Position numbers and translations under genes: made by a program. From Thermoleophilaceae bacterium (GTDB lineage Bacteria > Actinomycetota > Thermoleophilia > Solirubrobacterales > Thermoleophilaceae): a stretch of DNA of 40,098 nucleotides. Below are positions 1 through 40,098 of this stretch, in pieces; within the stretch, counting starts at the first letter, position 1, and every line of letters begins with the position of its first letter. A model generated the notes under the pieces. It did no database searches. It saw nothing but the letters and a program-made list of their open reading frames with translations, and was not told the origin of the DNA. Location: positions 1-40,098 of the forward strand of contig JBPCJI010000080.1 of assembly GCA_051005475.1 (NCBI GenBank). Direction: 5' to 3'.

Positions 1-506
1 CCGCGGAAGAAGAGCTCCTCGGCAAAGGGCGCCACGATCATCACCATCAGGCCCGCGGCGACGAGCCCGAAGGTGCCCTGGTCGGCGCCGAGGTCATCGG
101 TCACGCCCTGCTCGACGTCCACCGGGACCAGCACCGAGTAGATCCCAGCGACGAGGTAGAAGCAGACGATCCCGCCCACCGCCCAGCCGAGTGCGCGCCA
201 GAACCGGGTCCGGCGCAGCCCGAAGTGCCAGGCCTTCGGCTTCCTCACGAATCCCGCGAAGAGGACGGCGGTGGCCACGAAGACCGCCGCCTGCGCCAGC
301 GTGGCGAGAACCACGAAGGTTGGCGAGTCGCCTTCGCCGTCTGCTCCGACGATCGCGGCCGCGATGCCCACCAGGAGCAGCGTCCCGGTGATCGCCACGA
401 GAAAGCCAACGCCGGCAAACCAGGGGGGCCACGCCGGGGGGCGCTCGACACCCTCGGGGCGCTCGGGCAGCTCCGGGGGAGCGGGACTCGGGGCGAGGTT
501 CTCCAC
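1..506 (-). CDS. CPBP-family intramembrane protease (CAAX-protease/Abi-like), partial; the C-terminus lies beyond the left edge
   Basis: My own translation of the minus strand from GTG at 504-506 gives VENLAPSPAPPELPERPEGVERPPAWPPWFAGVGFLVAITGTLLLVGIAAAIV...GTFGLVAAGLMVMIVAPFAEELFFRG. It has several hydrophobic helices and the EExxxR motif (EELFFR) characteristic of CPBP proteases. It is not in the ORF track because no stop lies inside the window. An in-frame TAA at 519-521 leaves GTG 506 as the only possible upstream start. Confidence 0.7.
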   Translation of the reverse strand, partial: MENLAPSPAPPELPERPEGVERPPAWPPWFAGVGFLVAITGTLLLVGIAAAIVGADGEGDSPTFVVLATLAQAAVFVATAVLFAGFVRKPKAWHFGLRRTRFWRALGWAVGGIVCFYLVAGIYSVLVPVDVEQGVTDDLGADQGTFGLVAAGLMVMIVAPFAEELFFR

Positions 507-513
507 GGGAGGC

Positions 514-1203
514 TTAGATTAGGGAGGTGAGCTCTTCGAGCGACCGAATCGCCTCGACCCCGCCGGATGCGAGACCGTCTCGTGCCATCAGCACCGCGCG
601 GAGTCCGGCGGCGCGGGCGCCCGCCACGTCCTTGTTTACCGAGTCCCCAACGTGAAGGGCCTGCGCCGGGCTCACCCCGGCAATCTCGAGTGCCGCCCGG
701 AAGACGGCGGGCGAGGGCTTGGCCTCGCCCACGACGGCCGATGAGACGGCGCCGTCGAGCAGCTCGGCGAGGCCCGTCCGCGCAAGCCAGTAGGGCAGCG
801 AGCAGTCCCAGTCGCTCGCCACGACCAGACGCACACCGCGTGCGCTCAACGCCCGCAGCGCGGGCGCAGCGTCAGGGTAGGCCCGGAACTCGAGCGCCTC
901 GAGCATTGCCCGGCGCACCGTCGCCGCGTCGAGGCGCGGCTCGCCCAGCGCCTCGCGCAGCACCGCCGCGCAGTCATCGCGCAGGGCGTCAAGCCCCGCC
1001 TCGTCGCCCCCGCGCAGGTGGTTTGCGCGGTAGTGGGCGATCTCGGCGGCGAACCCCTTGGCGGCGGCCTCCTCGCCGACGTCGACACCCGCCAACTCGC
1101 GCAGTGCCTTGCGCAGGCGCGGGGCGGGCGGCTGCAGCTCCACGAGCGTTCCGAGCGCGTCGAGGAGCACGCCCCGGACCGGGGTGGCCACGGACTTCGC
1201 CAC
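514..1203 (-). CDS. HAD-superfamily hydrolase, subfamily IA (haloacid dehalogenase-like)
   Basis: 229-aa ORF. Motif I is VLLDALGTLV (DxxGT, the haloacid-dehalogenase-like variant). Later motifs are KPSPAVF and HVGDSVNKDVAGARAAG. The GTG start at 1203 directly abuts the stop (1204-1206) of the upstream gene. Confidence 0.85.
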   Translation of the reverse strand: MAKSVATPVRGVLLDALGTLVELQPPAPRLRKALRELAGVDVGEEAAAKGFAAEIAHYRANHLRGGDEAGLDALRDDCAAVLREALGEPRLDAATVRRAMLEALEFRAYPDAAPALRALSARGVRLVVASDWDCSLPYWLARTGLAELLDGAVSSAVVGEAKPSPAVFRAALEIAGVSPAQALHVGDSVNKDVAGARAAGLRAVLMARDGLASGGVEAIRSLEELTSLI

Positions 1204-2568
1204 TCAGGCCACCCAGTACCAGCCGGCGAACTGAGTCACGAAGAGGCCGAGGACCACCGCCGAGGCAGCCGCCACCGCGGCGGTGATCCTGCGCTCCTCA
1301 CACACGAGAGCGAGCCACATGAAGACCGGGAACAACACGACGAGGAAGCGCGGCAACGACATGAGCGGCTGCGGACCCGCCGGGTAGCTCAGCGGCAGCA
1401 TTAGCGCCGTGACCACGTAGGCGCCGTAGGCGAACGGCAGCCGCCGCAGGACGCCCACCGCAGCGGTCACGGCAAAGGCCAGGAATCCGAGCAGGAGAAG
1501 GTTGTGCGCGGCCACGCGGAACGGGTCGCCTCCGGCGGCCTCGAAGTAGACCACCTCGCGGGAGCCCGAGAGCAGCTGGCGCGTGCCGTCCCATGCTGCG
1601 ACGAGGCCCTCCCACGCCCCACCGAGCGGGCCGGCGAACTCACGCGCCCAGAACTCCTGCGCCGAGGAGAAGGCCAGTGGGTCGTCGTAGGCCACGCCGA
1701 GGTAGGTCATATAGGCCACGAGGCCGGCGGGCGCAAGCAGCAGCCACGCGGCGTCGGCGCGAAGCGCGTGCACCGGCGAGAGCGAGGAGAGCCAGCCGCG
1801 TCCGGGCCTTCCCGTCTCCCCGGGGCGGTCTCCCCGGGGCCCGTACAGATAGATGATCAGGAGCGGCACGAGCAGCAGCACCCCGGCGCTGCGGGTGCCC
1901 GAAGCGGCCGCAGCCGCCAACCCGGCCCACGCCCACCTGCCGGTGCGCGCGGCGTAGAGCGCGCCGACGGACACGAACAGAAAGAGGCTCTCGGAGTAAG
2001 GGGCGCCGAGAAAGAGCGAGGCGGGGAAGGCGCACAGCAACACCAGCGTGGGCGCGGCGAGGCGGCGTCCGAGCTCGAGCGTCACGAGCCGGTGCAGGAG
2101 GAGAAGCGCTCCGGCGAGCGCGGCGAGCGCCACGAGGTACGAGGCGACGAGGGTGGCGCCGCGCGAGCCGCCCCCGAGCTCCCCGAGGCCCCGCACCAGC
2201 AACGGGTACAGCGGAAAGAACGCGCTGCGTGGGGAATCCGCCTCGCCGTAGCCCGAATCGGCAATGGTCAGGTACCAGACGGCGTCCCAATGCGCCAGCG
2301 GCGACAGCAGCGTGTCCCCAAGCCCGCCGAGCGGGTGGGTGAGCGCGGGGGCGTCGAAGCGCTCCGCGTTGCGCCCGGGGATCCCGCCGGCCCCGACGGC
2401 CAGCCCCGCGTACACGGCCACGGCGAAGATCGCCAGGCGGCTCCACAGGAAGACACGCCAGGCCGCCCGAACGGACTCGGAGGCCACCGCGGCGTTCGTT
2501 GCCCTCCGGGCCCGCGCACGCACCCGGGTGCCCGGCGACGGTTCCCTGGAAGTAGCCTGAGGAGCCAT
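1204..2568 (-). CDS. Polytopic membrane glycosyltransferase, PIG-V-like mannosyltransferase family
   Basis: The ORF track gives 1204..2667. The protein is multi-span and hydrophobic, with the HWDAVWYLTIADSGY motif typical of PIG-V-type mannosyltransferase family proteins. The first 33 codons of the tracked ORF overlap the divergent MscS gene, so I place the start at ATG 2568 (MAPQATS). GTG 2523 is equally possible. The 5' end is uncertain. Confidence 0.7.
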   Translation of the reverse strand: MAPQATSREPSPGTRVRARARRATNAAVASESVRAAWRVFLWSRLAIFAVAVYAGLAVGAGGIPGRNAERFDAPALTHPLGGLGDTLLSPLAHWDAVWYLTIADSGYGEADSPRSAFFPLYPLLVRGLGELGGGSRGATLVASYLVALAALAGALLLLHRLVTLELGRRLAAPTLVLLCAFPASLFLGAPYSESLFLFVSVGALYAARTGRWAWAGLAAAAASGTRSAGVLLLVPLLIIYLYGPRGDRPGETGRPGRGWLSSLSPVHALRADAAWLLLAPAGLVAYMTYLGVAYDDPLAFSSAQEFWAREFAGPLGGAWEGLVAAWDGTRQLLSGSREVVYFEAAGGDPFRVAAHNLLLLGFLAFAVTAAVGVLRRLPFAYGAYVVTALMLPLSYPAGPQPLMSLPRFLVVLFPVFMWLALVCEERRITAAVAAASAVVLGLFVTQFAGWYWVA

Positions 2569-3349
2569 GGCGGTGGCCGATCTTTCCATGGCGGCGTCCT
2601 TCGTGGAAAGGCACTCGGACGAGATCACCGCTGCGGCCACGGTGGCCCTGGCCCTCCTGCTCGCCAAGCTGGTCGACCACTCGCTGCTTCAACGCGGCCG
2701 AAAGCTCGGGGAGGTCGTGTCCGGCGGAACGCTCTCGCCGGTGGCCGACACCCGGCTCCGGCTCGTGCGCCGGCTCGTCTTCGTGACCATCATCGTGATC
2801 GGCGTTGCGCTCGGCCTCGCACAGTTCCCGTCGGTCAAGCGCGTGGCCACCGGGGTACTCGCCTCCTCCGCCGTGCTCGGCCTGGTCGTGGGCTTTGCCG
2901 CGCGCCAGACCCTGGCCAACGCGATCGCGGGGATCCTGCTGGCGATCACGCAGCCGATCCGGATCGGCGACCTCGTGACCTTCGAGGAGCAGACCGGCCA
3001 GGTCGAGGACGTGCGCCTGACCTACACCTACCTCCGCTGCGATGACGGCCGGCGGCTGATCGTTCCCAACGAGCGGCTGGCTCAAAGCTCGATCTACAAC
3101 CACACGATCATCGACCCAAGCCTGCAGATCGAGGTCTCCATCTGGCTCGAGCCCGGCTCGGACGTGAACCGGGCGCTCGAGACGCTGTCGGCGGAGGAAG
3201 GGGTGGAGGCCCGTGTGGCCGACGTGGAGAAGGATGGCGTCCGGCTGGCTGTGACCAGCTGGACCGCCTCCGCGGAAGAGCGCGGGCGAGTGGCAGCGCG
3301 CCTGCGACAGGAAAGTCTCCAACGCCTGCGAGACGAGTCTTTATCCTGA
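2567..3349 (+). CDS. Small-conductance mechanosensitive channel (MscS family)
   Basis: 260-aa ORF with N-terminal TM helices followed by GLVVGFAARQTLANAIAGILLAITQPIRIGDLVTF, the classic MscS TM3/beta-domain signature. ATG 2567 and the divergent ATG 2568 are the two readings of one CCATGG, so at least one start may really lie further in (Met8 at 2588 is an alternative). Confidence 0.85.
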   Translation: MAVADLSMAASFVERHSDEITAAATVALALLLAKLVDHSLLQRGRKLGEVVSGGTLSPVADTRLRLVRRLVFVTIIVIGVALGLAQFPSVKRVATGVLASSAVLGLVVGFAARQTLANAIAGILLAITQPIRIGDLVTFEEQTGQVEDVRLTYTYLRCDDGRRLIVPNERLAQSSIYNHTIIDPSLQIEVSIWLEPGSDVNRALETLSAEEGVEARVADVEKDGVRLAVTSWTASAEERGRVAARLRQESLQRLRDESLS

Positions 3350-3382
3350 AGCGCTCGGGATGGTCTTGTCCAGCCCGCTCCT

Positions 3383-5542
3383 ATGACCACGATGCAGCGG
3401 AAATCAAAGCGCAAGCGTAATCGGGGACGCAACGGCTTCCTGCTGTCTCTGGGGGCGCTCGTGGTCATCGTGCTGATCGCAGTGGCCTCGGTCGTCGGCT
3501 ACGTCCTCGCGGTCGCGGGCTCCGCGCCGGCCCTCTCGACGCTCAAGCCGAACGACAAGGGCGAGAGCTCGGTGATCTTCGCGGCCGACGGATCGCGGCT
3601 GGGATACGTGCAGTCCGACGAGATCCGCACGCCGGTGCCGTGGCGCTCGATGCCGCGGGACATTCGCCAGGCCGTCGTGGCGATCGAGGACGAGCGCTTC
3701 TACGAGCACAAGGGGGTGGACTACTCGGCGATCATCCGTGCCGGAGTGAAGAACCTCAGATCGGGCAAGAACGTGCAGGGCGGCTCCACGATCACCCAAC
3801 AGCTCGTACGCGCTCTCTACATCAAGGATCCCAGGCGTAACTTCAAGCGCAAGATCCGGGAGGCGAAGCTGGCATCCGAGCTCGAGAAGAAGCACTCCAA
3901 GCAGTGGATCCTGATGAACTACCTCAACGACGTGCCGTTCGGGACGGTCAACGGACGCACGGCGATCGGCATCGAGGCCGCCGCCGAGACCTTCTTCGAC
4001 AAGCACGCCGCCGAGCTGACCCTGGCCGAGGCGGCGCTCCTTGCCGGGCTTCCCCAGGCGCCGTCGCAGTACAACCCCTTCCGTAACCCCACCGCGGCAC
4101 TGCAGCGCCGCGGCGAGGTGCTCGACAGGATGGCCGAGAACCGTTTCATCACGCAGGCGGAGGCCGACCAGGCTTCGGGGCAGCAGTTGGGGCTCAAGCG
4201 CGGCACCCGCTACACGCGGCGTCGCGAGCCCTACTTCTTCGACTACGTACAGGAGAAGCTGATCGAGGAGTACGGGGTGGGCGTCTACCGCCGGGGCGGC
4301 CTCAAGGTCTACACCACGATCGACCCGCAACTGCAGGCCGCCGCCCGCAAGGCGATCCAGGGCCAGCTGCCCAACCCGTCGGACCCCAGCTCGGCGATCG
4401 TGTCGGTGGACCCGGCCAACGGCTATATCCGCGCGATGGCATCGAGCGGCGCCTACACGGACCGCCGCTTCAACCTCGCCGCCCAGGGCCATCGCCAGCC
4501 CGGCTCCGCGTTCAAGACCTTCGTGCTGGCCGCCGCGATCCGCAGGGGGATGAATCCCGCCACCACCACCTATACCTCGCGGCCGCTCAGCCTCAACGTG
4601 CCGGGCTTCGGACCATGGAAGGTGAAGACCTACGGGAACAGCTACGGCGGCACGATGAACCTGGTGCGCGGCACGCTCACGTCAGACAACACGGTTTACG
4701 CGCAGCTGATAGTCGACTTGGGACCCCAGGCGGTGAAGCGGACCGCGCAGCTGATGGGGATCACCACCAAGCTGGACGGACTCCCCGCCGAGGGCCTCGG
4801 TGGACTGCGGCTGGGCGTGACGGTCCTCGAGATGGCCAACGCCTACGCCACGCTGGCCTCGGGCGGGATGCGCAACGAGCCGAAGGGGATCAAGAAGGTG
4901 GTCTTCCCCGACGGGAAGACCGGCGACCTCGGCAAGCCCAACCGCAAGCGGGTCCTCTCCGATGGACAGGCGTACGAAGTCACGAAGATCCTGCGCCAGA
5001 ACGTGCAGGCGGGCACCGGCACGCGCGCGAGCATCCCCTGCCCCGCCGCCGGGAAGACCGGCACCACGGACGCCTTCAACGACGCCTGGTTCGTGGGCTA
5101 CACACCCAAGCTCGCCACCTCGACGTGGGTCGGCTTCCCGAACGCGCTCCAGTCGATGCCGGGGGTGGCCGGCGGCACGATTCCCGCGGGCATCTGGCAC
5201 GACTACATGGTGGTGGCCAAGGGCAGCAGCTGCGAGGACTTCGCCGAGCCCGCCGAGCCGCTGCAGTTCAAGCCGTTCTTCGGAAAGTACTCCCGCACCG
5301 GGCAGAGCGGAGGCGGCAGGTACTACGGCAACAGCGGGGGCACCTACTACTCGCCACCACCGACCGGCCCGGGTGACAACTCCGCCGGCGGCCAGGACTA
5401 CCGTGGATACGACCCGCGGCTGTACGACGCGCCACGCCAGCAGGCACCGGAGCCTCCCGCCGCGGAACCCACGCCCAACCCTCGTGGTGTGGATCCGGAC
5501 TCGAACGCGCCGAGTCCCGACGATCCGAACTTCCAGCCCTAG
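3383..5542 (+). CDS. ponA: Class A penicillin-binding protein (bifunctional transglycosylase/transpeptidase, PBP1A-type)
   Basis: 719 aa with an N-terminal membrane anchor. GT51 motifs: EDERFYEHKGVD, GGSTITQQL, RKIREAKLASELE. Transpeptidase motifs: SAFK (SxxK), SDN (SxN), KTGT. The C-terminal tail of about 110 aa is low-complexity and rich in Pro/Gly/Tyr. Confidence 0.95.
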   Translation: MTTMQRKSKRKRNRGRNGFLLSLGALVVIVLIAVASVVGYVLAVAGSAPALSTLKPNDKGESSVIFAADGSRLGYVQSDEIRTPVPWRSMPRDIRQAVVAIEDERFYEHKGVDYSAIIRAGVKNLRSGKNVQGGSTITQQLVRALYIKDPRRNFKRKIREAKLASELEKKHSKQWILMNYLNDVPFGTVNGRTAIGIEAAAETFFDKHAAELTLAEAALLAGLPQAPSQYNPFRNPTAALQRRGEVLDRMAENRFITQAEADQASGQQLGLKRGTRYTRRREPYFFDYVQEKLIEEYGVGVYRRGGLKVYTTIDPQLQAAARKAIQGQLPNPSDPSSAIVSVDPANGYIRAMASSGAYTDRRFNLAAQGHRQPGSAFKTFVLAAAIRRGMNPATTTYTSRPLSLNVPGFGPWKVKTYGNSYGGTMNLVRGTLTSDNTVYAQLIVDLGPQAVKRTAQLMGITTKLDGLPAEGLGGLRLGVTVLEMANAYATLASGGMRNEPKGIKKVVFPDGKTGDLGKPNRKRVLSDGQAYEVTKILRQNVQAGTGTRASIPCPAAGKTGTTDAFNDAWFVGYTPKLATSTWVGFPNALQSMPGVAGGTIPAGIWHDYMVVAKGSSCEDFAEPAEPLQFKPFFGKYSRTGQSGGGRYYGNSGGTYYSPPPTGPGDNSAGGQDYRGYDPRLYDAPRQQAPEPPAAEPTPNPRGVDPDSNAPSPDDPNFQP

Positions 5543-6573
5543 TCCACCTGCGCTTCTACCGCGGGTCCATTCCCGCGGCGCTCCAGCGTCACGGCGGCGG
5601 CCACGTAGAGCAGCTCGACCAGCGTCTGCAGGATGCGGAAGGCCACCGCGATGGCGGCGGCTACGGCGCCGGGCAGGACCACGGCCATGGATGCCGCGAG
5701 CGCGGCGTCCCGCGTGCCGATCCCGCCCGGCACGATGAACGTGAGCACGGCGACGCAGAACGCCACCGGGTAGGAGGAGGCTATGTAGGGCAGGTCCGAC
5801 AGGTCCACGGGGTGCAGCGCCGCCGCGAAGGCGAAGAGGCCGAGCCCGATGGTGGCCCAGCAGACGAGGTAGGCCAGGCACAGCTGCAGGACACGGCCGA
5901 AAGGCAGTACCCGCGGGAGCGGCTCGCGACCGAGCTTTCGCAGCGCGAAGTCGGCCAGCGGCGCGAACACTCGCGGGTGGGCGACCACGAGCACCGCCGG
6001 AATCAGCACGAGCACCGCAAAGCGCGCCGGCCGGCCTTCGAGCTCGGGTAGCTCGATCACGAAGTAGGCGCCCACCATGACCGCGGTGGCGAGGGCGAGC
6101 GCCAGCTCGTAGAGAACGCTCGCCAGCGTCACCCGCTTGGGCACCCCGAACCGCTCGGCCATGACGACCCTCCCCACCACCATCAGCACGTTCGTCGGCA
6201 CGTAACGGGCGATCAGCGACTTGCCCCACACCGCACGGCCGGGAAGCGGGTCGATGTGCTCCCCGAGCGAGTGGATGACCACGCGCCAGAGCTCTCCCTG
6301 GAGCGTGTAGAAGAGCACCACACAGGCGATCGCCACCGCGAGCCATCCCGCGGAGAAGCGCCAGTCGAAGTCGGGGAGCTGATTCCACTGCCGCGCCACG
6401 AAGAAGATCAGGAAGCCGAAGATCAGCGCCGCGAGCCCGTACTGCAGGAGTGCCTTCCTGCGCGGACTGGCGCTCTCGGCCGAGGAGACGCCGGCGGCTG
6501 CCGCACCGAGGCGCTCGAGCAGCGACGCCGAACCCTTCTCCCTCTCGGCGTCGGGTACCCGCGAGGCCTTCAC
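5539..6573 (-). CDS. Flippase-like / lysylphosphatidylglycerol-synthase TM-region family membrane protein
   Basis: 344-aa polytopic ORF. The C-terminal [14 protein letters not shown] motif is typical of the LPG_synthase_TM (UPF0104) family. Function is unknown. Confidence 0.65.
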
Positions 6574-6590
6574 CGGTTCAGACTGTACCC

Positions 6591-7556
6591 ATGGCGGAGC
6601 TGGAGCTGATCGCAGCGATCGAGCGGGCGCTCGGCCCCCCCGGCGAGCGTGTGGTCCGCTGGGTGGGCGACGACGCCGCCGTCGTGCGCGCGCGACCGCT
6701 TGCCGTCACCTCGATCGACGCGGCAGCCGAGGGGGTCCACTTCGAGCTGGCCACCCACTCCTTCCAGGACGCCGGGCACAAGGCCCTGGCCGCCGCCCTC
6801 TCCGACCTCGCGGCGATGGGCGCGGACACGGGGGAGGCATACGTCTCGCTCGCGCTGCCTCACGACCTGGCGGCCGCGAACGCCCTCTCGCTCGTCCAGG
6901 GAATGGCAGCCCTCGCCGAACGCACCGGCACCACGATGGCCGGTGGAGACATCGTGAGGTCCGGCGCGCTGGTGATCACCGTCTGCGTGACGGGCTGGGC
7001 CGACAGCGAGGACGAGCTGGCCGGCCGAGACGGTGCGCGTCCCGGCGACGTCGTGGGCCTCACCGGGGACCTTGGCGCCTCGGCTGCCGGCCTGCTCGTT
7101 CTAAGAGGGCGCGTGCCGGCGCTCTCACCCGCCGACGCCGAGCACCTCGCCCACCGCCACCGACGCCCGGAACCGTGCCTCGCGGCGGGCCGGGCGATCG
7201 CCGCCGCCGGGGCCACGGCGATGATCGACCTGAGCGACGGGCTCGCGACCGACGCCAGGCACCTGGCCGCAGCCAGCGGGGTGCGGCTGTCGCTAGACCT
7301 GCTTGCGGCACCGCTGGCGCCCGGCGTACGGGAGGCCGCCGAGGCGATCGGGCGTGACCCGCGCGAGCTGGCCGCAACCGGCGGTGAGGACTACGAGCTG
7401 CTCTTCACGGTCGCGCCGGAGCGGTGGGGACCCATCGTGGCCGCCGCAGGCACGCCTGTGACCCGCCTAGGCAGTGCCCTCGAGGGCCACGGCGTCGAGC
7501 TCACCGGGACGGCGGGGCGGGTCCTCGAAGAGATGCGTGGGTACGAGCACCCGTGA
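6591..7556 (+). CDS. thiL: Thiamine-monophosphate kinase
   Basis: The tracked ORF 6450..7556 starts with a 47-codon Arg/Pro-rich extension that overlaps the divergent gene. The homologous protein starts at ATG 6591 ([14 protein letters not shown]...WVGDDAAVV...[11 protein letters not shown]). It has the AIR-synthase-related fold with the GGD and DLSDGL motifs of ThiL. Confidence 0.9.
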
Positions 7557-7754
7557 GGGCGACACGGGAAGGGGCGGGTGCCCCCACGACCGGCGCAGTA
7601 TCGCCTCCGCCACGGCGTCCGCATCGACGGAGTAGTTACCGCTGTCTATCGCGATGCGTAAGCGTGTGTTCATGTCCAACGCATCGGCCGGGATCCTCAC
7701 GTAGATGAGATTTGCACGATCCCACTGGACGCCGAACCTCGGGTGCGGACCCAT
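7467..7754 (-). CDS. Small hypothetical protein with a FlgM-like (anti-sigma-28) C-terminal helix motif
   Basis: 95-aa ORF with SD AGGGAG 6 nt upstream of ATG 7754, lying 18 nt after the stop of the upstream co-oriented gene. It contains [21 protein letters not shown], which resembles the FlgM family signature (AI..G.Y.VD...IA..L). Local GC dips and rare codons occur (TTA, ATA, ACA). The last 30 codons overlap the thiL 3' end. Confidence 0.4.
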
Positions 7755-7772
7755 TCGGCGCTCCCTGGCGTG

Positions 7773-9548
7773 CTATCGGCGTAGGGCGCTCGAGGTGCCT
7801 CCGAGGGAGCCAGGCCCCGCATAGGAGCCCGGCCCCCTGACGGACGGCGGGTCGCCGCTCGACCCCTCCGCCTGTGGGTGCCCGGCGCTCGCGATTGCAA
7901 CCACCGACCCGAGCACCGCGGCCAGCACGCAGCCCAGGAGCGCGCTGACCACGCCTACATGCCCACCGGTGACCAGCAGGAACAGGTACCAGCTGCCGCT
8001 CAGCGGATCGAGGTGCAGCGTGATCAGCTCATAGGCCACCAGCAGGGCCGGTAACAGCAGGCCGCCCGCCACCATCAGGAGCCGCGTGCGACGGGCCGGC
8101 GGAGGATCCACCAAGGTGGCGAGGATCCACAGGTGGAGCGCCGGCGCGAGAATGAGCGCCGAGTACGGATTGACGGCCCACATTGCGAGCGTCGCCCCGC
8201 TCAGCACGAGCGCCACCGCCACGGCGGCGGCGGGCTCCGCCGGGTCAGCGAGAGCGCTGTCCGCTCGTCTGGCCAGGTGGCGCAGCCCGATCCACGCGAG
8301 CGCGACCGTCGCGGCCACCACCCCGAGCACGACGGCGGCCGGCGCGTCGAGTGGATACAGACCGGGCGCAACCGGGGCGGGGGGCGGGTCCGGCGTGGCG
8401 CCGACAACCGCCAGGAGGTGAGCCAGCCCGAGGCCGATTGCGAAGGCGAGGGCGCCGCCGCCGAGCCACCTGAGCCAGGGGAAGACCGCGCGGCGACGCC
8501 TGCGGGCCCGCGCCAACGCGTCCACGCTGGCCACCAGGGCCGGGAGGATCAGGGTCAGGCCGAGCAGCGTGAGGACCAAGCCGGGCACCACCTGGCTCAC
8601 CGCGGTGACATACGCGCGCGGGCCGTGGGCCGGGCGGCCACCCTGGTCGAGCGCCGTCACGGTGCGCAGTGTGGCCCGGCCGAGGCCGCCGAGACGGTCC
8701 TCGTCGATCGCGCCGGGCTCTGATTTCCCGGTATCCCCCACCTCACCGGCTCCGGCTATCCGGACCGTGTCATAACCGGCTTCGAGCAGAGCCCCCTGCG
8801 CGCCGATGCCGATCGGGAAGGAAAGCCGTGCCAACTGGCCGGCGGGGCCGGTCCCGGCCGCGGGACGGGAGAGCTCCTGCCTGAGTGACTCGGCCACGGT
8901 GCGCTGCAGGCCGATACCGGCGCGCGTGGCGTCGTTTGACCACGAAACGATCGAGGGGGCCTCCTTCGATCCCGCGCCCAGGTCCGACATCACGAGCACA
9001 CCATCGACCAGATCGGAGGAGTCCAGCCGCTGCGCGAGGCGCTGGGCTCCCACGTGGCCGAGCGTCGACCCATCGACCGAGGCCAGCACGAGGGTCTTGC
9101 GTGAGGGACGGCCCTCGAATACGCGCGAGAGCTCGATCAGCGCCGCCGTGTCCGCGGCGCTGCCGGCCGCGTCGGGCACCCCCGAGGCGTCGCGGGCGGC
9201 CAGCACCACGATCTGACGCCGTGACTTGCCCGCCCGTCGGCCGATCACGTTCACGAGTCGCTTCCCGTCCCGTTCGAAGCGGTCCACCTCAACGGCGAAC
9301 CCCCGCGCCGCAAGGGTCGTGCGGACGCGGCCCGCCAGAGCGCGGTCCCCCGCCGTCCCGGCACGGCGGTCGCGCGCTGCTGCCACGAGCTGGCGCGCGG
9401 TGGCCGAGGCCTGGCGGCCGTCGAAGAGCACGTCCGCCGCGAGCCCCTGTGGAAGTGGCCGGGGGCTGCTCTCGAGCGAGAACATCACAAGCACGACCGC
9501 GACCACGGCAGGCACGAAGGCCGCCCGGTAGATCCGTGGCTCGATCAC
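7773..9548 (-). CDS. Polytopic membrane protein with an N-terminal degenerate M28-peptidase-like domain
   Basis: 591 aa. An N-terminal anchor helix is followed by an M28-like extracytoplasmic domain (GTAGDRALAGRVRTTLAARGFAVEVD...NVIGRRAGKSRRQIVVLAARDASG...AADTAALIELSRVF...LVLASVDGSTLGHVGAQ). Roughly eight hydrophobic helices follow in the C-terminal half. The expected metal-ligand and catalytic residues appear substituted (see findings). Confidence 0.7.
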   Translation of the reverse strand: MIEPRIYRAAFVPAVVAVVLVMFSLESSPRPLPQGLAADVLFDGRQASATARQLVAAARDRRAGTAGDRALAGRVRTTLAARGFAVEVDRFERDGKRLVNVIGRRAGKSRRQIVVLAARDASGVPDAAGSAADTAALIELSRVFEGRPSRKTLVLASVDGSTLGHVGAQRLAQRLDSSDLVDGVLVMSDLGAGSKEAPSIVSWSNDATRAGIGLQRTVAESLRQELSRPAAGTGPAGQLARLSFPIGIGAQGALLEAGYDTVRIAGAGEVGDTGKSEPGAIDEDRLGGLGRATLRTVTALDQGGRPAHGPRAYVTAVSQVVPGLVLTLLGLTLILPALVASVDALARARRRRRAVFPWLRWLGGGALAFAIGLGLAHLLAVVGATPDPPPAPVAPGLYPLDAPAAVVLGVVAATVALAWIGLRHLARRADSALADPAEPAAAVAVALVLSGATLAMWAVNPYSALILAPALHLWILATLVDPPPARRTRLLMVAGGLLLPALLVAYELITLHLDPLSGSWYLFLLVTGGHVGVVSALLGCVLAAVLGSVVAIASAGHPQAEGSSGDPPSVRGPGSYAGPGSLGGTSSALRR

Positions 9549-9575
9549 GCTCGCCGGCTCCGCACCTCCTCAACC

Positions 9576-9581
9576 TACAAT
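9576..9581 (+). promoter_or_regulatory. Candidate -10 box TACAAT for the response-regulator operon
   Basis: TACAAT lies 37 nt upstream of ATG 9618, in the 69-nt gap between divergent genes. No convincing -35 is present. The same hexamer occurs upstream of tRNA-Lys and tatA. Confidence 0.35.
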
Positions 9582-9595
9582 CTGGAGAAGGCGCG

Positions 9596-9612
9596 GCCCA
9601 CCGCCGGTGGGC
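9596..9612. promoter_or_regulatory. Perfect 8+1+8 palindrome GCCCACCG-C-CGGTGGGC just upstream of the response-regulator start
   Basis: Read directly from the sequence. The arms are 9596-9603 and 9605-9612, and the palindrome ends 5 nt before ATG 9618. It could be an operator or a 5'-leader hairpin. Confidence 0.5.
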
Positions 9613-9617
9613 GCTTT

Positions 9618-10319
9618 ATGGAACACCCCACTCCCCGCATCCTCCTGGTAGACGACGAAGAGTCGGTTCAGAAGCTGCTCGCCTTCCCCCTGCGCAAGGA
9701 CGGCTACGAGGTCGTCGCCGCACTGGACGGTCCCGAGGCGCTCGAGCGGCTGCGAGACGATGACATCGATTTGGTCGTGCTCGACCTCATGCTTCCGGGA
9801 GTGGACGGCTTCGAGGTCTGCCGGCGGGTGCGCGCGAAGAGCTCGGTGCCGATCATCATGCTCACCGCGCGCACCGAGGAGATCGACAAGGTGCTCGGCC
9901 TCGAGCTCGGCGCAGACGACTACATCACCAAGCCGTTCTCGGTGCGTGAGTTTCGCAGCCGCGTAAAAGCCGTCCTGCGCCGAGCCGAGCGCACCCGCGG
10001 CGAGGACCCGGGCGAGGAGCCGCTCGAGGACGGGGACCTCCGGATCGACTTTGACAAGCGCAACGTCACGATGGCGGGCGAGCCGGCGGGGTTGACCTAC
10101 GTGGAGTTCGAGATCCTTGCCGCTCTGGCGCGCAACCCGGGCCGCGTCTACAACCGCATGGTGCTTCTTGAACGGGTTTGGGGCGACGCCTCATACCGCG
10201 ACCCCCGCACCGTGGATGTGCACATCCGGCATCTGCGGGAGAAGCTCGAGCGCGACCCGAAGCACCCCGAGCTGATCCTCACCCTGCGCGGGGTCGGCTA
10301 CCGCTACCGGGACCGATGA
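9618..10319 (+). CDS. OmpR/PhoB-family response regulator (MprA/MtrA-like)
   Basis: The receiver domain has ILLVDDEES...DLVVLDLMLPGVDG...PIIMLTAR...GADDYITKPF. The winged-helix output domain has LTYVEFEILAALARNPGRVYNRMVLLERVWG...RTVDVHIRHLREKL. Confidence 0.95.
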   Translation: MEHPTPRILLVDDEESVQKLLAFPLRKDGYEVVAALDGPEALERLRDDDIDLVVLDLMLPGVDGFEVCRRVRAKSSVPIIMLTARTEEIDKVLGLELGADDYITKPFSVREFRSRVKAVLRRAERTRGEDPGEEPLEDGDLRIDFDKRNVTMAGEPAGLTYVEFEILAALARNPGRVYNRMVLLERVWGDASYRDPRTVDVHIRHLREKLERDPKHPELILTLRGVGYRYRDR

Positions 10320-11748
10320 TCGCCCGCCCGCACCTGCGCTCGCTGCGCAACAAGCTCGTGTTGCTGTTCCTCGGCATCACGGCCGCCGCCTTCGCCGTCA
10401 TGTACCTGGCCGTCGTACCCCAGCTCGAGGCCAACCTCGAGCAACAGAAGCTTGCCGACCTGGAGGGTGTGGCGACGGGCGCCAAGACCACGCTCGAGGA
10501 CCTGATGGGACGCCAGGAGATCTCCGCGGTCGAGCTCGACCGGCGGGTGCGAGCGGTGGCCGACGCGGCCGGGGCGCGGATCACGCTGCTCGGCGTGCAG
10601 CAGTCCCGCCAGCCCGGCTCTGACGCGCCCTTCTACGTCATCACCGACACCCGCGAAGAGCGCGCGGTGCCCCAGAACCCCGGACTCGCGAGGGAGGCCG
10701 CGCGCACCAGGGCCCCGGCCCGCGGTCACGGCGCGCTCGATGGCGAGGAACTGGGCCAGGTGGCCCAGCCGCTCTCCTCCCGGGGAGAGAACAACTGGAT
10801 CGCCCTCTACTCGCAGAGCCTGGAAGACGTGACCGACACGGTGTCGCTTGTCCGCAAGCGGTTGCTGCTGGCCACCACCGCCGCGCTGCTGCTCGCCCTG
10901 GTCGGAGGGTATTTCGTGGCCCAGGCGCTCGCTCGCCGTGTGAGAAGGCTCGAGCAGGGGGCCGAGCAGGTGGCGGCGGGGAACTTCATCGAGCCGCTGC
11001 CGGTCGACTCCGAAGACGAGCTCGGTCAGCTCACCCGCACGTTCAACGACATGCAGAGGCAGTTGCGGCGAGTCGACCTGGCGCGCAAGGAGTTCGTGGC
11101 CACTGCCTCACACGAGCTGCGCACACCCATCTTCTCGCTCGGCGGCTTCGTGGAGCTGCTGCGAGACGAGGAGCTCGACGAGGCCACCAGGCGGGAGTTC
11201 CTCGACACGATGGCCGAACAGGTGGAGCGGCTTCAGAAGCTGGCCGTCGACCTGCTCGATCTCTCGCGCCTGGATGCCGGATCGGTCCGGTTCGAGCGGG
11301 AGCCGGTCGACCTCTCGGAGGTGGCGCGCGCGGTGACGAGCGAGTTCAGGCCGGTGGTCACCGCGCAGCGGCCAGCCGTGGCGCTGCACCTTCCGGATCC
11401 TGGCGTGGAGGCGAGCTGTGACCGAGAGCGGGTTGCCCAGATCATCCGTATTCTGCTCGACAATGCCCTTACGCACACCCCGCAGGGCACCCAGGTCACG
11501 GTGACCACCCGGCGCGCGAATGGAGCCGCGGAGCTGACCGTCGTGGACGAAGGACCGGGCCTCCCGGAGGACACCCGGATATTCGAGCGCTTCACCACCG
11601 GTGACGGCACCCGCGGTGCCGGACTCGGGCTTGCGATCGCACGGGAGCTGGCTGAGCACATGGAGGGACAGATCCGCGCTGAGTCCCTCCCGGTCGGCGC
11701 TGTCTTCACTCTGAAGCTCCCCGCGGATGACCGGGGGCCGGACGCCTG

Positions 11749-11749
<1 letters not shown>
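10316..11749 (+). CDS. Sensor histidine kinase (two TM helices, HAMP, HisKA, HATPase_c; MprB-like)
   Basis: The tracked ORF starts at 10178, but the homologous start is ATG 10316, overlapping the regulator stop (ATGA). TM1 is LVLLFLGITAAAFAVMYLAVV and TM2 is LLLATTAALLLALVGGYFVAQAL. A HAMP domain follows, then the H-box ATASHELRTPI, the N-box LLDNALTHT and the G-boxes VVDEGPGL and GAGLGLAIAREL. Confidence 0.9.
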
Positions 11750-12960
<1,211 letters not shown>

Positions 12961-13056
12961 CGGTGTCGGTGGCGGCCGGCGCCGGCGCCGGCGAAGCCTT
13001 CCACCGCGCCATCGTCACCGGGCCCGACGACGGGATCTGGCGGCTTTCCGGGTAAC

Positions 13057-13428
13057 GTGCCCGCCGTGGCTGCCGATAGTCGCGATGTATCCCTCACCGT
13101 TCCGGCGAAGCCGGGGTACCTGGTGCTCGCCCGGCTGGCACTCGCGGCGGTGTGCCGGCTCACGCCGCTCGAGCCGGCGGAGGTCGCCGATCTGAAGCTG
13201 GCCGTCACCGAAGCGGCCTCGGAGCTGATCGAGGCCGGCGGCGACGAGGACACGGTGGACTTCGCCTTCCGGCTGCATCCCGACCGGCTCGCGATCGAGC
13301 TCTGCGGTCCGGCGGGCGCCACGCCCCCCGACGAACAGGAGCTCAGCCGCGCCATCATCGAGGCCACCGTCGACCGAGCTGAGTTCTTTGCCGGCCGGAC
13401 GGTCCTCGCCAAGCAGCTGGAAGCCTGA
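13057..13428 (+). CDS. Short RsbW/SpoIIAB-like anti-sigma-factor kinase homologue, apparently catalytically degenerate
   Basis: 123 aa with a GTG start. VSLTVPAKPGYLVLARLALAAVCRLTPLEPAEVADLKLAVTEAASELIEAG...VDFAFRLHPDRLAIEL aligns by eye with the RsbW N-terminal half ([51 protein letters not shown]). The N-box Asn is replaced (TEAASEL) and no DxGxG or GxGL boxes follow. The stop overlaps the treT start (TGATG). Confidence 0.6.
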   Translation: MPAVAADSRDVSLTVPAKPGYLVLARLALAAVCRLTPLEPAEVADLKLAVTEAASELIEAGGDEDTVDFAFRLHPDRLAIELCGPAGATPPDEQELSRAIIEATVDRAEFFAGRTVLAKQLEA

Positions 13429-14660
13429 TGCTGCAGCCGGTTCTCGTCGGACACAAGAGCCTCGCGGACTACACCCACCTCGTGGGCAAGCCGCTGATCG
13501 AGGAGGTGCGTCAACTCGCAGGGGAGCTCGAGGGCCTCCGCGTGCTCCACCTCTCGGCGACTGCGTTCGGTGGCGGCGTGGCCGAGATCCTCTACACGCT
13601 GGTGCCGCTGATGCGTGACGTGGGCATCGAGACCGAGTGGCAGGTGATGCTCGGCCGCGAGGAGTTCTACAACACCACGAAGATCCTCCACAACGCGCTT
13701 CAGGGCAACCCGGACGGTCTCTCACCGGAGCAGTGGCAGATCTTCGCCAAGTACAACGAGATGAACGCCCAGGAGATAGAGGGCGGCTGGGACGTGATCA
13801 TCGTGCACGATCCCCAGCCCGCCGCCATCCACCAGCTCGTGCCCGAGAAGGCGCGCACGTGGATCTGGCGCTGCCACATCGATCTCTCGACCCCCAACCC
13901 GACCGCGATCGAGCGGCTCGTGCCCTTCGTACGCTCCTACGACGGGGCGATCTTCCACCTGGAGCAGTACGTGCCGAGCGGGCTGGACGGTACGCCGATC
14001 CACATCGTGCCTCCGGCGATCGACCCGCTCTCCCCCAAGAACATGGCCTTCTCCCCGGAGGACGCCGCCTACGTCTGCGACCAGTTCGGGATCGATGTGG
14101 ACCGGCCCATGCTCTGCCAGGTCTCGCGCTTCGACCCCTGGAAGGATCCGATGGGGGTGATCGACGCCTACCGTCAGGTGGCCGAAGCGGTGCCCGCCGC
14201 GCAGCTGGCCCTCGTCGGTTCGATGGCAACGGACGATCCGGAGGGGTGGGAGTTCTTCAACCAGACGATGGCCTACGCAGATGGGAACCCCGACATCCAC
14301 ATCCTCAACAACCTCAACAACGTCGGTGCGATCGAGGTGAACGCGTTCCAGTCCCAGGCGGATGTCGTGATCCAGAAGTCCACGCGTGAGGGTTTCGGCC
14401 TCACCGTTTCCGAGGCGCTCTGGAAGGCGCGCCCCTTCATCGGCGGGGACGTCGGGGGCATCCCGCTGCAGGTGGAGGACGGCAAGACCGGTTACCTCGT
14501 CTCCTCAGCCGCCGAGTGTGCCGAGCGCGCGGTGGGGATACTCGAGGATCCGGACCTCGGCAAGCGGCTGGGGCGGGCAGGCAAGGAGCATGTCCGGCAG
14601 CGATTCCTGACGCCGCGGCTGCTGCGTGACTGGCTGAAGATCTTCCGCGCCAAGGCATGA
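13428..14660 (+). CDS. treT: Trehalose synthase, TreT type (GT4 trehalose glycosyltransferring synthase)
   Basis: 410 aa. The blocks FGGGVAEILYTLVPL, FYNTTKILHNALQG, WRCHIDLSTPN, VSRFDPWKDP, MATDDPEGWEFF and STREGFGLTVSEALWK match, from memory, the conserved blocks of archaeal/Thermotogae TreT proteins of about 410 aa. They go beyond a generic GT4 match. Confidence 0.8.
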   Translation: MLQPVLVGHKSLADYTHLVGKPLIEEVRQLAGELEGLRVLHLSATAFGGGVAEILYTLVPLMRDVGIETEWQVMLGREEFYNTTKILHNALQGNPDGLSPEQWQIFAKYNEMNAQEIEGGWDVIIVHDPQPAAIHQLVPEKARTWIWRCHIDLSTPNPTAIERLVPFVRSYDGAIFHLEQYVPSGLDGTPIHIVPPAIDPLSPKNMAFSPEDAAYVCDQFGIDVDRPMLCQVSRFDPWKDPMGVIDAYRQVAEAVPAAQLALVGSMATDDPEGWEFFNQTMAYADGNPDIHILNNLNNVGAIEVNAFQSQADVVIQKSTREGFGLTVSEALWKARPFIGGDVGGIPLQVEDGKTGYLVSSAAECAERAVGILEDPDLGKRLGRAGKEHVRQRFLTPRLLRDWLKIFRAKA

Positions 14661-16135
14661 GCGGCGACGTCGAGCTCGTCCTGGTATCGAACCGCGGGCC
14701 CGCGACCTTCGAGCGCACGGAGGACGGCGGGTTCGAGCCCCACCGGGGCGGCGGTGGCCTCGTGACCGCCCTCACCGGCCTGGTCCACCACCGCGACGCC
14801 CTCTGGATCGCATCCACCCTGTCAGACGTGGACGCAGAGGCCGCCGCCCAGCACGGCGGTCGCAGCTTCGAGTGCGAGCTCGAGGACGTGACGTACCGGA
14901 TCCGCCTCGTGGAGTCCGACTCCGACGCGTACGAGCGCTTCTACAACGTCGTGGCCAACCCGATGCTGTGGTTCATCCAGCACTACCTCTGGGACCTCTC
15001 CAACGCGCCCGACATCCGCAAGTGGGAGGTCGACTCCTACGAGGATGGCTACCGCGTCGTCAACAAGGACTTGGCGGCGGCCGTGCTAGAGGAGATCGAG
15101 GACGTTGAAGACGCGGTGGTGATGCTCCACGACTACCACCTCTACGCGGCCCCGAAGTTCATCCGCGAGGCCCGTCCCGACGTGTTCCTGCACCACTTCG
15201 TGCACATTCCCTGGACCCAGCCCGACGCCTGGCGGGTGCTACCGCGCGACATCCGCGAGGACATCTTCGAGGGGGTCCTGGCCAACGACATCATCGCCTT
15301 CCACACACGTGCCTACCGCCGCAACTTCATGCACTGCTGCCGCGAGCTGTTCGACCTCGACGTGGACGAGAAGGCAGGCATCGTCCACTTCGATGGGCGC
15401 GAGATCTGGGTGCGCGCGTACCCGCTGCCGATCTCCGCCGAGACGTTCCAGCGCAACGCCCAGCGCCCGGCGGTGCAGGAGTACGAGGGCGAGATCCTGC
15501 GCCGGCGCCGGGAGCACCTGATCCTCCGGGTGGACCGCGCGGACCTCTCCAAGAACATCCTCCGCGGCTTCACCGCGTTCGACATGTTTCTCGATCAGCA
15601 CCAGGACTTCCTCGAGCAGGTCACCTTCATCGCCCACCTCATCCCGTCGCGGCAGGACATAGCGGAGTACGCCGAGTACCTCGAGCGCATCGAGGCCCTC
15701 GTGGCCGTCATCAACCACCGTCACGGCACCACGGACTGGATGCCGATCGACCTGCGGCTGCGCGAGAACCTCGACGAGGCGATCGCCGCCTACAAGCATT
15801 ACGACCTGCTGATGGTGAACGCCATGTTCGACGGCATGAACCTGATCGCCAAGGAGGGGCCGCTGGTCAACGAGCGCGACGGGGTATCCCTGCTGAGCGA
15901 GAACACGGGTGCCCACGAGGAGCTTGCGGAGTTCGCCCTGTCGGTCAACCCCTTCGACGTCCAGGAGCAGGCGGAGGCCATCCACCGCGCTCTCACCATG
16001 TCCCCGGACGAGCGTTCCTGGCGGGCCCAGGGACTGAAGCGTGTGGTCACCGCGCGCGATCCGGGCGACTGGGTCGACGACCAGCTCGCCGACATCGAAG
16101 CAAAGCGCAGCGGGGGGACGCCCGGCGGCGGATAG
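14657..16135 (+). CDS. otsA: Alpha,alpha-trehalose-phosphate synthase (GT20)
   Basis: 492 aa with the ATG overlapping the treT stop (ATGA). GT20 features are LVLVSNRGP, GGGGLVTAL, ERFYNVVANPMLWFIQHYLWD, VMLHDYHLY, ILRVDRADLSKNI and VNAMFDGMNLIAKE. Confidence 0.9.
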   Translation: MSGDVELVLVSNRGPATFERTEDGGFEPHRGGGGLVTALTGLVHHRDALWIASTLSDVDAEAAAQHGGRSFECELEDVTYRIRLVESDSDAYERFYNVVANPMLWFIQHYLWDLSNAPDIRKWEVDSYEDGYRVVNKDLAAAVLEEIEDVEDAVVMLHDYHLYAAPKFIREARPDVFLHHFVHIPWTQPDAWRVLPRDIREDIFEGVLANDIIAFHTRAYRRNFMHCCRELFDLDVDEKAGIVHFDGREIWVRAYPLPISAETFQRNAQRPAVQEYEGEILRRRREHLILRVDRADLSKNILRGFTAFDMFLDQHQDFLEQVTFIAHLIPSRQDIAEYAEYLERIEALVAVINHRHGTTDWMPIDLRLRENLDEAIAAYKHYDLLMVNAMFDGMNLIAKEGPLVNERDGVSLLSENTGAHEELAEFALSVNPFDVQEQAEAIHRALTMSPDERSWRAQGLKRVVTARDPGDWVDDQLADIEAKRSGGTPGGG

Positions 16136-16148
16136 CGGTCGGCCCACT

Positions 16149-16544
16149 TCAGGGGTCCGGCGTGAACTCTCCGGTTCGCGGGGCGAGCTCCAGCGGAGCG
16201 CTCCGGACCGATCGCGCCGGTGGGCTCGGGTGGACATCGACGGAAAGGGCGGGCTGCGGCGGGCGAGGAAAAACGCGCCGCTTGCGCGTGGCGCGGGGGC
16301 GGGCGCGGGGGCGGGCAGATGCTCGCCGCCGGCCCGTCGCAGCGGTGGGCAGCCGCCGCTCCGGCGGATCGGCGGACGGACGCGCGAGAGAGCCCTGCCG
16401 TGGCGGCTCAGCCAGCGGGGGAGGCGGGTCGGGTCGGCCGTCGGGCCCTTGGGCGGGGCCGCTGTCGAAGCCGCGTGGTCCGAGGGAGATCAGCAGCCCG
16501 ACGGCGAGTAGTGCCGCCAACCGTCCGACGTTCCTCCATCGCAC
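16149..16544 (-). CDS. Possible small membrane-anchored Pro/Arg-rich protein (very uncertain)
   Basis: This is the only frame in the 513-bp otsA-rpsF gap with a hydrophobic helix (VGRLAALLAVGLLISLG). I place the start at GTG 16544, because the tracked ATG 16655 would overlap the rpsF start. GC3 is only moderately biased, the SD is weak and the composition is low-complexity, so it may be non-coding. Confidence 0.25.
   Translation of the reverse strand: MRWRNVGRLAALLAVGLLISLGPRGFDSGPAQGPDGRPDPPPPLAEPPRQGSLARPSADPPERRLPTAATGRRRASARPRARPRATRKRRVFPRPPQPALSVDVHPSPPARSVRSAPLELAPRTGEFTPDP
16291..16314 (+). repeat. 12-bp perfect tandem duplication (GCGCGGGGGCGG x2) forming a four-tract G-run motif
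   Basis: Read directly: G5-C-G3-CGC-G5-C-G3 on the plus strand (16295-16315). This fits the G3+N1-7 x4 quadruplex pattern. Confidence 0.8.
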
Positions 16545-16648
16545 CCGTGCCAGCGGGCCGGGTGCTCCGCGTGCTCGCCGGCGTGCCACGCCAGTTGGAG
16601 CCGTGGCGCACGGGAACTCGCCCCCTCGCTGCGATCGTCTCGCGCCCC

Positions 16649-17098
16649 ATGACACGCCTCTACGACCTCATGCTGCTGATCGATTCGAACGCCCCCGACG
16701 AGCGCCAGCGCGAGATCGTGGGGGAGGTCGAGGCCTCGCTGAACTCGGGAGGGAAGATCGTGAGTGCGCACGATTGGGGTAGCCGGCGCATGACCTTCGA
16801 GATCGACCACCGGCCGGAGGCCGCCTACCACCTCTACCAGTTCGAAGGTGACAACGCCCTTCTGGACCGGCTGAACCACAGCCTCAAGATCATGGACGGC
16901 GTCATGCGCTTTCGCATCATCCGCCAGGGTCCGGGATCACCGCCGGTGCCGCCCAGCCCCGATCCCACGCCCGCCCGCCGCGAGGACGAGCCCAACGGGC
17001 GCGTGGCTGCCAGGGCGGCGGCCGACGCGCCGGCCGAACCCGCCGTTCCCGCCGTTCCCGCCGTACCGGCCGAACCCGCCGAGGCAACGGCTGAGTGA
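16649..17098 (+). CDS. rpsF: 30S ribosomal protein S6 with a Pro/Ala-rich C-terminal extension
   Basis: The tracked ORF starts at 16220, but the homologous start is ATG 16649 (MTRLYDLMLLIDSNAPDERQREIV...HDWGSRRMTFEIDHRPEAAYHLYQFEG...VMRFRIIR). The 50-aa tail is rich in P/A/E. Confidence 0.9.
   Translation: MTRLYDLMLLIDSNAPDERQREIVGEVEASLNSGGKIVSAHDWGSRRMTFEIDHRPEAAYHLYQFEGDNALLDRLNHSLKIMDGVMRFRIIRQGPGSPPVPPSPDPTPARREDEPNGRVAARAAADAPAEPAVPAVPAVPAEPAEATAE
17031..17084 (+). repeat. In-frame 9-bp tandem repeat, six units (CCSGCCGWN), inside the rpsF tail
   Basis: The units are ccggccgaa cccgccgtt cccgccgtt cccgccgta ccggccgaa cccgccgag, encoding PAE-PAV-PAV-PAV-PAE-PAE. Confidence 0.85.
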
Positions 17099-17143
17099 CG
17101 CCGGGCCCCCTGGGGTTCGGCTGACGCGGCTCCCAAGCTCGCT

Positions 17144-17995
17144 GTGAGCCGAACCGGCGTACGCCGCGACCGCATCGGGCGTGCCCTCGCGCGCCTCCCC
17201 TCGCCCGCCCAGCGCCTGGTGCGGCTCACCTTCGTGGCCACCCGCGTGACCGCCGGGCCGCGAAGCTTCCTGGTCTATCTCCGTCTCAGCCGGATCCGCC
17301 GCCACGAGGGTTCGGGGGGACGTGTCGTGCGGGTGCGACTGCGCCCGCTGGGAGGGAGGGAGGTCCTGCTTCGACCGAGCACCTCCGATGTCGACACCGT
17401 CTGGGGGACCTTCGCCGGCCGCTACCACCTCCCCCCGCCCGAGATGCGGGACCCGCGGCTGATCTGGGACCTCGGCGCCAACATCGGCTTGACGATGGCG
17501 GACATGGCCAACCGATTTCCTGCCGCCAGGATCCTCGGGGTGGAGCTCGACCGCGAGAACGCGGAGCTCGCGCGGGTGAACCTGGCGCCCTGGTCCGAGC
17601 GCTGCGAGGTCGTCCAGGGAGGCGTGTGGCCACAGGACGGGGAGCTGCGCTACCGCCATTTCCCCGGCGGCACCTCGGGCCACCAGGTGGCCGACGTGCC
17701 GGAGGGCTTCGAGGACCCGGGCGTGAGGACCGCGCCCGCGATCTCCCCCGGAACGCTGCTCGCCCGCGCGGGCCCGGACGCCGTCGTGGACTACGCCAAG
17801 GTGGACGTCGAAGGCGCCGAGCGCGAGCTGCTGCGCACGGGGACCGAATGGGCCGCTCGTGTCCGCACCATCACCGTCGAGGTGCACGAGCCTTACACGG
17901 TCGCCGAGTGCGAGCGGGACCTCGACGCGCTCGGCTTCACGACCCGCGCCGACCCCCGCCACCGGGCCTGCGTGGTCGGAGTGCGCACCGCCTGA
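17144..17995 (+). CDS. FkbM-family SAM-dependent methyltransferase
   Basis: 283 aa with a GTG start. IWDLGANIGLTMADMANRFPAARILGVELDRENAELARVNL and VDYAKVDVEGAERELL are typical FkbM-domain blocks. The 5' end is uncertain. Confidence 0.75.
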   Translation: MSRTGVRRDRIGRALARLPSPAQRLVRLTFVATRVTAGPRSFLVYLRLSRIRRHEGSGGRVVRVRLRPLGGREVLLRPSTSDVDTVWGTFAGRYHLPPPEMRDPRLIWDLGANIGLTMADMANRFPAARILGVELDRENAELARVNLAPWSERCEVVQGGVWPQDGELRYRHFPGGTSGHQVADVPEGFEDPGVRTAPAISPGTLLARAGPDAVVDYAKVDVEGAERELLRTGTEWAARVRTITVEVHEPYTVAECERDLDALGFTTRADPRHRACVVGVRTA

Positions 17996-18135
17996 GGCCC
18001 CTGTGTGACGGCTCATCCACAGTTGACGCAAAGAGCAGGGTCAATGTGTCAGGTCCGGCCCAACTCCGCCGACCGCCTTTGTAACCTCGACCGTCCAGCC
18101 TCCACCAACTTCCGAGAGACCAGAAGGAGCTACAG

Positions 18136-18594
18136 ATGGCAGCCACGAACATCAACAGGGTCGTCCTCACCGGCAACCTCACCCGCGATCCCGAGCTGCG
18201 CAGCACGCCCAGCGGCACCGCCGTGTGCGGACTGCGGGTGGCCTGCAACACGCGCCGCAAGGATGCCTCCGGCCAGTGGGCCGACAAGCCCAACTACTTC
18301 GATGTCACGGTCTGGGGCGCGCAGGGCGAGAACTGCGCCCAATACCTCTCGAAGGGGCGCCCGGTGGCGATCGACGGTCGCCTGGAGTGGCGCGAGTGGG
18401 AGGCGAAGGACGGCTCTGGAAAGCGGCAGAGCGTGGACATCATCGCGGACTCGGTCCAGTTCCTCGGATCGCGCGAGGGGGGCGAGGAGAACGGCTCGCG
18501 GTTCACCCCGCAGAGCGATGTCCCCGCGGACACGGCCGACTTCCAGCCGGCGGCAGCCGGCGGCGGGGCCTCAGACGACGACATCCCGTTCTAG
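18136..18594 (+). CDS. ssb: Single-stranded DNA-binding protein
   Basis: SD AAGGAG lies 6 nt upstream. The OB fold starts NINRVVLTGNLTRDPELRSTPSGTAVCGLRVA. A Gly/acidic tail ends in the canonical DDDIPF. Confidence 0.95.
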   Translation: MAATNINRVVLTGNLTRDPELRSTPSGTAVCGLRVACNTRRKDASGQWADKPNYFDVTVWGAQGENCAQYLSKGRPVAIDGRLEWREWEAKDGSGKRQSVDIIADSVQFLGSREGGEENGSRFTPQSDVPADTADFQPAAAGGGASDDDIPF

Positions 18595-18678
18595 CCGGGG
18601 TTGCCGCCGCATCCTGTGGCGAAGAGGAGGCGGTAGCATTGCCGGCTTCATGCGGTCGCACAGAGCAGTTACGCGAAA

Positions 18679-18702
18679 CCGACCCTCTCGCGGGAGGGTC
18701 GG
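18679..18702 (+). promoter_or_regulatory. Perfect 9-bp GC-rich hairpin whose 3' arm contains the rplI Shine-Dalgarno sequence
   Basis: CCGACCCTC (18679-18687), loop TCGCGG, GAGGGTCGG (18694-18702). GGGAGGG at 18692-18698 is the only SD-like element before ATG 18706. Confidence 0.55.
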
Positions 18703-18705
18703 CTG

Positions 18706-19155
18706 ATGGCTCAGGCGATCCTGCTGCAATCCGTCGAGCCGCTCGGAGAGCGGGGGGACGTGGTCGACGTCTCGGACGGCTACCTGCGCAACTTCCTCGT
18801 CCCGCGCAAGCTCGCCCAGCCCGCCACGGCTGCCTCGATTGCCGAGGCCGAGCGTCGGCAGGAGGCTGCGGAGCGCGCGGTGGTGGAGCAGGCGCAGCGG
18901 ACCGAGGAGACCGCGGCGTTGCTGCGCAAGACCGTGCTCACGATCTCGCATCAGGCCGGGGACGACGGCCGGCTGTTCGGATCGGTGACGGCACAGCAGA
19001 TCGTCGACGCGGTGCGTCAGGCACGTGGCCTGAAGCTCGACAAGCGCCGGATCCAGCTCGAGGAGCCGATCAAGGCGACGGGCACCCACATGATCACGGT
19101 GGAGGTCGCCGATGGAGTGAGCGCCGCCGTCAAGACGATCGTCACCGCCGAGTAA
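18706..19155 (+). CDS. rplI: 50S ribosomal protein L9
   Basis: 149 aa. MAQAILLQSVEPLGERGDVVDVSDGYLRNFLVPRKLAQPAT is a typical L9 N-terminal domain. Confidence 0.95.
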   Translation: MAQAILLQSVEPLGERGDVVDVSDGYLRNFLVPRKLAQPATAASIAEAERRQEAAERAVVEQAQRTEETAALLRKTVLTISHQAGDDGRLFGSVTAQQIVDAVRQARGLKLDKRRIQLEEPIKATGTHMITVEVADGVSAAVKTIVTAE

Positions 19156-19171
19156 CCCCCGGAACGCCGTC

Positions 19172-20551
19172 GTGGCCGTCCTAGCCCCGCCGCCGGGCGC
19201 CGCCGGCGTGCCGCCGCAGAACGAGGAGGCTGAGGTCGCGGTCCTCGGCGCGATCCTGCTCACCGAGCAGGCACTGGACCAGATCCTCGTCGAGCTCAAG
19301 CTGGGACCGGACGATTTCTACCGGCCGCGCCACCAGCTCATCTTCCGCTCGATGCTCCGCCTGAAGGAGAAGGCGGAGCCCGAGGCCGTTGACGCCATCA
19401 CCGTCTGCGATGACCTCACGCGGGAGGGCAGGATCGCAGAGGTGGGCGGGCCGGCCTACGTGCACTCCCTCCCCACCATGGTTCCCGCAGTCGGAGCCGT
19501 GCGGGACTACGCCAAGATCGTGCGCGACCACGCGATCCTGCGCGGCCTGCTCGCCACCGCACGCGAGATCCAGGAGCGGGTGGCCACCGAGAGCGGCGAC
19601 CCCCGCCTGCTGGTCGAGCAGGCCGAGCAGGCCATCTTCCGGGCCGGTCACGACCATGAGGCGAAGGCGCTGCGGCCGATCGAGGAGATACTCCACGAGG
19701 AACTGGACAAGCTGGAGCGGCTCTCGAAGGAGGGGCAGTCGCTCACCGGCACGCCATCCGGCTTCCGGGACCTCGACGAGATCAACGGGGGCTTCCAGCC
19801 CGGGAACCTGATCGTCCTGGCGGCGAGGCCGGCGATGGGCAAGTCCTGTCTCGCCACGTGCATCGCCGAGAACGCGGCGGTCGACCACGGGAAGGCCGTC
19901 GCCCTCTTCTCCCTGGAGATGTCGGAGGGCGAGCTCGGACAGCGCCTGATCGCCTCGCGCGCGAAGCTGAGCGGGGAGTCCCTGCGAAAGGGACGGGTGA
20001 AGGCGGAGCGCTGGCCGAAGGTCCTGCAGGCCACCGACAAGCTTGCGCCGGCGCCGCTCTGGATCGACGATTCGAGCGACATCGGGGTGCTGGAGCTACG
20101 CGCGAAGGCGCGCAGGCTCCACCAGCGCCACCCGCTCGGCCTGCTGATCGTGGACTACCTGCAGCTGATCCGCCCGGAGGACCCGCGCGACGGCCGTGTC
20201 GAGCAGGTCGGCAAGATGAGCCGCGGGTTGAAGATCCTGGCTCGCGAGCTCCACATTCCGGTGATCGCCATCTCGCAGCTATCGCGTGCGGTCGAGGCGC
20301 GCCCGGACAAGCGCCCGCTCATGTCGGACCTGCGGGAGAGCGGCAACATCGAGCAGGACTCCGACCTCGTGATGTTCGTGTACCGCGACGAGTACTACAA
20401 CTCCGACACCGACAAGCCCGGCGTGGCCGAGGTGATCATCGGCAAGCACCGCAACGGGCCTGTCGGCCATGTCGAGCTCGCCTTCCTCGACCGCTATCCG
20501 AAGTTCGCGAGCATCGCGCGCGAGCGGGTCGCCGAAACCGCGGTGAGGTGA
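19172..20551 (+). CDS. dnaB: Replicative DNA helicase
   Basis: 459 aa. The N-terminal region has PPQNEEAEVAVLGAILL. Walker A is AARPAMGKSCLA. Further blocks are LIVDYLQLI and ISQLSRAVE. No intein is present. Confidence 0.95.
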   Translation: MAVLAPPPGAAGVPPQNEEAEVAVLGAILLTEQALDQILVELKLGPDDFYRPRHQLIFRSMLRLKEKAEPEAVDAITVCDDLTREGRIAEVGGPAYVHSLPTMVPAVGAVRDYAKIVRDHAILRGLLATAREIQERVATESGDPRLLVEQAEQAIFRAGHDHEAKALRPIEEILHEELDKLERLSKEGQSLTGTPSGFRDLDEINGGFQPGNLIVLAARPAMGKSCLATCIAENAAVDHGKAVALFSLEMSEGELGQRLIASRAKLSGESLRKGRVKAERWPKVLQATDKLAPAPLWIDDSSDIGVLELRAKARRLHQRHPLGLLIVDYLQLIRPEDPRDGRVEQVGKMSRGLKILARELHIPVIAISQLSRAVEARPDKRPLMSDLRESGNIEQDSDLVMFVYRDEYYNSDTDKPGVAEVIIGKHRNGPVGHVELAFLDRYPKFASIARERVAETAVR

Positions 20552-21285
20552 TGCTGCGTCCAGTGCCCGAACCGGGCGGAGATGGCGACCCCGGCGGGCG
20601 CCGACCCTGCGTCCTGGGCATCTGCGAGGGCAACGGGTGGGTCCTCCGGGAGGACAACCAGTCCGAGCCCTGCGAGTGTCAGGAGCGCATGGTCAGCAGG
20701 GCGGCCAGCCGGGGAATGGGGACGGGTATCCCCAAGCGCTACCGTGGAGTCTCGTTCGAGCGCAAGCCGGTCTGCGACCTCGACCCATTCGTCCTGCGCC
20801 ACGTCCGCACCTTCGTCGAGCAGGTCGATCAGCAGCTGGGCGCCGGGAAGGGCCTCTGGTTCACCGGCGACGTGGGCACGGGGAAGACCTCCCTCGCGAT
20901 GCTGGTCTCGCAGGCGGCCGAGCGGAAGGGCCGCTCCGTGGCGATCTACCCCGTCACGCGCCTGCTCGCCGAGATCAAGAACACCTACGACCGGGAGACC
21001 GGCGGCTCGTACATGTCCCTCTTCGAGAAGCTGGTGTCGGTCGACCTGCTGCACCTCGACGACCTCGGCGCGGAGAAGCGGACGGATTGGGTCCTCCAGG
21101 AGCTGTACTCGATCGTCAACGAGCGCTGGCAGGACGAGCGCTCGATCGTGGTCACCACGAACATCACCGACCTCGACGAGCTGCGGAACGAGATCGGATC
21201 GAGGACGGTCTCGCGGCTCGTCGAGATATGCGGCGATCCCATTCCCATCATGGGGCCGGATCTCCGGCTGACGTCCGCGGTCTAG
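20551..21285 (+). CDS. DnaC/DnaI/IstB-like AAA+ ATPase, putative helicase loader
   Basis: ATG 20551 overlaps the dnaB stop (TGATG). Walker A is FTGDVGTGKTSLA, Walker B is LLHLDDLGAEK and sensor I is VVTTN. The N-terminal 45 aa carry four Cys (CVLGIC...CEC). The ORF lies inside the tracked frame 19858..21285, whose upstream part is an out-of-frame shadow of dnaB. Confidence 0.8.
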   Translation: MLRPVPEPGGDGDPGGRRPCVLGICEGNGWVLREDNQSEPCECQERMVSRAASRGMGTGIPKRYRGVSFERKPVCDLDPFVLRHVRTFVEQVDQQLGAGKGLWFTGDVGTGKTSLAMLVSQAAERKGRSVAIYPVTRLLAEIKNTYDRETGGSYMSLFEKLVSVDLLHLDDLGAEKRTDWVLQELYSIVNERWQDERSIVVTTNITDLDELRNEIGSRTVSRLVEICGDPIPIMGPDLRLTSAV

Positions 21286-22617
<1,332 letters not shown>

Positions 22618-22651
22618 GGAGGACCCCGGCCGTTCCCCTGCCGCCGAGGGC

Positions 22652-23425
22652 TCAGGCCCTCACGACGTGGCTCGACGCGGCCATGTCGTGCAGGGCACGG
22701 TTCTGGTCGTCCCACAACGGCCAGAAGAAGTTGAGGAACCAGGGAATGATGGGGATGATCGACGACGCGATGCCCACCGCCAGGTTCTTGAGCACGACCT
22801 CACGCAGGGCCGCCGACCCGAACCGCCACGGCTCGCCGCTGTCCCTCACCGCGCGGATGCCGACCAGCTGCTTGCCCCACGTCTGACCGTTGCGCTCGCC
22901 TTTGCGGCTCATCAACGGCGGGGCGTAGAAGAGCCAGATGAGCCCGACGAGCAGCAGCCAGCCGAAGAATGCCACGAAGGCCGCGCCCACAGCCACGTCC
23001 TCGTCGTCCGTGCCGGTCAAACCGACCGCGCCACCGACGAGCAGCACGAACAGGATGATGGCCGGCACGAGCAGCACGAGCGAGTCGATGGCGTAGGCCC
23101 CCGCTCGCGATCCCCAGCTCGCGAGCTCGCCCTGGGCCCGGCCGCCGGCCGCCGGAGGGGCCTGATGCCAGCCGCCAGGGGGAACCGGGCCGCCGTAGGG
23201 CGGCGCGGGCGGCATGCCGGGAGTCTCGGGCCCGGCGGGGGGAGCCGGCGGCGCGTAAGGCGGAGCGGCCGGTGGTGGCGGTGCCGGCTGGTTCGGCGGG
23301 GGTGCCGGCGCGCCCGGCGCTGGTGATTGCGGGCCGGAGGGCGGGGCCTGGCCGGGGCCATATCCCGGTGAGCCGGGGCCGAAGCCTGGAGGGTCGGGTT
23401 GGTTGTCGCCTGAGCTGGAGTCCAT
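22652..23425 (-). CDS. RDD-family membrane protein with a Pro-rich N-terminal region
   Basis: The tracked ORF extends to 23746 across the upstream gene. The plausible start is ATG 23425 (MDSSSGDNQ). About 95 aa of a P/G/A-rich segment precede the RDD domain (ASWGSRAGAYAIDSLVLLVPAIILF...WGKQLVGIRAVRD...WDDQNRALHDMAA). Confidence 0.8.
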   Translation of the reverse strand: MDSSSGDNQPDPPGFGPGSPGYGPGQAPPSGPQSPAPGAPAPPPNQPAPPPPAAPPYAPPAPPAGPETPGMPPAPPYGGPVPPGGWHQAPPAAGGRAQGELASWGSRAGAYAIDSLVLLVPAIILFVLLVGGAVGLTGTDDEDVAVGAAFVAFFGWLLLVGLIWLFYAPPLMSRKGERNGQTWGKQLVGIRAVRDSGEPWRFGSAALREVVLKNLAVGIASSIIPIIPWFLNFFWPLWDDQNRALHDMAASSHVVRA

Positions 23426-23435
23426 TGCGCCAACT

Positions 23436-24173
23436 CTAACGCTCGCCGGGCAGGCCGCCGGGCTCGCCGGGCAGGCCGCCGGATGCGCCCGACGGCGAGT
23501 CCTCGAGCACGACCTCCTCTCCACGGCGCAGGAAGCGCATCGCGAGCGCCACCGACGCGAGCATCGCGGTGACCGCGAGCGCGATCTGCACGCTGAGGAC
23601 GCCCTCCTCCGTCCAGTAGACGTCGTCCAGTTCCAGGAGCAGCGCGGACTCGTCGAGCGTGAGGCCCATCCCCGCGCCGAAGGGGATCGCCAGCAGCGGC
23701 TCGATCGCCTCGTTGCGTGTGACGATCGCCGCGCCGCCGGAGGCAAATGCGAGCACTATGCCCGGCACGAAGTGGTGAATGTGACGCCGGCCCAGCTTCA
23801 GGTCACGGAACGGGCCGACGGTAGAGCGGCCGCGCAGCAAAGTGGTCACCGTCCGGGCGGTGAGGAAGGTGAGCACGAAGGACGTGAGCAGGTTGAACAT
23901 CGAGTTCTCGCGCGTCGAGACCTCGCGGTATCCGGTCACGGCAACCTCCGCGGTCTCGGCCGCCGCTTCGGCAACGGCCAGCAGCGGGTCCTCCGCGACG
24001 GTCGCCTTGGGGGCGGAGCCCTTGCGCCAGACACGGCTGAACTCCACCGTGATCACCGCTGCGATGGCGGCGGTGGCGAGGAGCCCGAGCGCCCGCGTCC
24101 GGCGGTCGGCCAGCAGTCCCCGCCGGCGCTCTCGCCGGGGGCGGGTGCGGGATCGCCGGGTCCCCCCGCTCAC
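23436..24173 (-). CDS. Hypothetical integral membrane protein
   Basis: 245 aa. The GTG start overlaps the stop of the acetyltransferase gene (GTGA). It has about five hydrophobic helices and a GRRHIHHFVPGI motif. The family is not recognised. Confidence 0.6.
   Translation of the reverse strand: MSGGTRRSRTRPRRERRRGLLADRRTRALGLLATAAIAAVITVEFSRVWRKGSAPKATVAEDPLLAVAEAAAETAEVAVTGYREVSTRENSMFNLLTSFVLTFLTARTVTTLLRGRSTVGPFRDLKLGRRHIHHFVPGIVLAFASGGAAIVTRNEAIEPLLAIPFGAGMGLTLDESALLLELDDVYWTEEGVLSVQIALAVTAMLASVALAMRFLRRGEEVVLEDSPSGASGGLPGEPGGLPGER
23441..23482. repeat. Perfect 21-bp tandem duplication (GCTCGCCGGGCAGGCCGCCGG x2) at the 3' end of the membrane-protein gene
   Basis: Read directly. It encodes GGLPGEP-GGLPGE just before the stop at 23436. 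Confidence 0.9.
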
Positions 24174-24880
24174 GAGAACCGCTCCAACAGATCCTCCTCC
24201 GGCACGTCACGAACGACCCGCGCCGGCACCCCCATCACCACGCTACGGGCCGGGACGTCCGCGATCACCACCGCCCCGGCGGCCACGAACGCCTCCTCTC
24301 CGATCTCGACGCCGGGTGTGAGCACGGCGCCCCCGCCCACCCGGCACGCCCTCCGCAGCGTCGCGCCACGAAGCTGGTGGGCCGGCCCGTGACGGCCCAT
24401 GGTGTTGTCGTTGGTGAGGGTCACGCCGGGGGCAACGAAGACATCGTCCTCGATGGTCGAGAAGGCGGTTATGTAGCAGCCGGTCTGGATCTTCACGCGC
24501 GCGCCGATCCTCACGTCGTTGTCCACCGCCGCGCCGCGTCCGATCACGCTGCCCGCCCCGATCACGGTACGCTCGCGCACGTGGGCCTGGTCGCCCACCA
24601 TCGCGCCGTCACCGATGCGCGCGCCGGCCACCACTACGGCCCCGGCGCACACGGTCACGCCGGAGCCCAGCTCGACCGGAGGAAGGGGATCCCGGGAGGC
24701 GCCCGAGTGGGGGCCGAGGGCGATCGGCTTGCCGATCACCGCGCCATCCTGGATCCGCGCCTCCCCGCCGATGACCGTGCCCGCGTGGATAACGACGTTT
24801 CCGCCCAGCTCGACCGTCGGCGGCAGCAGCACGTGGTCGCCCAACAGCAGTCCCGGGGCGCGGTCAGACGGCCGTAGCAC
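24170..24880 (-). CDS. Left-handed beta-helix (hexapeptide-repeat) sugar N-acetyltransferase, WbpD/WlbB-like
   Basis: Hexapeptide repeats run throughout (VIGGEARIQDGAVIG...VGDQAHVRERTVIGAGSVIGRGAAVDNDVRIGARVKIQTGCYI...). The tracked ORF (to 25291) is an out-of-frame extension over the upstream gene. I use GTG 24880 as the start (17-nt overlap with the oxidoreductase stop). GTG 24832 is an alternative. Confidence 0.85.
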   Translation of the reverse strand: MLRPSDRAPGLLLGDHVLLPPTVELGGNVVIHAGTVIGGEARIQDGAVIGKPIALGPHSGASRDPLPPVELGSGVTVCAGAVVVAGARIGDGAMVGDQAHVRERTVIGAGSVIGRGAAVDNDVRIGARVKIQTGCYITAFSTIEDDVFVAPGVTLTNDNTMGRHGPAHQLRGATLRRACRVGGGAVLTPGVEIGEEAFVAAGAVVIADVPARSVVMGVPARVVRDVPEEDLLERFS

Positions 24881-25874
24881 GGTCGCTCCCGTCCAGTGAC
24901 CGTTGCAGCTGCTCGAGCACCCGTACCACGCGAAGACCGCTCTCACCGTCCGAGCGCGGGACCGCCCCGTCGCGAATGCACTCGGCGAAGTGCGCGCACT
25001 CGAGCCTGAGGGGCTCGTCGTTGGGCACCCGCGGGGACCAGCTGTCTCCCGAGCGGGCGATGTACTCGCCGTAGGAGGCGAAGTCCTCGTCGAAGCCCTT
25101 GTCGTAGACGGTGAGCTTGCGCTCGACCTCCATGTCGTCGAAGGTGGCCATCTTCCGGGACCCGACGACGGTGAAGCGACGTTCCTTGTGCGGGTCGAGC
25201 CACGAGAGGTGCAGGTGGGCGGCGAGCCCCGAGGGAAAGCGCAGGTAGCAGAAGACGACGTCCTCGATACCCGGGCGCATGTAGGACTCACCCATTGCGG
25301 CGCACTCCGTGGGCTCCTGACCGGCCAGGCGGAGCATCACCGACACGTCGTGGGCGCCCAGGCTCCAGAGGGCGTTCTCCTCGGCGCGCAGCTTTCCGAG
25401 GTTCAGCCGGTTCCCGTAGATGTAGTGGATGTCACCGAGCTCGCCGGAGTCGGCTATCTGCTTCAGCCGCTCGAGGCCGGGGTGATATTCGAGCAGATGG
25501 CCGACCATCAGCACGCGGCCGGCGTCTCGCGCCGCCGCCACCACCGCCTCTGCCTCTGCGGCGGACTGGGCGAGCGGCTTCTCGACGAAGCAGTGCTTGC
25601 CCGCGGCGAGCACCAGCTCCGCCAGCCGGGCGTGGGTCGACACCGGGGTGGCCACCGCGATCGCCTCGAGCGCTCCGTCCCCGAGCAGCTCGTCGATCCC
25701 GGTCGCGATCCGGGCGTCGGGAAAAGCTGCTCCCCAGCGACTGCGGGCATCCTCGGAGGCATCGCAGATCCAGGCGAGGTCGAACTGCGGCAGGCGGTCG
25801 AAGTTCCGCGCGAGGTTGGGGCCCCAGTACCCGAGTCCGATCACGCCCACGCGCAGCGGCGCGGCCGCGGTCAC
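24864..25874 (-). CDS. Gfo/Idh/MocA-family NAD-dependent sugar oxidoreductase (WbpB/WlbA-like)
   Basis: 336 aa. The Rossmann N-terminus is LRVGVIGLGYWGPNLARNF. Further blocks are EKPLA and MVGHLLEYHP. The GTG start overlaps the dehydrogenase stop (GTGA). Confidence 0.9.
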   Translation of the reverse strand: MTAAAPLRVGVIGLGYWGPNLARNFDRLPQFDLAWICDASEDARSRWGAAFPDARIATGIDELLGDGALEAIAVATPVSTHARLAELVLAAGKHCFVEKPLAQSAAEAEAVVAAARDAGRVLMVGHLLEYHPGLERLKQIADSGELGDIHYIYGNRLNLGKLRAEENALWSLGAHDVSVMLRLAGQEPTECAAMGESYMRPGIEDVVFCYLRFPSGLAAHLHLSWLDPHKERRFTVVGSRKMATFDDMEVERKLTVYDKGFDEDFASYGEYIARSGDSWSPRVPNDEPLRLECAHFAECIRDGAVPRSDGESGLRVVRVLEQLQRSLDGSDRATAV

Positions 25875-27118
25875 AGACGCACCAGGTTCGGCGCCTCGAT
25901 TCCCCTCGTGACACCGCGAAAGTCCACCACGAGCGGGGCCGCCCGGACCACCCCCTCCACATCGAGCTCCGGGTGGGCGGTCACGATCACGGCGACGTCG
26001 GCGCTTTCCAGCGCCGCCTCGAGTGGCTCCGAGCGCAGGCCGAACTCCGGCAGCTCGCGGACGTGGTCGTCGTGGAAGACGAGGTCGGCTCCGCTCTTTG
26101 CCAGCAACCCCATGATCTTGATCGCGGGCGACTCCCGCAGGTCCCCCACTCCGGGCTTGTAGGCCACCCCGAGGATCACGACCCGAGAGCCGCGCACCGG
26201 CTTCGATCTGTCGTTAAGGGCGCGTGCCACCCGCTCGACGCAGAACTCGGGCATCCGCTGGTTGACCTCGCCCGCCAGCTCCACGAACTCCGTGGGCTGG
26301 CCGTACTCGCGCGCCTTCCAGGACAGGTAGAACGGGTCAACGGGGAGGCAGTGGCCGCCCATCCCGGGCCCAGGGTCGAATCGCATGAAGCCGTACGGCT
26401 TGGAGCTCGCCGCTTCCACCACCTCCCACACGTCGATTCCCATCCGGTCACAGAGCATCGCCAGCTCGTTCACGAGCGCGATGTTCACGGAGCGAAAGAC
26501 GTTCTCCAGCAGCTTGGCCAGCTCCGCCGGCTCGGGCCCCGACACCTTCACGATCTCGTCGCACACCAGCCCGTAGAGGCCCACCGCACGGTCGAGGCAG
26601 GCAGGCGTCAGCCCGCCGACGATCTTGGGCGTGCCCCGAAGCGTGAAGTCCGTACGGCCCGGGTCGACCCGCTCGGGCGAGTATGCGAGGTTGAAGTCCC
26701 GGCCGGCGGCGAGGCCCGACTCCTCGAGCAACGGCGCGAGCCGCTCGCGGGTCGTGCCGGGGTAGGTGGTGGACTCGAGCACCACGAGCTGGCCCTCGCG
26801 GAGCACCCTCGCGACCGAGGTGCCGGCGGCCACGAGCGGCCCGAGGTCCGGCTCACGGTTGCGTGTGAGGGGGGTGGGCACGGCGATCAGGATCGCCTCG
26901 CACGTGGCGAGCCGGTCGTACCCGGTCGCGACTTCGAGCCGCTCCCTAATCGCGCCGAGGCGCTGCGAGGGCACATCCTCGATGTAACTCTCACCGCGGG
27001 TGAGGGCCGTCACCTTGCGCGGATCCGCGTCGACCCCCAGGACGTCGTGCCCCTCCTCGGCGAAGGCGAGCGCCAGCGGCAGGCCGACGTACCCCAGCCC
27101 GACGACTCCCACCCTCAC
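25871..27118 (-). CDS. UDP-N-acetyl-D-hexosamine 6-dehydrogenase (nucleotide-sugar dehydrogenase, WecC/WbpA-like)
   Basis: VRVGVVGLGYVGLPLALAFAEEGHDVLGVD is followed by the catalytic-Cys block GMGGHCLPVDP. I prefer GTG 27118 (GGAG 8 nt upstream, no overlap with wecB) over the tracked ATG 27190. Confidence 0.9.
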   Translation of the reverse strand: MRVGVVGLGYVGLPLALAFAEEGHDVLGVDADPRKVTALTRGESYIEDVPSQRLGAIRERLEVATGYDRLATCEAILIAVPTPLTRNREPDLGPLVAAGTSVARVLREGQLVVLESTTYPGTTRERLAPLLEESGLAAGRDFNLAYSPERVDPGRTDFTLRGTPKIVGGLTPACLDRAVGLYGLVCDEIVKVSGPEPAELAKLLENVFRSVNIALVNELAMLCDRMGIDVWEVVEAASSKPYGFMRFDPGPGMGGHCLPVDPFYLSWKAREYGQPTEFVELAGEVNQRMPEFCVERVARALNDRSKPVRGSRVVILGVAYKPGVGDLRESPAIKIMGLLAKSGADLVFHDDHVRELPEFGLRSEPLEAALESADVAVIVTAHPELDVEGVVRAAPLVVDFRGVTRGIEAPNLVRL

Positions 27119-27137
27119 CTCATGTGCTCCAATCGGG

Positions 27138-28217
27138 TCATCGCCGCGCAGTGTAGGCGCCGAGCACGTCTCGGATGCGCTCGGCGGCACGACCGCCGCC
27201 GTACAGCTCGGGCCGTCCGCCGTCCGGGACCGGCCGCGCCACGGCCTCGAGGGCGGCGGCGGGGTCGAGCCCCGCGAGCGTGTTCCAGCCCGACTCCACC
27301 GTCTCGACCCACTCGGTGTTCTCGCGCAGGGTCACGCACGGGACCCCGAGCAGATAGGCCTCCTTCTGCACCCCGCCGGAGTCGGTGAGGATCGCCCGTG
27401 CGTGCATGGCCACCTTCATGAAGTCGAGGTAGCCGAGCGGTGGGGTCAGGCGCAGGAGCGGAAGCCTGTCCAGCCGCTCTCGCAGGCCTGCCGTCTCGAG
27501 CCGGGCAGCCGTGCGCGGATGCAGCGGCAGGAGGGTGGGTAGCGGCAGCGCCTCGAGCAACTCGACCAGCCGCTCGAGACGTTCGGGGTCATCGACGTTT
27601 CCCGGACGGTGCGCGGTCACCACGAGATATCCCCCCTCCTCCAGCCCGTAGTCCTCGAGCGCTCTCGAGCGCTCTTCGGCGATCGGCCGGAAGGCCAGCG
27701 AGACGTCCGCCATCACGTCCCCCACCAGATGCGACTCCCCGGACGCGGCCTCCCGGTTCAGGTTGGCGACGGCGGTCTCGGTCGAGCACAGCAGCAGGTC
27801 GCTCGCGTGATCGGTCAACACGCGATTGAGCTCCTCCGGCATGGCGCGGTCGAAGGAGCGCATGCCGGCCTCCACATGTCCGACCGGCACGCGGGCCTGG
27901 GCCGCGGCGAGGGCGGCGGCGAGGGTGGAGTTGGTGTCACCGTAGACGAGCACGAGGTCGGGGGCGGTGTCGGCGAGCACGCCCTCCAGCAGGCCGAGCA
28001 TGCGGGCGGTCTGCTCGGTGTTCGAGCCTCCGCCCGCGCCGAGCCGGCGATCGGGCGCCGGCACGCCGAGCTCCTCGAAGAAGACCCGCGAGAGCTCGTC
28101 GTCGTAGTGCTGCCCGGTGTGCACCAGGACCTCTTCGTGGCGCTCGCGCAGCAGGCGCGAGACCGCTGCCGCCTTGACGAACTGCGGTCGGTTGCCGATG
28201 ACGGTCAGAATGCGCAC
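27138..28217 (-). CDS. wecB: UDP-N-acetylglucosamine 2-epimerase (non-hydrolysing)
   Basis: 359 aa with a GTG start. Motifs are MRILTVIGNRPQFVKAAAV, HTGQHYD, LVYGDTNSTLA and DSGGVQKEA. No SD precedes the start. A TAGCTT hexamer (28233..28228, minus strand) lies 10 nt upstream. Confidence 0.92.
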   Translation of the reverse strand: MRILTVIGNRPQFVKAAAVSRLLRERHEEVLVHTGQHYDDELSRVFFEELGVPAPDRRLGAGGGSNTEQTARMLGLLEGVLADTAPDLVLVYGDTNSTLAAALAAAQARVPVGHVEAGMRSFDRAMPEELNRVLTDHASDLLLCSTETAVANLNREAASGESHLVGDVMADVSLAFRPIAEERSRALEDYGLEEGGYLVVTAHRPGNVDDPERLERLVELLEALPLPTLLPLHPRTAARLETAGLRERLDRLPLLRLTPPLGYLDFMKVAMHARAILTDSGGVQKEAYLLGVPCVTLRENTEWVETVESGWNTLAGLDPAAALEAVARPVPDGGRPELYGGGRAAERIRDVLGAYTARR

Positions 28218-28251
28218 GATGGGCAGAAAGCTATTGGGAGGAGCCGTCGGC

Positions 28252-28347
28252 GTGCTGGCCGTGGTGGGCGACGTGGTGCGCCACGCCGCCTGGTACGTGC
28301 GCTACCACGTGGACGGCACCCCGCGAAGGGAGAGCCCACGGGAGTGA
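28252..28347 (+). CDS. Candidate 31-aa small ORF (MLAVVGDVVRHAAWYVRYHVDGTPRRESPRE)
   Basis: A strong SD, GGGAGGAG (28236-28243), lies 8 nt before GTG 28252. Of the 30 sense codons after the GTG start, 28 end in G/C, whereas the 11 in-frame codons before the GTG do not show this. No gene lies on the opposite strand to explain the periodicity. No promoter was identified, and the ORF is divergent from wecB with almost no spacer. Confidence 0.3.
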   Translation: MLAVVGDVVRHAAWYVRYHVDGTPRRESPRE

Positions 28348-28354
28348 GGGAGAT

Positions 28355-28466
28355 AAATGGTCCGGTGCTCGCGGGATCAACGATCCCGCTGCGCTCCTCC
28401 CCCGGGAGGTAAATGGTCCGGTGCTCGCGGGACCAGCGATCCCGCTGCGCTCCTCCCCCGGGAGGT
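28355..28466. repeat. Tandem 56-bp direct repeat (two copies, 54/56 identical) with internal hairpins, plus a rearranged partial third copy to 28493
   Basis: Copy 1 is 28355-28410 and copy 2 is 28411-28466, differing at T28377/C28433 and A28380/G28436. Each unit holds GCGGGATC-AAC-GATCCCGC (8-bp stem in copy 1) and CCTCC-CCCG-GGAGG. Positions 28470-28493 repeat GTGCTCGCGG and GGTCCGGTGCT in swapped order. Confidence 0.9.
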
Positions 28467-28491
28467 CAAGTGCTCGCGGATGGGTCCGGTG

Positions 28492-29286
28492 CTATTTGGC
28501 CAGCGCCTGCTCGACGTGCGCGCGAAACGCGGCGGCGGCCTTGCGGGTGACCTCGCCGGGCGCAGGGAGCTCGGTGTCCTCGATCGCCGCCACCGGCTGC
28601 ACCTCGCGCGTGGTGGACGCCAGAAACGCCTCGCGGGCGCCGAGCAGCTCCTCGGAGGTGACCGGGCGCTCGGTGACCTCCACGAGCCGGGTGAGGTGGT
28701 CACGGGTGATCGAGGCGAGGATGCGCTCCCCCAGCGACGGCGTGCAGAGAACGCCGCTCTGCTCGACCCAGAAGATCGAAGAGGTGGGCGCCTCGAGCAC
28801 CCGGCCGTGCGGCGTGACCATCAGCGCCTCGTCGAACCCCCGCTCGCGGGCGAGCTGCGTACAGAGCACGTTGGCCGCATACGACAGGGACTTGACGCCG
28901 TCGAGCACGCGCGTGGGGGCGTAGGTCACGAATCCCAGGCGTATGCGCTCCGGGGACGGCGGCAGCGGCTCGGTGATCAGCAACCGCCTGGCGCCCCGCG
29001 TCATGACGAGGCGCAGGCAGCCGTCGAAGTCGCTCCCTCCGCGCGCCTCGAGCAGCTCTGCCGCCTCCCGCTGGTAGTCCGCCCGCGGGAACGGCTCGTC
29101 GAGCCGGAGAGCGGCGGCCGAGTGGGCCATCCGGTCGAGGTGCTCGTCGAGGGCGTAGGGACGGCCGTCGTAGACCCGCACGACCTCGAAGGCACCGTAT
29201 CCGCGCAGGAGCCCCTCGTCGGTCACCGGGATCGAGGTCTCGGCGGCCGGGGCGATCGAACCGTTGAGGCAGGCGAGCTCGGCCAT
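28492..29286 (-). CDS. Fold-type IV (class IV) PLP aminotransferase / aminodeoxychorismate-lyase family protein
   Basis: MAELACLNGSIAPAAETSIPVTDEGLLRGYGAFEVVRVYDGRPYALDEHLDRM is the typical class IV N-terminus. I use ATG 29286 instead of the tracked ATG 29376, which lies only 28 nt from the tRNA. Confidence 0.8.
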   Translation of the reverse strand: MAELACLNGSIAPAAETSIPVTDEGLLRGYGAFEVVRVYDGRPYALDEHLDRMAHSAAALRLDEPFPRADYQREAAELLEARGGSDFDGCLRLVMTRGARRLLITEPLPPSPERIRLGFVTYAPTRVLDGVKSLSYAANVLCTQLARERGFDEALMVTPHGRVLEAPTSSIFWVEQSGVLCTPSLGERILASITRDHLTRLVEVTERPVTSEELLGAREAFLASTTREVQPVAAIEDTELPAPGEVTRKAAAAFRAHVEQALAK

Positions 29287-29404
29287 CGCCGACGTCACCG
29301 ACCGATCCGCGGTTACCGGCGGGCCGCTTCCAGACCGGGATGCCCCAAGCGCCTCGGATCGGCGGGCGATGATCACAGGATCGGCACGCGGGTCTGGGCG
29401 GTCA

Positions 29405-29477
29405 TGGGCCGTGAAGGACTTGAACCTTCAACCTTGAGATTAAGAGTCTCCTGCTCTACCAGTTGAGCTAACGGCCC
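29405..29477 (-). tRNA. tRNA-Lys (anticodon CTT)
   Basis: Folded by hand on the minus strand: acceptor GGGCCGT/ACGGCCC, D arm GCTC-AACTGGTA-GAGC, anticodon arm GGAGA-CTCTTAA-TCTCA (one G-A mismatch at 27:43), variable loop AGGTT, T arm GAAGG-TTCAAGT-CCTTC, discriminator A. CCA is not encoded. Confidence 0.9.
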
Positions 29478-29512
29478 CGGCGAAACGGGTGCTCCCGCAG
29501 GAGCCGGCCCCG

Positions 29513-29518
29513 ATTGTA
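29513..29518 (-). promoter_or_regulatory. Candidate -10 box TACAAT upstream of tRNA-Lys
   Basis: TACAAT on the minus strand lies 35 nt upstream of the mature tRNA 5' end, immediately after the STAS gene stop. A small GCTCC-CGCA-GGAGC hairpin (29491-29504) lies between the two. Confidence 0.3.
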
Positions 29519-29519
29519 G

Positions 29520-29918
29520 TTACCCCGTGCCGGGCTCGAGGGATCCGAGCGCCGCCTCACGCGTGGGGTGGATCGGGAAGACGCGATCGAGGCCCGTGAT
29601 CTCGAAGATCTTCGTGATGTTCTCATCCGTGCACACGAGCGTCAGCGAGCCGCCGGCCGGGCGCAGGCGCTTGACTCCCCCCACGAGGACTCCCAGCGTG
29701 GTGGAGTCGATGAAGGTGGCCTGCGTAAGGTCCACGACGATCTCCTTCTTGCCGCCGTCGATCAGCTGGACCATCCGCTCCTTGAACTCGGGCGCGGTGT
29801 AGAGATCGATCTCCCCGCCGAGCTCGATGACATGGGTCCGGTCGTCGATTTCCTCGTCCTGGATGTGGAAGTTCAACTCGTTCTCCTGGTCGTAGCGACT
29901 CGGCCGCGAGGGCGGCAC
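29520..29918 (-). CDS. STAS-domain anti-sigma-factor antagonist (SpoIIAA/RsbV-like)
   Basis: 132 aa. HVIELGGEIDLYTAPEFKERMVQLIDGGKKEIVVDLTQATFIDSTTLGVLVGGVKRL contains the conserved phosphorylatable Ser context (DST). No kinase or phosphatase partner is adjacent. Confidence 0.85.
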   Translation of the reverse strand: MPPSRPSRYDQENELNFHIQDEEIDDRTHVIELGGEIDLYTAPEFKERMVQLIDGGKKEIVVDLTQATFIDSTTLGVLVGGVKRLRPAGGSLTLVCTDENITKIFEITGLDRVFPIHPTREAALGSLEPGTG

Positions 29919-29934
29919 GCCACTCTAGCGCCCG

Positions 29935-30639
29935 TCAGGGCGTGGTCGCTCCGCCCTGGGGCTGACCACCCTGCTGTTGAGCTCCCTGAGCTTGGGACTG
30001 GGCCTGCAGCTTTGCCTGCTCGACCTCGGCCCGCGTCTGCTTGCGCTCGCCCTTCGGCGCGAGGTCGACCGCCTTCTGACCGGCCAGGTCCGCCAGACGG
30101 GTGTCACCGGCAAGCGCCGCGTACTGGACGAGGTTGACATAGGCCTGCGATTCCTCCTCGTTCTCGGCGATCAGCCGCGCCACCGCCAGGGCCTCCTTGG
30201 GCTGCTTGAGCGCCATCGGATCGTAGACCTGGAGCATCAACCGCGCCAGCGAGGTGTCGGGCTTGTCGGGCTCGAGTGCGAGGTAGGCCTGCCAGTTTCG
30301 CGAGGACTTCCTCAGCTCGTCCCTGGCGGCGTCCGGATACCCGACCTGAGCATCGGTCGTCTGCGCGTTGGCGAGCTGGAAGTAGTCCCGCACGAGGGCC
30401 TTGCGCGCGGCCTCGTTGCGTGGATTGGACCTGAGGCTCTTCTCGTTGCGGTCGACCCGCTCCTGGACGAGGTTGTTCCCGCCACCGGACCCGGAGCGGT
30501 CGCTGAAGGCGTCGAAGAGGCCGCCCGAGACGTCGCCGCCGATCCCGAACAGCACGAGCCCGCCACCCATCAGGACGGCCAGGCCCAGGTAGACGACTTG
30601 CACCAACCGGCGGCGCTTGCCCTGCAGGTCGAACAGCAT
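29935..30639 (-). CDS. Hypothetical membrane-anchored protein (single N-terminal TM helix, helical/TPR-like body, Gln-rich tail)
   Basis: 234 aa. The helix is VVYLGLAVLMGGGLVLFGIGG. The remainder is hydrophilic and predicted helical. It is co-oriented with tatC 16 nt upstream. The family is not recognised. Confidence 0.6.
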   Translation of the reverse strand: MLFDLQGKRRRLVQVVYLGLAVLMGGGLVLFGIGGDVSGGLFDAFSDRSGSGGGNNLVQERVDRNEKSLRSNPRNEAARKALVRDYFQLANAQTTDAQVGYPDAARDELRKSSRNWQAYLALEPDKPDTSLARLMLQVYDPMALKQPKEALAVARLIAENEEESQAYVNLVQYAALAGDTRLADLAGQKAVDLAPKGERKQTRAEVEQAKLQAQSQAQGAQQQGGQPQGGATTP

Positions 30640-30655
30640 GCGCCCGGGAGACTAG

Positions 30656-31423
30656 CTACGAGTCCTCGGCCGCGGTGGCCTCGGCAGGCGCCTCACCCTG
30701 CCCGCCGACCCACTGGGCGAGGACGATGCTGAACTCGTAGAGGATCAGCAGCGGGATCATCTCGAGGATCAAGGTGACGGGGTCGATCGTCGGCAGGAAG
30801 GCCGCCAGGACCGCGATCACGAGCACGGCGTAGCGGCGGTTCTTACGCAGCTTCTCGGGCGTTGTCACACCCAACTTCACCGCGGCCAGGATCGCCACCG
30901 GCACCTGGAAGCCGAGGCCCATCGCGACCATCGTCAGCGTGACGAAGCTGTAGTAGTCGCGCGCTCGGACCTGGGTGTTGAACTCGCTGCTGTTGAAGTC
31001 GAGCAGGAAGTCGGTGGCGGGCGGCAGCACCACGAAATAACAGAACACCACCCCCGCGATGAACAGGACGGGCACCATCAGCAGCAGCGGCGTGGCCACG
31101 CGGCGCTCCTTGGGGCTGAACGCCGGCAGGATGAACGCGTAGAGCTGGTACAGCAGGAACGGAAGGGCCAGCAGTATTCCGAAGTACGCCGCGTTCGTCA
31201 GCGTGGTGGTGAAGGGCTCGGTCACGCCGAACGTGATCGGCTCGGGCAGGTTCTCAGGCAGCGGCTTGTTGACGATCTCGAGGACGCGGTGGTTCTGCCA
31301 CGCGGTCAGCGAGAAGGTGACCCCGAACGCGATCGCGCAGAGGATCAGCCGAGAGCGCAGCTCGTCGAGATGGTCGACGAGCGCGAGCCGCTGCTCGTGT
31401 TCGATGGGCTTGATGCGCGGCAC
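30656..31423 (-). CDS. tatC: Twin-arginine translocase subunit TatC
   Basis: 255 aa. LVDHLDELRSRLI is at the N-terminus, and six hydrophobic helices follow in the TatC pattern. Confidence 0.92.
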   Translation of the reverse strand: MPRIKPIEHEQRLALVDHLDELRSRLILCAIAFGVTFSLTAWQNHRVLEIVNKPLPENLPEPITFGVTEPFTTTLTNAAYFGILLALPFLLYQLYAFILPAFSPKERRVATPLLLMVPVLFIAGVVFCYFVVLPPATDFLLDFNSSEFNTQVRARDYYSFVTLTMVAMGLGFQVPVAILAAVKLGVTTPEKLRKNRRYAVLVIAVLAAFLPTIDPVTLILEMIPLLILYEFSIVLAQWVGGQGEAPAEATAAEDS

Positions 31424-31459
31424 GGAGTCCGCGACCTCCGCTTCGGTCCGGCGAGGGCC

Positions 31460-31693
31460 CTAGGAGCTCTGGCCGCCGGCGGGCGTGGCCTCGGACTTCT
31501 CCGCGCGGACCGGCTCCGGCTTCTTGTCGCCGGCAGCGAGCTCCTGGTCATCGTCCTTGCCGGTGACGGAGTCCTTGAACTGCTTCATCCCGCTACCCAG
31601 CGAACGGCCCAGGTCGGGCAGGCGCTTGGGCCCGAAGATGACGAGCACGATAACGAGGATGATGGCGATCTCGGGAAGGCCGGGAGTAGGCAT
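31460..31693 (-). CDS. tatA: Twin-arginine translocase subunit TatA/E
   Basis: 77 aa. GLPEIAIILVIVLVIFGPKRLPDLGRSLG is the canonical TatA TM helix plus hinge, followed by an amphipathic helix. Confidence 0.9.
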   Translation of the reverse strand: MPTPGLPEIAIILVIVLVIFGPKRLPDLGRSLGSGMKQFKDSVTGKDDDQELAAGDKKPEPVRAEKSEATPAGGQSS

Positions 31694-31759
31694 ATGAGGC
31701 TCCTGAGCAGATTCGGGGCCGCGGCTACCGGCCCGTTCAGGGCCGATCGCGGACTTTCC

Positions 31760-31765
31760 ATTGTA
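31760..31765 (-). promoter_or_regulatory. Candidate -10 box TACAAT for tatA-tatC
   Basis: TACAAT on the minus strand lies 66 nt upstream of the tatA ATG. A CGGCCC-TGAAC-GGGCCG hairpin (31729-31745) sits in the putative leader. Confidence 0.3.
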
Positions 31766-31801
31766 GCGTCGTGAGTCCTTCGAGGCGAACGGGCGCCCGG
31801 A

Positions 31802-32374
31802 TCAGTCGGGCTTGCGGAAGTTCTCGTGGAAACGGCTCGGCGTCGGCTCGCCCTGCCCTTGATACTTGCTCCCCGCGGCGGCCGACCCGTACGGGTGCTC
31901 GACCGGGCCGTCCATGCGCATGAAGGAGATCTGCCCGATCCGCATGGCCTCGTAGATCGTGATGGGGAGGTTGGCCACGTTGGAGAGCTCGAGCGTGAGG
32001 TTGCCCGAAAACCCCGGGTCGACGAAGCCGGCGGTGGAGTGGATCAGTAGGCCGAGCCGACCGAGGGAGCTCTTGCCCTCCAGTCGCGCCACGAGGTCGT
32101 CCGGGAGCGTGACACGCTCGAGCGTCTGACCAAGCACGAACTCCCCCGGATGCAGGATGAACGGCTCCCCGTCCGCGACCTCCACGGGCTCGGTGAGACC
32201 CTCCATCGGCGCCCGGACGTCGATGAAGGGGTAGCGGGAGTTGCGAAAGACGCGGAAGCGCCGGTCCACGCGCACGTCGACGCTCGACGGCTGGACCAGG
32301 GAAGCGTCGTACGGATCGATGACGATTCGCCCGGCGTCGATCTCCGCGCGGATGGTGCGGTCGCTGAGAACCAC
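31802..32374 (-). CDS. dcd: dCTP deaminase
   Basis: 190 aa. [45 protein letters not shown] and [11 protein letters not shown] are the standard Dcd blocks. Confidence 0.92.
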
Positions 32375-32438
32375 GGCGCCGCAGTCTATTCGTGGTCCTC
32401 AAGGATCGCGACGCTGTGCCGATACCTCGCCTAGAGCA

Positions 32439-32834
32439 ATGGACGGCAACGAGCAACAAGCCCACCACCACGTGAAGCACGTTCAGCTGCCGAGCGGGAA
32501 GATGATCGAGGTCATCCACTTCGGCGATGTCGTCGAGCAGGGCGGCGAGCTCCACCTGTGCCGCGGCTGCGGGTCCGAACTGGTTCACCCCACCTACTGG
32601 AGCGAGGCCGGGAAGAGCTCGTGGGAGGTCACGCTGCGCTGCCCCGAGTGCGAGGAGATCCGCGCGGGCACCTTCGACCAAGAGGCCGTCGACGCCTTCG
32701 ACGAGCAGCTCGACCTCGGCACCGACGCCCTGGCCCACGACCTCGCCCGGCTCACGCACGCGAACATGGCCGAGGAGGCGCGGCGCTTCGTGGCGGCCCT
32801 GGCAGTGGACGCGATCCTGCCCGAAGACTTCTAG
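32439..32834 (+). CDS. Hypothetical small zinc-ribbon protein (CxxC...CxxC)
   Basis: 131 aa from ATG 32439. The tracked start at 32241 runs antisense through dcd. GC3 is strongly biased. Cys pairs are LCRGCGSELVHP...LRCPECEE, followed by an acidic helical C-terminus. No clear SD is present. Confidence 0.65.
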   Translation: MDGNEQQAHHHVKHVQLPSGKMIEVIHFGDVVEQGGELHLCRGCGSELVHPTYWSEAGKSSWEVTLRCPECEEIRAGTFDQEAVDAFDEQLDLGTDALAHDLARLTHANMAEEARRFVAALAVDAILPEDF

Positions 32835-33814
32835 GCGTACCGCTCGACCATCCCGTCGGCCAGCAGGTCGAGCGCTCTGCGCCGGTGATCCGCCAGCTCC
32901 ACCCCGCCTAGTGCGGCCTTGGCGACGGCGACGTGGTGCAGGGCCTGCTCACGCGCCATGCCCAGCGCGCCCGTGATGGCGATGCGGTCGCAGACAGCTT
33001 CCGCCTGCGTGGGCTCGGAGACCAGCTCGCGCAGATCCATCGCCGCCAACTCGGGATCACGGCGGCGGGCGATGATCAGGGGAAGCGTGACCGTTCCATC
33101 CAGCAGATCGGTACCCCGGTGCTTGCCCGTCCGCTCGTGCGGACCGGACACGTCGAGGACGTCGTCGAGGATCTGGAAGGCCAGGCCGATGCGCAGGCCG
33201 AAGCCGGCCAGGGCGGCGGTCGAGCCGGCGTCGACATCACCCAGTAGCGCGCCCAGCCGGCAGGCGGACGAGAAGAGACTGGCCGTCTTCAGCTCGCAGC
33301 GCTCGAGGTAACGCTCGGGGGTCACCGAGTCCGACCACGCGTCGGCACGCTGTATGAGCTCCCCCCGCGCGAGGGCCGAGGACGCAGCCGACAGCGCGCT
33401 CACCGCCTCCTGACTGCCTGTGGATGCCAGCTCGGCAAAGGCCCGCGAGAACAGGAGATCGCCGGTGGCGGTGGCGGCCGCCCGGCCGCCGGTGGCAAAG
33501 ACGGTCGGCCGGCCGCGGCGAAGCCCTGCCTGGTCAAGCACGTCGTCGTGCACGAGGGTCGCCATGTGCAACAGCTCCACCGCCACCGCGGCGGCCGTGA
33601 GCGCCGTGCCCTCCCCGCCGCAGAGGAAGACGAGCACGGGCCGCAGCCGCTTGCCTCCCGCCGTCAGCGTGCCCGCCGCGTGGCGGCCGAGCTCGGCGCC
33701 ATGGCTCTCCGCGACCTCCCCCAGGCGCGTCTCGGTCCGGTGGAGCTGGCGCGAGAGCTCGGGGCCCCCGGCCTCCAGGACCTCCACGAGCTGCGCGGCG
33801 GCGGCCGGGCTCAC
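32831..33814 (-). CDS. Long-chain trans-polyprenyl diphosphate synthase (HepT/IspB-like)
   Basis: It has both Asp-rich motifs, LHMATLVHDDVLDQAGLRRGRPT and AFQILDDVLD. I set the start at GTG 33814, which overlaps the menG stop (GTGA). The tracked ATG 34036 lies inside menG. Confidence 0.9.
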   Translation of the reverse strand: MSPAAAAQLVEVLEAGGPELSRQLHRTETRLGEVAESHGAELGRHAAGTLTAGGKRLRPVLVFLCGGEGTALTAAAVAVELLHMATLVHDDVLDQAGLRRGRPTVFATGGRAAATATGDLLFSRAFAELASTGSQEAVSALSAASSALARGELIQRADAWSDSVTPERYLERCELKTASLFSSACRLGALLGDVDAGSTAALAGFGLRIGLAFQILDDVLDVSGPHERTGKHRGTDLLDGTVTLPLIIARRRDPELAAMDLRELVSEPTQAEAVCDRIAITGALGMAREQALHHVAVAKAALGGVELADHRRRALDLLADGMVERYA

Positions 33815-34527
33815 GCCGCTGAGCCGGGGACCGTGCCGGCGTGGATGGCGATGATCCCGCCGGCGGTGAGGATCCAGCGCACGTTCACCAGTCCGGTGGC
33901 GGCGAGCTCGGCGGCAAGCTCGGCCGGGGCGGGGAAACGGCGTACGGAGCTTGGCAGGTATGTGTAGGCGTCGGGGTCGCCGGCGAGCCGCCCGAGCGCC
34001 GGTATGACGGTGTCGAACCACAGGCGGAAGAACCAAGAGAGCGGCGGCTGTTGCGGGGTGGTGATCTCGAGCACCACGACGCGTCCCCCCGGACGGGTGA
34101 CCCGAGCCATCTCGGCCAACCCGGTTCGCAGGTCTGAGAAGTTGCGCGCTCCGAAGCCGACCGTCGCGGCGGCAAACTCTCCGTCGGCATATGGGAGGTC
34201 GAGGGCGTTGCCGGTCTCAAAGCACAGCTCGGGGGCCTTCGCGCGGGCGATCTCCAACATGCTCTCGGAGAAGTCGAGCCCGACGACCGTCCCGCCCGAC
34301 CCGACTCGCCGGCCGAGCTCGCGTGCGAGGCCACCGGTACCGGTGGCCACGTCGAGTGCCCGGTCACCCGGCCTCACGGCCGCGAGGTCCACTGCGCGCT
34401 CGCGCCAGCGAGCGTCCATTCCCGCCGTCATGACGGAGTTCATGCGGTCGTAGACGCCCGCGATCCGGTCGAACATCGCGCGCACCTGGGTCTCCGGCAG
34501 CGTCCCGCTACCGGCAGCGTCGCTCAC
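33811..34527 (-). CDS. menG: Demethylmenaquinone methyltransferase (UbiE/MenG family)
   Basis: 238 aa. FDRIAGVYDRMNSVMTAGMDARWR is followed by the SAM motif LDVATGTGGLA and then VVVLEITTP. Confidence 0.92.
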   Translation of the reverse strand: MSDAAGSGTLPETQVRAMFDRIAGVYDRMNSVMTAGMDARWRERAVDLAAVRPGDRALDVATGTGGLARELGRRVGSGGTVVGLDFSESMLEIARAKAPELCFETGNALDLPYADGEFAAATVGFGARNFSDLRTGLAEMARVTRPGGRVVVLEITTPQQPPLSWFFRLWFDTVIPALGRLAGDPDAYTYLPSSVRRFPAPAELAAELAATGLVNVRWILTAGGIIAIHAGTVPGSAA

Positions 34528-34561
34528 GGCAGGCCTACTCCTGACGGGTCCCCTGCCCGCC

Positions 34562-35278
34562 CTACTCCACCTTCTTGAGGGATGCGACGAAGCTCACGAG
34601 CTCGTCGAACTGCTCGGGGTTCTGCTCCTTGATATCCCGGAAGGTGGGCATCGGCGCCGTGGGGTTCACGAGCGTGCGCGCGATCGCGTCGCGCCCCAGG
34701 CGGTCGCCCACCTCGGTGAGGTTCGGGGCGAGCGTGCCCCCGTTCTCCCCGATCTTGTGGCAGGCGAGGCAGCCGGACGCCGCGACCACTTCGGCGCCCG
34801 GCTTGTACTGTGCCGCGACCGGGAGGTCGATCTCGCTCGGCGGGCCCGTAATCGCGCCGACGATGCTGAGGTAGGCCATCGCCACGACTGTGGCGATGGC
34901 GCCGATCACCGCTATCGGACGCTTGAGCGGGTGGCGCTCGGGACTGCGGTCGTAGAAGGGCAGCAGGAGGAGGAGGAGGAGGCAGATCGTCGGGATGCCC
35001 AGGGTGGCCATGAACACCAGCGCCGGTGGCTTGACGACGCGCAGCAGCTCGAAGAGGAAGAAGAAGTACCACTCGGGCCGGGGCGCGTAGGTGGTGGTCG
35101 TGGGGTCGGCCTTGGGACCGAGCTCGGCGCCGAACAGGATCGCCATCGTGATGATCACCCCAAGCGTGATCGCCGCCATCGCGCCGTCCTTGCCGACCGC
35201 GTAGGGGAAGAACGGCTTGCCCTGTCCCTTCAGGATCGAGTACTCCCGGAGGTACTGCTCCTTCTCCCGGGCGTTCAC
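34562..35278 (-). CDS. qcrC: Menaquinol:cytochrome c reductase subunit IV fused to mono-heme cytochrome c (Bacillus-type QcrC)
   Basis: 238 aa. The subunit-IV part carries the Qo-site PEWY motif (RPEWYFFFLFELLR) and three TM helices. The C-terminal domain has a single CxxCH (CLACH). Confidence 0.85.
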   Translation of the reverse strand: MNAREKEQYLREYSILKGQGKPFFPYAVGKDGAMAAITLGVIITMAILFGAELGPKADPTTTTYAPRPEWYFFFLFELLRVVKPPALVFMATLGIPTICLLLLLLLPFYDRSPERHPLKRPIAVIGAIATVVAMAYLSIVGAITGPPSEIDLPVAAQYKPGAEVVAASGCLACHKIGENGGTLAPNLTEVGDRLGRDAIARTLVNPTAPMPTFRDIKEQNPEQFDELVSFVASLKKVE

Positions 35279-35281
35279 GGG

Positions 35282-36145
35282 TCAGATGCCTTCCTTGTGG
35301 GAGGCCTTCTTGTCGGCCTTCAGCCACGGCGGGGCGGTGGTGCCGAGCTTGGCCACCAGGTAGAGTTGAGCGCCGATCAGGGCGGCGATGAGGCCGGGGA
35401 CCACCAGCATGTGCAGGGAATAGAAGCGAGCGAGGCTGGCCGCGCCGAACTCCCCCCCGCCGCGCATGAAGTCGGCCATGTACGGGCCGATGATCGGCGC
35501 CGACGCAATCAGGTTGGTGGCCACGGTGGTGGCCCAGAACGAGCGCTGGTCGAACGGGAGCAGGTAGCCGGTGAGCCCCATGACGAGCGACAGCACCATC
35601 AGCACGACGCCGACGATCCACTGGATCTCGCGCGGATACTTGTACGCGCCGAAGAGGAACGTCCTGGCCATGTGCAGGAAGACCAGGACGATCATCACCG
35701 TCGAGCCCCACTTGTGCATGCCGCGCACCAACTCGCCGAGGAACACCTCGTTGGTGATGTGGGAGGCCGACTCGTAGGCGCGCGAGGTGTCCGGCTCGTA
35801 GTACATGGCCAGGAAGACGCCCGTGACGGCCTGCGAGACGAACGCGAACAGCGTGGCCGAGCCGAGCGTGTAGAACCAGTTGGTCCCCTTGGGCACCTTG
35901 CGGAAGAACTGCGCGCGCACGATCGGGCTGATGCCGCTGCGCTCGTCGAGCCAGCCGACGACGTTGGCGGTGCCCTCGGCGGCGCTCTCGCGCGCCTCGG
36001 CGGCCCTGCCCGGCCGGCCGCCGTTGTCTCCGGCCGCTCCGTCCTCTTCGGCCGCGCCGTCGTCTCCGGCCGCGGCGGCGTCCTCGTGCGTCCGGGGCGC
36101 GGCCGGGCGGAGCCACTTCGGAAGTGGCGGCGTGAGCTTGCTCAC
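35282..36145 (-). CDS. qcrB: Cytochrome b6-type subunit of menaquinol:cytochrome c reductase (QcrB)
   Basis: 287 aa. After an Ala/Gly/Asp-rich extension of about 55 aa, it aligns by eye along its length with cytochrome b6 (VRGMHKWGSTVMIVLVFLHMARTF, GYLLPFDQRSFWATTV, RFYSLHMLVVP). One heme-ligand position is atypical (see findings). Confidence 0.9.
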   Translation of the reverse strand: MSKLTPPLPKWLRPAAPRTHEDAAAAGDDGAAEEDGAAGDNGGRPGRAAEARESAAEGTANVVGWLDERSGISPIVRAQFFRKVPKGTNWFYTLGSATLFAFVSQAVTGVFLAMYYEPDTSRAYESASHITNEVFLGELVRGMHKWGSTVMIVLVFLHMARTFLFGAYKYPREIQWIVGVVLMVLSLVMGLTGYLLPFDQRSFWATTVATNLIASAPIIGPYMADFMRGGGEFGAASLARFYSLHMLVVPGLIAALIGAQLYLVAKLGTTAPPWLKADKKASHKEGI

Positions 36146-36807
36146 GTGCTGGGCCTCGAGGGATACAGGTACTGCCAGGGGCCGTCGAGGTGGTTCGAGG
36201 GGTCGCGTGGCGAGAAGCGGCGGAGCTCCGAGTTGAGCGAGAAGCGCTCTCCCACCTGGACCCGGCCACTGCTAACACGGGTGTAGAAGCGGTCCAGCGG
36301 GCGCACCGGTGGGCCGCCCGCGACCTTGCCCTCGAACTCGTAGATGCCGCCGTGGCAGGGGCAGACAAATTGCTTCTGGACCTGGATGTAGCGCACGGGA
36401 CAGCCGAGGTGCGCGCAGCGGTTGGAGATGGCCACGTAGGGCAGGTCGGAGTTGCGCTTGTCGTCGCTGCTGGGGTCGAACTTGCGAATGTAGACGGTGT
36501 GCTTCCCCGCCTCCCCGGCATCGGCGACGATGTTCATGACCTTCGGGACGTAGGTGCTGACGCTGAACTCGCCCTCGGGGCCCATGTCCTGCCACCGGTC
36601 GAGCGTGCCGTCCTCGAACTGGGGCCCGAGGGCGAAGCCGAGCGCGGGAAGCCCGAAGGCGGCAGTTGCCACGCCACCGATGGCCATCGCGGTGCCGGTC
36701 ATGAACTTGCGCCTCGTGACGGTCTCCCCCTCGAACGCGCCCGGCGCGCCCTCGTCGAGCGTGTAGCGGGGCTTGGGCTTGGAGGGGTCGGGGGGCTGGT
36801 TTGACAC
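36142..36807 (-). CDS. qcrA: Rieske 2Fe-2S subunit of menaquinol:cytochrome c reductase (QcrA)
   Basis: 221 aa with a GTG start. A Tat-type signal is present (TRRKFMTGTAMAIGG). The Rieske boxes are CAHLGCP and CPCHGG. The stop overlaps the qcrB start by 4 nt. Confidence 0.9.
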   Translation of the reverse strand: MSNQPPDPSKPKPRYTLDEGAPGAFEGETVTRRKFMTGTAMAIGGVATAAFGLPALGFALGPQFEDGTLDRWQDMGPEGEFSVSTYVPKVMNIVADAGEAGKHTVYIRKFDPSSDDKRNSDLPYVAISNRCAHLGCPVRYIQVQKQFVCPCHGGIYEFEGKVAGGPPVRPLDRFYTRVSSGRVQVGERFSLNSELRRFSPRDPSNHLDGPWQYLYPSRPST

Positions 36808-36905
36808 GGGAGAGCTAGCCAGGGTACGTCATGTATTCAACGTCGCGGGAAGGATAGAGTCAACTTGGCTACGGGCGTCACAAGGGGTGGTGCGATCGTC
36901 CCCTC

Positions 36906-37343
36906 TCACGGGCCCGCAGCGGGGCTGCGGGGAACGCGCCAGGCCGCACGTGCTCCCGCTCCACCCTCCTCGGACAGAGCACGCGCGGTGGCGAGCCAGA
37001 GCGTCTCCGCCAGCTCGGGAGAACCCTCGGCGTGGGCCCGCGCCGTGAGCGAGATCAGGTCCGACAGCTCGCAGATCGCGGCGATGTCCCCACGGTCCGC
37101 GAGACGCGCCAGGCCGAGAGCGTAGAGAGCGTCACCGGCCAGCAGGCACAGGTCGGGGTCCATCCCGGTGAACGCCCGCGGCCGCCCGTAATGCATCAGG
37201 TAGCCCTCGTAGACCGCCTCCAGGACGAACAGCCGGTCGGGGTCCTCCACCAGCGCCGCGAAGCGGTCTGGGCCGGGATCGCGAGCGGCGTGGCGCGCGA
37301 GGGAGGGCTCGAGGGCCTCGACCACCTGGGCCAGGGCGCTCAC
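36906..37343 (-). CDS. Hypothetical 145-aa protein
   Basis: GTG start with GAGGG 6 nt upstream. GC3 is high throughout. It lies between hemL and qcrA. It contains LCLLAGDALYALGLARLA, reminiscent of a polyprenyl-synthase helix, but has no DDxxD motif. Confidence 0.65.
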   Translation of the reverse strand: MSALAQVVEALEPSLARHAARDPGPDRFAALVEDPDRLFVLEAVYEGYLMHYGRPRAFTGMDPDLCLLAGDALYALGLARLADRGDIAAICELSDLISLTARAHAEGSPELAETLWLATARALSEEGGAGARAAWRVPRSPAAGP

Positions 37344-37365
37344 AGGGAGCCCTCGGCGAGCCTGT

Positions 37366-38654
37366 TCACGGGCCTACCTCGGTGAGCGCATCACGGGCCG
37401 CGGCGACGGTGCGCTCCACGTGCTCGTCGGCGTGCGCGAGGGAGGGAAACCAGGCCTCATACTGCGAGGGCGGCAGGTAGAAGCCGCGCGCGAGCATCGC
37501 CCGGCAGAAGGCGGCGTGGAGATCGAGGTCGCACGCCCTGACGTCCTCGTAGGACGCCACCGGCCCCTCGCGGAAGAACAGCGTCAGCAGGCCGGTCGTC
37601 CACGCCACGTGCGCAGCCGTGCCGGCGTCCCTCGCCGCATCCCGCAGGCCCTCCGCGAGTGTCCGCGAGAGGGCGGTGAGACGGTCGTAGGCCGCGGCGT
37701 CGAGCAGCTCCAGGGTGGCCAGCCCGGCCGCGGTGGCGAGCGGGTTCCCCGCGAGGGTGCCGGCCTGGTAGATCGCGCCGGCCGGCGCGATCAGGTTCAT
37801 CAGCTCCGGGGGCCCGGCATAGGCCGCGGCGGGGAGGCCGCCGCCGATCACCTTCCCGAGCACCGTGAGGTCCGGCGTCACGGCCGCGCGTTCCTGGGCG
37901 CCCCCGCGGGAGACCCGAAAGCCCGAGATCACCTCATCGAAGACGAGCAGGGCGCCCGTGCGATCGGCCTCCCGGCGCAGGAAGGAGAGGAACCCCTCCG
38001 CGGGGGCCACGAGGCCCATGTTGGCCGGGTAGGGCTCGGCGAGGATCGCCGCCACCTCGTGCTCTGCCAGCACGCCCTCGACCGCCTCGCGGTCGTTCCA
38101 GGGAACGACGAGGGTTGCCGCGGCCTGCGCTGCGGGCACTCCCGGAGAGGCCGGGACGCCGGCCGTCGCCAGTCCCGACCCCGCCTCCGCCAGCAGCCCG
38201 TCCGCGTGCCCGTGATATGCGCCGGCGAACTTGAGCAGCTTCTCGCGGCCCGTGGCCGCCCGCGCCAGCCGGATCGCGCTCATCGCCGCCTCGGTGCCCG
38301 AGCTGACGAGCCGGACCATCCCGGCGCTCGGAACGCGGTCCACGACCTCGGCGGCGAGATCGACCTCCGCCTGCGTCGGCGCGCCGAAGCTGGTTCCGCG
38401 CGCGGCGGCGGCCGTGACCGCCTCGATCACGGCGGGGTGGGCGTGGCCTGCGATCAGCGGGCCCCAGGAGCACACCCAGTCCACGTAGCGGTTGCCATCG
38501 ACGTCCACCAGCTCCGCGCCGCTGCCCTCGGTCACGAAGATCGGGTCGCGCCCGATCGCGCCCATCGCGCGGACCGGCGAGTTCACGCCGCCGGGCAGGA
38601 GCTGGAGCGCTCGGGCGTAGAGCTCCTGCGAGCGGGCCCATGAAGGGCCCGCGC

Positions 38655-38658
<4 letters not shown>
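37366..38658 (-). CDS. hemL: Glutamate-1-semialdehyde 2,1-aminomutase
   Basis: I set the start at GTG 38658, overlapping the upstream stop (GTGA). The tracked ATG 38796 lies inside the upstream gene. Motifs are LLPGGVNSPVRA, DVDGNRYVDWVCSWGPLI, VFDEVISGFR and LGKVIGGGLP. Confidence 0.93.

Positions 38659-40098
<1,440 letters not shown>

Follow-up and report, generated by a model that had tools for sequence, protein, structure and literature searches.

The best-described relatives of the gene analysed here are the anti-sigma factors RsbW and SpoIIAB, canonical members of which bind ATP, phosphorylate a STAS protein and are encoded together with their sigma factor and STAS partner. Departures from this scheme are found in mycobacteria. 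The RsbW domain of Rv1364c is said, in work by Sachdeva from 2008, to have lost its kinase activity, and UsfX of M. tuberculosis would, judging by its sequence, be kinase-negative as well. In M. smegmatis, both RsbW1 and RsbW3 were kinase-negative by experiment: RsbW1 (MSMEG_1803) had no kinase activity on RsfB, the kinase role being held by a separate paralogue, as illustrated by RsbW2, and rsbW3 is itself a member of the SigF regulon, with a GTTT-N17-GGGTAA promoter (PMC7693655). The contacts that RsbW makes with its STAS antagonist RsbV involve R23, D42, K44, S48 and E49 (PMC7340262).

In this work, we analyzed an RsbW-like gene located within a stretch of 40,098 nucleotides of Thermoleophilaceae DNA (hereafter, the window). 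The gene is conserved in soil Thermoleophilaceae as the first of a trehalose-synthesis operon. The features of the window on which the analysis relies, with the evidence for each, are the following:

9618-10319, forward strand: OmpR-type response regulator (synteny in loci L001 and L005-L012; Pfam Response_reg and Trans_reg_C in L001)
10316-11749, forward strand: HAMP-HisKA-HATPase_c sensor histidine kinase (conserved upstream context)
11749-12960, forward strand: HtrA/PepD-like serine protease with a PDZ domain and the lipobox LPIVGC, directly upstream of the RsbW-like gene (Trypsin_2, E 1.5e-34; PDZ_2; synteny)
13048-13058, forward strand: CCGGGTAACGT motif, CnGGGTAnnnT, candidate SigB/SigF-type -10 element (conservation, window search)
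13066-13428, forward strand: RsbW-like pseudokinase, very likely inactive, 120 aa from a conserved GTG (PF13581, hhalign, AlphaFold, Foldseek, dN/dS)
13428-14660, forward strand: TreT-like trehalose synthase, GT4 (PF21269 TreT_GT1, E 3.6e-51; Glycos_transf_1, PF00534)
14657-16135, forward strand: OtsA-family trehalose-6-phosphate synthase, GT20 (PF00982, E 4.2e-108)
29520-29918, reverse strand: RsbV/SpoIIAA-type STAS protein, candidate partner, not adjacent (PF01740, E 1.6e-22)

The open reading frame at 13057-13428 on the forward strand encodes 123 aa and has a coding-type GC3 of 0.86. Residues are numbered here from position 13057, the start adopted in the original prediction; the GTG at 13066 is the likelier start, as relatives share it and, in L009-L011, an in-frame TAA precedes it. 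The gene is under purifying selection (dN/dS ~0.17) and has 2023 homologues, the best 120 of which are mostly 118-142 aa long. These lengths, the dN/dS value and the full-length alignment to motif-intact relatives described below rule out a frameshifted or truncated kinase as well as a pseudogene or a chance reading frame, and we conclude from the sequence data that this is a real, functional gene. Some longer database entries (P0151, P0168, P0190 and P0205) are read-through artefacts of error-prone contigs, and the exact window protein has no entry in the assembly index.

The assignment to the RsbW/SpoIIAB family was borne out by sequence and by predicted structure, and the profile searches led to no unrelated family. 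Pfam PF13581 (HATPase_c_2) was matched with 33 bits against a gathering score of 27.4 (E 6.8e-8), the NCBIfam RsbW, RsbA and SpoIIAB models gave weak matches, and the best PDB sequence matches were B. subtilis RsbW (E 1.6e-10 in the profile search) and M. tuberculosis RsbW/UsfX, the latter aligned over residues 4-115. The final AlphaFold model, built from 82 sequences, reached a pLDDT of 93.4 (an earlier one from 20 close sequences gave 68.7) and displays the complete b1-a1-a2-b2-b3-a3-b4-b5 topology of a Bergerat-type a/b fold. Foldseek matches to this model consisted exclusively of RsbW, UsfX or SpoIIAB structures at ranks 1-19 (TM 0.73-0.79, rmsd 2.2-4.4 A), followed at ranks 20-21 by the RsbW domain of Rv1364c. 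According to the model, the protein is a complete RsbW/SpoIIAB/UsfX-fold domain. It had been regarded as truncated, corresponding to the N-terminal half of a kinase and ending before the G boxes; the profile-profile alignment (hhalign) to motif-intact relatives spans instead residues 5-123 (probability 99.9%, E 3e-33), placing IELCGPAG on G1 (VEVADHGEGF) and ELSRAII on G2 (GLGIAII), and all strands and helices are present in the model. Thus, the predicted Bergerat fold was recovered, but the ATP lid thought to be missing is shortened: the segment between b3 and a3 has 12 positions, versus 26 in the Gaiellaceae RsbW and 30 in B. subtilis RsbW. This loss of ~14 residues is the only shortening of the fold.

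The reading of the protein as kinase-dead was upheld at the N, G1 and G2 motifs alike. Glu56 aligns, as originally noted, with N53 of RsbW, the Mg-ATP-binding Asn of the N box; CGPAG (C83-G87) stands in place of DHGEG at the G1 box, and ELSR (95-98) in place of GLGI at the G2 box. The same holds for the clade to which the protein belongs, defined by a ELSRAIIEATVD signature and comprising 37 representatives in set A3 with at least 39% identity. Neither DxGxG nor the glycine-rich G2 of motif-intact relatives (GGLG/GMG) occurs in any of the 37, and the residue at the N-box position differs among members (D, E, A, G, Y, L, C, R and others), P0142 being the sole one with Asn. The next-best matches beyond this clade carry TEACSNSVRHAY, DDGEGF and GGLGIAII. 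With the three boxes and most of the lid lost, ATP binding and kinase activity are, on sequence grounds, very likely absent. Unusual nucleotide binding or hydrolysis might be imagined, in which an acidic residue would take over metal coordination from Asn, given that the window protein and its close relatives have Glu or Asp at the N box, which could in principle bind a metal, and that Glu52 is invariant. We consider this very improbable, as the Asn position is unconstrained over the wider clade, neither the G1 Asp nor the G2 glycines remain and the lid has lost ~14 residues.

The residues equivalent to the RsbV contacts of RsbW are R26, D45, K47, T51 and E52. Over the clade, R26, K47 and E52 are invariant and D45 almost so; at position 51, Thr is the consensus, with Ser in some members. 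L13, P16, L24 and L27, located at STAS-contact and dimer positions of b1, a1 and a2, are also nearly invariant, and conservation along the protein is highest in b1 and a1, the elements of dimerisation. Tyr118 of RsbW, a further RsbV contact, is replaced by Ala99, which counts against a retained partner surface. Conservation over the clade shows that the b1/a1 dimerisation elements and the a1/a2 STAS-contact residues are retained, in agreement with the earlier proposal that a partner-binding surface had been kept.

A motif-intact positional orthologue was found in Gaiellaceae. In L099-L102 and L105, the gene order is M28 (on the minus strand), response regulator, histidine kinase, HtrA, RsbW and OtsA, with an RsbW of 147-150 aa that has intact N, G1 and G2 boxes; in another locus, L098, the gene downstream of a motif-intact RsbW is TreT. 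The Gaiellaceae proteins (P0235 and P0366, annotated as "serine/threonine-protein kinase RsbW" or "ATP-binding protein") resemble the RsbW-like protein in sequence (~41% identity over the N-terminal two-thirds by tblastn; profile-profile E 3e-33), and their genes likewise follow a GGGTA-type element, in this case within a putative SigB-type promoter, GGTTAA/G-N14-15-GGGTAG, directly downstream of the HtrA stop codon. In contrast, they keep the N box (TEACTNSVRHAY), G1 (DHGEGF), G2 (GGLGIAII) and the full lid, and their loci lack TreT and have a leader of ~90 nt. We infer that the RsbW-like gene descends in place from a motif-intact RsbW, and the direction of the change in the same way; a real kinase was probably encoded here ancestrally, and conserved synteny suggests that it was already linked to otsA before Thermoleophilaceae and Gaiellaceae diverged.

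Downstream, the RsbW-like stop codon overlaps the TreT start in a TGATG at 13428 and TreT overlaps OtsA in an ATGA at 14657-14660, as initially described. The translational coupling deduced from the first overlap applies to a subclade (13 of 92 loci), whereas the gap is 7-19 nt in most loci. The linkage itself was confirmed in every relative examined: among 78 related metagenome loci having enough downstream DNA, the gene directly downstream is TreT in 77 and OtsA in L082, and the linkage persists down to 40-46% identity (L012, L014 and L016), although synteny inside one bacterial class is partly inherited and is by itself no proof of functional coupling. The TreT-like and OtsA-family proteins scored below the NCBIfam equivalog cut-offs (432.7 bits against NF041139 and 301.8 bits against TIGR02400, respectively), so their exact substrates are only putative.

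Such an arrangement might be expected if the RsbW-like protein were a scaffold or allosteric subunit of TreT and/or OtsA, kept in a fixed ratio through gene coupling, which would also accord with the lack of an adjacent sigma factor or STAS gene. A tethering or regulating role towards the trehalose enzymes had likewise been suggested in the original prediction. Several observations render this possibility improbable. First, the adjoining gene differs by lineage, being mostly TreT but OtsA alone in L082 and Gaiellaceae. In addition, family domains cover the full length of TreT and OtsA, with no extra domain beyond the glycosyltransferase folds. Besides, the conserved residues of the RsbW-like protein are those of the STAS and dimer interfaces, its orthologues with all kinase motifs point to an origin in phospho-signalling, and our literature searches returned no precedent. 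Little probability is also given to the idea that the pseudokinase couples partner switching to metabolism, either by binding TreT/OtsA or by sensing a trehalose-pathway metabolite, perhaps through its remnant nucleotide pocket, in competition with the sigma factor or STAS protein. If true, the status of trehalose synthesis would feed back on the stress sigma regulon and the protein would represent an undescribed kind, a moonlighting anti-sigma pseudokinase.

As stated in the original prediction, the open reading frames scanned near the RsbW-like gene include none for a sigma factor, a STAS protein or a PP2C phosphatase. Furthermore, no sigma factor gene was detected among the window reading frames scanned or in any fetched locus of the clade, and no STAS gene in the related loci; the single STAS gene found in the window lies 16 kb away, and its product has a phosphorylatable Ser (FIDSTTLG) in its alignment with RsbV (PDB 6m36_B, E 7.8e-15). 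The sole sigma-adjacent relative is a motif-intact protein, P0207 (L013). The degenerate HATPase_c_2 proteins of the P0266 type were considered as UsfX-like relatives and discarded: their neighbours are a LytTR response regulator and an SSF transporter, and they are thus uninformative about the ELSRAIIEATVD clade.

Evidence on the transcriptional control of the gene came from the CnGGGTAnnnT motif that precedes it. Its conservation extends over 86 unique upstream sequences, 56 of them without IMPase coding overlap, and in 70 of the 86 the motif lies 9-10 nt before the conserved start. In roughly one third of the loci, it shares nucleotides with the stop codon of the IMPase gene located upstream, and it survives independent deletions of that gene. 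Within the window, CNGGGTANNNT has a single match, as does GGGTANNNT-N7-RTG (0.12 expected). A Shine-Dalgarno function is unlikely, since the variants TAAGTT and TAACCT keep TANNNT without any SD-like sequence. The motif has the TANNNT geometry of leaderless mRNAs, and could equally be a housekeeping TANNNT -10. The rsbW-like/treT/otsA transcript is probably leaderless. The motif fits the GGWWT-N16-17-GGGTAY pattern and the rsbW3 promoter (PMC7693655), as well as the promoters of the SigB homologues of S. coelicolor (PMC8346170). Regarding the -35 region, no consistent element was found in the main clade, where a weak GNNT peak lies 11-14 nt upstream, in most loci ~1-3 nt closer than the usual spacing; one subclade has GTTC-N16. 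The window itself has the -10-like element without a convincing -35, and the promoter scan detected no sigma-70-type promoter; full -35/-10 pairs are present in one subclade and in Gaiellaceae. The composite pattern G[GT]TTNN-N12-15-GGGTA[AGT] had 21 matches in the 1.2 Mb of fetched loci, 17 of them just upstream of an RsbW-like gene. A candidate SigB/SigF-type -10 at this position suggests that the gene belongs to a stress sigma regulon, rather than that its product controls the enzymes. In M. smegmatis, the trehalose synthase genes MSMEG_6514/6515 are SigF-dependent, with a GTGT-N16-GGGTA promoter (PMC4694148).

The motif also bears on the relation of the gene to its upstream neighbours. The order response regulator, histidine kinase, HtrA and RsbW is kept over Thermoleophilaceae and Gaiellaceae, the HtrA stop codon lies just ~40 nt upstream of the start in L011, and the 97-nt spacer between HtrA and the RsbW-like gene contains no terminator detectable by the terminator scan and no hairpin better than those of shuffled sequences (z -0.25). 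Searches for known RNA families in the window yielded only a tRNA at 29405-29477. Hence the gene could be the fourth of a response regulator-histidine kinase-HtrA operon and an output module of this envelope-stress two-component system, its product modulating the kinase or the response regulator and not a sigma factor. We regard this as quite improbable: the promoter-like motif outlasts independent upstream deletions, HtrA is a lipoprotein active outside the cytoplasm and, to our knowledge, no RsbW-fold protein acts on a two-component system. The upstream arrangement itself resembles mprA-mprB-pepD.

Taken together, these results are best explained by a binding-only partner-switching protein co-expressed with treT-otsA in a stress regulon, a reading to which we give about an even chance. 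The RsbW-like protein would work in the partner-switching circuit by binding alone, most probably sequestering a SigB/SigF-type sigma factor encoded elsewhere, and might be released from it by a STAS antagonist in unphosphorylated form, for which the 29520-29918 protein is a candidate; by analogy with RsbW1 and RsbW2 of M. smegmatis, the kinase role would fall to a separate RsbW paralogue. The same stress sigma factor might drive both trehalose synthesis and its own binding-only regulator, giving a feedback that would be negative if the protein binds the sigma factor and positive if it acts like RsbW3. In the latter case, it would leave the sigma factor unbound and inactivate a genuine anti-sigma RsbW paralogue by forming a heterodimer with it, or soak up the STAS antagonist, and its stress-induced synthesis would tune the sigma response up or down. 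We consider this role unlikely. The RsbW3 of M. smegmatis is kinase-negative and shares with the RsbW-like gene the lack of linkage to a sigma gene and a GGGTAA/G-type element in front of it (PMC7693655), and the high conservation of b1 and a1 would suit dimerisation; however, no RsbW paralogue is known from the available sequence, the intact kinase motifs of the Gaiellaceae orthologue are uninformative in this respect and sequence alone does not separate this role from direct binding of the sigma factor.

A binding-only protein in a stress regulon would be of interest in several ways. The locus offers a natural example of a signalling kinase decayed into a binding-only pseudokinase at an unchanged chromosomal position, and the intact RsbW of Gaiellaceae and the lid-shortened copy of Thermoleophilaceae allow a direct comparison of what remains functional once catalysis is lost. 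Moreover, the locus connects trehalose synthesis with a partner-switching protein, and probably with a stress sigma factor of the SigB/SigF type, in Thermoleophilia, actinobacteria that are abundant in soils and drylands and almost uncultured, and in which trehalose likely protects against desiccation. The CnGGGTAnnnT motif might serve as a handle for predicting the stress regulon of these organisms from metagenomes.

Among the known systems, B. subtilis RsbW and SpoIIAB have the same GHKL fold and topology and share the RsbV-contact residues with the RsbW-like protein, which, judging by its sequence, lacks their ATP binding, STAS phosphorylation and linkage to sigma and STAS genes. UsfX (Rv3287c; PDB 8ih8, 8jzt) has the same fold (TM 0.74-0.79, rmsd 2.6-3.3 A), aligns end to end by profile without a lid-sized gap and also lacks the N-box Asn (AVDEVCTRLIRSA). 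However, usfX/rsbW1 is co-transcribed with sigF, whereas the RsbW-like gene heads treT-otsA with no sigma gene nearby; identity to UsfX/RsbW1 is just 22-26%, and the ELSRAIIEATVD signature is particular to the RsbW-like clade. The RsbW domain of Rv1364c (PDB 3ke6; TM 0.63-0.67) is part of a multidomain RsbU-RsbW-STAS protein, in contrast to the stand-alone gene described here. RsbW3 (MSMEG_1787) resembles the RsbW-like gene in its lack of linkage to a sigma gene and its GGGTA-type element, and very likely also in its lack of kinase activity; it acts purely by binding, its target being RsbW1 and not SigF (PMC7693655), and differs in being unlinked to trehalose genes. Our searches of the literature on TreT/OtsA with anti-sigma factors and on kinase-less RsbW proteins in Actinobacteria found no description of the RsbW-like/treT/otsA arrangement, so that its novelty, asserted in the original prediction, stands, as far as these searches reach, for the gene order but not for the loss of kinase activity, already known from other RsbW proteins. 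Altogether, the RsbW-like gene is a variant of a known regulator rather than a new kind of system, and it extends the mycobacterial picture of UsfX, RsbW1 and RsbW3 to another actinobacterial class without overturning current understanding.

The open reading frame at 13057-13428 of the forward strand (123 aa) has a GC3 of 0.86, so that its GC distribution over codon positions is that expected of genuine genes at the window's 70% GC, and its product falls within the Pfam family HATPase_c_2 (PF13581; 33 bits versus a gathering score of 27.4), with weak NCBIfam matches to RsbW, RsbA and SpoIIAB. Public sources label it "hypothetical protein" or "anti-sigma regulatory factor". The features considered together with it are as follows:

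Upstream of the RsbW-like gene: an OmpR-type response regulator (RR), a HAMP histidine kinase (HK) and a lipobox-bearing HtrA/PDZ protease.
5061-5981 in L008 and 4919-5926 in L012 (two relative loci): inositol-monophosphatase (IMPase)-family gene, PF00459.
13048-13058: upstream element CCGGGTAACGT.
13428-14660, directly 3' of the RsbW-like gene: TreT-like gene; Pfam TreT_GT1 and Glycos_transf_1, NCBIfam TreT match below the equivalog cut-off.
14657-16135, 3' of TreT: OtsA-like gene; Pfam Glyco_transf_20, NCBIfam OtsA match below the equivalog cut-off.
Downstream of the trehalose genes: rpsF.
29520-29918, reverse strand: STAS gene, the sole one from Pfam scans of the window ORFs.

In agreement with the original prediction that no sigma factor, STAS or PP2C gene is adjacent, scanning the remaining ORFs of the window with Pfam yielded no sigma factor or PP2C phosphatase, and the single STAS gene lies at 29520-29918. 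A small ORF at 7467-7754 (reverse strand) has a weak FlgM (anti-sigma-28) match (E 7e-5), below the gathering score, and a counterpart gene is called in the relative locus L001. Separately, the DnaC/IstB-like AAA+ ORF at 20548-21285 (forward strand; Walker A GDVGTGKTS), which starts at the stop of dnaB (19172-20551) and whose L001 counterpart is annotated PF01695 IstB_IS21, may be a helicase loader encoded beside dnaB in an actinobacterium.

The protein had been read as the N-terminal half of a kinase, ending before the G boxes, and this reading did not hold. A search of 5.8 billion proteins retrieved 2023 homologues, the best 120 of which are mostly 118-142 aa, so that the length is conserved, and dN/dS for the gene is 0.17 (versus two relatives). 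With hhalign, a 37-member clade profile aligned to 13 motif-intact relatives over residues 5-123 (probability 99.9%, E 3e-33), placing the G1 box VEVADHGEGF of the latter opposite IELCGPAG, and their G2 box and its helix, GLGIAIIKALSDE, opposite ELSRAIIEATVD. The ATP-lid segment (b3 to a3) measures 12 positions here, compared with 26 for the Gaiellaceae protein and 30 for RsbW of B. subtilis. The AlphaFold model (82 sequences; pLDDT 93.4) has the full topology b1, a1, a2, b2, b3, a3, b4, b5, and the RsbW-type fold was borne out by Foldseek, in which each of ranks 1-19 was RsbW from B. subtilis, UsfX from M. tuberculosis or SpoIIAB (TM normalised to the query 0.73-0.79, rmsd 2.2-4.4 A). The protein is therefore a complete domain of the RsbW type, with a shortened lid and with catalytic motifs that mutated where they stand.

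Motifs were compared among 82 representative sequences that a search covering 1.84 billion cluster representatives had supplied. DxGxG and the glycine-rich G2 box (GGLG/GMG in motif-intact relatives) are missing in all 37 with at least 39% identity, and the N-box Asn position, Glu56 in the window protein (counted from 13057), is unconstrained among them (D, E, A, G, Y, L, C, R; Asn in one member, P0142); in the next-best matches, at 40% identity or less, TEACSNSVRHAY, DDGEGF and GGLGIAII are present. R26, A49 and E52 are invariant in all 82 sequences, and L13, P16, A17, L24, L27, D45, L46, K47 and A53 are near-invariant. In the RsbV-RsbW crystal structure, b1 and a1 build the RsbW dimer, and RsbW Arg23, Asp42, Lys44/Ser48, Glu49 and Tyr118 form hydrogen bonds with RsbV, Glu49 touching the phosphorylatable Ser56 (PMC7340262). 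The aligned equivalents here are R26, D45, K47, T51, E52 and A99, five of the six contact positions being kept, with Tyr118 to Ala99 as the exception. Judged from the sequences, the protein has lost its catalytic apparatus (N-box, G1 and G2 motifs) and retained the partner surface, as originally predicted. We would expect no ATP binding, and residual nucleotide binding is unlikely because the Asn position is unconstrained across the clade.

Scans of genomes and metagenomes assign the window to Thermoleophilaceae. The order RR, HK, HtrA, RsbW-like, TreT, OtsA, S6 is kept in L001 and L005-L012, and linkage to treT/otsA is still present at 40-46% identity (L012, L014, L016). In 78 of another 80 metagenome loci the contig extends far enough to judge the next gene; TreT is directly 3' in 77 of these 78, and in L082 OtsA is directly next, without TreT. 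The nearest motif-intact relatives occupy the same locus in Gaiellaceae, where L099-L102 and the MAG locus L105 read M28 peptidase (reverse strand), RR, HK, HtrA, RsbW, OtsA, MoaC, MoaB, with an RsbW of 147-150 aa and every motif intact. A motif-intact RsbW followed by TreT is found in L098, and the error-prone contig L015 has HtrA, RsbW, OtsA and MoaC in the same order. In contrast, the gene of the motif-intact relative P0207 comes just after that of a sigma factor (L013). By its position in the shared Gaiellaceae order, the window protein is therefore orthologous to a motif-intact RsbW; linkage of RsbW to otsA is most likely older than the Thermoleophilaceae/Gaiellaceae split, and motif loss, as we infer the direction of change, took place at this same locus. 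A divergent M28-like peptidase gene with RR-HK-HtrA (window 7773-12960; L099, L105) is common to both families; with MoaC and MoaB placed after OtsA, the Gaiellaceae arrangement resembles mprA-mprB-pepD-moaB2 of M. tuberculosis. At the transcription level, the RsbW-like gene may have a role within the two-component/HtrA module that lies upstream, because a search between HtrA and the gene found no terminator; at the protein level, no precedent is known.

About one third of the relatives carry the IMPase-family gene (DPIDGT motif) between HtrA and the RsbW-like gene; it was lost in the window (remnant at 12961-13047), L001, L005, L010 and L011. Several lineages have thus deleted it, in every case sparing at least 22 nt of the gene's end; the L010 and L011 deletions differ in extent, and L009, a close relative, still has it intact. 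Since no OtsB gene adjoins OtsA, the IMPase-family enzyme might act in trehalose synthesis. When 86 unique upstream sequences were aligned on the element, the sole strongly conserved positions were C-n-G-G-G-T-A-n-n-n-T, which also holds in the 56 free of coding overlap, the loci being phylogenetically related and the counts hence not independent observations. CNGGGTANNNT matches once in the 40 kb, at the element, and GGGTANNNT-N7-RTG once in the window versus 0.12 expected by chance. A conserved GTG, 13066 in the window, lies 9-10 nt past the GGGTAN hexamer in 70 of the 86 sequences; because L009-L011 have an in-frame TAA upstream of it, 13066 (120 aa) is a likelier start than 13057.

In sequence, the element agrees with the -10 region that SigB/SigF-type promoters of actinobacteria have, and is a candidate promoter, presumably active. 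The mycobacterial consensus is GGWWT-N16-17-GGGTAY, with GTTT-N17-GGGTAA at rsbW3 (PMC7693655); promoters of SigB homologues in S. coelicolor show hardly any variation in the three G's and the position-5 A, and combine a weak -35 (GNNT) with a 12-15 nt spacer and a transcription start 7-11 nt downstream (PMC8346170). Gaiellaceae have GGTTAA/G-N14-15-GGGTAG right after the HtrA stop and one Thermoleophilaceae subclade has GGTTC-N15-16-GGGTAG. In the 1.2 Mb of DNA retrieved, G[GT]TTNN-N12-15-GGGTA[AGT] matches 21 times, and 17 of these sites lie just upstream of an RsbW-like gene. No convincing -35 precedes the element in the window, GNNT is 1-3 nt nearer than usual in most main-clade loci, and TANNNT within the element would also be compatible with a housekeeping -10. 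From the element-GTG geometry, the transcript would start at or beside the GTG, giving a predicted leaderless mRNA. A different motif-less HATPase_c_2 protein, P0266 (140 aa; L103 3932-4423, L104 2095-2586), is encoded after GTTTAG-N15-GGGTAG and followed by genes for a LytTR response regulator, DUF4212 and an SSF transporter, so that degenerate RsbW-like genes occur in this orphan context as well.

At the junctions, the RsbW-like stop overlaps the next ATG (TGATG, 13426-13430) and the TreT stop the OtsA start (ATGA, 14657-14660). Of the translational coupling to treT originally proposed, the adjacency is universal, but overlap by 1 nt (TGATG) is confined to a subclade (13 of 92 loci; spacer 7-19 nt in 72, longer in seven). 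GGGTAGTCT-N7-8-GTG occurs at the TreT start in many loci (e.g. L030-L036), enclosing the RsbW-like TAG stop; because it resembles the element ahead of the RsbW-like gene, a separate leaderless start for TreT is possible in these lineages. Repeat-rich insertions split the two genes in L091 (184 nt, 761-944) and L097 (127 nt, 5358-5484, with repeated caaaggggggcaccgcccccc units). Adjacency is the one argument for the earlier idea that the protein directly regulates TreT or OtsA, against which stand the variation of the neighbouring gene between lineages, the lack of an extra domain in either enzyme, and the conserved residues being those of the STAS and dimer interface.

The STAS protein of the window is RsbV-type (PDB RsbV match, E 7.8e-15) with the phosphorylatable Ser kept (FIDSTTLG), and the genome therefore probably encodes, elsewhere, a partner-switching circuit that includes a real kinase. 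Its gene lies near tatC, is immediately followed by a tRNA gene (29405-29477) and is not close to any gene for a kinase, phosphatase or sigma factor. The RsbW-like protein would be a binding-only member of such a circuit, its production, along with that of TreT and OtsA, being driven by a stress sigma factor, its probable partner, which it would sequester in a presumably negative feedback; an RsbW3-like or STAS-titrating role is also possible.

In M. smegmatis, SigF is bound by RsbW1, which does not act as a kinase on RsfB; the sole RsfB kinase is RsbW2, and RsbW3, a SigF regulon member without kinase activity, acts by binding RsbW1 (PMC7693655); trehalose synthase genes are SigF-dependent there, with the promoter GTGT-N16-GGGTA (PMC4694148). 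UsfX of M. tuberculosis lacks the N-box Asn, as here, and aligns with the RsbW-like clade without a lid-sized gap. Literature searches on TreT/OtsA with anti-sigma factors, and on kinase-less RsbW in Actinobacteria, turned up no account of the arrangement. Kinase-negative RsbW-type proteins were already known; what is new is a distinct lid-shortened, predicted kinase-dead RsbW clade, fixed as the first gene of a trehalose operon, with a motif-intact orthologue persisting in the sister lineage Gaiellaceae.
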